Below, in pieces: positions 1 through 64,000 of a DNA stretch of 64,000 nucleotides; the stretch's first letter is position 1; each line of letters starts with the position of its first letter. Both the position numbers and the translations under genes were made by a program. The DNA lies in assembly GCA_027923505.1 (NCBI GenBank), contig BROI01000029.1:186001-250000 (forward strand), given 5' to 3'. This DNA is from Mayamaea pseudoterrestris. Its lineage: Eukaryota. The notes below the pieces were generated by a model that was not told the DNA's origin, made no database searches, and saw only the letters and a list, made by a program, of their open reading frames with translations.

Positions 1-1
1 T

Positions 2-925
2 GGCCTGGCACCCGTCTTGAATGCCCTGCAGGCTAATAAACGAGACTTTACACGACCAGAAGATTTGATTGATTTGGGGGAACTCAGCGGAGAAGCTTTG
101 GAACATGAATTGGCACAGCGAGCCCGAAAACCGGAGGCTCAGTATAGTCCTTGGTTGTTTGTGCAGGACAATAGTAGGAGCATTAGTTCATCCACATCGA
201 GTCGTTCCGGTGTTAAGAGTTTACAAGCCGATCGAATCTTGGCTTTGGCAGCAGAGCGAAACATACCAGTGGCGACGGTCGACAAGGGCGTGCTGAACAC
301 GCTGTCGGGTGAGCGACCACATCAAGGTTACGTTTTACGATGTGGTCCGCTGGAGTTTGAAACTCTGAATCGCATTCCCTTGTCTTCTGACGATCACGAG
401 TCGCAGACACAGCAACAACCACTATGGCTGGTTCTGGACGAAGTGGTGGACCCCCAGAACCTTGGTGCGTTGCTGCGATCGGTCCAATTCCTGGGACAGC
501 GCCATCTCAACGTGTTGGTCTGCGCCAAGAACTCGGCGCCTCCGTCACCAACGGTTAGCGCGGCGTCGGCTGGAGCGCTCGAAGTCTTGAACGTGTACGC
601 CACGAACAGTCTTCCAAAGACATTGTCGCAGGCCGAGCAGGATGGCTTTCGCATTATTGGAGCGTCCTCGTCCGTGCCGCGCGACTCGGAAGGTATCGAG
701 CTGTATGATCTGCAAGAGCTGCCACCATTGGCAGGACCAACGTTGCTCGTGCTTGGATCCGAAGGGCATGGGCTACGCCAACTGGTGTCGAGATGTTGTA
801 CTGAGTTTGTACGCATCCCTGGAGGAATTGAGGAGGGTGGCGTTGATTCTTTGAACGTTAGTGTCACTGGCGGAATACTACTGTGGCACTTGCTGCAGCC
901 AATGTATAAAACAGCAAACGTATAA
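2..925 (+). CDS. SpoU/RlmB-family rRNA 2'-O-methyltransferase (MRM1-like), 5'-truncated by window edge
   Basis: SPOUT motifs LVLDEVVDPQNLGALLRS, LVLGSEGHGL and VDSLNVSV are present, along with an N-terminal HQGYVL. The frame is open to the window start (GLAPVLNAL). Confidence 0.88.
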   Translation, partial: GLAPVLNALQANKRDFTRPEDLIDLGELSGEALEHELAQRARKPEAQYSPWLFVQDNSRSISSSTSSRSGVKSLQADRILALAAERNIPVATVDKGVLNTLSGERPHQGYVLRCGPLEFETLNRIPLSSDDHESQTQQQPLWLVLDEVVDPQNLGALLRSVQFLGQRHLNVLVCAKNSAPPSPTVSAASAGALEVLNVYATNSLPKTLSQAEQDGFRIIGASSSVPRDSEGIELYDLQELPPLAGPTLLVLGSEGHGLRQLVSRCCTEFVRIPGGIEEGGVDSLNVSVTGGILLWHLLQPMYKTANV

Positions 926-959
926 TGTGTTATTACGGGTTGGTATTGCACATCTATTT

Positions 960-2354
960 TTACGTTTGTTTTATCAATGGATTTGGTTGCAATCGATTTC
1001 CTACTGTAGCAAAGGTGAGAAAAGCAGTGTGCCCTTTCATCATATTGAAAGGTCGAGCAACCAATCGTTGTCTCTTTGATGATGGCGCTGCTGCGACTGC
1101 TGTTGCTGTTGCATCATCATCAGTCACACTCAATGTCGTCTTGGCGGTTCTCGTCTCATCGTCTGTATCAATCCTTTTATTTGTTCCATCATTAGAATCA
1201 ACGACAGGCTTGTGAATAGGCCGTGACTCCGTCGGTAATAGCTCAAACTCCAAATCATCCACGTAATGTTCCATCAATCGATACTCCATAGTCTGTAGTG
1301 AATGACAACCACTTTGCTTTAGCGCTGCACAAGCTTTTTGCGTTTGCTCTACGCAGGGACTGTAGGAGGCAATGTGGGCACCTGGCTTGAGGCAGTACAC
1401 CGCATGCGGCACGGCAAGCCATGGCTCTGGAAGATCCAGAAAACAGGCATCCACAGACTGCGCCGGCAGACAAAATCCATCCGTGCAAACGTCTTGATGC
1501 GTCACTGTTACCAAGTGCTCTACACCATGCTGTTTAAACTCTTGTCGCGCCGTTTCGGCTCGGTGCTGATTGAACTCAAACGTATACAAATGTCCCTTGG
1601 GTGCAATGGTTCTTAGTATAGCGTGACTCATGGCCCCGCTTCCCGTTCCACTCTCAATGACTCGCATGTTGGGTCGCAACTGTAGCTTGTACACCACTTG
1701 GACTTGATCAAGCTCCTGCACAATCTGCGTCCGATGGTTCAAGCTCCGGGCCCATAATTCCGGCGTTGGTTTTAGCAAGTAAACAAATCCGTAGCCCTTG
1801 TTATTGGAGCTTCGAATCATGCTGCCAAATGGATACTTGTTGATAAAGTCGTCATGATGAAAGTGGCCGTTGCGATTATGAAACACGTCGCCTGGCGTTG
1901 CGTAGACAAAGTCAAGCTTGTCAAAGGCTTCCATAATGACGACCAAATCGCCAGCTTGGATTGTGGAATGAGTCGGCGGAGTACACAATTCCTTATAATG
2001 ACTGGCGTCAATGTACTGAGAAGCGACCGGAAGAGGTGAAACGTCTGTTGCAATGCGCTTCTTCCCTGTCACTGCATCATGATCTCCATCATGCACCTCG
2101 TCATTTTTGCCACTGTTTTTCGAATCGCCTGCTACCGATTCTCGTGCCTTATATGGTCCCGGTCCAAGAATAACTTCAACTGCAACTTGGTTCGCCGTCT
2201 CTAGCACCATGCGGTCCAAAATGGCGTCCTCGTCGAGAGTGGCAGCATTCGTTGTTGCTGCTGCAACACCGTCACTCGACGGCAGCGGCAAGTGCCGAAC
2301 TTTGGAGCGACTGGCGATAGACTCGCGCGCGACGAGCGTTCGACCAAAGTCCAT
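960..2354 (-). CDS. TRM61: tRNA (adenine-58-N1)-methyltransferase catalytic subunit (GCD14/TRM61)
   Basis: Motifs PTPELWARSLNHRTQI, VIESGTGSGAMSH, FEFNQHRA, FLDLPEPW, YSPCVEQ and GHTAFLTFA. Confidence 0.92.
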   Translation of the reverse strand: MDFGRTLVARESIASRSKVRHLPLPSSDGVAAATTNAATLDEDAILDRMVLETANQVAVEVILGPGPYKARESVAGDSKNSGKNDEVHDGDHDAVTGKKRIATDVSPLPVASQYIDASHYKELCTPPTHSTIQAGDLVVIMEAFDKLDFVYATPGDVFHNRNGHFHHDDFINKYPFGSMIRSSNNKGYGFVYLLKPTPELWARSLNHRTQIVQELDQVQVVYKLQLRPNMRVIESGTGSGAMSHAILRTIAPKGHLYTFEFNQHRAETARQEFKQHGVEHLVTVTHQDVCTDGFCLPAQSVDACFLDLPEPWLAVPHAVYCLKPGAHIASYSPCVEQTQKACAALKQSGCHSLQTMEYRLMEHYVDDLEFELLPTESRPIHKPVVDSNDGTNKRIDTDDETRTAKTTLSVTDDDATATAVAAAPSSKRQRLVARPFNMMKGHTAFLTFATVGNRLQPNPLIKQT

Positions 2355-2644
2355 GATGAATGTATTGTAATGCCAGAGCTAGAGTGAAGGAAGATGATTG
2401 CTATAAAAAGAATGAGGGGCAGGATTTCGGGTTGGATGGAGGTGAAAGCGTGACGTACTCCTAGGCGCGCGTGAATGAGTTTTTCGAGTCTGCTGTATGT
2501 CTCACCGAATGCCCGCGAGTCAGAAAATCTGACTCGAATGCGTCGCATTCACCATGGCGCTCATCCATCTCCACCTCGCTTATAGCTTGTTCGCAGTCAT
2601 GGTTGTCTTACAGTGATCAACAGACATGTTAGAAGACATCTACA

Positions 2645-5600
2645 ATGCGACTTTTGATCAGTGATTCGATTGTACTGATTGTTCTTTATTCGCTGCTCGG
2701 CCGCGTCGCCTTTACGACGGCAAACGAGCAACGACCACGGCAAGATGAGCAGCAGGAATCGAAAGGAGGAGGAGGTTTAATTGTTCAGACACGACCAAGC
2801 TTGACACAATTCCATAGACACAGAAAATGGCTGCAGGAGTTGCTACAAAAGCTATTTGTCGTGTCGCAGTCGCCGAGGAAAAAGGCGACCGCCTCCATAA
2901 AGAATTCGCAGCAGCAACGTCAAATTCACCATCGCAAGGATCGCCCTGAACGATTTTACGACAATTCTGGAAGCCGTCGTATGGCGGACTCGACGGCTGC
3001 TTCAATTGCGATCTACGAAGGCGCAACTTTCGCTTGCAACGGCGCAGAGGAAGCCGAAAGTTCCGTGAATTCGGATTGTCATTATACATCCATTTACGAA
3101 CAGGAACCGCACGTTGGAATGCAGTTTACCATCTCAACGCCTCCCCATGCCATTTACGAACTAGTGGAAGCTGTCAATTATCAGCTTGGAGACGAAAAGA
3201 ATCAGCAATATACAGTTGACTATGCTTACAGCCCCGTACAAGTCATACACATGCACCACGACTACGACGGTTATCCGGCGTATAGTGAACAGACTGACAT
3301 GGAGATGCAACTCGTCGTTACTGCAATGGGTGGAGCACCCTCTAAAAATATTCCTCGGGGTCCTCGTCAGTGGTGGCAATGGTGGAGGCCAATGGAACAA
3401 GATGAACGTGACCAAACTGTACCCATTGAGGACGACCCTCGAGACTGGGACACTTTGTATCAGATGCAGTCGCGTGCCTTTGCCGGAGGCTCGCATGGTG
3501 AAGTCTGGCGAGGACGGCGACGAAGACGAGCTGCATGCTTGAAGAGTGATTGCGGCTGTGACGAGGACGACGCGGAGAATGAACCACTGATTTTTAAGCG
3601 TCTGCGGATTGAGCATGGCTATCGAGTCCTGGAAGCTGGATTACGAGAGATACACTTTGGTCGATGGCTAGCGCAACAGGCTTCTACAACTGCGGCTCTT
3701 TACACTCAATATGTAGATCACTTCTTTCGAACCCGCCGTGACGGTGAGCTTGAGCTTTGGATTGTCTTTCGAGACGCAGGGCCGTCTCTGCGCTCGTACT
3801 TGTATACGGCAGTGTCCATGGGAGAGTTTGTTTTCTATCAGCCATCGGATCTTTGGACGCGCCTGCGAATGAGTGTTTCTGGACAGTCAGTAGCAGGCCC
3901 AGGGGTGAATACGTCCTTGGAGCCTTATGAAGTGACGGATGTTGCACGGGCGGGTCGCAAGCTCATGCGTACCGTTTTGAAGCAAATACTTGAAGCGGCA
4001 GCTCATTTACATGAGCATTCGATCGTGCACAGGGATATCAAGCCTTCTAACGTCTTATGCATCACAAATATGGACGTTGAAGACGTGTCGATCGATTTTG
4101 ATTTGGTGCTGGTTAAATGCGCTCTCGGAGATTTATCCAGCGCTTGGGATGAATATTCCCGTAGCAACCTATATACACGCGGTCCTTCTCGGCTAGAACA
4201 AACGGATGATTATGCACCGCCGGAAGCAATTTTCGGGTATATCGATCGGCAACCGAATCCAATCATCGAACCATCCTTTGATTCCTGGAGCATTGGTGTT
4301 TTGGCGTTGGAGATGCTACTCGGCACGCCGAATGTGTTCAGCGTCGACCAGCGAACTACCGCAATACTCACTCACAAGCTGACGAATGAAGGGACTTCTA
4401 AGAAAGACATACAGCGAGCTCTTTACCTGGCCGCCCTCAGTCAGTTCTGTATCTTTCATCCGTCTCATGATCATCGTCGTCAGGAGTGGCCGCTCCGGCG
4501 TGGCGATCCTTTGCATCAATACTTAATGGTCAAGAGCTCCTGCACACTGCACGATTTCCATCGTGGCCTTCTTGCTCGGGATCCTTTGGGTCTCGGTTTT
4601 GATACTTCCGTTGACCCGCTGCTTCATCTGATATGGCAGCTGCTCAGCTGGGATCCAAAGGAACGGATTACTGCTTCTGAAGCCTTGCGCCATCCCTATT
4701 TCACACGCGTTGACCTGGTGCTTGACACAACCTTCACAAATACTACCAAAGCGCTCGAGTCACAAATGCTGGATCCTAGGATGGACTTTAATCTTAGTGA
4801 TTCAGTGGAAGAGTTTCATTGTCCACAGTGCGGACGTGTATTCGACGACTGGAACTCTTGCCTGCAGCACGCCAGATCGAGGCGACATGCTAAATTTTGC
4901 ACCTACGATCGCCAGTCGCTACCTACTTGCCTTCATGCGCATTCCATGCTTCCAGTCCACAACATGTCTGGATACTGCGATATACAAGGCCGGCGAAGGA
5001 CAATTGAAGACTTTCACTCGATCCATTTGACAAATGAGACGTTCTATTATGGCATTTTTGATGGTCACAGTGGCAACTTGGCCGCCAAGTTCGTAGCATC
5101 AGCGCTGTACTGTATAATTTTGAAGATGCTGAACCCCATTCTACACAAAGATATCTTGCCAGAAAATTGGAAAATAGCTTGCCAACACTCGCTTGCGAAT
5201 GCGTTTGCGGAGGTCCATCATGATTTTCTCGAAGCAATCTTGTCTGCGCCGCGCAAGATGGATCAAAGTGGGACTACCGCGACTATTGTCTACATGGCTC
5301 CTCGCGCTGTTGTTTTGGCCAGCCTTGGCGATTCTCGCGCCGTCCTCGGATCCGTTCGACATAACGTTACGGACTCATCCATATTCACCTCGGCGGTTCA
5401 GCTGACCAAGGATCACGTCGCATCAGATTCAGAGGAGCAACAGATGGTAGAGTCTCGAGGTGGGCATGTCACGTTTCACAATGGCATGCACCGCGTCAAT
5501 GGAACGCTAGCTATTACACGATCAATTGGAGGTGAGTGAAATTGTATCTCGTCGCAGACTCTACTACTTGTAAGCGTGTATGTCCTTACCTTGAATGCTT

Positions 5601-5966
5601 GCACCTTTATATTAAATTTCTTCAGATGCTGCATTGAGTCCCTTTCTGTCTCGAGAACCGCATGTTGTGTCAATGACGGCTGAGGAAGTTAAATCCCTCT
5701 GCGCGTCGACTAAAACGCCGAACAGCACAAGCGTTACTGATTTATTAGCCAGCACCGTCGTTCCATGCTTTTTGATTCTTGCCTCTGACGGACTTTGGGA
5801 TGTGATGAGCAACGAGGATGCCGTGGACATGGTGGCCGAAGTGCTAATATCACTAGCAGCGGCTGGTAAAACCATGAGCCTGCAGGAGGCGGCGGAACGC
5901 TTGACGCTCGAAGCCTACGTGCGCGGCAGTCGCGACAATATTGGCGTTGCTGTCATTGCTATATGA
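2645..5966 (+). CDS. Signal-peptide-bearing Ser/Thr protein kinase + C2H2 zinc finger + PP2C phosphatase fusion (2 exons, intron 5532-5625)
   Basis: Kinase motifs [27 protein letters not shown] and [13 protein letters not shown]; zinc finger CPQC-x12-H-x5-H; PP2C motifs [33 protein letters not shown] and GSRDNI. The GT-AG intron restores the frame. Confidence 0.88.
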
Positions 5967-6045
5967 ACAAAAATTACGATGCATATGATTTTATTAAATA
6001 CAAGACTTGACAGACTCGAAAGTCTCCTGTCCTATCATCAAATTC

Positions 6046-7056
6046 TCAAGCACTTCCATAACTTCGTTTAAAAGCCCCCGCCGACCATGACACCTGCATT
6101 GTATACAATCGCACAGCCCATGCAACTACTCCTAGCAAGGCAACGGCGTAATAGAGTCGGCCTGGCGTTGACGAATGCAAAATAGCCGGTTGGTGGTAGA
6201 AGCGCTCCATTTCCGCTTGCTGCTTGAATGTCAAGTGATGGTGATTCAATGGCTGCTGCTGTCGGACGGCGAACTGTAGCTTGGGCTGCTGATTCACTAC
6301 ATTGTGCTGTTGCAAAGGTAATGCATGATTCTCTGTTACGCTTCGCAATGCATTCGTCTTGGGAGCGCCAGCAATCAAAGTTGCATTTGCCGAGACTGTA
6401 GCGGCATACTCTGGAACAATCAATAAATTGTTATGGACAACAAGCTCTGTCGCTATATCATCGTCGGATATTCCAAAGATTGTATAGGCCGTCACGAAAA
6501 AGAGTAGCGTTAATCCTCGCAAGGGCGTCCAATGAATGCGGTGACCTCGTCGCCGACTGGGTTTGCGCGAATAAAGCTGCTCGGCATCGTCACCATCATC
6601 TTCGTCTGAAATATCTGAAACATCATCAATATTAAGAACATGGTTGCGTCTACGGGCTCTGTTAAATCTCGCGAATGGGGGCGGTGACGGCAGTGATGCA
6701 AGGTCGGTAGCGGCAACTGTGGCAATCAGCGTCGGTTGAATATTTAATTTGGATGAAGTTTCCGAAGCACAGGACGTAGCCGTAGACGAGTCAGTTTCCG
6801 TCAATGACCAATTTACATGCTGCCATAAAGGCGACGAAAGTCCTGCAAGAGATCCCTGTCGAGTGTTTGGTGTCTGTGCAATAGCAGGCGTCACGAAGTC
6901 GCTGCCTATCTCTCCCCGCTCCTCGTCGGAATCACAGCAATCACTGACAATGAAAAGGCCGAATCTGTCATCATCATGAAGATCCGCTAGTGATGATAAC
7001 ATCTCTGTCATTGATGATTGAATGCTGGAGTCGTTGCAAAGATCTAATGCAATCAA
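6046..7056 (-). CDS. Hypothetical membrane protein (two hydrophobic segments)
   Basis: 336-aa ORF with a low-complexity acidic N-terminal part and two TM-like stretches (LTLLFFVTAYTIFG; LYYAVALLGVVAWAV). No recognised domain. Confidence 0.55.
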   Translation of the reverse strand: MIALDLCNDSSIQSSMTEMLSSLADLHDDDRFGLFIVSDCCDSDEERGEIGSDFVTPAIAQTPNTRQGSLAGLSSPLWQHVNWSLTETDSSTATSCASETSSKLNIQPTLIATVAATDLASLPSPPPFARFNRARRRNHVLNIDDVSDISDEDDGDDAEQLYSRKPSRRRGHRIHWTPLRGLTLLFFVTAYTIFGISDDDIATELVVHNNLLIVPEYAATVSANATLIAGAPKTNALRSVTENHALPLQQHNVVNQQPKLQFAVRQQQPLNHHHLTFKQQAEMERFYHQPAILHSSTPGRLYYAVALLGVVAWAVRLYTMQVSWSAGAFKRSYGSA

Positions 7057-7643
7057 GCTTGTAGTTGGATCTATTCAAGTCGACAAGAGCCTCGACACGG
7101 CGCAACCGATCAACATCGAATGCCTCGTGTCCCCCGCGAACGTGAGTCCCTCTGAACCCGGAGAACCTCTTATGTCACTCGTGGCTCTTGCATAACAAGG
7201 CACGAACCATACGTTGCTGAACGGACAACTGAAGTACTGTTTAAGCCATACTTGCAAGCGAGCCGGACGTTCGCGGAGAAACTGTGAGTTCGCACCGGTA
7301 ATAATTAGTAACGGTATGACAAAATGCGTTACCGCAACATTCACCCTTCACCATGGCCCCAACATGTTTGTTGAGGCAGCAAATTAGCTGCTGCAAAGTG
7401 TATATTGTATTGCCAATAACCATCACAAACAAAGATAGAATATCATGCTAAAAAAGTGACTTACCATACCGTCACAAGCAGGTACCGGACCGACACTCAT
7501 GCTACGTCAGCGTCGACATCTGACTCATGTTTTTGGTTCGCACAATGTCGACTTTCATAGCCTTCCTCGTCACAAATAGCCATACATTCACGACGTAACA
7601 TACAGCTACGGTACGGTAGGTTGCATCATCAAGTCGATTGACC

Positions 7644-9446
7644 ATGATCTTGAAGATAAGCTTCGTGTTTGCAGCTTTAGCGAGCTGTTCGAACGCCTTT
7701 TTGCAGTCGCCTGGCTCGCCACTGCGCGTTCGCAATGCGCGACATTCGCTCGCCGTAACATCGACGCTCCAGCCGCCAGCTCGAACCTTTGACAATGACG
7801 ACAAAACCACGGCGAAGGAAGACTCGGAGATGCATGCAGACAACGAAAAGTTTGATTGGTTCAAGGCTTGGTATCCCATCATTCCAGTCGCCATTCTTGA
7901 CCATGAGAAGCCGCACAAGTTTCACCTCCTCGGCACGCCAATCATCGTTTGGAACGATGCTCCCATGGTGGGAGTTGAAAAGTTTGGCCCCAAGCCGAAG
8001 AAAGGAAAGCGCGATGTTAATGCCGGACAGTGGCGCGCCTTTGTTGACGAGTGTCCTCACCGCAAAGTTCCACTCAGCGAGGGACGGGTTGAAGCGGATG
8101 GAAGCTTGCTGTGCTCGTACCATGCTTGGAGGTTTGACGGAGAAGGCGATTTGGTGAATGTACCACAAATGGATGAAACCGAACTGGCAATCGTCAAGGC
8201 CAACCCAAAGAGTCAATGCAACTCGTTCCCTGTTAAAATCGTTGACGGTGTCTTATGGGTTTGGCCAGAGACTGGAAGCGATGCGAAGATTCAATCTGCT
8301 CTGACGGAGGTCAATCACTACAAGGTACCTGGCGAAAGGAAGAAAGAAGATGTCTGGTACGGACCATGGAATTACCGAGAACTCCCATATAGTGCAGACT
8401 TTTTCATTGAAAATGTTGTTGATCCAGTTCATGTTCAAGGTGAGTTAGCGAGGAGTTTCAGCATTGTTGAGTTGACACAGCTGTAGAAAAGTAGATTGAC
8501 TGTCTCTTTCTCTCTATTTGCATTGAACAGTCAGTCATCATAACATCATTGGCTCGCGATACAGTGACCAACAGTTGGATAGCATGAAGCTTGTTAATAA
8601 AGTAACGAAGGACGGGTTCAAGTTCCAGGCCAAATTAAGTATCGCCTCGACGGGATCAAATACGACGTACCATGCTCCAGCTCATGTAGCGATTGAAACT
8701 GGTACCAGTGGCGCTCTGCAAACGCTTGAATTATATGCTACGCCAGCTCGACCTGGTTACTGCCACCACGTTGGCCGCATGGTGAGTGGGTAATGCATGC
8801 GTGAGAGATTTTCGCTGCTATATATGCACGCTCGTGTCCTTACATTGCTCCATATCAATTGCTTTTGTAGGTGATCGCAAAGGACAAGAACTCAGAGATG
8901 CCCAAGCTGTTGCGGCAGTTCACGTGGCCAATGCCATTGTGGGTCAATCATATGGCCGCATCCTTGTTTTTGAACCAAGATGCTTTGTTTTTGCACAGTC
9001 AGGAACGGCACCTTGCAACCACCAAAGATTACACTGCCGTCAAGGACGGCGCTGATTTCAAGGCGGACAACTACAACAAAGCGGTTCTTCGCACGGAGGC
9101 GGACTTGGGTGTGGTGAGCTTTCGGGAATGGCTCCGTGTCCTTGCTGGCGGACGAGTTCCTTACAAGTATGGCTCTGTTATGCCGGAGTGGAATAGAGAT
9201 ATCGTCTTTGACGTTTGGAACGCGCACACGAAGCACTGTGCCGTATGTCAGAGAGCACTCAAGAACATCAAGCGTGCGCGATTCACGTCCTTCGTCGCTG
9301 CCGCCTGCCTGGCCGTCCTACGACCGGCGGCGAGCAAGGCACTCAATCTTGCCGGTGTTGTGGCGACGGCGGGACTTGGCTTGGCGCTGAGCAAGCTGGT
9401 TGGCATTTTTTACAAGTATGAGTTCGAGCATGCTCATAATGATTAG
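7644..9446 (+). CDS. Plastid-targeted Rieske non-heme iron oxygenase, PAO/Tic55/PTC52 family (3 exons; introns 8440-8530, 8782-8870)
   Basis: Signal peptide ending SNAF; Rieske motif CPHR...CSYH; mononuclear Fe motif ENVVDPVHVQVSHH restored across intron 1; C-terminal HCAVC (CxxC) and hydrophobic tail. Confidence 0.88.
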
Positions 9447-9694
9447 GTCGTGACTTTTGATACAACTACTGTTTTACATTTCACATGCGTCACATGTCCA
9501 AACTGCAGCTTATTTGAATAAATTTGTGTTCTTACGTATTAGCATATTTTGCGAGCGCTGCGCGGATCTTTGAGCCACACCGCAACATGTCGTACGTACC
9601 ATTTAAGATACAGTGGTACTTAAGGGCATGTACAGCAAGATCTAGTGACTACGAATGGCACAAACAGCAGACTACCGGTATATATGATGAGGCA

Positions 9695-11224
9695 CTACAT
9701 CCTTTGGGTATCTAAAGTAGCTGTGTGCATATTAAGATCTTTCTCCAAAGCAACAAAGGTTTCAAATAATGTCGGCTGCTCAATCACTCGATCGGTCGCT
9801 AGATCCACTATCCGACAACCTTGGCAGCGCTGAAATCCGGCGCCAAGCGGCAGGAACCGAGCAGAGGCTACGGTCGATCCGCCGTTCGGAGACACCAGTC
9901 CCAGCGTTTGGTAGCTCTTCCCGCTAACTGCCAAGCCATGCGTCGGAGGCAGTTGAAACTGCAGCTGCAAATTCATGGCAGCTTGTCCGTGATTGACAAC
10001 GAGAAATTGCACTGTTTGTGCGACTTGCAATATCATACGAGCTGGTGGATCTATAGGGACTACTATGACCGGAAGCATGCGAAGAAGGTCATTTTCGTTG
10101 CTCGTTAAACCTCTTTGGTTAATGGATGCGGAAGCCGCAGCTAAATCAACCGATAGTCCCGAGTTATACATGACAAAGTTTGATTTCTCCCAGGTACCGG
10201 TAGCTACTCCATCACTTATCTCGCATGTTAACTCTGGTATTTCAATCGTCGGGACGACGATGGGCGCCGAAACAATGCAACCTTTCTCGCCCATGGCCTT
10301 GCGCCATGTGACCATGGCACGTCCCAAAACATCGCCAGCAGCGAGGCCTCGCAAAATAGTATCCTTCGTTGTCGCTTGAACTTCAAACAAGTATCGTTGC
10401 GAAGAACCAGATGATAGCATTGTAAGCTGATCGAAAAGCTGAAGGGCATTTAGTTCCTTCGTCGCGCCTTCTTCAAGCATATTATTTATAGCAGGGAGGA
10501 CAGTTTCAATCGCCTGTGCGCCAATATTCTTAGCTACTAAACCATTTTGAGTCTCCAAAGCAACATGGGAAATCAGCAGTTGGTCTTTTTGAATTGCAAC
10601 GTTGGCTTGCTGCTCATTCGCAGCCGTAGCATCAGGACTCGTGAATTCCACCAAGACAGAAACAAAGCAAGTCACATCTCCTGATCGCAAAACATTTGCC
10701 GTTATAGTCAGTGGTGAAACAACTTGGAAGCGATAAAATTTGCGAAATGTTTTGCTATTTCCCTCCGGCGAAACATACGACACTTCAACTCGCAATATAT
10801 GCTGGCCAGCCTCCTCAATGTCGTGCGAAACAATTGCGTCAATTCCAGAATTTGGACCAACGTCTTTTCCGCCTCCAGTGGTTGGATCTAGCTCGCTGGG
10901 CAGTTGCCATCGCTGCGATGGCGTCTGCAAAAGGGCGCTCACAGCAAGGCGACGAATCACGGAATGTTTGCTCGCGTTCAACAAGCCCAAGTACGCCGTA
11001 AACTTCTCCCCGACAAAAACACCAAGCGAGTCTGGAAGACAAAGTGAATTTTCGATTGCATGAGTTGGAATCAGACTTCCAGCAAAGGATTGATGAAGGT
11101 CGGGTGATTGAAGGCGCATGACGCGAAGGGTTGGGACGGCGGAATCCGTGACTGGAACAACGCTGCTGCTGCCGCTTGGGCTGGCGCCTGATTTAGGTGA
11201 CGTTCGATTTGCAGGCCTTGACAT
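9695..11224 (-). CDS. TRAPPC13: Trafficking protein particle complex subunit 13 (DUF974)
   Basis: Motifs TLRVMRL..P, LCLPDSLG.FVGEKFTAYL, HDIEEAGQHILRVEVSY, FRKFYRFQV and WRKAMGEKG. Confidence 0.85.
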   Translation of the reverse strand: MSRPANRTSPKSGASPSGSSSVVPVTDSAVPTLRVMRLQSPDLHQSFAGSLIPTHAIENSLCLPDSLGVFVGEKFTAYLGLLNASKHSVIRRLAVSALLQTPSQRWQLPSELDPTTGGGKDVGPNSGIDAIVSHDIEEAGQHILRVEVSYVSPEGNSKTFRKFYRFQVVSPLTITANVLRSGDVTCFVSVLVEFTSPDATAANEQQANVAIQKDQLLISHVALETQNGLVAKNIGAQAIETVLPAINNMLEEGATKELNALQLFDQLTMLSSGSSQRYLFEVQATTKDTILRGLAAGDVLGRAMVTWRKAMGEKGCIVSAPIVVPTIEIPELTCEISDGVATGTWEKSNFVMYNSGLSVDLAAASASINQRGLTSNENDLLRMLPVIVVPIDPPARMILQVAQTVQFLVVNHGQAAMNLQLQFQLPPTHGLAVSGKSYQTLGLVSPNGGSTVASARFLPLGAGFQRCQGCRIVDLATDRVIEQPTLFETFVALEKDLNMHTATLDTQRM

Positions 11225-11349
11225 GCTGCTTCTGTTTTAGTCAGCAGCGTGAGTTTATAAGGAAGAGGTACTATCGGTAGTGACCACCATCTTCATCGCT
11301 TGTTGTCGTCGATGCGTTGTCGCTTCACTCGACATCGAGTGTGAATCAG

Positions 11350-11482
11350 AGTGTACTGCCAAAAACTTTGATATATTTCAAAGTTCTTGGCACTGTCCAT
11401 CCAAGTGTACTGCCAAAAACTTTGATTTTCAAAGTTATTGGCACTGTGTGCCAAAGTGTAGTGCCAAAAACTTTGATTTTTG
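11350..11482. repeat. Tandem array of ~52-bp palindromic units (2.5 copies) in a divergent promoter
   Basis: AGTGTA(C/G)TGCCAAAAACTTTGA occurs at 11350, 11404 and 11455. The first two copies are followed by the inverted arm TCAAAGTT(C/A)TTGGCA. Confidence 0.85.
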
Positions 11483-11639
11483 AACTGTAGGTCAGAGTGT
11501 AGCACCACATTCCCGATGGATAGGCGAAAACCGAAACGTTTGGACTTCTCGCTGGGACTTTTCGTGAACTCGTCCATCACTCGCTTGCATTCCCTTCACT
11601 CCTTCCTTCTGTCGTGGCCAGTACTTTTGGCTAGCAACC

Positions 11640-12365
11640 ATGAAGCAGCATCAGCTGCCTCATCATACCGGCAAGCCGTTTCTGCGACTTAGGACGGCTT
11701 TTGCTCGAGGCAACTCGGAGAGCTCGTTTGACGTGCAAGCCATACAACCCGCAAAGAAGGAATTGACGCCGTCAAACGTGGGCGAGCCAGTGACCGAAAC
11801 AAAGGCTGTTTCCTTTCGACTGGATTTGAATGAAGAATATACGGATACAAAAGAGCCTCGAAATTATGAGGAATGTAGAAGATGCTTTGTAAATGTGAGT
11901 ACATGGCATGGTTAACAGAACAGCTACTACGGTAGTCTCTGGCGCGCAATCTAATTCGGTCCGTTTTTCTCTTGCAGCGCGATGACTATCAGGCATTTGC
12001 TCGAGACTCTGCTCTTTGTATTGAAAGCTATCGTCGAACGGCGCAGCAGGGAAAGGAATGGACAGACGAAGACGGCGTCAGCAGTGTGCGCGGCCTGGAG
12101 GAATTCACAACGAGGATAAACCACCACCGATCGTCGGCTGCTATCTGCTATTCGACGCACACAACGGCAAGCTGTTTTGAAGGCGCAAGAGAAATTGAAA
12201 CAACGATCGATGAGCAATGATTTAATACAAGAGACTTTGCGCAAGATTTCAGTTAACTTGTCAAAGGATTCAGTTCACCAGGCGTTGGCACTGGCGCGTG
12301 ATGATGCACAGCAGAGATCGAGTCTGCGGACGAGGCTTTGGAAGACTCCATCCTTTAGAAAGTAG
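11640..12365 (+). pseudogene. Diatom-type orphan protein (VSF...RGLE...AVL..Q family) with intron 11894-11978 and an apparent 1-nt frameshift near 12118
   Basis: Exon 1 has VSFRLDLNEEY and exon 2 has VRGLEEF. The expected tail RQAVLKAQ...SVHQALALARDD lies in another frame. This may be a sequencing error rather than a pseudogene. Confidence 0.5.
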
Positions 12366-12603
12366 GAACTAAATTCTCATAACTAATAGACTATAGAGTA
12401 AGGCTTGTTTACAATGAATGATTGCATTATGTTCAGATGAATGGCCGGCCTGCATTCTGCAATTACAGTAGTAGTAGTTACTGCACTCATCGGTTTCGCT
12501 CGCGTCCCCCACAAATGACTCATCTTCTTCGCTTTCAATGTAGTACCACATCTCTTTGTAGGTTGTCGTGATGATCCACGTGAGGCTGTTGTCGTTTGAT
12601 ATG

Positions 12604-12860
12604 GCTCAAGGTATGGGCATTTGAAAAATTGAAAGGCATGGCGGCTGCTGGCTGAGACTGGTGACAAGTTATCACCAATCACATTGCAGTCCACTCAGAA
12701 CCAGCCAGTCAACTTATCTTGTAGCGCACCTGAGTTAGGAATGTTAGCACCTTTCTGGCTTGATTTGGGCATACACATAGCTCAAGGTATGGACATTTGA
12801 AAGGCTTGGCAGCTGCTGGCTGAGACTGGTGACAAGTTCATCAATCACCTTGCAGTCCAC
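12604..12860. repeat. Direct repeat, 176-bp period (about 1.5 copies)
   Basis: GCTCAAGGTATGG(G/A)CATTTGAAA...GCTGCTGGCTGAGACTGGTGACAAGTT...TTGCAGTCCAC starts at 12604 and again at 12780. Confidence 0.85.
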
Positions 12861-13077
12861 GGAGACACCAGACTTATTGTCTTTACTGCTTTTGTTTCAA
12901 ATGCGTTGCTATGACGCTACTGTCATTGCTCGTTACATCAGGATGTGGCGATGTTATTCGAGTCTACGGTTAGTACATTACAGTATACGAGATTAAACGG
13001 CATTCTTGCGTCATCGCAAACCAATTTCAATGTACTTTGACTTCGACATTTTTACATTGTACATAACCGTGTCGTTA

Positions 13078-13392
13078 CTATAGTCCCTTGGCTCTTGTCG
13101 TGTAGATATCAAAGTCCCTTGTAATGTACACGGGCGCAGAAAGCGGTCGCGTATTTTGGTAGGTTTGAATGGGCCGCAGCATGCTTCCTTCTCGAGAAAA
13201 CTCTCCCACAAGTAAGATGACAAATCCCAAAGCTACTTCCAGTAGAACGTCGGTTGGTGGACTCTCGGGGTCCGGAACGTTGGATGCACCAGATTCCAAG
13301 AGTTCTTGAACCAGCTCTCGATACGTCATGCAGCTGTAGGCAGCGTGAATGAATAACACGGCACCAGTGATGGAAAGGAGTTGTGAAGACAT
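13078..13392 (-). CDS. EMC5: ER membrane protein complex subunit 5 / membrane Mg transporter (MMgT) family
   Basis: 104-aa protein with GAVLFIHAAYS, PTDVLLEVALG and C-terminal R.FDIY..R, matching the MMGT1/EMC5 pattern. Confidence 0.8.
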   Translation of the reverse strand: MSSQLLSITGAVLFIHAAYSCMTYRELVQELLESGASNVPDPESPPTDVLLEVALGFVILLVGEFSREGSMLRPIQTYQNTRPLSAPVYITRDFDIYTTRAKGL

Positions 13393-13665
13393 GACCACTG
13401 TATGCGACGATTTGTGTATCCGTAAGGAAGGATGACGGGTGAATGGATGGCACGTTTTGCATTATCTGTTCTGCCATGGTCGATTGGAGGCCCTCATTAA
13501 TGAGCGTCGTATCGGTACTATTAATGTGTCACAGAAGTCACATCTCGCGAGCCAGCCGAGCTGCGCCAACTTCACTTCTTCCGCAAACGATTGGGAGTTT
13601 GATCGTCAAGCAAACAGACTCTAGCCATCCAACTCATAACGTCAGCCTCTGATTCTCCCGTTATC

Positions 13666-16600
13666 ATGGAGGAAGACTATGGTTTCGATCCTTATATGGA
13701 CGCTGCGGACGATGCGTCGGTAGGATCACTTGCCTACGTTGCAACGCCGTCGGCTTCCATTCGTCGCTCGAAAACGACGAGAAAGGGAGGCGCCACCAGC
13801 GACGACGACTCGCAGGACAGCACATCACCCGAGAACTTAGTGCGAAAACAGACTCGAGGCTTTCTTTGCTATAAGCGGATTATTATTGTACTCACTGTCG
13901 CGGGTGGAACTTTCTTGTCCATCTCGACCTATCGCCATTCGGATTTGAACGACGCTGCAATTTCAACTGGAATTGTCGCAGGCTTTTTTGTTGCGATTCT
14001 CTTGGCGTTTTGGAGGTACGATGTTCTCGTGAATCGACGCAACAAGTTCATCTTGGATATTGCCAAAAGATCGCGAAACATTGTCGACGAGCTTTTCCCT
14101 GGAGGCTTTCGTGATCGCTTGCTAAACCAAGATCAAAGTACGGAACGACGCGGGTCCAAGACGAACAGTGGGACAGATGGGGCTGATGATCCCTTTCCAA
14201 TTACAGACTTTGCGAAATTGACCAGAATGAATACACTGGCGAACCAACAGACACACTCCGAATTAGTTAACACTTCTGGCAAGGGTTCAACGGTGAAAAT
14301 CGTTTTGAAGGCAAATGGCGACAAAAAGTTGATTGCTCAAATGGTGCAGAACAGCACCAAGGATCAGCCAATGGCCGAGTTGTTCTCGAACACGACGGTC
14401 TTGTTTGCTGATATTGCTGGTAAGGTTACTATTATGGCATTCGCTCCTACGAATGATGCTTATTATATCTACTCATCAATTACCACTTTTCCGATCCAGG
14501 ATTTACGGCATGGTCGTCAGAGAGAGACCCGCCCGCAGTGTTCACATTGCTCGAGACGGCATATGCGGCGTTTGATGACATGGCAGAGAAACTCAAGGTC
14601 TTTAAGGTATGTAGCTAACTATTCATCAATGCATCTTGGTTGTTAGACGTAATAATCACGTTCATTTTCGCCTCTACCGGTAGGTTGAAACGATTGGCGA
14701 TTGCTACATGTGCGTAACTGGACTTCCCGAACCCGATGAGAATCACGCTGTGAACATGGCTCGATTCGCATATCAGATCGTGACCAAGATGGAAAGTATC
14801 TGTCTCGAGCTTGAAGGGTACGTGAGGTATAAATTAGCCACTGGTCTTTCAACGACTCTCACTCACACATGTGCCAATGTAGAAAACTCGGTCCGGGGAC
14901 GGAAGTGTTGGCAATGCGGGTCGGTTGCCACTCCGGACCAGTTACAGCGGGGGTGCTGCGAAACCAGAAAAGCCGCTTCCAGGTAAGCACGAGACTCGTC
15001 TTTACAATTTGTTTGTAACGGAACGGGCGATGGATCCGACATCTCACAACGTACACTATTTTCGGACAGCTCTTTGGTGACACTGTAAACACTGCTTCCC
15101 GCATGGAATCAACCGGTCAAAAGGGCTGCATACAGGTTAGTGAAGATACGGCAGTACTCTTAAAGCAGGCTGGGAAAGCGCACTGGGTGCAGGAGCGTCT
15201 GGATCGGGTGCAAGCAAAGGGCAAGGGGAAGATGCAGACTTACTGGCTGGATCCACGCAACGGACGCGGTGGTGAAGTGCGCAGTGCAATCTCTTCCGAC
15301 GATGAGGGACCTAATGTGGATGAGAGCGATAATGTCCAACAGGCACTTCCTCCTCGGCAGAGTAGGATTCGCCGACATAATACTCTGGCAAACTCTCGTA
15401 GACCTTTTACGGCGAGGGATCCGAGCATAGCGAAAATTTCCAATATCATGACAGACGATCGCAAAAATCGGCTAATTGATTGGACTGCCGATGTTTTACT
15501 ACATCATTTAGAAAACGTGGTCAAGTGTCGGGTTGCGCCTAACTCAGCAACAACCAAGTCTATCAAAACGGTCGATTACTCAAAGGAAACGGGCGAGCTT
15601 CCTCCAATATTTGACTCAGTAACAGAAATCCTTTCTATGCCAAAATTTGATCCTTATGCAGTGCGGCGCTGCCACGACGAACTGCCTGGCGGAGCATTGG
15701 AGGGGTTGCGGGAAGTCGTGCGCGAATTTGTCTCTGAAATCGCCAACCTATACAATGACAACAGTTTCCATTGCTTCGAACATGCCGGTCACGTCACGTT
15801 AGCCATGGACAAGCTGATAGCTCGCATGTCATCTACCGCTCAAACGGACCAGGAGCTGCATGAAAGGACATTTGGTCTGAGCAGCGACTTTATTTCACGT
15901 TTCGCACTTGTGTTTGCGGCATTCATCCATGACGTTGGCCATCCTGGCGTAACCAATGCTCAGTTAATCGCTGAAGATGATCCCATGGCTCGGAAATTTA
16001 ATGACAAATCCATCGTAGAGCAGCATTCGTTTGAAATAGCCTGGCGAGTGTTAATGAAACCACGTTATCGCGTCTTTCGCGAGCAAATTTATTGCACGAA
16101 CGCGGAAAGGAAGCGCTTCAGACAGGTCTTGATCAACGCCGTTATGGCGACGGACATTTCAGATCGAAGTCTATTGCAGCAGCGTGCCCTTCGTTGGGAA
16201 AAAGCATTCAAAAAGGTTGACAGTGACCATATGCATACGTCGCAGGAAAGCGGCAGAAACCGAGTGACGCGGGATGCTGACAATCGCAAGGCAACCGTCG
16301 TCATTGACACGCTCATGCAGCTTGCCGACGTTGCGCATACTCTTCAGCACTGGAACATATACCGCAAATGGAATGAAAAGCTTTTTAATGAAGTCATGTT
16401 GGCATGGAAGCATGGACGCATGTCGGTGAGCCCAATGAAAGAAGGAATGTGGTATAAAGGCGATCTTGCCTTTTTTGACTACTTTGTCATTCCACTTGCG
16501 CAAAGACTTCTTGAATGCGGCATCTTCGGAAGCAGCGGTAGTCAATATTTAGCGTTTGCTATTGCGAATAAAAAACAATGGGAGCAGGTTGGGCCCGAGA

Positions 16601-16989
16601 GTGTGAGCCGTATGATCGGATCATTCAAGACTATGCATGATAAAGAGCTGTCCGAGGCCGACAATGACGCTAACACCATCGAGCAAATGGTTTTGTTGAC
16701 CATGGGACGAGTAACCGAGGAGAAGTCGTGTGAGAAATCCATTGTTGAACTTGTTGTTGAACAACTTGTCACTCGGCAATCCACAAAGAGAATGAAGAGC
16801 AACGTCGCGACGGACATTGACTTCAATACTTCATCCAAAGAATGGGTTTCAAAAGATCCTTTGAGAGGAAGTGGAGTCGAGTCGTCAGCCTTCACATATG
16901 GCGATAGTGTTGCAAGTGTAGCCCTTACCAGTATGGGTGACGAGAATTTGGTTATTCGCGGGGACATTTCGAATGCTAGTAGTTTATGA
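13666..16989 (+). CDS. Membrane nucleotide cyclase-cyclic nucleotide phosphodiesterase fusion (5 exons; introns 14420-14499, 14607-14683, 14818-14882, 14983-15069)
   Basis: Spliced class III cyclase motifs [29 protein letters not shown] and [17 protein letters not shown]; PDEase motifs [23 protein letters not shown] and QLADVAH; two N-terminal TM segments. Confidence 0.92.
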
Positions 16990-17390
16990 GTCAACGACTG
17001 GATGTGTAAAGCAAAAACTAGTTTTAATAATTCTCTTTATCGGATGTAGCCAAGTTACGTTGAAGATGGTCAGTGATTGGTTTTCGTCCAACGTTGCGTC
17101 GCGGTCGCGGTCAAAACTCCGTATGTCTCCCGTCATGGTTTTGCCTTCCATAAGCAGACTATTTGTATTGTCTATGCTCCATGCATAGTACGTCAAAATA
17201 AAAAGAGTCCGCAGTGATATGTGGATCGTAGAAGCAAATCTCGGCGTCGGGACAACGACCTTCTTCGTGCAAGCGAACGCCGAAAAAGATCGCACGCATG
17301 CCCCGTCTGCTAACCTCGCAAAGTTTCACATTAGTAATTCATACCAAACAATTTACAAGTAGCTATAGCTTTGTTTCATGATTAAAATAA

Positions 17391-18344
17391 CTAGAAAATA
17401 CCAAGACCAGTCGTGACAGCAAACACAATGAACAAGCTACCTCCGATGAAACCCAATGCTCGCTCCGAAACATACTTTGCCAAGACGGCGCCTCCCGACA
17501 CGGCAATCCCAGTCGCCAAGGCATGCGCTGCAATGGCTCCTCCAGCAACAGCCACGGGGTTTTGTGCGGCGCTTAGAGCAATCGTTGACAGAAAGCTTCG
17601 GTCACCAAACTCGGCGGCAAAGACGAGCGCGAAAATACTGGCCAATTGTCCCCACGGCGTTACTTGCTTGACGCTTTCGGAACCTTCCACTGCTTCCTGC
17701 GCATCGGCAAACTCCTCGTCCATGGTGGATGCGCCTGGTTCCATGTCAAAGGCTTCCTTGAGCGTCTTGATACCAAAGAACAAAAAGGCCAAGCATGCGG
17801 CAACATCATCCAGAGGAAATCCATTGGCAAAACCATCAGGAACGGCGTGAAAGATTTGTCCAATTCCCACTGACACTAGCGTCATGGCAGCCAGTGCCGC
17901 CATGGAACCTAGGAATGAAATGAGACGCGAAGTCTTGGCGCTCAATAAACCGGCAATGAAGAATGTCTTGTCTCCAATTTCCGATAGAAATACAAGAGAA
18001 AATGCTTGATAAAAACCAGTTTCACTCAAACTGGATAGCCATGCGGGAGTGGCAGCGACGCCAGGCAAGTTGATAGCGTTGGCAGCTGGTGCAATGAGGG
18101 ATGATGCGGCGGTGGATAGAATGACTGCCATGGCCATGGACATTGTTTTGCTTGCCATGCTGGTGGAAGAGCGAGTCGATATCGCAGCTGATGCAGATGA
18201 TTCAGTTAGCCGGGGTTCTGATTCTTCCGGCTTGCTCATTGTCAGCCGTGGCTGTTGTTGCCGCGACATGCGTGACGGCGCAGCTAAATGAGTTGATGAA
18301 ACGGCGTTATTTGATGATGCACGAGATGTATGCAAAGGTTGCAT
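17391..18344 (-). CDS. GDT1/UPF0016 Ca2+/Mn2+ transporter, probably plastid (PAM71/CMT1-like); start uncertain
   Basis: Two family signatures (SEIGDKTFF and AEFGDRSF) and a Ser/Arg-rich transit-like N-terminus. Confidence 0.88.
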   Translation of the reverse strand: MQPLHTSRASSNNAVSSTHLAAPSRMSRQQQPRLTMSKPEESEPRLTESSASAAISTRSSTSMASKTMSMAMAVILSTAASSLIAPAANAINLPGVAATPAWLSSLSETGFYQAFSLVFLSEIGDKTFFIAGLLSAKTSRLISFLGSMAALAAMTLVSVGIGQIFHAVPDGFANGFPLDDVAACLAFLFFGIKTLKEAFDMEPGASTMDEEFADAQEAVEGSESVKQVTPWGQLASIFALVFAAEFGDRSFLSTIALSAAQNPVAVAGGAIAAHALATGIAVSGGAVLAKYVSERALGFIGGSLFIVFAVTTGLGIF

Positions 18345-18899
18345 TGAACTTGAATATGAGAAGAAGGCGGGTTAGATGAATCTTAAAAGGCATTTCGTCT
18401 CTCAATGAAACAAAAATGCCACTTCAATTAAACCATATCGGATCATGATCATGGAGTGGCCAATCGGTGGTGCAGAAAACATGAGAATGACTTACCTAAA
18501 GCCTCGTGCTGTCGATACAAGCAGCAAGCCTGCTAATATGCGAGTCATTCTGATGGCAAACGATTTCATTCTGCTGTACTTGGTCGCTTCCAATGAGGCG
18601 TCAGAGGTGCAAATGGCTCATGGTCGAAATTGACGACGGCGTTTGGATTTGCGACGATGGGCGCAAACGTCATGAGTCACGAGCGGACAACGATTCAATC
18701 GTACGTCTTCGTCCGTTTCTAAATTTTGACTGCTTGTGTGACCTAATAAGAGAGAGCACGACCTAACTGTAAATTAGTTTAGGTCAAATTCAAGTTGTCA
18801 CTTTATAGTTTGTCAAAGATGGCTGTTGAATGAAGTTATTAATTGAGACAGCCTATGCTATGCATTGGAAGGTCAGATCCTTGCAGTTTGTAGGTTTTT

Positions 18900-19858
18900 G
18901 CCATGGCAGCCAGGCTGGTGGATACTGGGGTGATAGTCGCCCCAGCATTGGATCAAAATGTCATCCGACATCATAGGAAACAGGTTAATTGGCTTAGCAG
19001 GCAAGGTTGATGATCCTGTAGCCAAAACATGGTGCACTGCTAGCAAATTCAACAACTTGTGCGGAGTCTCATGGCACAATGCTGCGTTCCACACCACAAT
19101 TGACATGACTAATGGTCGAATTGTTTCAAATGTATTTTGATTACAATATTCTCGGGTCTGCAGGCCCTTCTGGCAGTCTGTGTACTAGGTGAGGTGCACA
19201 AATGGCAGATCCAACTAGTTATTGGATCTGCCGAGTCTCACCATGGCAGCCAGGCTGGTGGATATTGGGGTGATATTCACCCCAGCATTGGATCAAAATG
19301 TCAACATACATCATTGGAAACAGGTTAATTGGCTTAGCAGGCAAGGCTGATGACCCTGTAGCCAAAGCATGGTGCACTGCTAGCACATTCAACAACTTGT
19401 TGAATGTGCGGAGTCTCATGGCAAAATGCTGCATTCCACACCACAATTGACATGACTATGGGTCGAATTGTATCATATGTAATTTGGTTTCAATATTCTC
19501 GGGTCTGCAGGCCCTTCTGGCAGTCTGTATACCAGGTGAGGTGCACCACTAGCAGATCCAACAAGTTATTGGATCTGCCGAGTCTCACCATGACAGCCAG
19601 GCTGGTGGATACTGGGGTGATAGTTGCCCCAGCATTGGATCAAAAAGTCAACCAACATCATTGGATACAGGTTAATTGGCTTAGCAGGCAAGGCAGATGA
19701 TCCTGTAGCCAAAGCATGGTGCACTACTAGCACATTCAACAACTTGTTGAATGTGCGGAGTCTCATGGCACAATACTGCGTTCCACACCACAATTGACAT
19801 GACTAATGGTCGAATTGTTTCAAATGTATTTTGATTACAATATTCTCGGGTCTGCAGG
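18900..19858. repeat. Satellite-like tandem array, 347-bp higher-order unit (178+169 bp), about 2.8 copies
   Basis: CTCGGGTCTGCAGG recurs at about 19151, 19498 and 19846. Alternating palindromic cores start at 19043, 19205, 19383, 19552 and 19730. Confidence 0.92.
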
Positions 19859-19900
19859 CGCTAGGCCAAGAAACAGCGGTAGATCACTAGGACTTATGAC

Positions 19901-20141
19901 TGCGTATATCTTATCTAGTCCTGCAATCATCAGTGCCTACATCTGTTATTAATGCAGAATCGCACTCATCAGATGAAGTCCGAAATCGTTAAAAGTCAAG
20001 GCACATTATGTGTCTGCGTATATCTTATCTAGTCCTGGAATCAGCGGTGCCTACATCTTGTTATCGATGCAGAATCGCACTCATTTATATTCCGGCTAAG
20101 ATGAAGTCCGAAATCGTTAAAAGTCAAGGCACATTATGTGT
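19901..20141. repeat. Tandem duplication of ~113 bp (second copy with a ~14-bp insertion)
   Basis: TGCGTATATCTTATCTAGTCCTG...GATGAAGTCCGAAATCGTTAAAAGTCAAGGCACATTATGTGT occurs twice head-to-tail. Confidence 0.9.
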
Positions 20142-20159
20142 TGCTGTTTTGCTATAAAT

Positions 20160-20794
20160 TCACGTCAACGATGCCTTTCTCTTTTTGCCCTTTTTCTTCT
20201 TTGATTGAACAAGTGGCACCAAGTCAAAGTTCAAGTCAATGAGCTTACCGCCAGCAACTTTGACTGGATCTTCACTTGGAAGACTGTCGGCCGTTGCGTT
20301 GGCGAATGCTTCTCCCCATTGGCGCACCATTTCGGCAATATGCTCGAGAAAGTCGTTTGATCCGTCGGGAAAGGGAGACACACCAAGAAAGTGGCCTTCA
20401 GATTTTATCTTGCCGTTGCGGACATTGTATTCGGCTGGAAACTCCAAGGGCTTTGAAGCATCATCAACTCGCTTGAAGGAGGGATCACGTTCTCGCTCCA
20501 CCCATAAGCCTCTGTTTCGAGCGCGGTCGGCAAGCAGCTCCGAAAATGATTCATATATTCCAGTGCTTGTCCGATATACTTCCTCCACAGCTGCTAGTGC
20601 TCGCCTCCCATCATCCGAATCACATACTCGACACTTTGTTCGAGCGGCGCCTCGAAGCATGGCAGCGACTTGAAAGGTTCGCATTTCAAGTTTACTCCAA
20701 TACTTGAACAATAGAGCTTGCTTGATGCCCGCATGATCATGTCAACCATGCCGTTCTCGACATTCTGCGTGACGGCCAGGTCAAAATCTACCAT
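20160..20794 (-). pseudogene. Gene fragment or frameshifted hypothetical protein with a basic NLS-like C-terminus
   Basis: About 185 open codons of protein-like composition ending SKKKKGKKRKASLT. The upstream ATG ORF (20594-20794) is in a different frame. Confidence 0.35.
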
Positions 20795-21009
20795 ACATAT
20801 AGATATAGCTACATTAAATTAGATAAACCGAGACAAATGATAATGTTGACTAGTTATAATACCGTTCAAGCGTACCTAAAAGAACAGGAGAGCAAGCTGC
20901 AGCATAAAAAATCCTTGGGTCGCGCTCCACTCCACCGCGCATTGACCAAACGAACACAGTCAAGCAAACAGAACAACCGCTTGCCGTCAAATCTTTCCAA
21001 GCTTCCAGC

Positions 21010-21444
21010 TTACTCTTCTCCTTCCTTGGTAATCTCCACCGAAGAAGTATCCTTATCGGTCTTGGCCGAGGAATCCGTCGCCGCCTCATCATCGGGCTTC
21101 TCACCGTCATTGGCTTCCAAGAAGGCAACTTTCTTGTTGCTCTCAGGAGCGTCCGCCGGCTGCGGATCAGGGCTGGAGCGCTTCTTCTCGGTCGGAGAGC
21201 CTTCCTTCTTCTCCGGGGAGGCAAGCTTCTCCTCCTTGGCTGGACTGGATTCGTCCGTCTTGGCAACATCATCGATCAAATCCTTCTTGCTCGCATCCTC
21301 GTCCTTGTCCTCGGACTCGAGTTCCTCCTTGGTCGCCGCAGGCTCGTCCTCCTTCTTTTCTTCAATGAGCACCTCCTTCTTGCTGTCCGTCGCGACCTCG
21401 ATGGTCTCCGCCAAGGCCTTGTTGTCAGTGGTTTCAGTCGTCAT
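21010..21444 (-). CDS. Small acidic/Lys-rich low-complexity hypothetical protein
   Basis: MTTETTDNK...EGEE, with strong GAG/AAG codon bias typical of an expressed gene. Confidence 0.65.
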   Translation of the reverse strand: MTTETTDNKALAETIEVATDSKKEVLIEEKKEDEPAATKEELESEDKDEDASKKDLIDDVAKTDESSPAKEEKLASPEKKEGSPTEKKRSSPDPQPADAPESNKKVAFLEANDGEKPDDEAATDSSAKTDKDTSSVEITKEGEE

Positions 21445-21759
21445 GGTAGTGGTGGAGTTGCTGTAGCCGGAGCGGATCACGAATTTGTGAACTCGGTGAG
21501 TGAATCGTCTCGTACTCGCAAGTGAGCGCAAGGCGTAGCTTGCGTGGAAATCCTACCAGAACATAACAAAAAACGCTAATGAGTGCAAAAATGACGTTAG
21601 CTATGTACCATTGTGGTCGTCATTTTTAGTGAAACGTATATGAATGCTTTTCAAAACAGTTTTAGACCTTGTACGATATATGTTTATCTTGCTAGCATCT
21701 ATACATTACAAGAATTGCCTAGTTACACAATTCACTAATTCACTAAAATAAGTTGCACC

Positions 21760-23699
21760 TTAAAGTCTCGCGATGTAACCGTAAGGACAGCAAGGGCGCG
21801 TATTACTCGGACCTTCAGCAGGCGGAATGTCGCGCGGCGGATTCAATTCTGCAACATGCACATCCAAAGTATCATCCGGTGGCGACATTGCTTCAATCTT
21901 GGACTCAACCGCCTGCCCATACTCTGGATCAACTAGCGAAAACATTTCAATCGCTCGCTTGCGGATGAACGACTGCGCACCCGACAAATGTCCCGCGATA
22001 TTATCTGTCAAGCGCCCCTGCTCCTCCGGCGACAACATGCGGAAAAAGGCGCGACACTGACTGTAGTTATCTTCATCGCCAGTGTCGATACGCTCGACTT
22101 GGCCACTAATAGAGTCGCGGTGCCATGTTGGCGCCTTTGACTCCTGCGGTTGCGGCCCTTGGTATGAGTTAGGAAAATAGTTGGGAGCGCCGTTTCCGCC
22201 AACCGTCTGCATGAAACCATCGCGGTGGTAGTCGTTCAGCGCCGTCTCCACAATGGGACGGTTTACCGGTATCTGAAGGTAGTTGGGACCAAGTCGATGG
22301 CGATGCGCGTCGGGATACGAAAACAACCGCGCCTGCAGCATCTTGTCGGGCGACGGTTCAACGCCAGGTACCATGTGCGAGGGACTAAAGGCAAGCTGCT
22401 CGACTTCGGTAAAGTAGTCTTTAGGATTGCGATTCAAGACAAAGCGCCCAACTTCGTGCAAGGGAAACTCAGAGTGCGGCCAAATCTTAGTTACATCAAA
22501 AGGGTGGAATTCCACCTCAACCGCCTGTTCGTATGTCATGACTTGCAAATACATGGTCCATGACGGGTACTCGCCTTTTCCAATGGCATTGTACAAGTCA
22601 CGCGTGGCGTAGTCAGGATCGTCCCCAGCCAATTTGCCGGCCACATCAGCCGGCAGGTTTGAAATACCTTGATCGGTCTTGAAGTGGTACTTGACATAGC
22701 AAGGTTCACCTTGAGCGTTCACATTTTTGAACGTATGGCTACCATAACCATTCATGTGTCGGTAACCGTTCGGCGTTCCGCGATCCGAAAACAAGACGGA
22801 GACTTGATGAACAGATTCGGGACGTAACGAGATCCAATCCCAAAACATGTTCGGATCTTTCAGATGCGTCGCTGGGTTTCGCTTTTGCGTATGGATAAAC
22901 GACGGAAACATGAACGGGTCTCTGGATTGGCAAGATTGAACATGAATTACAAGTGAGACAGTGTTGCTGCAGCACAAATGATTCTGTGCCATAGCTTGCT
23001 GCACTTCACTCCTTCCGTTTCTCTCTTACCTCATAAAGAAAATTGGGGTGTTGTTGGCGACAAGATCCCAGTTGCCCTCTTGAGTATAAAACTTGATCGA
23101 AAAGCCTGTTCAAACGTGGCGAGAGGCGAGGAGCGAGGTCAAAAAGGAGACAAATTTTACATCAATACAGCCAACGCGCAATCCACAAGCATATAAACTA
23201 TTGACGACTCAACGAAAACATGCTGCAGTTCACAACTTCAGCTTAAAATGCCAAAGTATCTGGTAAACTCACCTCTCGGGTCGCGCGCCGTATCAGCCGA
23301 TCCCGACTCTCCTCCGACGGTCGAAAAGCGAACTGCCACTGGTGTCTTGGTTCCAACCTTTTGCAAAAAGTCAGCCTTGCAAACACTCGCACCAAAGTCG
23401 GTCGTAACTTCAAAGTAACCAAAGGCTCCAGCTCCCTTGGCATGAACCACGCGCTCCGGAATGCGCTCGTGATCAAAGTGAGCCATGTGGTCCAACAAGG
23501 TGAAATCCTGCAAGACAATCGGACCGCTAATGTTCTTGCTGCCATTGTGCTTGCCCGCCGTCATGCTGGCCGTGAGTGTATCCACTGGCGCTCCGTTGCT
23601 GGCGCGCAAAACGCCGTCGCTGCGAGCAACATCGTCGCTTGACGCAAAGGACGAGAGCTGGGTGGAAACAGGGTCGGTGGGATCAGATGGAGCAGGCAT
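21760..23699 (-). CDS. CAT: Monofunctional heme catalase, peroxisomal (exons 23699-23273, 23105-23030, 22921-21760)
   Basis: Motifs [55 protein letters not shown] and proximal heme [10 protein letters not shown]-terminal PTS1 tripeptide ARL. Confidence 0.97.
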
Positions 23700-24258
23700 G
23701 ATGGATAAGAGCGCTTCGAATGAGTAATTAATGAGTGCGCGGTAGAGGTGATTGGGCTAACGACACGGAAAATCCAAGAAGTGGGAAGGATTGCGAGGCG
23801 CTGTGTTGGCACTTGGTGGAAGATCCAAGAGGAATTAGAATCCCGAAACGACGGCAGGGCGTTCGAAGATCCAGGTGATGGGAAGGGTATCGAAATGCTG
23901 CGTTGGCAGGGCAATGGTCGATCGATGGTATGATAGACGACGATGGAAGGGTCGGTGATGCAAGAAGATTCGATGATGGCTGATCAATGGAGTCACGGTG
24001 GGGCATCCATTCGAAAGGGCGCGGCGCGTGACTCAGATAACGCTGTGACACGAGAATGATCAGCTACCTGGCCATTCGCTCATCGCTTGCTTGTACCAAG
24101 TTCGTCCTATCGTAACGGCGAGCTCGTATTGTTAACTACTCCAACCTATCGACATTAAGGTTGATGATGTAATAAAGAATTATTTAACTTTAAACTAAGA
24201 GTCAACACGAATGGTATGCATATGTACAAAGTCCAACGTGCACCACCAACCCGATCAA

Positions 24259-25155
24259 TTAACATTCCTCCTGACTATGCGCCTGTCGCTCCCAAAGGTA
24301 GACGGAAACATCGTCCGTGGACATGCTTGCACTCGACTGGACAATGTCGAGGGGTGTTTGCCGCCAGTAGTTGCGCACGTTCAACGACGCGGGGTGCAGC
24401 ATGCACAAGTGTCGCACAGTGGCGAGCGACGCATGGAATCGACAGGCAATGTGAAGGCACGTGTTGCTTCGAATGTCCATGTCCATGGCAGATTGAGGTG
24501 CGAGCGAAAGCATCTTGTCAATGAGTGCAGCTTGGTGGGGCGCCTGCTTGAGGAGAATCATGAGCGAGTTTTCTTGCTGCAGGCCATCGGGTTTAAGAAG
24601 AACTGAAGGGCCACTGGCATCAATCAAGTACTCGATAATATCGGCCGAGAGATTGTTCTTGATTGCCAAGTTCAATGGAAACGTATAAGATTCCTTCACT
24701 TGCTTGACTGCTCGTGATGCTGCAACGTAGTCGTAAACTTCCTTCTCGGAGGAAATGCTGATGGCTCTGGAACAAGCTAGTGGATCAGCCATGACGAGAG
24801 TTTGGATTTGAGTAAGAGTAATGGTCGACTCGCAGCATGCATGGTGAAGAAGGTCCGTGGTCGATGGAGCTTCCGTAGGAGGTGGAGGTTCGACGACGAG
24901 TCGTGCCACGTCGAAAGCCTCAATCTTTGGTCGCTTGGAGATTGGACCATGAAGGAGGTCCGTGAGGGAGAATGACAAGACGTCTTGGATCTTGTGCTTT
25001 TTGAGAGCAGCATTGTTGGCGTCAAAGAAGGAAGTCAAGTCAAGGTCCTCCTCTGATGGAAGATCGAGGTTGAGATGATCGCCAAAGGAAGATGTGTAAT
25101 TTGGAACTAGCGGGAACAAGTCGTAAGATCCAGGTAGGCAAAGGGCGACAGTCAT
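24259..25155 (-). CDS. Ankyrin-repeat-like protein
   Basis: Degenerate ANK motifs LLHHAC, FPLNLAI, NTCLHIACR and QTPLDI. Confidence 0.7.
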   Translation of the reverse strand: MTVALCLPGSYDLFPLVPNYTSSFGDHLNLDLPSEEDLDLTSFFDANNAALKKHKIQDVLSFSLTDLLHGPISKRPKIEAFDVARLVVEPPPPTEAPSTTDLLHHACCESTITLTQIQTLVMADPLACSRAISISSEKEVYDYVAASRAVKQVKESYTFPLNLAIKNNLSADIIEYLIDASGPSVLLKPDGLQQENSLMILLKQAPHQAALIDKMLSLAPQSAMDMDIRSNTCLHIACRFHASLATVRHLCMLHPASLNVRNYWRQTPLDIVQSSASMSTDDVSVYLWERQAHSQEEC

Positions 25156-25985
25156 TGTGGTAGATGATGTGAGTATTGAAGCGAAGTCTTGATAAAGAGG
25201 GCGAAGCCTTGGATGTGGGATGTGTGAGTCGAATTGTTTGCGTTTTGTGAGCTGGACGCATCGGAGAGGCTCATGATGTTTGCTGATCCAAGATGTGCCG
25301 AGGATCCGAGGTCCGTGATCAAAACCGCCTTCGCCACGCCGAACAACGGTTCCGCGGAGAAGGTCAGATGCGGCGAATCATGACGCCATGTGTGTAAATG
25401 TGACGCAACGTTTTATTGAACAAGATTTCTAATTCAAGCAGCTGGCGACAGCTTCGATTGTAGAATTCTTTACTCGTTGCCGACCATTCGACGGCACTTC
25501 GGCATCACGACTGGACAAAGAACATGTTCATTGGGGATCACTGGTCGTCTATTGGCTTGAACCTACTCGCTGTATGTTCGTTCGATATCAATGGTAAGGC
25601 AAGACAAATCCAATTGGCTAGTTTTGAGGACAGGACATCACCGTTGTGTCGGTGGCAAAACGAGGAGGGCTATAGATTTTATTCCTTGACGCCTGATGGA
25701 GCCCCAAATGATGCCAGACGTTCAACTGCCAAGGGAAGCGAACGGGAACCCTGGCAAGAGTAATTCATACGGTGTGAGATCAGTACGTAGCTAAGTGGAG
25801 TACACTTCTGTAGTCTGCAATGCGGCCGGGACGATGCTAATCAAACATAACAAGCCTGCAGACGTCAAACGAGAAGTGCATCCTTTCTTACATGATCAAC
25901 GCAGAGTTTCGCCGAAACGTCAACTGCATACTATCATCGAATCGGGCAATCAACAAAGTTGACAAGGGCCACAGTGCACAAGAGG

Positions 25986-27218
25986 CTAATGATTTGTTGT
26001 AGCATAGATTGCCGCCCATTCATCGAATCGATTAGGATAGTATCGGATGCTTTCCAAACTTTCGTCTCGCGCCAAGAAACCCATCTGTTCAGCCACCAAC
26101 AACTGCTCGTGCGCCAAGAGAGCGGATGTACGTAGCAGGCGCGCAGCGTCCATCTCGTGCAAACCGTTCTTGGATATTTCCTGAAGCTTCTTGGCAATCT
26201 CCAAGTCGTTTACGGAATCGTTCTGCAGTACAACGAGCCCTGATGCAAATACTCGTTTGGAAAGTTCAATGCCAAGTCGCTCCAAGCAATCAACCGCCTT
26301 GACCAAATCTTCCGGTGAAATCAGGTTTGAGGCTCTCGAACGATTGAATAAACAATAGGAATCCGTTAGCGTCATGACGCCGCCAGTAGCCTTTAGCTTT
26401 GGCAGTATAAAGTCGGCCAACTGTCGAGCCAATGTTTCGTAGTAGGTGTCCATCCGACCGGCAAAATCGCTCTTTGGCAGCGCACTGGTCATGCCCATGT
26501 CTTGCAGCAAGCCGACTAGTTGAGCATTTTCATCCTTTGATGTTTCATTCTGCTTGTCCAATGTTGCAACATACTTGTGAATAATAGCCACTAGTTCTTG
26601 AGCTTCCTTAAAAAGGGTTTCCGCATCGCCGGCAAAGGCTTGGTCCGTCACCTTGGCCGCCTGCTGGTGCTTGAGCTTACTCTTGGCCATGATTGCATCA
26701 ACGCCAACCTTGTGAGCCGTCAGATTGGAAGATCGCTTTTTGCTTTGCTCAAGTTGCTCCTCCACCTGCCACACTTGTCGTTTGAGTGCCTTGGTAATAT
26801 GTTGGAGAACATCGTCGCGCACGGATGCATTCGAAAAGACGAGTAACAAGTCGCCCGAATACGTATTCAGTAGTATTTTGGGACTTTTCAGAAAGGAAGT
26901 TTCGGGCGACGCTTGCATTAGATGCGAAAGATGAAGGAAACGCGCTTGTCGATCTCGCTGCTCCACCTTCCATAGTACTATGCGATGCGTTGTCACTTCT
27001 AGCGTCAAATTCGTGCATCGACCAACCCATTTCTTGCCTGACACCGAGTCCGAGAGTCCCTCTGATGTAATGGGTACCATGGGATCCTCCATGGCACTTC
27101 GAAGTTCCACATTAGATCGCTGAATGATTTCGACTTCGGATGCTTCCTTCTGCAGCAAGCCAGCCGATGTTTGAGAGGCGACGGATAGACATTCAAATGG
27201 GCTCCATTGTTGAGACAT
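25986..27218 (-). CDS. VPS36: ESCRT-II subunit VPS36/EAP45
   Basis: GLUE-like N-terminus (VTTHRIVLW, SPKILL), VGVDAI, YYETLARQLADF, GGVMTLTD.YCLFNRSR..LISPED and RDESLESIRYYPNRF. Confidence 0.92.
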   Translation of the reverse strand: MSQQWSPFECLSVASQTSAGLLQKEASEVEIIQRSNVELRSAMEDPMVPITSEGLSDSVSGKKWVGRCTNLTLEVTTHRIVLWKVEQRDRQARFLHLSHLMQASPETSFLKSPKILLNTYSGDLLLVFSNASVRDDVLQHITKALKRQVWQVEEQLEQSKKRSSNLTAHKVGVDAIMAKSKLKHQQAAKVTDQAFAGDAETLFKEAQELVAIIHKYVATLDKQNETSKDENAQLVGLLQDMGMTSALPKSDFAGRMDTYYETLARQLADFILPKLKATGGVMTLTDSYCLFNRSRASNLISPEDLVKAVDCLERLGIELSKRVFASGLVVLQNDSVNDLEIAKKLQEISKNGLHEMDAARLLRTSALLAHEQLLVAEQMGFLARDESLESIRYYPNRFDEWAAIYATTNH

Positions 27219-27793
27219 GATTTTTGGAGAGTCTCTAGTAGGTTTGACGGTGCGCGAGGCGTAAACTGCAAACGTGTGCTCGCAGGGTTGTGGGTTTTGA
27301 GCGCCATGGTCGCAAGTCCGTCGCGTGTGACGTCATCATATATCCTTCCGTTACTCATCTAGCTACCAGTACTGTTGCTTTGTACCGGTTGATGGTTACT
27401 GGAGTACAGCACCAACTGAACTTCAGCCTCACAGTTGGAAGATCCGTGAGCCCTATGTATATACCACCGTCGTAGACCATAAGCGAACTCGTGTGACATG
27501 TGTCAATTGACTCCGATGGCGGGAGGATTGCGTATGTGGATGCAACTAATTCCATTATAGTGCGTGAGAATCGAGAGAGTGCTGGCAGACGTCAGGTTGC
27601 CAATCCCTTTAAATGGTAAGTCATATTTATACTATCGAAAGCAGGTTTGCAATGATACGCTAATCAGATTAAGCTATGCCGTATGCCAGCCGGTGCCTAC
27701 ACGTATTGTCGCCATCTTTTGTAGCAACGCCTTTATTTTCAGAGTGCTTTGTTTGCGAGCACGGTCTTGTGCATGTCGTCCAATTCAAAGATA

Positions 27794-28321
27794 TCAACAA
27801 GGCTGGGCTCGTCGACGAAGGTTGGGAAGGGTTGGAGCAACGTCGCTTGAAGCTCCGCCAATTCGCGATGGAAGCTTGGGCATTGCCTTGGAAGTGTCCT
27901 GGTCCACGTGCGCGGTCCATGTCGGTCGACTTTGTTTAGGCATATCATACCGCTTTTTCAACGGAGAAATCAAGATCTCTGCGTTCCACCGACAGTCCCT
28001 GCTGGCCATGACGGTGGTGGGCGAGTCGTACTCGTTGAGCAAACTTTCATTGACAGGCATCTTGCGATCAAATTCGACCGTGGTGTGACAGCTCCCAAAG
28101 GACAACCGTCGCATTTGCCGCTGTGGCCGCCTTTGCTCCTCGCCAGAATCATAGTTTGAGACCACCGTGTGACAAGACGACGAAAGTTCTTTGTTCCTTG
28201 AGACTCGTGTGGCGTATTCATTGGCCTCTGGCTCTGGGTCCACCAAATGGAAATGTTGGAAGTAGTCGCTGCTGCAGCTGCAGTCCGACGAGGTAAATGG
28301 TTTCATGGTCGCTCGATCCAT
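27794..28321 (-). CDS. Hypothetical protein (diatom orphan type)
   Basis: 175-aa ATG ORF with RRLSFG, SPTTV and PKLPSR-type short motifs. No known domain. Confidence 0.45.
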   Translation of the reverse strand: MDRATMKPFTSSDCSCSSDYFQHFHLVDPEPEANEYATRVSRNKELSSSCHTVVSNYDSGEEQRRPQRQMRRLSFGSCHTTVEFDRKMPVNESLLNEYDSPTTVMASRDCRWNAEILISPLKKRYDMPKQSRPTWTAHVDQDTSKAMPKLPSRIGGASSDVAPTLPNLRRRAQPC

Positions 28322-28970
28322 TGTTTAACGAGATTGTGAGGGAGTGGAATTGAGGAGAAGAAAAAAGAGTCGGCTTCTCCTTGATGTCCAGCGTCCGCGA
28401 CGGACTGGTTAAATATGAGCTGCCTTGCGCCAGAAAATTATGGAGGCCATTGGATGAATCATTGATTTCGCCATGGGAGTTTGTTTTTGCGGCTGAAAGA
28501 ACGGGGCAGTAACCATTCGGGACTTCCATGACTAGATTTTAATTAACAACTTGTCGTGCTTCAATATCAGGAATAATCGAATCAATGACGCACTCCGGAT
28601 AAATGCAAAATTTGCGAACCTTGAAGCGAAGCCTCCTTTGGTTTCGCCGCGTTTCTGTCGTCGAAACTCCGCAGTGCTGCAGCACGGAGTAGGACCTTGG
28701 GCTACTCGTATTACTATTGTAATGCTCGACGTCTGGCCTGAAATATCTACTACCGGTACTACTAGGCACAGTCGATTAGTTTCGGACGCATGCAACATGT
28801 CTTGAGTTGGTGTATCGCTGGTCTAAATAAAATAATGCATCTCAGAATGGCTCAGGCTGCATCTTGTCAATGTGGACAGTTTAGACACACACAGTCAGGT
28901 GGATTCCGAAATAATTATAGTAAATGCAACGCTCGATGACTATAAGATGATTCGTTAGAGCAGCTAAACT

Positions 28971-30827
28971 CTACAAATCCTCTACTCCTCGTGGCCCCAT
29001 TGTCTCCTCTAGGGCAACGTCAGAGCCGCCTGTGTCGCTTTGCTGAACGGCCGCTCGAACGTACTTGGGTGTAGCAGCGATCGATACGTGGAGCTGGTGA
29101 ATCATGCGAGATACATATTCCAGCTCCTGCTGCTGCCGACGTGCCAACACAGGGTCCAATGCGTTTCTAGCTGCCTTGCCAAAATAAACCATATCGACGT
29201 CTCCTTCCTTGACAGTCTGAACTACCCACGTGCGCGACTCGGCAATCTGCTGTAAAACGTGTGTGACTTGGTCCGGTGATCCGTGGACTTGATCCGACAA
29301 TTCCTTCAAAGAAATGCTCGAGTAGATGCGAGCCCTGTCCAAGATGAGTCGGCGCATCCAAAACTCCTTCTGAAGGCACGAAGCAAGCTTGAGATTACCA
29401 TCATGCGCAAAATCTGCCTGGTTTTTTCGCGTCGCCTCCATTGCGACTTCGTCCACTTGCTCAAAAGCTCGCGCTAACGCCATGTATGTTCGACAACGAT
29501 ACGAGTCTTCGGCAGGCACACCGAAGTGAGCTGCTGCGCTTCCTCCCCGGGAAATACCAGCAGCCCCATACGCAATGGCAGCCCCGTCGCCTACTTGCGC
29601 TGCTGCTATAGCAGGTTCTGCAACAGCCTCGTTAGGAATATCTTCCACTGGCATCATGTCCAAGTCTGGCTGAAGGCCATCCTCGCTCGCCATGCTATAG
29701 CTGGGTGAGGCAAATGATGCAGCTGTTGCCACGGCTGACGGCTGAGCCTTCTTTCTTCCTCCAGCTTTGTTCGCCCCATCCAAAAATCGCTTCAAGTTTG
29801 CTGAGGTTTCCGACGGCAATTTCAAAAAGACTGAGCGGGTCGAGGTACTTTCTTCTTGCTTTTCGAACACGTGGACATTCATCAAGCACTGCAAAAGCAC
29901 CCACTTTTTCCAGGCCGCCACGGCAATCGCAGAAACGACATTGCTATTTTTACTGCCACTCGGAATGCAAAGGCAAGTCTCAAAGCATCGCTTGGCCCAA
30001 TCATATTCGTGCAGCTGCAAATGAAGCGATCCGCGCAAATAGTAGTATCGTAAAACATCTTTGACCACCATGCCGTTGGATGAATCTGGTCGTGGCCACC
30101 ATATAAAATTAGAGCCATCATTATTGGTATCGTTGCTATCGTTCCAGATTGTATTTGCGTCGTGCGCAAGCCGCCCTAACTCCGCACGGCACGCTTCATA
30201 GGCGCGTCCAACGACGCAGGCATGCACGTATTCCACGTGAGCAAGCGTCAAGACATGAACAGTTGGAAGTGCATACAAATTGTTTCCATCACCTACGCCG
30301 GCCATGGTGAAAAAGTCGGTTGGTTTCTGTTGCGTTAATTCGTACGATTGCAATGCGGCAAGGACATTGAGAATGCCAGACTCTGTAATGGCAGATGGAT
30401 GGGACCGACAGGCAGTGACTGCATTCCCAATTCCATGTAGAAGTTCTTTATATTCGCCTTTTAAGGTAGATGTAGTTAAACTTGTTGTCGCTGAGCTGCC
30501 TGAGGCAAAATTATCGTCGGAAACAGACGAATTAGCTTGATCTGAATAATTATGCAATTGGTTTGTAGGAATATTTCCAATGAATCCTCCAGCAGCCGAG
30601 ACGGCGCCCGCGACGGCAGAAGCTGAATCTCCTCCACTACTGGATTTATTGTTGACATCCAACTCTGCCAACAGCTGGTGGGCCGCTGCCCGTAGATAGA
30701 GCTCGGCGATTTCTGGAGTCGCCGTCGCCATGGAGGTTGCAACGGATCCACTCAAATGGGTGAAATTGCGTCGGGACGGAGCGCCGGAGCTAAATCCTCG
30801 TAGAATAGCTTCATTAGTGATTGACAT
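28971..30827 (-). CDS. CSN3: COP9 signalosome subunit 3-like PCI-domain protein
   Basis: Motifs VLRYYYLRG, VSAIAVAAWKKWVLL, F.HDGNLKLA..L and IYSSISLKEL match the CSN3 PCI pattern. Confidence 0.75.
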   Translation of the reverse strand: MSITNEAILRGFSSGAPSRRNFTHLSGSVATSMATATPEIAELYLRAAAHQLLAELDVNNKSSSGGDSASAVAGAVSAAGGFIGNIPTNQLHNYSDQANSSVSDDNFASGSSATTSLTTSTLKGEYKELLHGIGNAVTACRSHPSAITESGILNVLAALQSYELTQQKPTDFFTMAGVGDGNNLYALPTVHVLTLAHVEYVHACVVGRAYEACRAELGRLAHDANTIWNDSNDTNNDGSNFIWWPRPDSSNGMVVKDVLRYYYLRGSLHLQLHEYDWAKRCFETCLCIPSGSKNSNVVSAIAVAAWKKWVLLQCLMNVHVFEKQEESTSTRSVFLKLPSETSANLKRFLDGANKAGGRKKAQPSAVATAASFASPSYSMASEDGLQPDLDMMPVEDIPNEAVAEPAIAAAQVGDGAAIAYGAAGISRGGSAAAHFGVPAEDSYRCRTYMALARAFEQVDEVAMEATRKNQADFAHDGNLKLASCLQKEFWMRRLILDRARIYSSISLKELSDQVHGSPDQVTHVLQQIAESRTWVVQTVKEGDVDMVYFGKAARNALDPVLARRQQQELEYVSRMIHQLHVSIAATPKYVRAAVQQSDTGGSDVALEETMGPRGVEDL

Positions 30828-31236
30828 GGTAAATTAGATGCAGATGGAGAGTGGCAAATAGTATACAAGGGAACGAACCGCGCTGCTCGCATCGTTCTTT
30901 CTCTTCATGGCGAAGATCCTTCTGCGGTCCGCGAAAGCGCGGCGTCGTTAACCGGTAAGACACGGTCTACCAGTACCGCACTAACAAGCGACGATGGAGA
31001 TGGCAGCGTATCGGTTTGCAGTCAGCTTTAAAACCTACCGGGAGTCCAACTCCCATGTTTTTGTTTATTTGCCATTACTGTATTAGCTAATCATGAGTAT
31101 TATAGTCAGCGCTTTGCGCGAAAATAGATAGCTGTGACAAAAGCCAGCAAGGCACCAAACAATGTATAATAATGAACGTCCGCGATACTGTAAAGCTAAA
31201 TCCATTGTTTAGCCGTAGACGTCATAGTAAGTAGAC

Positions 31237-32620
31237 TCATTGGTTGTCATCGCCGTACAGCTTGTCACGAGCGCTCTTGCACTCGCCTCCAAGGAGTTCC
31301 ATGCATTCGCTCCAAAGCGGCTGTGGGTAAACGAAGGTCAGCTTGACAGTTAGCGTCAAGATCACGCGCCATTCCATGCATATACCCAAAGACCATACGT
31401 ACCTTGGCTCGCTGCGTCCCCATTCGATCCCGCGACTTGAACAACACTTCCTTGGAGACGCTGGCCGTGTACCAAGTTCCATTCTCGATCTCTTTCTGCA
31501 GATCAGTCGACTTCCAAACAGTCGACTGAACGAAAAATTTGAAGTCGAATCCTGTCAAGACGCGCTCTTTAGTCGTGCTAGTTGTATCTGACATTGCCTC
31601 TTGTGCCTGCGCTGGATCCCCGCCCCAGTACAAGCCGTCACTAGTCAATGGCTTGGCTCCAACGACGGTAGAGCACTGATGCAGCATGACCAAGCCCATG
31701 CTGTCATTCTCAACGCCACCAAACCAGAGTGGCTGCACGCAAAACTTTTCAAGCAGCGGAGTGGAAGCTTCGCCGCCAATAGCCGATGGTTGCTCCAAGT
31801 CGCCAAGTAGATAACCGGTTCGTCGATTCAGCAGGACGGCCCGAACCAGGTTCGATGTTGCATCTACTTGCACAATGAGCAACACTGGCAGTAGGTCGGC
31901 CCGACGATCCGGTCCTAGTTCAGCTGGCGGGGGAAGGGTCAAGCCAAATTTGCTCAGCAGGGATGGTGATGGTGGTGTCTTGCTAAATTCGGTGCAAAAG
32001 CGATTTGGATTGGCAAGCAGAACAGCTCCTTCCTTAATTTCGTCTATAGGCTTTGCCCAATCGTTTACTTGCTGGTTCTGGCGAGTGACAAAACTAAGTA
32101 GCTCGTCCACGGCAGCTGATGCATCCGTATCTGATGCCGATGGTTCAATTGTTGCGGACGGGGCGCTATCGAACGTGCTTGACATGCGATTGCGGAAATT
32201 GGCTATTGCAGCGTCATCAATCGTGTCAAATGAGTAGTCCTCGTCGTCCTCATCTTCTTCCTCTTCTTCTTCGTCGTCACCGTCCTCGTCGTCCTTGTTG
32301 ACATCATTCTTGTCCTTGTCGTCGTCGTCATCATTCTTGTCGAAATCATCGAAATCGTTGTAGAATATTGATGACTTGAGCTGAAAACACGGCTGTGGCA
32401 AATAAGAAGGTACTTGATGTTGTATTCTTCCATCTTTAAACACTATTTGACGCCTTTGATTTATAATGGCAAAAGCTTGGGCTGTCGATGCAACAGTCGC
32501 AATCATAGCGAGTCGAAGCGTCAAAAATCGTGCGCCAGCGATCCTCTCACTCTCTCCATTCAACATTATGGGCATGCTTGGTAGCAATTCTATGTTCCAG
32601 CTTCCTTCCGACAACGACAA
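31237..32620 (-). CDS. DUF179/AlgH (UPF0301)-like protein, probably plastid-targeted (intron 31402-31321; true start may be a downstream ATG)
   Basis: Motifs GAVLLA, AVLLNRRTG, PLWFGG, GLYWGG, FKFF..TVW...L.KEI..G.W and the spliced tail KPLWSECMELLGG; AQAF-type presequence motif. Confidence 0.75.
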
Positions 32621-32995
32621 GTTTGATCAAAGAGGTGATGGGCACGGAAAATGAATGAATGATGCAAGGCGGGTCATCGTACCGGTACTGGTAGGTACGG
32701 TAGTTGAGAGTTCGTTCGAACAACCAACGTGGTTGCGCGTCCATGAAGGATCTCCGTTGCAGGATGAATGTAACTGAACGGTTTCCAAAGCTGGACTGGC
32801 GCGTAAATTACTTAGCCGTCCGGTACTCGATGTGACACACACGACGCGTGGATGATTCGTGCGACCTTTTTTCGGCCACCACGCTTTTTCGCGCACTTCA
32901 AACCAGGACCATCATTATCATTGCGTCCGGATTACAAGCATTTTGCTCATTCATTTGGATTCTACATCGACATACATATTCAATAATACAAAATA

Positions 32996-34471
32996 ATGAA
33001 GTCTCCTTCAGCAAATTCAACTCTTGCTGCCATACTAGTCGTCGCCATGGTTGGCGCCGCGGCGACGGTCTTTCTCACCTCGAATTCATCCTCACAAAGT
33101 CCAAGCATGACGACGACGACGGCCGTTCATCCAGTTGCCTCATCCTCCATCACTCAGCTACGCTCTCTCCAGTACCGCACCTACTGCGGCTGCACCGAGT
33201 GTGACACTGACGTTTGGAACACGCAGGCGCCAGTCGGCGCGGGTCAAGACTTTACGTGCGGCAAGCGCATGAAGTTTCTGCAGGCGACACTTTCCAACAT
33301 TGACGCCTGTCGAGAAGTGGCAGTCAACCATCCGGACGAGTGCGGCGTTTGCAATCCGGACGTTTGCTACATGGGTGGAGCAGACGATGATGCGGATGAT
33401 AGTAGTGCCATTGAAACGACAGAGGCGCCGACGAGTGGAAAAAGTGAACAGACGTCATCGCCAACGAATGGGAAAAGTGAAACGACTTTGTCGCCGACGA
33501 GCGGAAGGAGTGAATCAACATCTGCTCCTACCAGCAGTCCTGGTTTGCTTGTCTTTATGGGTCAATCGGGCCTTCCAGTGGAAGCGTTTCCTTTGGGCAA
33601 GTGTCAAGGTGACTGCGATTCCGATGCCGACTGCGCGGACGGGCTCTATTGCTATCCACACAATGCGGGTGAATTGATTCCTGGATGCACTGGTAATGTC
33701 GACTCGGACGTGGACTACTGCGTGGACTTGGCCGAAGTGTTTGGAGAAGGAACGACTGCTCCAACGACTGGTCGATCTGCGGATGACGATGATACAACGG
33801 CGGCGGCGACGGATGACGGCGATGATGCCCCAACTGATGATGGAACCGACGATGCTCCTACTGATGACGGAACTGACGATGCCCCTACTGATGATGGCAC
33901 TGACGATGGGACTGACGACACTCCAACCGATGATGGCACGGACGACGACAGTAGCAACAATGACGACACCACACCAGTCGGCAGCGGTGACACATTCAAA
34001 CTCAAAATTTACTGGCAGAAAGGTTACGAATGGCAGAATGAAGTCATCGAACGCAAATGGTGCCTTCGTTGCTCGAGTAGCGATGTCGCTTGCGACGCTG
34101 GCCGACGCGTCTACATTACAAACTGTGATAACGACGAGTTCATGACGGAATGGGAAGTCTCGTACTTGGATGGTGACTCTGGTGCCTTTTTGATGAAGGA
34201 CTCCAACTCGGACAACTGCTTGACCATTCCAGATGACACGCAAGAACCACTCATTGTTGATACATGCGACAATGGCAACATTCAGCAGCAATTCTTTGCT
34301 CAAAATGGCGACGCCGCATGGGGCGACAAGTTCGAGCTACAGTCGGCCTGGATTCCAATTGGATGCCTTGGCGTCACGCACCACCCGCGCGATCGCGAAA
34401 CCATTTACATCTGGGAGTGCCAACAAACGCGCACATGGACGACGGGGCTGTGGAACTTTTACGAGAGCTAG
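32996..34471 (+). CDS. Secreted or membrane-anchored Cys-rich protein with mucin-like T/D/P repeats and a C-terminal ricin-B-like lectin domain
   Basis: N-terminal hydrophobic segment, YCGC..C module, LGKCQGDCDSDADC module, PTDDGTDDA repeats, and C-terminal CL...C....QQQF / CLGVTHHP..ETIY..C beta-trefoil-like pattern. Confidence 0.75.
   Translation: MKSPSANSTLAAILVVAMVGAAATVFLTSNSSSQSPSMTTTTAVHPVASSSITQLRSLQYRTYCGCTECDTDVWNTQAPVGAGQDFTCGKRMKFLQATLSNIDACREVAVNHPDECGVCNPDVCYMGGADDDADDSSAIETTEAPTSGKSEQTSSPTNGKSETTLSPTSGRSESTSAPTSSPGLLVFMGQSGLPVEAFPLGKCQGDCDSDADCADGLYCYPHNAGELIPGCTGNVDSDVDYCVDLAEVFGEGTTAPTTGRSADDDDTTAAATDDGDDAPTDDGTDDAPTDDGTDDAPTDDGTDDGTDDTPTDDGTDDDSSNNDDTTPVGSGDTFKLKIYWQKGYEWQNEVIERKWCLRCSSSDVACDAGRRVYITNCDNDEFMTEWEVSYLDGDSGAFLMKDSNSDNCLTIPDDTQEPLIVDTCDNGNIQQQFFAQNGDAAWGDKFELQSAWIPIGCLGVTHHPRDRETIYIWECQQTRTWTTGLWNFYES
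33811..33946 (+). repeat. Coding 27-bp tandem repeat (PTDDGTDDA, about 4-5 copies)
   Basis: In-frame 9-codon repeats with synonymous variation. Confidence 0.85.
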
Positions 34472-34938
34472 TCAAGTGCAGTGAACAAGTATATGCTGCT
34501 GCGCATATAGCAAGGGGGTAATGAAAAATGTGAGCAATGCGATGCAACAATTGGCGTGCCACAGACAGTGCATTTAGATTAATATTTTAGCTACCGGCAA
34601 AGTACCGTGCTTTTAGTATGATTTAATCTTACTGTACCATGTCAACTTCAAAGGTTTCTGTGATATATCCTTTCCTACAATCAGTTTGCATTTCGTGTTT
34701 CATCTAAGCTCGCGTCAGGACAAACTATAATCCATGGCAGGCAAGGCAAGCTAGATTGTGTTGGGTCTTGGTTTGTCTGGCATGTGCTCGTCTTATTGCT
34801 TCCGGCTCTTTGGGTGACGAGAATTTTCTCCTGAGGAGGCTGGCCGCCTGGCCTTGCATTAACAGTTGCCACAGGAAGACATGTTGAATGTCGACGCCCT
34901 TTTTCAAGAGGTGATTCTTTTTTAAGAGTAGCGACACA

Positions 34939-37900
34939 TTATTTCCTCACCACTGGCAAACCATAGCATACTGGAGCGCATCCCACAAGATATTGCAATT
35001 TGCAAGCGGACCGCGCCTGGGCGACGCACTCCGGAAGGGATGCTCCGTCGTGATTCAGGAAGCGACCCAGCATGTCCATAGAGAATCGATCAATATCCTT
35101 GTCGGTAACGTCCCACAGGTTAGCAACAACGCAGGGTGCGCCGGCAGCAATGTATGTCTGCGCAATTCCCTCGGGCTCGACGTACATTGGCAACTTGGCC
35201 GCAACATTGGCAGTGTTTTTACGATTTACGGACTCGAGTCGTCCGCTACTGCAGCCCATGAGGATGAGAGATGACTGGACGTGACGCTCAATTTTGCCGC
35301 TATCATGTTGCTGAACCATTCCCTCAATGTCGCGACGACCAAAGTATTCGCGACCTGTACCATGGCCGAAAAAAAGAAGCAGCCCATCTTTAACCGCAAG
35401 CTGCTTCTGCATAAATTCCTTCGTCGGTGCCTCACCACTAACAAAATTCCAATGTGGCCCATGTCGGTCGTGTAACGAATCGAGAAATGGTGCCATTCGC
35501 TGTTGCGTGCCACCAAGATTGGATTCTGGGTCGAGTATGCACGATACTTTGCGAGCATCGACGACGATGGGTTCCTCCTGTGCCACGGTTTCGTAGAGCT
35601 TAGCAAGCACGAAAGGAAGTGATGGAGGCCGACAAACTACTCGACCTTCGAAACATTGCATTCCCTCAAAAGGAAATCTTTGCAAGTCTTCATCAACAAT
35701 CAAAAGAATCTTGGAATCACCAGCACTCTTGTTTACATCTAGCAGCGACTCGCTAGCGACAAAAGCAGCCTCAAATTTAGAAAAGAGATTCCCCTTTGCT
35801 TCTTTCCCAAAAAGCACACTAGAAACTGTTTCACACTCGAACCAATGAGCTTCAACGCCTTCGATGTGACTTTGCAGCCTGTGGTCAAGTTCAGATCGTT
35901 GGTTCCACCAACTCCGCTTACTCTCGTCGCAGTTAATATCGCTAATTGCTGCATCCTGTAAATGTTTGTTGCAATCTTCAATCAGAAGGTCAATGGGCGA
36001 CATAATACTGCAGTAATATCTGTCGTCAAAGATTAACCCACGATGACACGACTCATCCGGTTGAGGTGTCTGGGGAAAGACGCAGGCAGTGTCGAAACCC
36101 AGCCCACCTCCCTCTTTAATGTACACCGAACCGACAAGCAATTCGCCTGTTGGACAAAATGCCATCCCGACTATGCGCCAATCGCTTGGAAGAAGATTTC
36201 CAAGTCGTCGATAGAATCGATGTATGTGCTCATTCATGGTATCGGTGGGAAAATCACACCCAGCGTCAAGCGCACAAAGAGTCCAATAAACATCGTCAGC
36301 GGATGCACCGTCTTCGCATGGATCGCTTTGGCTCAAAAGTTCTGTTACGTGAATTCGTAACTCCTTTCCAATCGACATGTGAAGATACGAACAAGCAGAA
36401 TCTGCGACATTCGCTGCTGCTGGACCGGAAACGAGCGCAAGACAACGGAAAATGTTTCGCGCTAGGCAAATGGAGGAATCTCCAAGATGATGCATTGCCG
36501 ATATAAAATGTTGCCGCGCCGAAGCCGTCGCCTCGAGGGGCCCAGTGATCAAGTCAGACGCATCAGGTTCCACGTTCGAGTTGCCCTTCCACAACACTAA
36601 AAGTTCTCCTCTCGTTCTGGCTATCGTCAAATCCATCATTCCAAGAAGATACAGAGCTTCTGCACGAATAACATGGGGCGTGGCAGCAAGGTTGACAAGG
36701 TCTTTGCACAAGTGAGCGGCCTTTTGATGCGAGTTGCCCGAAACTATCAAACTTCGAGCTTCGTGAAGCCTCATGGTCAGTAGAATTATAGGCGCAAGGC
36801 TTTCAGCCAACTTGTCATCCAGCGCGAGCCGTCGAGCAAGGTTCCAAATTGGAGGTGTTGCCAAAAATGAGTCGTACCTGTTCCTGACGTCTGAGTAGAC
36901 ATCTGGCAAAAGTTCGAATGGGCCTGGAGCGCAGACAGCGTCGCTTAGCATTCGTAAAACTGAAGCAATTTATAAGAGCAAGCATTAGGGACATCTAGAA
37001 CAGTTTCACTTTGATATTTATTCGCGTACCTTCTGCCTCGCATACTATGGCATCCAGTTCCCAGTTTAAATCCTTGGTACTTGTCCTCGGCGAAGCAGCG
37101 ACAGCCACGTTGTTAACAAACTCATGTTCGACACGATCTGCCGCCGTTACTCGGGCAACCACACGAAGCAAAGTTCTTCGAAGTTGTAAGTCTCGACTGT
37201 TTTGGCATGAGCTTGACCGCGACGCTGATAGGAGCTCCGAAAAAGTTGCATCCTCGCTATCGCTGCTCCATTGGTAACCTCCAATATGTATTGCAGAAAA
37301 AGCATATTGTAAAGCTTTTCTCCAGCTACCAATATTTGAATACGTTTCGGCGATCAACTGTCGACATTCAATCTCCCTATCTCTGAGCTGAATCGCAATC
37401 AATTCATAAATAACGCTCGGCAACGGGGCCCGCCTTTTTGAACGCCGTGAACATAAGGCTAGGTTTGATATTGCGGCTTGGCATGACCGATGACACTCTT
37501 TTGCAAAAGAAATCACCGATCTAAAATTCCCGCGCCGCCCGGCTGACACAGCGAGACCATACTCGAGTGCGCATAAAACCCAGTGCAACAAGCCCAAACC
37601 CATCGACTCTGCGCACAAACCGATTGAACGCTTGATATAATTCCGCAGCGAGTATAAATTGTTATTTAAGACGTTCAGTTCATCGTCTGACGTCAAAAAA
37701 AGCGTAGAACGTTGGAGCCGGCTTGCAGTGGCGTAAAGTTTCAAGCGCGAAATATCGTTCGACTCATCATCCGCCAAAGCAAAGCTCTCGGGAATAGGGG
37801 CCGTCAAGACGGTCTCATCGCCCTCCAGTAAGCAAGCAGTTGCATTGAACCAGAGCGAAAAATGATCTGTTTCGTTTGCGGTCAATCGGCTACCAAGGTA

Positions 37901-40900
37901 AGCGACTTCATAAGCATGCACCTTTTCCCCTTCAGCTTTCATGTATTCGCACCACCGTGAAAAGGATGTCATGCCAATCTCCTTCGCGATCTCGAGGAGG
38001 TGAGTACCGGTGGTTGGAAAGTTGACTGATAGATTTTGACCAACTTCTCGGATGCATTCAAGAATTCGTCCCTTCTGTCCGGTATCTATGGAACCCATGT
38101 GCAGTTGCATCATTAGAATTGCAGGCACAATGGAGCTACCAGCAATGTCCCAATCATCAACGCCGGATGCTAGATCATTTAATCCATTCAACGCATTTGA
38201 TAGAAATCTTTTAGCGCACGAGTCCAAAGGTGCCCAGTAATCGCTCTCGTGATCAGCTTGTCCGCTGCAACACTGAAACATCGCCAATTGTCCGCGGCGT
38301 GATGTGAGAAATGTCGCGCAAACGACACGGAATAGGGATGTTAGGACAGATGAGGCTGTCATATCGCTTGCTGCTACTGTGCGAAGAAACCATAGTCCCA
38401 ATTGAGACAAATCAGCGTATTCGTCAAAACTAAAAATGTCTCCGTCCAATTTGACTTGTTTCTGGATGATTGTCCCGTAGCATGAGATGGCCTCTAGCAT
38501 GACGCTAAAGCGGTCCACCGCAGAGCAAAAATCCATGCTTAGCGAAGCATTTTCAATGACCACAACCTTTATAACGTCACTCAAGGACAAGGTCACATTC
38601 ACAGGCGACATGCCGTTCTTGTCCGACACTGCCATTAGCAACGAGTCAGTTGTCCCCTGGATTGAAAAATCATTCTGGCTGCTTCCTTTTAAAGTGCCGC
38701 GAAAGTTAGGTATGTCGCAGTAAGCAGTGACCAATCGGGTAACCATCGTCTTTCGTTGAGTGTCGCGGCCCTCGCCAATCGTCTGGATTAATTCAGCTGA
38801 GACCGCCATTTGTCCAAACAGTTGCTCAAGATGAATAGTACTTTTATCGCAATGGGTTGCAAGAACATAGTTGCTATGAGCAAGGGCGCAAGCGGACGCG
38901 AGGAAGGATTCTTCTCGGCGGTCATGTTCTTTGTAGATTGTTGACAAGTAAGTCCACCTAGACGATATCTGAACCATTTCTAATCGATTACGCGGAAGCA
39001 ACTGGAAAAGCTTCAAAGAATACAACAAAGGCACAAATGCATCTAGATTTTGCTCATGACGGCGCTTGCCAAGCGATGATAGATACTGTGACAAACCAAA
39101 AACGGTAGTTTATGAGTTACAGTTTCGTGCACGACAGATACTTAAGGGACGCCATCGGATTTACCTTTGCTAGGTTCTCGACGCAATCTTCGGAAAGTGT
39201 TGATACCTTTTGCTCAGCAAGTACGACACCAAATACCTTCCGTATTATGTCGTCCGACTGCAGAACATACTCATCTTTCTGAAGCGTCACGTGCAAGCGC
39301 TCCAGAACGCTCAGCGAGCCACGGAAACACCAATATAACATGTCACTGGCTTGCTCCAGCTTATCTGAATCCACTCCCTCCATAGCCAGTGGTGACATGC
39401 AGCTCCCGAGAATCTGCGCAGTCGCCTCGAGTGCTGGTCGCCTTTGCTGTATCCCATTTTCACCAGCTTCAGACTGCTGCGACAAAAAGTCTTGAATGGC
39501 CCTGTGCAGCAATGTTGAGCAGAGCAATTTAAAGTGTCGATAAGTATATCGATTGTGGTTCGATAAAAAATGTTCGATAACTAGCTGACGGTCGCTTCTT
39601 GAACTTGTCGTCACTGGATCCTCAAACTCGTTAATAAGCTCGAGTGAGGTGAAGAAGAGCGCCATTGCTGCAGCGTCTCCATCTTTTGCGCAGTCATTAT
39701 GAGCATATTGGCCACCAAGGTTTCGAAAGATGCAATGAGGTGACGAGCAGTAGGTCGTCGTGATGAGACGTACTCCGACGTGCAGTGCTCGAACAGCACA
39801 ATAGTCCGTGTACGTCTGGGAAGAGGGGCAGCTTCCAGTAAGACTATCAAGGTAATTCCCCAAGTCATTGTGGAATAACTTAATAGCTTTCGTGGCATCC
39901 GCTGGACTTTTGATTTTAGCCTGTTGAAAATGTAATGTTGAGTATTTATGAGCGCTGATGCAAGCGAGCTCAAAGAACTTATTGCCAATTCGAGCCTGCA
40001 AATCTTCGTCAAGGTCAGATCCGAGCAGAGTAAAAATTGCTTGTTTGCGCAGCTCCAGACAATGATCTGGATCTGTTGTATCCTTTGCTGCCTGCAGTAG
40101 CAGTTGGTAGCCAGCTTTGCAGTAGTGCTGTATTTCCTTCTCGTCCGAAGCGCTGTTCAGTGAAAGCCACGCCGACAATACTTTCGAAACTATATGAACA
40201 AGGCATTCGTACGTGTGATGCAACTTGCTTTTCTTTAAGCGATTCCACAGCGACGTTGTAAAATCCAGGTCAATAGGAATGTCTTTACCAGAAGTCAGCT
40301 TGTAAAGTATTCTTGCGGCTGCCATGCTCGCGCGAATTCCAATCGTCGACAGCTGGTCGACCGCCATACTGCCAACAAGCATCCCCTTCTTTAAACTCTG
40401 CATGCTTGGTGCGGGAAACACGTTTCCCATTATTTCATGCGAGCATTTTGTCAGCATTTTGAAAGCTATAACGTTCCCTTTATCGTCAGCACATTGACAA
40501 GCATAATCGCTCAAAGTTTGTCCTAGCGACTCGTACGCGACCAAACCAGACTGCGCCAGCAAGCCTCCATCTTCATCCATGGACGACTCGCAAAGAGTAA
40601 CAACGTGATAAAGACATTTCAGCTTGCCTTCAAGCCGTGAAGGTTCGCGACAATTCAGTGAACGGAGTGTATGTAGTGCAACGAGCATGCAAGGTTGTGC
40701 GATGGAATTGGTATCTGTCGCCTCCTTGATAACTTTACGGGCGCTACTGAACAAGGCAGCTTCGTTGGCTTTGATCATTTCGTCGCTAGGATTACCGGCC
40801 TGCAGTGAGGCTCGAACGACAGACTCTGCCAATTGTTTCTTGTCCTTCCAAAAATTCGCTTGACAGGTTTGATCAGCTGCCTGCCGAAACTTTCGCAAGA

Positions 40901-41036
40901 CTTTGTCGACGCTACTGGTAGATTGCTGACTGCTATTCTCTTTTCCATCAGCACCAGTCTCGTCCTGGCATTTCCGACGACGGCGAACTGTAATGTTGGG
41001 GTGCGATGAGTCGCATGATGACGACGCAGGTGGCAT
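34939..41036 (-). CDS. ESP1: Separase (peptidase C50), 3 exons (introns 39164-39086, 37029-36960)
   Basis: C-terminal catalytic motifs WWNQRSELD, LQRFPFE, ILDPESNL..T, FFGHGTG, LMGCSSG and VANLWDVTDKDIDRF. GT-AG introns join the three long ORFs in frame. Confidence 0.92.
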
Positions 41037-41870
41037 ATTTGAGATGGAGCCTTGAACGTGATGGTCGAATTGCGATACAATGCGCCCAAAGAAGAAGCAA
41101 AATATGCGACCAATGTGTCAAGTGCTTATTATGTTTTGTGCTCCGTAACCTTTGCAGATGGATGATGAACTATGAACTCATGCACCATGGTCGTTCGTCA
41201 GGTCGTCGTCCCATTCGCAGGCGTGGCAACGGAAACGTAGTGTCCGATCGTTATCGGCGGAAAACCGATACGACAGGAGAATCTTCAACGTCAAACGAGG
41301 CGGTTGCCGGTACAGTATATACTGGTATGGTTCGGTACTAGCTGTTTAGTATACCGGTAACTATTAGCCAACACTGTACATACGGTACATCAGTTATATC
41401 TGCATGTCAGATGTCAATATTGATCAGTTGGTTGCTACCGGTGTGTGTACCAATCACAAATCAGAAGTTTTTTTGAGTTTATATAGCATTGAGGCGGCAT
41501 TATTGTCAGCAAGGACCATACAGCGCTGACAGCACCGCATCCCGTCTGCTCTGCGAAGTTAAGCAGCGCCTGGCCTGGTTAGTACTACGGTGGGGGACCA
41601 CGTTGGAATCCCAGGTGTTCTTGTTTTTGCATATTCGATTCGAAATCAGAATCATCATCCACCCTACTCCTATTCGATAACGCTACAGTAAGTCACTTGA
41701 TGCTCCTTCTTTTGTACGTAATTAGGTCTACTGGTGCAAACAACTGTATGAGTTAGCTAAATAAACTATTCTTCACTCGCATCCTTATTTACGACTACTG
41801 GCAGCACTTTGCCATGGCGTGACGATAGTATAGACCGCAAAAGCAGCGTTCCGGTAGCTCCACCTGTTAT

Positions 41871-42404
41871 CTATATTCCATATTTCATTTTCATAGTCAA
41901 AAGTCCTTGTTGTCCAAGCAAGATCTCATGTACAAATGTAAAGAAGCCAAGCCAAACAATCGGCGTTATGTCAACACCAAATGCTGGCGGAATGCTTCCT
42001 CGGACAGCTCTCAACAATGGTTCCGTTGGAAAGACAACGAGTGACCACGGAAGCTTCTTTACGTCCATTGTAGGATACCAGCTCAACACGACGCGAACAA
42101 GCATGGCCAAGCTAAAAAAGTTGGTGAAAATGTCGAGCGCGAATGCCGTCGGTTGGACCCATGCTTCCGTTTCCGAGAGAATGAGGGAGGTCGTATCCAT
42201 GCTTGTTACCAAAGATGGATCAATCATTTGTAAACGAGAGTCTCGCGCAGAAACTTGGGTTAGCTGTGGTCGAAAAGGTACGTTGGTGTACGTCGTCGTG
42301 CTTGGTGATCGGATGGCGGCAGCTGGAATATGCGGAGCAAATGCGTTGCTTGTACCAATACCTAGAGCGAGCAAGTAACAAAAATGATCACTATGGAGTC
42401 TCAT
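41871..42404 (-). CDS. Plastid YGGT/YlmG-family membrane protein (CCB3-like)
   Basis: Motifs RVVLSWYP, PTEPLL..R..IPPAFGVDITPIVW and EILLGQQGLL; presequence with SNAFAP. Confidence 0.85.
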   Translation of the reverse strand: MRLHSDHFCYLLALGIGTSNAFAPHIPAAAIRSPSTTTYTNVPFRPQLTQVSARDSRLQMIDPSLVTSMDTTSLILSETEAWVQPTAFALDIFTNFFSLAMLVRVVLSWYPTMDVKKLPWSLVVFPTEPLLRAVRGSIPPAFGVDITPIVWLGFFTFVHEILLGQQGLLTMKMKYGI

Positions 42405-42571
42405 GGTGGCAGTTGCGCTGAGCTTTGCTTTCAGAAAGACTGGAGAGTCGACCTTTGCTTGACAGTGAGATGCACCCGTAATAGCGACGGTGGTTGTGAG
42501 GCGTGCTCGATGTGACGCAAGTCGCTTCGTTAGTCGTTTCATTTTGTACACCAATCATGATAGCACATTAA

Positions 42572-42816
42572 AAGGCATTAATTGAAAACAAATGCCAGTG
42601 TCAATTACGTCATAAGGCTATACTGTGAAACAAGTGCCAGTGTCAATTACGTCATAAGGTTATACTGTGAAACGAGTGCCAGTGTCAATTACGTCACGAG
42701 GCAATAATGATTGAAACGAGTGCCAGTGTCAATTGCGTCACGAGGCAATTGCTGAAAACGAGTGCCAGTGTCAGTGACGTCAGTAGGCTATAGTTCGAAA
42801 CTAGTGCCAGTGTCAA
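42572..42816. repeat. 42-bp minisatellite (6 core copies) in a divergent promoter, carrying TGACG(T/C) motifs
   Basis: TGCCAGTGTCA at 42593, 42635, 42677, 42721, 42763 and 42805. The first five are followed by ATTACGTCA, ATTGCGTCA or GTGACGTCA. Confidence 0.92.
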
Positions 42817-42892
42817 CAGTACAAGTATGAGTACTGTAGGCATTTGCCGGATATGATGTCAAGGTCGATACACGAGGACCCCATGAGCCAAC

Positions 42893-43555
42893 ATGAGCCA
42901 TCCAGTCAATTCTGCAACGAATATTGAATCTAATGGGGCAGCTGCTGGGAAGATGAATCGCGCTCAAAGTTCCGGCGTTTCCGATGACAAGGAACGGCGT
43001 GATTCAAGACGCAGTAGTCGTCGCGCCACAGAAAATGGATCGAGGCGCCACAAAAAGCACAAGAAACACCGGAAACGACGTCATAGCAGCAGCAGTGATG
43101 ATGATGAAAGTGATGACTCATCAGTCGGCAAGCGGGAACGAAAGAGACGACGGAAACGCAAGAGCAAGAGCAAATCCGAGGAGAAGCGAAGAAGTATCGA
43201 CGAGGAACGACATCAACGAAAATCCGAAGCCCCTACCGACCAACCGATAGAAACCTTGCATCCACCATCGCATGTTCAAGAGAAAGCACAACATAATGTC
43301 CCTCTTCAAGAACCGTTGCAGCAGCAGGCCAAAGCTCGTCAAATGGTACCCATGACCAAGGAACAATACGAGGCGAAACGAGCGGTGATTCGCGAGGAAT
43401 ATGATCCTGAATCTGGTCGCCATCGCTTGGTACGAGGCACCGGAGAAATACTGGAGCGTATTGTTTCACGAGACCAGCATTTAGCAATCAATCGAATGGC
43501 TACGCGAGGTGATGGTGCAAGCTTTTCACGCAACTTGTATAGGAATAGCCGATGA
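42893..43555 (+). CDS. ARL6IP4: ARL6IP4/SR-25-like nuclear splicing-associated protein
   Basis: R/K/S-rich N-terminus; conserved C-terminus MVPMTKEQYE...YDPESGR.RLVRGTGEILERIVS...INRMATRGDG. Confidence 0.8.
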   Translation: MSHPVNSATNIESNGAAAGKMNRAQSSGVSDDKERRDSRRSSRRATENGSRRHKKHKKHRKRRHSSSSDDDESDDSSVGKRERKRRRKRKSKSKSEEKRRSIDEERHQRKSEAPTDQPIETLHPPSHVQEKAQHNVPLQEPLQQQAKARQMVPMTKEQYEAKRAVIREEYDPESGRHRLVRGTGEILERIVSRDQHLAINRMATRGDGASFSRNLYRNSR

Positions 43556-43784
43556 GGTGAACTTGACATGCTGCGTATCACTGGCAGTAGAGCTAATTTC
43601 TTTACATTTATCACAAATACACTTTGTTTTATATACATATTCTGTTATACTTGGTGGTGATTATGCTCGCTCAGCCGACGAGGTGCACTAACAGCTCTCA
43701 GCAATCAAAACAAACGAGCCGTGTCGAGCACCCATCCAGTTGAATGCGAGTCTCGCGATACTGCATAGTAACTTGACTCAACAA

Positions 43785-44327
43785 TTACTCCTCCATCGCA
43801 TCTCCCGCAGCAACCGCCTTGCCCACTTGCTGTCGCACGGCAGACTTTTTGCGTGCCGCAATCCTTGCTCTTGCGCTGTCCACAACATTGCGCATGACTT
43901 GCTCGCGCGAGGCCACCGCCGGCGCCAAGAGTTCAATCGACTTTTCAATCTCTGCTCGTGCCTGCTTCTTCTTTTCAACACTAGCATCCTTCATGCGCGC
44001 CTGGAAGAAGCGTTCCTCACGCGCCGTTTGAATCTCCTTAATCTTTTCCATGGCTTGCAAGGTCGCTCCCGTCAAGTCGCGATCATACTTGACTGGCCGG
44101 TTTCGTCTCTTTTCAAATTCAAAGGTACTATCAACAGCCATTTCCTTTCCGCGCGTCCGGCGAAAGGTTTTGGTCCAGGCAACCTTGCGTGGATTGCGCT
44201 TCTTGTGAAAGTTGCGAATGCACTTGGAACGACAAAAACGAAACTGCTTGCTGTCGTTGCGGACAAAGACCATGCCATGGCCAGGGTAGCATGGGCTACT
44301 GCAAAAGTAGCATTTTTCAATTCTCAT
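43785..44327 (-). CDS. RLP24: Ribosome biogenesis protein RLP24 (RSL24D1)
   Basis: Motifs MRIEKCYFCSSPCYPGHG, FCRSKC, KRNPRKVAWTK and FEFEKRRNRPVKYDR. Confidence 0.96.
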   Translation of the reverse strand: MRIEKCYFCSSPCYPGHGMVFVRNDSKQFRFCRSKCIRNFHKKRNPRKVAWTKTFRRTRGKEMAVDSTFEFEKRRNRPVKYDRDLTGATLQAMEKIKEIQTAREERFFQARMKDASVEKKKQARAEIEKSIELLAPAVASREQVMRNVVDSARARIAARKKSAVRQQVGKAVAAGDAMEE

Positions 44328-44508
44328 GGTGAAGTTTAGGCTTGATAGAAATGCCGAGGGTGTTTGTTTGTCGGGTCGAGTTTGAAAGAACAACTGTGAA
44401 CGGGTGGTGCTCGAGAGTTGCAGTTTCGCGCCAAACTGGAACAAAGCGTGACAAAAGTCGCACCGGAACTCAACTCAAGCGCGAAACTTCGACGACATCC
44501 GATTCGCC

Positions 44509-46512
44509 ATGGCGGTCGTTCTTGCGATTCGACGTTCCTTCTGGCAGCGCAGAACTATATCGCAATGGCATGCATACCTATCTACACAATCAATAACCAA
44601 GTCCTACCAAAATGCTGGAATTTACAGCATCTTGAGCGACAAGGAACGAACGATTCTAGACGACCAACGATCGCTCATTCATCGAGCGCGGCAACTGTCA
44701 CAAAATGTCGGTATATCTAATGCACGGATTGGCGAAAGAAGCATCCTGGATGAATCTGTGTTCACAATTGTTGTCGCCGGTGAATTCAATTCGGGAAAGT
44801 CAACTTTGATCAATGCACTCGTTGGAAGTAAACTACTGGATGTAGGACACTTGCCAACGACCGACAGCATTACAATATTGTCGCATAATACTGCCTCAGA
44901 AGACGAAAATGCTCCTCAACAGCCTCCATTGACACCAGGAGTCATGCACTTGACAGTCAATCTACCGTTATTGCGCGACATGAACATTGTCGACACGCCC
45001 GGCACCAACGCCTTGACAAATCATACGTCTCGCACCCTCAATTTGCTACCCAAGGCCGATTGCATACTATTCGTCACCTCGGCAGATCGACCATTTCCAG
45101 AATCGGAGCGTAGAATTATAGAAGGGATACAGCAGTATCGAAAGAGTATAACAATGTGAGTGGCAAGCAAGTTGACGACTGATAGTATTCCCCCAATCTC
45201 CACCATGTTTCGGTTCATTTCTCACCGATTTTCCTACATAATTTGCAGCGTTGTAAACAAAATGGACATTATCGAAGCAAGCGGAGGTGACCATGGCTAC
45301 AAGGAGAAACAAAAACTCATCAACTTTGTCGCGGATCACGCCAGCGACTTGCTCGGCGCCAATCCAACCATCTTGGCCGTATCGGCGCGCGACGCCTTGG
45401 CGGCCAAACTCACGTCGCCGCAACACGAGCATGAGCTGGCGGCCATCTGGAAGCGATCCAATTTTAAAACACTCGAAACGTTTCTGCGTGATACATTGAC
45501 GACGGAAACAAGGATCAAAGCCAAATTGTTGAATCCGATTGGTGTGGCGGAAGGATGGATCAACGAATGCCAAGCGAGACTGGCCAAAGAGAACCAACAG
45601 TTGGAAGCAGACCGCGTCACACTCAATCTACTATCGAGCCAGCTGGATCGATGGCGGATGGACATTCAAATGGACATGGAACGAGCGAGAAAGGAGATTC
45701 AAGATCGCCTGGATCAGGAAGGCAGGCGGGCGCGTATTGTTTCCATGCGACTGCACAAAGTGACCGATTTTTACCGAGCTACACTTATTGATCCACTATT
45801 ACTTGCACGAGAATGGAAAAACACACAGTCGATTGCATACAAGCACGAGACCCTTGAAGCAGAGCTGCAACACTTGATACAGGAAACAGCGGACGCCATT
45901 GCACTGCGTGGACGGGCACAGGGACAAGCTGTGATCGAGTTTCTAGGGCAGCGACCGTCTTTGAGAAATAGAAGCTTGGTGAGCAGCGTCATGACCGCAT
46001 CCAAATTTGAGGAGACACGCGACAACTTGCGAGAAAACATGGCACTCGCCATGCGACGGTTGATGTTCGACGAAGACATTGAAGGTGAACAGCGCCTCTT
46101 CCTCGAGTCTTTGCAATTTTTGGCGCGAATATCAGCTACTCTATTTTCTGTGGCGATTATGTCTGTTGGATCTGGAGCACTGCAAGCTGTAGATATCGTT
46201 GCTGGAAGTAGTGTTGGAGCAGCATTGGCCGTCTCGGGCGCCTTCGTGCTGACTAAGAGACGGCCCGCTTTAACGCAAAATTATGAAAGGAAATGGACGG
46301 AGAGAAACAAGAAATTTCAAGAAGCGTTATGTCGAATTATGGAAGAAGAACTCGATCGACTTGAGCGGCACATTAAAAACGGTGTCACGCCATACACACG
46401 CCACGTGCAAGCGGATGAAGAGCGGCTTCACAGCCTGTCAACTGAATGTCAGGATCTACTCTCTGAATCTCATCGTTTAAGAAAGTTGATCAACGACGTT
46501 GGAACGAAGTAA
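44509..46512 (+). CDS. FZL: FZO-like dynamin-family GTPase (intron 45156-45248)
   Basis: G1 GEFNSGKS, G3 DTPGTN, FVTSADRP..ESE, spliced G4 VNKMD, KAKLLNP, and two C-terminal TM segments. Confidence 0.82.
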
Positions 46513-46782
46513 CTTAAGTAACAGGAGTAGACGTTTCGTGGGATGTCATGCGCGGAAACAAGAAAACGGAGCCCTGTTGCCGACAGGAGATGCTGCACCA
46601 GCTACACAAACTGCGCTGAGGAGTATTCATCTATTGTCACCCCGACGGTTTTACTTAGTCATCGCATCCCTGACTGCACGAAGATTGCGCTTGTGGGAAC
46701 AATTACACAGGGTCTCAGTATGCTAACTAACATATACAACATCCTTTATTATCATACCCATTACACAAATTTCGCTTCACAA

Positions 46783-49700
46783 TTAATCCAAATATTCGTG
46801 ATACATATCGTCCTTTGCGGACTGTCGACCAAAAGTTGGCCTTCCCGAGCGCTGCGCTCCTGGCAGTATCTGTCGGGAGCAAATAGGGTTCAGAGCGTGA
46901 ATAAAATCCGAAAAACTAATCATAGTTTCTTCAGGTTCACTCGAATATGTCGTGAGCATCTGCCGCATGTTTTCCTTCAAAGTTTGCAAGCGATGGAGAA
47001 TGCCGTGATCACCTGACGATGCTGAATCGTCCGACGCGCTCATAGAGTCGCCATAACGCTTAGATTCTTCTCGAAGCGATTGTATCATTTCTTCCCGCTT
47101 TGTGCGCTTATACGACTCGGGAGCAAATTTTGCTCGCAAGGTAAGGTTTCTGCGAACTTCATCCAGCTGCCGACGATTCAAACCGAGCTTCGATTTGTTC
47201 TCAGTCGCATCCAACTCAGCCAAAAGCGAGGACAGCCTGACTACAAGGAAATGCACATGCTCTTTTGGAAAACAAGGTTTCGCCTTTTCAAAAACGATTC
47301 TTGCCTCCTTAACAATATGCGACGCTCTCAATAGCTCCAGGCGACGAGCTCGAGGAATTCCTTGCATGATATAATTTTCCATCTCCAACTCAATTGATGG
47401 CGTCTGATGTACTTCCGTCTTCCACGACATGTCAATAATGAAGTCGTAATCCTTGTTGAAACATCCGTTGGCAATCCCGACAAAAAGGCGGTCAAAAAAT
47501 ACGAGGATAGCGAGGAATAAATCCATTATAAGATAAAACCCAGACAAAATCAGGCCCAAGATGCAACCAAAAGCACCCGCGCGCCGGGCCCAATAATCTG
47601 GAACTGAGTGAACTCGCCACAGACTGGATAACAAGCCATAGAGGAAGCCGAAAATTGCGGAAAACACACCATGATGGAATGACTTAATGTGACCGGTCAG
47701 ATTGTGGCTGACGCTCTTATGGCGTCGCATTCCGGCAGTGAACCAATAACGATCGTTCAATTTATTCCACGTCGGAATCCATTCCCAAAAGTGGAGCCAA
47801 TCAATCCACTTAATAATCTTCTCCGATTCCAGCAACGCAGCCATCTCCGAACAAACTTTGATGCCATGCTTTCTCAAGCCGGTACCAATAAGTTCATATC
47901 TGGCAATCTTGTGCTCACCCAAAAGGAGGGAGACGTCGCAAAGCATGTTTTCTCTCGGCAAATTGGATATGAAATGTTCTCGACCGTTTTCTATTCCGTT
48001 CTCGATTTTCATTTGGACCGAGAGCAGTTGTGCTGCTCGTTGCATGTCTTCACTCGAAAGGTCCAAAAATTTTTCGGCCAAGATTTCGGTCGTGAGTTTG
48101 TTGATAGGACATGCTTTTGGTCCGACGCCAGCCAGTTCAACGAAAAAGCCCCACATGAACTGGTCGGCAAAGAATGGACAAATAAATGTCGGCAGTCCAG
48201 AACGTAGACCTGCGGCGGTTGTTCCAGCGCCACCTGCGAGACGAGTGAAATACAACTACTGAGCACGAAAGATCCAACAGCTCTTGGGTTATACCACATG
48301 CCGAATCGTGACGTACCATGATGAATCACCGCACAACACTGAGGCAAGAGCCAGTCGTGAGGACACGGACCGACATTGTGGCACAGACCCGTCTCGTCTT
48401 CGACATCGAGCTTGGTCCATCCGCTCTGTACGAGTACTCGTCGCTGGGCCTGCTTGGCCGCTTCCTTTATAATCGTTTCAAGCTTCTCAGGGTCTTTTAT
48501 GACCATGGATCCAAAACCTATAAATACTGGCTTAGGGCCGTTGGCCAGCCATATACTCAAGTCCTCAAACGGCGTAGTGTCAAAACTCTTGGCGTGAGTT
48601 TCTACAACAAAGGTTCCGACGACTTCACACTGCTCAGGCCAATCATCGGGTTTCGCCACAAAAGAGGGAGACCACATGGCGCTAAACGGAAGCTTAGCCA
48701 TTGCAACCAAATTCGTTGAACTACTAAACGAGTAAATGTGCGGTAATCGAAGGGTTCGAAATCGCCACTTGTTAACTTCTCGAGAAAAGCTCGTCCAAAT
48801 GAGACTTTCAAACACATTGTAGGATTGTGAATTTGCAGCGCGACCTTGTACATACGGCAGACCTGACATGGGATGCGGAAAACTCTTGGTGCCATAATAC
48901 CTGGCGTTAGTGACGAAAAAGGATGACGGTGAGCCAAGAGCTAAGCGCGATGTAATGCGCAGCTTGCAAAAAGTGACACTATACTCTTACCATGGCTGTG
49001 GAAACATGATATGACAAGGAATACCGAGCGCCTCAGCAACATGCACATGTCCCATGACGGGCGGATTGGCAATAATCGCATCGGCGACAAAGGATCGAGC
49101 TCCTGGGTCATCCGGATCAGCCTGCGTCGCGGCAGGCCAGGACGAACGCATAATCTTACCGACCATCTTTGTCTTTTCTGGAATAAGGCTCGGATGCATA
49201 GCTTCGCCCCATACAGAGCCTCCGGTTTGAACCATCCAACTCGACAGTAATTTGGGATCTCCAGCCATTGGATAGAACTCAATGTCCTGCGACACGACAG
49301 TCTGCCGGTGAACCTGGTGCGTCGCAATTCGAACACGGTGTCCATCGCGTTGCAGCGCCTTGGCCAAGCCAGTAAAGGGCAAGACATCTCCATGCGTACC
49401 AACCACCATGATGCAAATGTTGAGCTTGACGAGAGGAAGTTCGGGATTAAATGGAGATTCAACTTCATCATATCCGTCATGTCCATCCGAAGCGCTCCAC
49501 GGAATGTCAATCACTTCAGCATCGCCATCGCGAAATGAAACAGCTCCACGAGGAGTGTTTAATAGTTTGTCTACCTGCAAGTTTGACTCTGATTTGGCCT
49601 TGGCAAGTCCATTGACCAATGGTGGCGGCTCCTTAGCTTCTTCTTCGTTGAGGGACGACAGCGTGTGGCTAAAGTCCGGAAGAACGGTCACATCTCCGCC

Positions 49701-49805
49701 GTTTCTCAGGATCGCAATTTCAAGTGGAGAGGGCTCTGTCCCATCAGCGTCCACAGACGATTCAGACTCTGCTGCTTTTAGCATATTAGGTGTGGATTCT
49801 GACAT
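46783..49805 (-). CDS. Sterol 3-beta-glucosyltransferase (UGT80/GT28-like), 3 exons (introns about 48990-48901 and 48315-48236)
   Basis: Motifs [60 protein letters not shown] and [10 protein letters not shown]. Confidence 0.92.
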
Positions 49806-50052
49806 TTTATGAAGCTTAATGGCCGATCGAAGACGGCGATTCCTGGCTTGACATGGTGGCAAAGGAAGCTTGGTGTTCGCGTGACGTGCGACCTCGAATC
49901 GAATAAGTCGTAGCGGTTCTAAAAGTCGGACTGGCACTCGCAAAGGAACCATGAACAGCTGCCGCGGTTTTCTTTGAACCATGGCAGATCGGATTGGAGC
50001 ACCGCTGCTGCAGCTCCATAACAATCCTTTCTTCCGCTCCTTGTTATATATC

Positions 50053-50975
50053 ATGCTCTCCTGTCGGTTTATCTTAGTGCTATTGCTGCTGTCAGGAAAG
50101 ACTCAATCGGTTATAGCGTACAATTCTGTTTTATCGACACCGAGATCCTTTCGACGGCCAAGATCCTCTGTCAACATTGGCATCAGGCTGACGAGAGTTA
50201 ACGATTTTGCGCTAAAAGCAGCTAGAGACGAAGAATCTCTAGATGCAGTGGAAGGGCCATCGAGCTCGCCTTTCATTCCCTCTGACCTTTGCCAAGCAAC
50301 ACCAGCAACCATGATGATCAAGGGCTATGACCCCTCCGAAGGTTTGCCGGAATCCGTAAACGTTGGTGACCCACAACAACGAGTCGCTGAAAAGGAAAGG
50401 AGCGTTACTTCTATTTTGAGGGAACTGGTAGCCATCCAGCAAAAGGGACCACAAAAGTACTGCATTCTAGGAACGCGTCACTGCAGCTACATGCATCAGC
50501 AAATTATTGAACTACTGTGAGTGCAGAGGAGGAGGAGGAGGAGGATAGTCTGTAAATATTTAGTGACGTGTCCCACTCACAAAATGATGTGTTTCCTCAT
50601 CTTGACAGAGCATATGCCTTGGTCTTGAGTGGTAATCATGTTTACACATCGGGGGCTGGTGGCACACACGCGGCCACAATTCGCGGAGCCCTTCGAGCCG
50701 AACGACCCGATTTACTCACCGTTGTACTGCCGCAATCTATGGATCGACAAACAAAGGAGTCGCAGTCTTTGCTGAAAAAGGTGACGGACTTGATTACCAT
50801 GCCACAAAACGATGACATGCCACTGGATGTCGCCAGTCGAATTTGCAACTCCTATTTATTGCAGCAGACGGACCAGCTAATTAGTTTTGCGTTCCATGAG
50901 TCTTCCACCGTCATCGAAGCGACCAAGGAAGCAAAGAAACTGGACATGCTGGTGACTACCCTGTACCTCGATTAA
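50053..50975 (+). CDS. Cyanobacterial-type DprA/Smf-like (SLOG/Rossmann fold, 'DNA recombination-mediator protein A') protein with a presequence (intron 50517-50608)
   Basis: Motifs [52 protein letters not shown] and terminal TLYLD; N-terminal signal peptide. Confidence 0.78.
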
Positions 50976-51692
50976 GTGTAAACTCCATTTAACGATGCAT
51001 GTGTTATTGTCGCGACCGACCAGTTCAATAGAGATTTGTTACTCAACAAAATGTTTCGGCTTTAGTTACGAAACATCGCACTGCCTGATAGCGGGGTAAA
51101 AATCATACGCCGCACTGCTAGCACGTATGGCGCCAATCAGGTATGGCGCCAATTCTGTCGGCCAGACTGCTCATCGACCAGGCTACTCATTACCCTTGCT
51201 ACTGATTGCGAATGGTATACATATACCTCATTTAGCGACGTAGCGCAGTTTCACTTGTTAAGGGTTGTCTATGACTACCAATAGAGGCAAAGGTTAACTG
51301 TCCATAACACATCAGAGACCAAGCTTAGAAGTAAGGCTACGTACGAGGCAAACCAGACGATGTTCTTGAGAGTTTGGAGTACAATTCACAGCTTATAGGC
51401 AGTACTCCCTGTAGTCTACGTGAAAGGAGGATAATACAAGTGGAACGACTTTTACATAGTACTGTAGCATGCTCTCGAGCAACAAACAACTGCACCGGTA
51501 GGCACCCGCAGAGTACTCCGATGGCTTCGATCCACGAATACTTCGATCGTGTATGCAGTTTTGGTATCGGCTCTCATGCCACGTGTATTCGTCTATCTCA
51601 CAGAATGTACATTAATTTCTTCAATGACGACAGGTTACCTCAAAGACAATCGCACATAGGCTCAAGAAAAGAATGCTATATACTACGAATTC
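50768..51692 (+). repeat. Copy 1 of a ~0.93-kb direct duplication flanking the transposon
   Basis: Colinear with 55450-57472 once the MITE is removed. Confidence 0.92.
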
Positions 51693-51838
51693 GAGAACAA
51701 TTGACACGTCAAAGGCTTTTCAATGACGCTCAAAGGAGTCTCAAGGGAGTCCCAGCGAAATTCATTGAGCCTGCGCGCGGCGACGCGATGCCGCACATTT
51801 CCTCGCCATCACGTCACCATGGCTGCACTGTCGTAACC

Positions 51839-53657
51839 ATGAATAGCTCACCTATAAACATCGATAGCCCTGTTGCGTCACTACTAATCTCTTCTGACAT
51901 GGAAGTAATGGATGTAGATGATGAAGGAAGTCTCGCGGCAGATGAAATTGAGCTGGTAGCCGACACCAATGCTGTCAACGTCACGTCCTGGAACGAGTCG
52001 CCGCTCTTGCCCATCGCCACCGCTCGCAAGCCTCTGAGCCGGACTGACAAGCTTCAGATCATCAAACTCTTCAAGAAGCGCCAAATTGAGAAGAAGGCAG
52101 ACTTCCATGCTTCATTACTTGGTCCAGATCAGCCTCTCACAAAACTTTTGCATGGCATCCTTGTCGAACCAGAATCGCGCTTGAAGCAATGGAAGGCTGA
52201 CGAATGCGCCAGCACCATCATTCAGCTCCACCTCTTTGATGAACAGAGCAAGGAATGCTTTAAAATGGAGGACTCTGTGGCTACTCGTCGCAGCAGCAAG
52301 CCATCAAGTGCCATTGCTTCCCTTCGCAGCGCCATCATCAAACTGGAATCACATCGCAACCATTTGTCAACTGCGCAACCCAAATCCCTTGCATCCTACA
52401 AAATCCTCGACAAGAATGGAAAGCGCGTCCAAGACTCCATGGTCTTTGATTCTTTGGAAGCAGTGACACGAGAGGCGTGCGCTGTTTGTGGACAGAAGAC
52501 GATCAACGCATTTGACACGCCAAGCCAAGTCCAGGAACGGAACGAGCGCACTCTCGCAACGCACAAGCAAGCTTTGGCTGACTGGCAAGGAACTGGCGCA
52601 AACCCAAACAAGAAGCCAAGATGCGGAAAGACTTACTCGCAGCGACTAGTTTGCTTTTCATACTCGCTCCATTGCGGATCAAGCGAATGCAGCTGCTACG
52701 CGTGCAAGGCTTTGATGGATGCAGGTATGCAGCGGCCACTGGTCCAAGGTCCCCTTGGCATGGATTGTAGCTGCGGTATTTGCAAGTCAACTTGTTGTGC
52801 TGGATACTATTCAGCTGATCATCGTAAGATTGCGGAAATGGCACTGTCAGCGCGTGAAGGTGATTCGTTCCAACGTACATTCATGGATTCTTGTCATGCT
52901 TGCCATCCATACACGCAACTCACAGTCTCACATGATCTACTTGTTAACTACAGGCCCAACCGTTGATTTTTGCTCTACTGTACGAGATGTGTTTGCATGC
53001 TCTGCGCGAGAGGTTGTGGATGGAAATCTATGCGCAGATTCGCAAGCGTTGTTTCCAGACATTTGCAGCATGACAGCCGTCAACCTTCTCCATGATCCTC
53101 TTCTCCAAGGAAATATGCAGCTACGCTTAACTGCACAAGAAGCAACTGGTGCTCTTACTACTTATCATGGAGGGTTCTCAATTGATCAGATCCGCAAGAA
53201 CAAGCGACTTGCAGCAACAAATGCTAGTGAAAATGACATTGCCACAAAGCGCAACATGTCATTTGCCACCAGCTCATCCAACAAGCGAGCAGGCATTACA
53301 GTCCCTCCCAATGCAGCAACCGGAAACCGAGTTTCACGCAATAACTTGCTTCGAGTGTCTCCACTTGAGAACAGCCCAGCGCATTTGCGCGAGAGTACAC
53401 CTTTGAAGCAAGCCTCCGACCCAGAGCTTGAGCAGAAGAAGGAACTCATCCTTGGCTTGCTGCTTGACATCATGTCAGCGGACGGTTTTGAAGACAAAGG
53501 TCATGGTGTTTTCTGTGACAGTCTCTTTTCGCAAGATCATCCTCGCTTCCGCGATACGAATTCCATTTGTTCCAAGCTGGGAAGCCTAGCAATGATGCAA
53601 GCAGACGAAGAGAAGCTGAAGAAGCGCATCCACGTCCTTGCCACTCGATTCAGCTAG
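51839..53657 (+). CDS. Transposon-encoded Cys-rich protein of unknown function (intron from 52860 or 52875 to 52953; start may be 51788)
   Basis: Two long ORFs are joined in frame by a phase-1 GT-AG intron with a TTAAC branch-like site. Cys cluster CAVC...C...HC....CSCYAC...CSCGICKSTCC. Confidence 0.68.
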
Positions 53658-53853
53658 AAAAAAGAGATTTATCTACAGTAGACCACGTTCACAAGCCGCT
53701 GGAGGCGCTTGAATCGTCTTGAAGATTTGCAGAACGTGGAGCTGAGGTGCGTGCTACACCCGAGTCGTGCATGCCAGCATTGGTCATTAAGATAGACGCA
53801 CCAGCTCCTACTTTATATAATATAGTATCTATCTACAAATCAAAATAGTTCTG

Positions 53854-54984
53854 TTAGTTTAAAACTTGGTATCCGCAATGCGCAAACGTTCGATCAAAGC
53901 CGCCACCGCGACCAATGGCAGCGCATACTTGGTGGATTGCTTGCTCAAGATGCTGCACTGTCCAATGCTGGCGAGACATTTCTCGAAGCTGAACACCAAT
54001 CATACAAAAGGCATACTCAATTGGACCATATTTGGGCTGATAGGGTGGTCTAGGTATGATTCGAAAGCGTTGAGGAAGCGCGCGACCCACTACTGTTTGG
54101 TAAACAATGCCAGCACCATGAGAAGCCAGATTATCCCACAATAAAACCCGATCTCCATCCACAGGCAGGCCGCTATTCTCACAAGTAGTACAGACAATGT
54201 TGCAAAAGTCTGCAAATCGTTCCGCTGTTGTCCCTGGGTCCATGTACGTCCGAAACCAACGGCGAGGATTGTCGACGCTTCCAGCCACATTGGGAGGCAA
54301 CGCTGGGTCACCAGGCTCAATTGCCATGAGCAAAGTAATCTTCTGGTCCCTGCTGTAGTGTCCTGGCTTGCGGATGCGAACACCAACGGCTGAATGCCCT
54401 GTGGAACGGTTCGTTTTCTCAAGGTTGAATGCGCACTCGTCAAAATCAATGAATTGATTGCGCCGCACCGTCACTACACCAAGTGGTGGTGGCTGACTCC
54501 AAAACCACGTCGCCCGAAGCATATTGACTGGGGTAAATGCTTGGTATGCTTCTGTAGATGCTTTCTTTTTTGAAATCTGGAGCTCTGCCATGCGTTCTGA
54601 CACTTGAGAGCGGGAGACAACTTCACCAGTGTTGGCGTAAATGAACGTTGCAATTTGATCAACACTGGCTTCTGGATGTGCAAACAAAATGATGGCCAAT
54701 GCAATTTGCGAAAGTCCAACCAAAACTTCTCTCTGCCTATTTCCGGTTGCTCTCTTTGGATTGACTCCATTGACTCGGTATCGATACATTGTGCTGCGCG
54801 ACATGGCAACTGGAAGTCCTTGCTGCTCGCGAGCCAGCTCTTGCTCCCGCTGTGAAACTGGATAGCCAGTGGAACCACCACGTGAAGGATGAGGAGGCGC
54901 TTGGCGGAGAGCTCCAAGTTGCCGCGCTAAGCCAGCAGCTGAGCGCTCGCGTGCTGCAATGTCGGCAGGATCAGCACGGGGCAT
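53854..54984 (-). CDS. IS630/Tc1-like DDE transposase (DD38E), apparently intact, 376 aa
   Basis: HTH-like N-terminus (SRSTMYRY, VSRSQVSE) and catalytic FIDFDE, LLWDNLASH and PPYQPKYGPIE. 38 residues separate the second D from the E. Confidence 0.92.
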   Translation of the reverse strand: MPRADPADIAARERSAAGLARQLGALRQAPPHPSRGGSTGYPVSQREQELAREQQGLPVAMSRSTMYRYRVNGVNPKRATGNRQREVLVGLSQIALAIILFAHPEASVDQIATFIYANTGEVVSRSQVSERMAELQISKKKASTEAYQAFTPVNMLRATWFWSQPPPLGVVTVRRNQFIDFDECAFNLEKTNRSTGHSAVGVRIRKPGHYSRDQKITLLMAIEPGDPALPPNVAGSVDNPRRWFRTYMDPGTTAERFADFCNIVCTTCENSGLPVDGDRVLLWDNLASHGAGIVYQTVVGRALPQRFRIIPRPPYQPKYGPIEYAFCMIGVQLREMSRQHWTVQHLEQAIHQVCAAIGRGGGFDRTFAHCGYQVLN

Positions 54985-55450
54985 GATGGTGTTGTACTTG
55001 CGGCTGCTTGGTTGCGTTCTTGATGACGCTTGTACCAAATTCAAAGCTTTCCTTTGAGCAAACCATTCCTGATCTCAAGAATGACAAGAATGACATGTGA
55101 GGCATTTGAAAGGAGATTTAAACATCAAATGTGTTGATTTCTTGCGGTTGATGGCGGAGGCGTCTAGCATCGTTCGACCGTTCGACCGTTCGACAACGAA
55201 TCAAGACGCACTGATCGGGAGCATTCCTGATGCGCCGCGTCAAAACAAATAGCACAGTTGGATTCGTCTTGCTCTAATTGCTCTACTTACGCTCTTAAAA
55301 CCGAAGTAATGGTTGTTAAATATAGTTAAAGATGATGCTCCGCCATGGTGATGGCGGCGAAACTGCGTTTTGTGACGCTCAACGAGATTGGTTGGCGAAG
55401 CCTTGAGACTCCTTTGAGCGTCATTGAAAAGCCGTTGACGTGTCAATTGT

Positions 55451-55657
55451 TTGCTGAAGAAGGTGACGGACTTGATTACCATGCCACAAAACGATGACAT
55501 GCCGCTGGATGTCGCCAGTCGAATTTGCAACTCCTATTTATTGCAGCAGACGGACCAGCTAATTAGTTTTGCGTTCCATGAGTCTTCCACCGTCATCGAA
55601 GCGACCAAGGAAGCAAAGAAACTGGACATGCTGGTGACTACCCTGTACCTCGATTAA
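55451..55657 (+). pseudogene. 5'-truncated duplicate of the last 68 codons of the DprA-like gene
   Basis: Peptide identical to 50769-50975 with only two synonymous differences. It has no 5' exon or promoter of its own. Confidence 0.9.
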
Positions 55658-56188
55658 CTGTAAACCATTTAACGATGCATGTGTTATTGTCGCGAGCGAC
55701 CAGTTCAATAGAGATTTGTTACTCAACGAAATGATTCGGCTTTAGTTACGAAACATCGCACTGCCTGATAGCAAGGTAAAATTCATAAGCCGCACTGCTA
55801 GCAGGTATGGCGCCAATCCTTACGGCCAGATTGCTCATCGACCAGGCTGCCCATTACCCTTGCTACTGATTGCATCGTATACATATACCTCATTTAGCGA
55901 CGTAGCGAAGTTTCACTTGTTAAGGGTTGATTATGACTACCAATAGAGGCTAAGGTTAACTGTCCATAACACATCAGAGACCAAGCTTAAAAGTAAGGCT
56001 ACGTACGAGGCAAACCAGACGATGTTCTTGAGAGTTTGGAGTACAGATTCACAGCTTATAGGTAGTATTCCCTGTAGTCTACGTGAAAGGAGGATAATAC
56101 AAGTTGAACGACTCCTACCGGTATGTAGTACTGTAGCATGCTCTCGACACGAGCATTAACAAACAACTGTACCGGTAGGCACCCACAG

Positions 56189-57275
56189 GAGCTTCCGGTA
56201 AAATGTCTTTTTTGACGAAAAATGTCGCACCGGGTCAGCTGTTAGTCGTGGATGAGATTTGATTGGCGACAATGCGCGCGTGCATAGCCAGGCTATGCTT
56301 GCGCGCCGACGGATCGCCAATGGGCTTATCAGTAATTTACTTAGTCAGCTGTTTGCTGATAGCGATTTACTTAGTCAGCACTTTGCTGATAGCGATTTAC
56401 TTAGTCAGCAATGTGCTGATAGCACTTTGCTGATAACGGTTTTTGTCAAAGTAAAACCTTGAAAAAGAACTTTATGCACATTTGACATTTTTTGTTGAAT
56501 ATGATTCGTCGCTAGCGACAAATCAGCTGTTTCTGTACATATACCTTGACGATGATTGTACAACTGCCACCAACCGACTTTGACGACGACGACGACCATG
56601 GCACCATCGACAAGCACTGGCTAGCCATACTGATTGCTGCTAAAGATGGATGTTTGTATTTGCCATGACAAGAAGCTTGCTTGAGCTTTGTAATTGGTGT
56701 TATAATGATGATTCCCTACGAAAAGGACAACGTGTTTGCTGCGAGCAGCAGAACTGATGCTCCACACAAATCGTGCTGTCGCGGGATCTACAGTGCCCGC
56801 GCCAGCAAACCAACTGGATAGATCAAATCGTCATATATTAATTAGTCTACTTTAATTGTTAAATAAAGAGCAGCGGTCTTCTTCAGCTTCTGATTATGGT
56901 GGTCGGCAAGCGGCAAGGAGCGTCGTCGAAGGCCAACGGTTCATCTTCATGGATGGCTGTGCGTAACTATGTCTATTTGTGACTATTGATAATACCATTT
57001 CTAACGATTTGTACTTTATCCCGTACAGTCGCAGAAATTCTGTATAAGAAACGTTCTGATAGTATTCTGCTGATAAAGTAAAGTTCTGATAGCAATGTGC
57101 TGATTAAGCAAAGTTCTTATAGCGAAGTGCTGATAGAAGAATTTAGCCTTCGCAAAACAGCTAGGCGTGCCGGCGCGCCACGCCAGCCATGCCAGCAACG
57201 GCTTTTGGGTCTCGTCAACGGAATGATGAGTGCCAGTGTGACATTTTCGGCGAAAAGTCATTTTACCGGACGCTC
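56189..57275. mobile_element. Non-autonomous TIR element (MITE, 1087 bp) with 3-bp CAG TSD, PIF/Harbinger-like
   Basis: Ends GAGCTTCCGGTAAAATG and CATTTTACCGGACGCTC (16/17 match, imperfect to ~45 bp). CAG lies at 56186-56188 and 57276-57278, and the paralogous empty site (~51509) has a single CAG. No coding capacity. Confidence 0.92.
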
Positions 57276-57769
57276 CAGAGTATGTACTCCACTTGCTTCG
57301 ATCCACGAATACTTCGATCGTGTACTCCAGTATGCAGTATTGGAATCGGCTCTCGTGCCACGTGTATTCGTCTATCACACAGAATGTACATTTATTTCTT
57401 CAATGACGACAGATTACCACAAAGACAATCGCACATAGGCTCAAGAAAAGAATGCTTTATATTGCCTAATTCTTATTGATATTTTGTAACAACCAAACTC
57501 AGCGTGGAAAGATTTGCAGAACAGGTGCAGATTGTAACGACAGCAACTGTATCTTTCAGTGTATCATCAGTACACCTCCGCTTGCATCACCGGACCTTGG
57601 ATTTCTGACGGCTTCTCTGCCCGCCAATCTACTCTTATGCCCCGGCATGTGTTATTGCATGGTTATCCAAGCAGACGTGAGTAAAGGAGAGTCTGTCCGA
57701 GTCCAATCCAAAGACAGTTGCTGCTGTGTCGGCAAACAAGTGAACATATATACTTTCAAGGTGTGCACT

Positions 57770-58487
57770 ATGTCGCTTGAAGACGACGATATTGACGACT
57801 CTGACAAGGGCGAACGAAAGCGCCAGCGTGAGAAGCAGAGACGAACGGATTTGGCGTCGGCTTTTGAGGAACTACAACTGACACTGACCATCGTTGATCC
57901 AACTGGTAGTCGGTGCAACAGAGCCACTTCGGCAGATGGCGATGCTGGGGCGCCATTTACCCGTCTCGATCTGATTCGGAAATCCACTGAATCATTGAAA
58001 CGAATTCACAATGAGAATCAAGAGTTACGTCGGATTGTCAACAGCAAGGCCATTGATGCTGTAAGTGCATTGGCAGCAGCGAAAGTTTACAGTAGCCATG
58101 TAAAGGGCCAACATTATGTACTAACTGCACGATTTCCATCTCTTTCGAGCATAGCCTCAACCGATGCTTGCTGCCAGTTCCTGGGCGCCTGAACTGGGTC
58201 ATTCCCATGGGTACCAGGGGCAACATGCAGCACCAAATTATTTTCAGGGTTATCATTATCAGCAAAATCCGTTCTATCGAGGATATAATCCACACACGAC
58301 CAGTCAACTGACGGCAGGAGAAGCTGGTTATACTGGATACACGGAAGGTTGGGATGGAAACTCGCAGATGCCACCACTTCAATTGCCACACTACGAAGCT
58401 CATTCAGGCACACATCAGCCGCATATGGAGCCACCGTCGCCTCTCACCAGATCTTCGGCAGCGCGAACGGATAAAGATAGAGATTAA
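57770..58487 (+). CDS. bHLH-type transcription factor (intron 58061-58154)
   Basis: Basic region and helix 1 RKRQREKQRRTDLASAFEELQ; helix 2 TRLDLIRKSTESLKRIHNENQELR. Confidence 0.8.
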
Positions 58488-58734
58488 AGCTTTCCCTTGG
58501 CATGCAATGGAGTACCGGTCATAAAGTAGTGATTCGGCGTAAATGTAACCAAATTTTGTGCTCATTCCTTCACCATTAACCTTTATTTTACTGGCAAACA
58601 TCTATCAGCACTGGTGATTATTATCTAATTGTTTCTCCCTTATTACTGGATGCTGTAGGCCCCAGTGATTTACAGTACTGTCGTGAGTAACAAGATGGAT
58701 GCCTCTGTTGGTCGAGTTCGTAAGAGTAGCTACC

Positions 58735-60088
58735 GAACATAGCCAGAACACAATTCATGGAACAAGACTTTTGGGGGTAGTCTTTGAAGGCCACACACTG
58801 TAGCACCATGGAGCTGGTTAATGTGGGGCCCTTTGCCCTCCCAAACAACTGATGCATCACGTGAGCTGGATTTGATTGTTATGCACCAATCTTACCGCAT
58901 ATATGTCTTCAAGAATAGCCAACACAGAATTCATGGACAAGACTATTGGGGGTAGTCTTTAAAGGCCACACACTGTAGCACATGGAGCTAAATACTGTGT
59001 GCCTGTTTGCTCTCCCAAACAACTGATGCTACATGTGAGCTGGATATGATTGTTAGTCACCAATCTAACCGCATACATGTCCTCAAGCATAGCCAGAACT
59101 GAATTCACTGAACAAGACTATTGGGGTTAGTCTTCAAAGGCCACACACTGTAGCACCATGGAGCCGGTTACTGTGTGGCCCTTTGCCCTCCCAAACAACT
59201 GATGCTACATGTGAGCTGGGTATGATTGTTGGTCCCCAATCAAACCACATACATGTCCCCAAGCATAGCCAGAACAGAATTCATGGAACAAGACTATTGG
59301 GGGTAGTCTTTGAAGGCCACACACTGTAGCACCATGGAGCTGGTTACTGTGTGGACGTCTGCCCTCCCAAACAACCGATGCTACACATGAGCTGGATATG
59401 ATTTTTATGCACCAATCTCACCGCATACATGTCCCCAAGCATAGCCAGAACAGAATTCATGGAACAAGACAATTGGGGGTAATATTCGAAGGCCACACAC
59501 TGTAGCACCATAGAGCTGGTTAATGTGTGGCCGTTTGCCCTCCCAAACAACTGATGCTCAACATTAGCTGAAAATAATTGTTATGCACCAACCTCACCGC
59601 ATACATGTCCCCAAGCATAGCCAGAACATAAATCATGGAACAAGACTATCGGGGGTAGTCTTTGAAGGCCACAGATTGTAGCACCATGGAGCTGGTTACA
59701 GTGTGGATGCCTGCCCTCCCAAGCACCATGGGGTCGGTTACAGTGTGGACCTCTGCCCTCCCAAACAATTGATGCATCATGTGAGCTGGATATGATTGTT
59801 ATGCACCAATTTCATTGCATAATTGTCCCCAAGCATAGCCAGAACAGAATTCATGGAACAAGACTATCGGGGTACTCTTTGAAGGCCACATACTGTAGCA
59901 CCATGGAGCTGGTTACTGTGTGGCCATTTGCCCTCCCAAACAACTGATGCTATATGTCAGCTGGATATGATTGTTATGCACCAATTTAACTGCATACATG
60001 TCCTCGAGCATAGCCAGAACAGAATTCATGGAACAAGACTATTGGGGGTAGTCTTCCAAGGCCGCACACTGTAGCACCTTCCTGCCCT
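58735..60088. repeat. Satellite-like tandem array, 176-bp monomer, about 7.4 copies
   Basis: (C/A)ATAGCCA at 58738, 58914, 59088, 59264, 59440, 59616, 59834 and 60009. The one 218-bp interval contains an internal 42-bp duplication. Confidence 0.96.
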
Positions 60089-60485
60089 GTGAGTGTGTTT
60101 AACCAGCGCCATATTAGTCCTTCCACTAATGTAAGGTCAATTCATGGGTTGTCTCCCAAGGTTTGATCAATAAGAGTAGTATCATAGTGAAGCGACACTT
60201 AGATGGCTGACGGTTAAATGAGTCTTGATTAATCTTGGATCGGTCATTGTCCGCAAACTTTCATGATTGTATACCGGTACGGGCGATTGCACTTTTTCCT
60301 CCAATCGTGTTCAAGGGCGTTGCTGAAAATGGCTGCGACGAAGTATTCACAACTCATTAATGAGGAAGAAGGCTCATTGTGGCGAATAGGTGACTGTTGG
60401 ACTTGATCACTTCTTGTTCTCGCATTTGGGGATCAAAGAAATTTATATTTAGGCAACTGCATACTCCATCCAAATACTTGTTTCA

Positions 60486-61334
60486 ATGCCATCTGGTCGC
60501 GGGCACCTTCACCTCGCTGAAGGCGACGCTGATCGAGCAGAGCAGAAACGACAGCGCGAGCGACAGAGGCGGAGCAACCTTGCGCATGCCTTTGAGGAAC
60601 TCAGAGAGGTACTAGACCAAGTAGACGAGAGCCATGTCTCCCCCGGCGATGAACTGGCGGCCCGCGCCGATACAATAACGCGAGCTTCCAGGACGCTGCG
60701 GCGATTAGTTCGAGAGAATATGGAGCTAAAGGTCGCTGTCGCTGGCGGAGCTTCCACGATTAACCCTGAGCGCATGCTACGAATGGCAAAGACAGATACA
60801 TCTGACAATCAGCTTCCAACAACCGATCCACTATTGACAAATGCAATGTCGAGCTTCGGTACCGGCTCCACGACCAATGCAGCGGTAAGAAAGGACAGGT
60901 GCCGTGAGTGACGAGTCACTTTGATGTACATTTCATCCGAGGCCTCACACTCAAATACGCTTTACAAACGTTTGATTCAGCATGCAGCGTTTGCGACGGC
61001 ATATGACTTCAAAGAGACATCGCAGCACGTCTTGCCTCTGGATCAAATGTCGATTCAGTCCCTCGTATCCTCTACACACACAAATGCCCAGCAACCTTGG
61101 GAGATGGCTCAAGCCAATGTTGCAAGCAATCCATATGCCATGTCACATTCTTCGCAAGAATACGAACCAAATGCAATTCCTGGACTTGATGCCGCGGCTT
61201 GGAAGCCTATTGACCCATCCTCAATGTTCCTTGTCCCAAATCCTCGAATTCCCGACAATCATTTCAGTCATCAAAATTTGCCGCCTGATATCAAACTGCC
61301 TGACGAAGGTGCTCAATCACGACAAGAGCTTTGA
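60486..61334 (+). CDS. bHLH-type transcription factor, paralog of 57770-58487 (intron about 60885-60980)
   Basis: QKRQRERQRRSNLAHAFEELRE...ARADTITRASRTLRRLVRENMELK; the GTAAG...TTCAG intron restores the frame. Confidence 0.8.
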
Positions 61335-62275
61335 TGACATGTTATTGGCTTACGCTTGGACTTGTTGCGAGACTGGCGATATAGTGGCTGGAAAGGATTT
61401 AGCATTTTGATTCCGTGATTCTCTCCATTACAAATCGCGCAATTTCCTCGATTACATTTTAAGCTCACTCAATTCACATCTACAAGTCGAGATTGACGCA
61501 ATGACGGAGAAAACGTGAGTGATGCCATCACTTGTCAAACCAGCGGCGCTGGCAACGATGCGGCGTGAGCCTGCAAGTGTACTAACCCATGGACAATAAC
61601 CTGCCTCTTCCTTGTGCCTAAAAGTACATACGTTCTTCAGACGTGTTGACTAAGCGGTAGAATAAGCAACCCCACCTTTACAAGCTGCCCAGAAGCCCGG
61701 GTCAATGATATGTTTGACCAAACTCTGGATTCTCCATCGGTCTGGAAAAGTATGTTTTCACCTCCGCGCCTCGATGCAGTACATTGCACTATCAAGCGAC
61801 GAACGCGACGAATCGTCAGTGCTCACAGCATACACTAAGGTTACTACATTAGTTTGCGGCTGAGATGTCAGCTGCTATTTTAAGATTCGAAATCTTGGAT
61901 TTACTGTTACCCTCCCCATAGAAGCGTGAATTCTCAGAGCCTGTTGAGGACCTACTAGACAACACATTCCTTACCACTGGAGGAATCTGCATTCCCGCTT
62001 GGCTCAACATAAAGTCTACATAGGCATAGCGCAACATAAAGCATAAAGCAGGCAAGCAAGCACACTTTGCGACTTGCCGCGCGTTACTAGACTATGATGC
62101 CTTTACGCGTACATCATGATGATCCGTCGCAGTAACATAAGCAAGAAAGTTTCCAAGGTCTGTTTCTATTGCGTCTAATGGTTAAAATCGCGAGGTACTC
62201 TATCCTTTTTGTATCTGTAATGTGGGCTGGTTGCGTTGTCGTTGATGTATTGTATACGATGCATGACCGACCTGT

Positions 62276-64000
62276 CTAGCAGCACGATTCTACTGACTGG
62301 AGGCACGTCAAGGCAGGCTCTAGCTGTACAAGACCGTATCCGTAAGCATTGTCGACACCATATGGTCCCAAGTCCTGCGCCGTTTGTTTCAAGCACTTCT
62401 CAACTTGTTGGTTTGTGCAGCTGCGGCATTCCCGCCATATGACGCCTATCGCCCCAGTGACGGCTGGTGTAGCCATCGAAGTTCCATCCTTAATACCAAA
62501 ACCAAAATTATTCGTCTCGAAGGTCACACTGGTGCCAAGGTAGTTGCTCAGAAGATTTTGGCCCGTCGCATTATCAACAGCGACGACTGGAATGGAAACT
62601 CTTGTGTTGAAGGCCAGCTTTCCGCCGAACGATTGATCAGTCGTGGCCTGATAAACTATTATTCCGATGCCCAGCCCTGCCTGGCACCGCCGAGCTTGAC
62701 CTTCATAGCCCTGTCGATTGCTTCTGTTTAGTTGAGTATGAGTATAAAGTTGTCAGCAGTTGTCGTAGCTAGGCGGGACAGTCCACTGAACACGTTAGCT
62801 TACCGTTGTATGAGACAAACATGGCCACCAGGACCGGGGCAGGCTTCGGTTGCTGCCTTTCTAGGACATTGAACGATTGGCCCACTTGCTGGAGCATCGA
62901 ACATCTTTGATCGCTTCGCGTAAATCCCCATGAGCGTTGAGCCATCTTGCTCCATGGTCAGCACGACAAGCGGAAGACTTTCCGCATTCGTCAGTGGAAC
63001 TGTTGATATGATATTGCGGCCAAACGCAACCAGATCTACTCGATTATTCGTTTGGGAAAACCAGGAGCTTTGCAAGTCCTCGTCAACCGAAGCGACGGAA
63101 ATGACGGACGTGTATGAGGCTGGATAGAGGTACTCGCCCGTCGCCCCGTTATTGCCAGCGGCGGCAACGACGAGACGATTCTGGTTGTAGTAAAGATCGT
63201 CAAAGAATTGGTTCGTCGACTGTAGGTACGATGACACCACAATGGAGACATTGATTACATTGGCACCATTCTGCGCAGCCCATTCAATGGCACTGAGAAT
63301 GTCGCTCACGTAACCAATGCCATCACTCATGAGTGCTTTTCCAATCAGATAGCAAACGTTGCCGTCCGGAATCATGCCCTCGATTCCCAAATTGTTGTTG
63401 CCGAGGGCACCGATTGTCCCCATCACTGCGTGCATGATAATTAATTTGGCGAAACGGTGAGATGAGAGCGAATAGTAAGCGGCATTGCACCATAGACATT
63501 GCTCGCGCACTCTCGTACAAAGGGTATACAACATACCGTGAGTTCCATGTGCGTAGAGCGGAGTACTCCAAGAATCTCCATCGTAGGTGCTGGCAAAGTC
63601 TTGACCGACGCAATTCTCGGGACGTGACCGACACGGCAAGTCATAATGCGAAATGTCTGTGATAAAGGAAGAACAATGAGCATCGTGTCTGTTTGGTAAT
63701 CATGTTACCTATAAGCTCATGTTGCGTTCACTCACCTACTCCACTATCAACAATTCCAATCTTGAAACTGCTCGGATCGCTGCAACTTCCACTCGTCGTT
63801 GCCGTCTTTTCCATAGTCGACTCCATTCGACCAGCGTAGCCAGGCGGCCCTTGAATGTTTGCCACATTGAACGGAACGACTTGACTGGCACAGGTCGCAA
63901 TGAGATCAGGCTCAATGTAGTTGATATTCTCGTCCAAGTCCAAATCGTTTAATGCGGCGACAGAAATGGTGGTTGCCATGGCGTTAATGGACGCAAATTC
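62276..64000 (-). CDS. Subtilisin-like (S8) serine protease with PA domain, multi-exon, 5' end beyond the window
   Basis: Catalytic triad motifs GIVDSG, HGTH and GTSMATP.V.G; VAAAGNNG; YPASY; PA-like insert (VCLIQR...IPVV). Confidence 0.92.

Follow-up and report, generated by a model that had tools for sequence, protein, structure and literature searches.

Introduction

IS630/Tc1/mariner elements are the textbook case of transposons with a single gene, and widely used tools for gene transfer are built on them. Two-protein DNA transposons are represented by PIF/Harbinger, which encodes a transposase and a Myb-like protein, by MuDR, with the convergent genes mudrA and mudrB, and by CACTA, with TnpA and TnpD. 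In MuDR, each of the two convergent genes starts near its own inverted repeat. Within the IS630/Tc1/mariner superfamily, single-gene organisation is described as the rule; the ciliate TBE/Tec elements contain three ORFs, their transposase is of the DD34E type and their inverted repeats measure about 700 bp, and Tec also has a site-specific recombinase (PMC7325037). Intruder, of the DD38E type, is presented as an animal sibling family of DD34E/Tc1 (Mob DNA 2020, PMC7731502).

Here we describe a two-gene transposon of the freshwater diatom Mayamaea pseudoterrestris. It occupies 3,756 bp (51696-55451) of the window, that is, of the whole 64,000-nucleotide stretch that was analysed (contig BROI01000029.1, positions 186,001 to 250,000, forward strand, assembly GCA_027923505.1), and is the one full element examined. 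Like IS630/Tc1/mariner elements, it is bounded by short terminal inverted repeats and encodes a transposase, about 370 residues long, with a DDE_3 domain and putative N-terminal HTH-like regions; unlike them, it contains two genes rather than one, has introns in both transcripts and shows no visible TA duplication. It differs from bacterial IS630 in scoring under the NF033545 cutoff and in having no prokaryotic relative by motif scan. The 38 residues between the second D and the E are shared with DD38E/Intruder as described, a likeness in spacing that is not homology by itself. The combination of an ITm-type transposase with additional ORFs between the inverted repeats, of which one is encoded on the opposite strand, recalls TBE/Tec as these are described, whereas the present element has two ORFs, repeats of 51-75 nt and a Cys-rich protein that belongs to no known family. 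By analogy, PIF/Harbinger, MuDR and CACTA are also autonomous elements that need or use a second non-catalytic protein, and the layout is MuDR-like, the two genes converging from starts that lie close to opposite inverted repeats; however, those elements belong to other transposase superfamilies, and the present partner has no match to Myb/SANT or to any other Pfam domain. Fanzor/TnpB-carrying DNA transposons of eukaryotes likewise enclose a second ORF that contains Cys, but our partner gives no Pfam match to RuvC, TnpB or the OrfB zinc ribbon and its model is mostly helical. The literature searches made found no published description of an equivalent two-gene element, in agreement with a preliminary description of this DNA, which had suggested that the lineage may be undescribed.

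Results

Element ends and gene layout

The inverted-repeat search of the window gave two 75-nt arms that are 85% complementary, and their outer 51 nt are identical at 50 of 51 positions, with a single mismatch (Table 1). Near-perfect 51-bp terminal inverted repeats around both genes had been reported in the preliminary description, and this is indeed the only pair of inverted ends, with both genes enclosed by it. Patterns of 49 nt and 24 nt taken from the ends each matched solely the two ends of the element in the window, with 0 matches expected from 100 shuffles. The genes converge, and the distance between them, previously put at about 200 bp, is the 196-bp gap between their stop codons. No TA target-site duplication is visible at the flanks of this one insertion, which has no empty site for comparison (TTCGAG followed by AACAATTG on the left, CAATTGTT followed by TGCTGA on the right). 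The palindrome CAATTG could instead be a target-site duplication of 6 bp.

Table 1. Coordinates of the features of the element, as positions in the window
Feature	Position	Strand	Remarks
Left terminal inverted repeat	51696..51770	+	outer 51 nt (51696-51746) near-perfect
15-nt direct sub-repeats in left inverted repeat	51709-51723, 51730-51744		TCAAAGG..TCAA
Partner exon 1	51839..52874	+	ATG 51839; end set by the donor that follows from the NCBI model of P0001; alternatives 52823 (spliced contig) and 52859 (preliminary description)
Cys-rich domain coding region	52394..52858	+	residues 186-340
Partner intron	52824..52953	+	130 nt, GTAAGA..AG, phase 1, from the spliced contig of run X3; annotated alternative 52875-52953
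Partner exon 2 and stop codon	52954..53657	+	helical region, disordered tail with SRxxRNxL-like motif, C-terminal module; stop 53655-53657
Spacer between convergent stop codons	53658..53853	.	196 bp
Transposase coding sequence	53854..54984	-	376 aa and stop; ATG 54984, stop 53854-53856; one uninterrupted frame
Catalytic codons of the transposase	D182 54439-54441, D284 54133-54135, E323 54016-54018	-
5'UTR intron of transposase transcript	55069..55290	-	222 nt, GTAAGT..AG, joint in run X3
First non-coding transposase exon	55291..55349	-	at least 59 nt in spliced contig; 6-codon upstream ORF
Right terminal inverted repeat	55377..55451	-	outer 51 nt = 55401-55451

The transposase

The minus-strand gene, described earlier as an uninterrupted transposase, encodes an intact protein of 376 residues. 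Its catalytic residues D182, D284 and E323, assigned by motif, are separated by 101 and 38 residues, giving a D(101)D(38)E arrangement that agrees with the DD38E type given earlier. All of 33 transposase relatives share D284, and D182 and E323 each recur in at least 90% of them. The protein matches Pfam DDE_3 with an E value of 5.4e-8 (33.2 bits, against a cutoff of 28.6) and the NCBIfam IS630 model NF033545 with an E value of 3.3e-16 over model positions 41-297 of 299, although the equivalog cutoff of the latter was not reached (59.6 vs 100 bits). Moreover, the profile of the transposase family matches the catalytic cores of Mos1 and SETMAR (Hsmar1), with E values of 0.0015-0.0043. On these comparisons the original IS630/Tc1-type assignment holds, and membership of the transposase in the IS630/Tc1/mariner superfamily is supported. 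The N-terminal HTH-like regions correspond to HTH_33 (E 0.0021) and HTH_32 (E 0.024), both under the Pfam cutoffs.

Members of the transposase clade conserve RGGSxGYP near the N-terminus, RPPYQPKYGPIEY and a C-terminal HCGY, and some have a 4-residue insertion in the stretch from the second D to the E. The search for homologues gave 147 matches, numerous in metagenomes. In 185,579 prokaryotic genomes, scanned by motif, there were 8 pattern matches and 0 transposase relatives; a pattern scan of IMG/VR gave no viral relatives, and the transposase alone had no match in PHROGs or among PDB sequences.

The partner protein

The partner has no match in Pfam, NCBIfam, PHROG or PDB sequences. A full HMMER scan of 1.84 billion representatives retrieved 36 relatives at E ≤ 1e-3, 9 of them at E ≤ 1e-10, and the only one that carries an organism name is a protein from a Bacillariaceae MAG, thus from a diatom. 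The family profile has no PDB sequence match either. Proteins of this family measure roughly 560-640 residues. The N-terminus of the partner is acidic and is followed by a helical domain, a domain of 155 residues that bears ten Cys, another helical region and a tail that is disordered. When 21 members are aligned, the ten Cys (C214, C217, C272, C279, C286, C289, C310, C312, C315 and C319) are invariant or at least 90% conserved, and the Cys motifs quoted in the preliminary description are found in the translation. The partner is probably a zinc-binding protein. The C-terminal module of the partner is also present on P0155, a topoisomerase-IA-like fragment, which suggests modular shuffling with other genes.

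Structure prediction, which had been recommended for this protein, gave a confident AF2 model of the Cys domain (pLDDT 93.9, pTM 0.84), and the predicted structure of the partner is mostly helical with small beta hairpins. When the Cys domain was compared with 48,161 chains by VIA-align, 20 reached Z ≥ 2 and 0 reached Z ≥ 5; the best match had a Z of 2.8. Zinc-ribbon proteins (TFIIS, Rpb9, NrdR, Elf1 and Dof) were found at Z 2.0-2.8 over 41-53 aligned residues, and the sole Cas12-type row had a Z of 2.1. Foldseek gave no match at E ≤ 0.001, either for the whole partner model or for the Cys domain in PDB or BFVD. The ESM Atlas contained nothing usable for the whole partner, and the 0.76-0.77 obtained for the Cys domain is under the level reached by shuffled proteins. 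The best VIA-align score of the whole partner model, a Z of 5.6, was discarded, as it corresponds to helical hairpins only (residues 343-404).

The partner had been judged not to look like a Fanzor, and the Pfam searches bear this out: RuvC, TnpB and the OrfB zinc ribbon gave no match in the partner (E ≤ 1) or in 37 family members (E ≤ 0.1). Myb/SANT was equally without a Pfam match in the partner and its relatives. In word-based searches a second M. pseudoterrestris protein, P0001, was the sole match, both among 2,540 candidates with exon 1 and among 8,000 candidates with the 21-member alignment. A scan with a 4-sequence partner alignment gave one locus in metagenome contigs and none in viral contigs. 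Its single hit in prokaryotic genomes, L002, a protein from a Methanobrevibacter MAG with repeated CxxC zinc ribbons and a membrane segment, was rejected as a chance pattern match. A complex prediction with the transposase and partner residues 45-450, run without alignments or controls, gave a score of 0.00, which speaks neither for nor against binding.

Partner intron and transcription

The partner gene consists of two frames joined by an intron. Three candidate donors (52824, 52860 and 52875) are all in phase 1 and keep the frame, giving a partner of 562, 574 or 579 residues, respectively. The sole spliced partner contig seen, from run X3, joins 52823 to 52954 with a GTAAGA donor; it spans 52501-53420 with 0 mismatches and lacks the intron. 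In this contig the intron put forward in the preliminary description is spliced out, but from the donor at 52824 and not from the one at 52860 that had been chosen there.

Run X3 contains four canonical splice-like joints, two of which are in neighbouring genes; none of the listed runs is on record as RNA, and X3 is read as such because of these joints alone. A second contig of this run covers 54164-54886 of the transposase. Both genes are thus found in spliced contigs of a run read as RNA, the kind of check that had been suggested for the intron. The start of the first transposase exon lies no more than about 30 nt away from the right inverted repeat.

The gene pair in other sequences

The same pair was found in an independent 2,672-bp metagenome contig (L001), where partner exon 1 (1-715) and exon 2 (814-1610) are separated by a 98-nt GT..AG intron of phase 1, at a position homologous to that of the window intron, and where a transposase homologue converges on the partner at a distance of 73 bp. 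Compared with the window, the partner is 26% identical and the transposase 52%, and the similarity in exon 2 of the partner is weak (pairwise E 0.024). This divergent convergent pair, with the same intron position and phase, argues for a recurrent partner, as anticipated, rather than for the one-off capture of a host gene. In the transposase of L001, a D replaces E323, the conserved motifs are altered and the C-terminus is read through, so that this copy may be decaying. Both element ends are missing from the contig, hence its inverted repeats are unconfirmed.

Two of the 16 partner-family contigs match a transposase-family contig in exact length and source, i.e. 3,826 bp (JGI) and 3,625 bp (Logan), as compared to 0.14 coincidences expected (Poisson P 0.009). 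From these identical contig sizes we infer two further putative pairs. Among the resulting four putative pairs, identity is 26-33% for the partner and 43-53% for the transposase. The presence of the same two genes in a distant environmental sequence makes the pair look like a conserved unit, and the preservation of pair, orientation and intron position across such deep divergence suggests a long obligate association rather than transient cargo.

Copies and alleles in the M. pseudoterrestris genome

Another contig of the same assembly encodes P0001 (MPSEU_000368700, GKY94019.1), a partner that is 99% identical and differs at 7 of 579 residues. A third contig carries P0003, a degenerate transposase paralogue with 69% identity, in which the first catalytic D is replaced by G and 11 residues are deleted, and which shows past mobility of the transposase clade in this genome. 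More than one locus is likely to exist in this genome, while P0001 itself may be an allele. Two sequence versions of the element differ by 13-17 letters in 1,770, about as the flanks do, and at two indels inside the element the depth of one version is about 73 of 151 and 81 of 156, as at heterozygous indels in the flanks. Read depth over the element resembles that of the flanks, although this measure is not a copy number. No empty-site joint was found in three DNA runs. All four of the window host proteins covered by the collection (out of 10 looked up, and none of them encoded next to the element) lack a twin of at least 90% identity elsewhere. According to the genome paper of M. pseudoterrestris, haplotigs were purged, and the assembly measures 30.6 Mb, as compared to a k-mer size estimate of 27.2 Mb. 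The two supplementary text files of PMC9724779 contain neither the locus tags in question nor the word 'transposase'; its Supplementary Table S3, on repeats, may list the class of the element.

Discussion

The best reading of these data is that the element is a member of a clade of eukaryotic transposons, at least some of them from diatoms, in which two convergent genes lie between short inverted repeats. That it represents a conserved two-gene transposon family seems to us quite probable. The explanation as a whole, a two-gene IS630/Tc1/mariner transposon of a diatom branch with a dedicated, probably zinc-binding accessory protein, is the one that we favour, with moderate confidence. The proposal that the partner is an accessory subunit of the transposition machinery is more tentative and somewhat doubtful. 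In such an element, the transposase would cut and paste the whole unit from one inverted repeat to the other, each gene would be driven from its own end, and the partner would bind zinc and, associated with nucleic acid or with the transposase, form a subunit on which transposition depends or by which it is regulated, in a role analogous to that of the second proteins of PIF/Harbinger, MuDR and CACTA. Since the transposase has an HTH-like region of its own, recognition of the ends does not obviously require the partner. The interpretation offered in the preliminary description is thus retained in part (superfamily, recurrent pair, transcription and non-Fanzor nature of the partner); the role in targeting, anti-silencing or regulation that it suggested may or may not apply, and its intron donor has to be replaced.

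The single-gene rule of the superfamily (PMC7325037) would be left intact if an ordinary IS630-like element had landed beside an unrelated diatom host gene, but this is hardly credible: both genes lie within the only pair of inverted ends, and L001, with the same convergent pair at 26% and 52% identity, contradicts a chance neighbourhood. A Cys-rich gene captured early could, on the other hand, be a passenger kept outside the transposition machinery for an indirect benefit to the element or the host, e.g. as a regulator or in anti-silencing. The complete catalytic core of the transposase and its own HTH-like DNA-binding region are consistent with such a passenger, and so are the evolution of the partner, about twice as fast as that of the transposase in the four putative pairs, and the occurrence of its C-terminal module on an unrelated topoisomerase-like fragment. 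Nevertheless, deep divergence has altered neither the pairing of the two genes nor their orientation or the place of the intron, and no stand-alone host orthologue has been shown, and we consider a passenger gene unlikely.

It might also be argued that the former transposon is now immobile, fixed as an expressed two-gene host locus that is single-copy per haploid genome, with P0001 as its allele on a stretch of the other haplotype that escaped purging. The two sequence versions at roughly equal depth, as at the heterozygous flank indels, the absence of an empty-site joint in the three DNA runs, the lack of a visible target-site duplication and an assembly larger than the k-mer estimate given in the genome paper would all fit a domesticated module. 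However, the ends are still identical at 50 of 51 positions, haplotigs were purged according to the same paper, no twin at 90% identity or more exists for the four host proteins covered, a degenerate paralogue (P0003) lies on a third contig, and many of the 147 transposase matches are metagenomic; for these reasons we hold domestication to be quite improbable.

If the two-gene transposon reading is true, a branch that has kept a second, spliced gene over deep divergence would mean that eukaryotes have enlarged the minimal design of this superfamily on at least one further occasion. A first functional context would likewise be provided for a new protein family, which has 36 relatives, a confident predicted fold and no solved analogue. 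A low-copy, transcribed and apparently intact DNA transposon would be added to diatom genomes, which are otherwise dominated by Copia retroelements as stated in the genome paper, and might be a starting point for a native transposon tool.

A bolder version of the two-gene reading, which we regard as rather unlikely, is that the Cys-rich protein founds a novel type of accessory factor for transposition, whose metal-binding fold would have no counterpart among solved structures. It would be the obligate partner of a diatom-spread eukaryotic IS630-like clade, and its site of action on DNA would be the transpososome, with a part in target choice or in the handling of strands and topology. The latter role is hinted at by the C-terminal module on the type-IA-topoisomerase-like protein. 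The clade may, in the same version, use a target other than TA.

Structure of the element and of its transposase

The two inverted arms of the element (see table) differ at one base between the ends over their outer 51 nt, as expected from the near-perfect 51-bp terminal repeats reported in the preliminary description. The other features described there, namely an uninterrupted transposase on the minus strand and a convergent, intron-containing Cys-rich partner gene about 200 bp away, were also confirmed, with a measured distance of 196 bp and a spliced contig over the partner, while the intron had to be corrected. Patterns taken from the ends, one of 49 nt and one of 24 nt, were both confined to the element ends in the 64-kb window, where shuffled sequences give an expectation of 0. 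Within the left arm, a 15-nt sub-repeat occurs twice in direct orientation, at a distance of 21 nt. The GC content showed no contrast between the element and its surroundings. No target-site duplication was evident at the flanks, which read GAG| and |TGC and lack TA; the palindrome CAATTG, which both tips carry, could formally represent a duplication of 6 bp.

Coordinates of the features in the window and in the metagenome contig L001
Feature	Position	Strand	Remarks
5S ribosomal RNA gene	41508-41626		101 bits, full length
Left neighbour gene	46783-50102	-	multi-exon; Glyco_transf_28 N-terminal domain, E 6.8e-17
Inverted arms	bounding 51696-55451		75 nt each, 85% complementary; repeat search of the window
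Partner	ATG 51839 to stop 53655-53657	+	two frames joined across the intron
Transposase	54984-53854	-	single open frame, 376 aa
L001 partner exon 1	1-715	+	open from base 1
L001 partner intron	98 nt after 715	+	GTGAGT..AG, phase 1
L001 partner exon 2	814-1610	+	
L001 transposase homologue	2601-1684	-	73 bp from partner stop

The transposase scored above the gathering cutoff of Pfam DDE_3, with weak HTH_33 and HTH_32 matches in its N-terminal third. The NCBIfam IS630 model gave an E-value of 3.3e-16, yet its 59.6 bits are below the equivalog cutoff of 100. A profile built from 33 relatives retrieved the catalytic cores of Mos1 and SETMAR from the PDB (E 0.0015-0.0043); the single sequence matched no PDB chain. 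The catalytic triad was placed by motif at D182 (DFDE), D284 (LWDN) and E323 (GPIE). Across the alignment of the 33 relatives D284 never varies, and conservation of D182 and E323 reaches at least 90%. The resulting spacings of 101 and 38 residues make the earlier label DD38E right as a count (38 residues from D284 to E323).

A word-based search, in which 8,000 candidates were scored, gave 147 transposase relatives at E<=1e-3; apart from P0003, those listed show 39-57% identity and stem from metagenomes or public read assemblies. Motif scans confirmed none of 8 pattern matches in 185,579 prokaryotic genomes and none of 25 in IMG/VR. P0003 (GKY93367.1), encoded on a third contig of the same species, is a 69% identical transposase of the same clade, in which G replaces D182 and 11 residues are deleted; with these changes the copy is probably dead. 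The annotated proteins included no partner of corresponding divergence.

The partner protein family

The partner could not be assigned to any family in Pfam, NCBIfam or PHROG. With P0001, an annotated and nearly identical protein from the same assembly, as query, 1.84 billion cluster representatives were scanned in full with HMMER. The scan returned 36 other proteins at E<=1e-3, 9 of these at E<=1e-10, and the best hit was 36% identical (E 7e-26). Among ten relatives looked up, one is a protein of a Bacillariaceae MAG and the other nine are encoded on contigs 1.1-19 kb long, from environmental samples or read assemblies. The family alignment shows an N-terminal helical domain common to the members and ten conserved cysteines (C214, C217, C272, C279, C286, C289, C310, C312, C315 and C319), with Q198, N235 and K259-P260 likewise conserved in the Cys block; in longer members a further helical region and a motif resembling SRxxRNxL are also present. 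A 236-aa protein of a Methanobrevibacter MAG (L002, 5809-6519) was rejected as a relative, being a chance match to the search pattern; it contains repeated CPxCG..CxxCG zinc ribbons and a membrane segment.

A distant match to the family, the environmental protein P0155 (389 aa), is a fragment that comprises the end of a topoisomerase domain of type IA (Pfam Topoisom_bac, E 1.2e-22) and, fused to it, a tail. This tail is 32% identical to the last 148 residues of the partner (window 53132-53654; pairwise E 1e-16), the C-terminal helices and the SRxxRNxL motif among them, and the module common to both proteins may serve for docking.

Conservation of the gene pair

JGI metagenome contigs were scanned with a four-sequence partner alignment, and a single locus of 2,672 bp, L001, was retrieved. 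The co-occurrence of both proteins was borne out by this locus, where a divergent pair is again convergent. With respect to the window, identity is 26% in the partner core and 52% in the transposase (E 1e-100). Exon 2 matches the window partner weakly (E 0.024) but collinearly, including GALTT and SRxYRNNL, and the intron follows residues aligning with ..REGDSFQ of the window, in identical phase. Chance adjacency is ruled out by the pair itself, the homologous intron site and phase, and the identities. L001 stops short of both element ends, so that any inverted repeats would fall outside the contig. Its transposase has D in place of E323 and a read-through C-terminus, and therefore this copy may be decaying.

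Two of the 16 partner-family contigs of known length match a transposase-family contig in exact size and source (3,826 bp, JGI, P0170 with P0018; 3,625 bp, Logan, P0173 with P0024), as compared to 0.14 expected from local density (Poisson P 0.009). These identical sizes lend indirect support to two further pairs. In addition, 15 of 118 transposase contigs measure 3.3-3.9 kb, close to the 3,756 bp of the element, which is only suggestive. The element probably belongs to a conserved two-gene branch of the IS630/Tc1/mariner superfamily in diatoms, whose partner represents a new protein family; this reading, supported in its structural core, is what stood of the preliminary interpretation.

Transcription and splicing

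No run containing element DNA is registered as RNA. Run X3 was taken as cDNA since its contigs show four splice-like joints, all bounded by canonical GT..AG or CT..AC; two of these (48231/48315 and 58060/58155) fall in neighbouring genes. Positions 52501-53420 are covered without mismatch by one X3 contig that skips 52824-52953 (GTAAGA..AG). The partner is thus spliced, as had been proposed, with the donor at 52824 in X3 instead of the 52860 originally suggested. A third donor, 52875, is implied by the NCBI model of P0001, and all three are in phase 1 and in frame. Because 52875 fits the intron position of L001 and keeps a helix conserved in the family, we regard it as canonical, with 52824 being an alternative donor.

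Another X3 contig covers 54164-54886 of the transposase. A further joint removes 55069-55290 (GTAAGT..AG, minus strand), which places an untranslated first exon of the transposase about 30 nt or less from the right inverted repeat. This exon (window 55291-55360) contains a 6-codon upstream ORF (ATG..TAA), and the 5'UTR intron carries CGTTCGAC three times (window 55160-55190).

Copy number in the genome

The window comes from the diatom Mayamaea pseudoterrestris; its transposase and four of its host proteins are identical to NCBI proteins encoded on a single contig of 329,369 bp. P0001, which carries the name of that species and differs from the window partner at 7 of 579 residues, is encoded on a 1,239,468-bp contig and rather likely marks a second locus. 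Haplotigs were purged according to the genome paper, and all four window host proteins found (10 were looked up) occur only on the 329-kb contig, with no twin at 90% identity or more. Both points speak against P0001 being an allele of the element site, although none of the host genes tested for twins is closer than 17 kb to the element. An allele would also agree with the two in-element versions (indels 51808 and 53657), present at about equal depth, as are the heterozygous indels of the flanks, these depths not being copy numbers. Moreover, the two versions of the element differ by 13-17 letters in 1,770, a divergence resembling that of the flanks, and no contig of the runs covering the window bridges the flanks without the element.

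Possible role of the partner and relation to known elements

AlphaFold2 with the family alignment gave a confident model for residues 50-340 (mean pLDDT 73.9 for the whole partner), and the Cys domain modelled alone reached pLDDT 93.9 and pTM 0.84. This domain had no match among solved and viral predicted structures, with no Foldseek hit at E<=0.001; the best VIA-align Z was 2.8, and the top rows were small zinc ribbons (TFIIS, Rpb9, NrdR, Elf1, Dof). The whole model gave generic helical matches only in fold searches. The protein also has a basic KKPR stretch. Considering the ten conserved cysteines, the weak zinc-ribbon resemblance, the KKPR stretch and the fixed linkage to the transposase, the most economical reading is that the partner may be a metal-binding accessory factor, associated with nucleic acid or with the transposase.

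In MuDR two genes converge, and the start of each lies close to its own end of the element; PIF/Harbinger and CACTA elements carry second proteins beside the transposase. By analogy, the window element may be likened to the former in layout, its convergent genes also starting near their own ends, and to the latter in the logic of a second protein. The two-gene pair is provisionally undescribed in the literature searched, a scope outside which Repbase-type libraries and subscription journals fall. In a Tc1/mariner survey, the multi-ORF exception is the ciliate TBE/Tec elements, and the stramenopile members reported there belong to the plant-type mariner family only (PMC7325037). DD38E/Intruder is described as an animal family (PMC7731502), in contrast to this diatom element, and 'Tn630' is described in connection with composite IS630 transposons (PMC11544213).

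Neighbouring features of the window

The left neighbour gene resembles sterol glucosyltransferases and has an 83-nt intron (48232-48314) confirmed by X3. To the right of the element, DNA-run depth rises 2-4 fold over 55807-57674, with many loose ends, and 30-bp tandem repeats with TGCTGATAGC occur at 56335-56435 and 57046-57141; this region may be a further repeat or element adjoining the transposon. A tandem array at 58738-60078 (period about 176 bp, 5.6 + 2 copies, 86% match) shows a summed DNA-run depth of up to about 43,000, as compared to about 100 nearby, and is therefore a very high-copy satellite.
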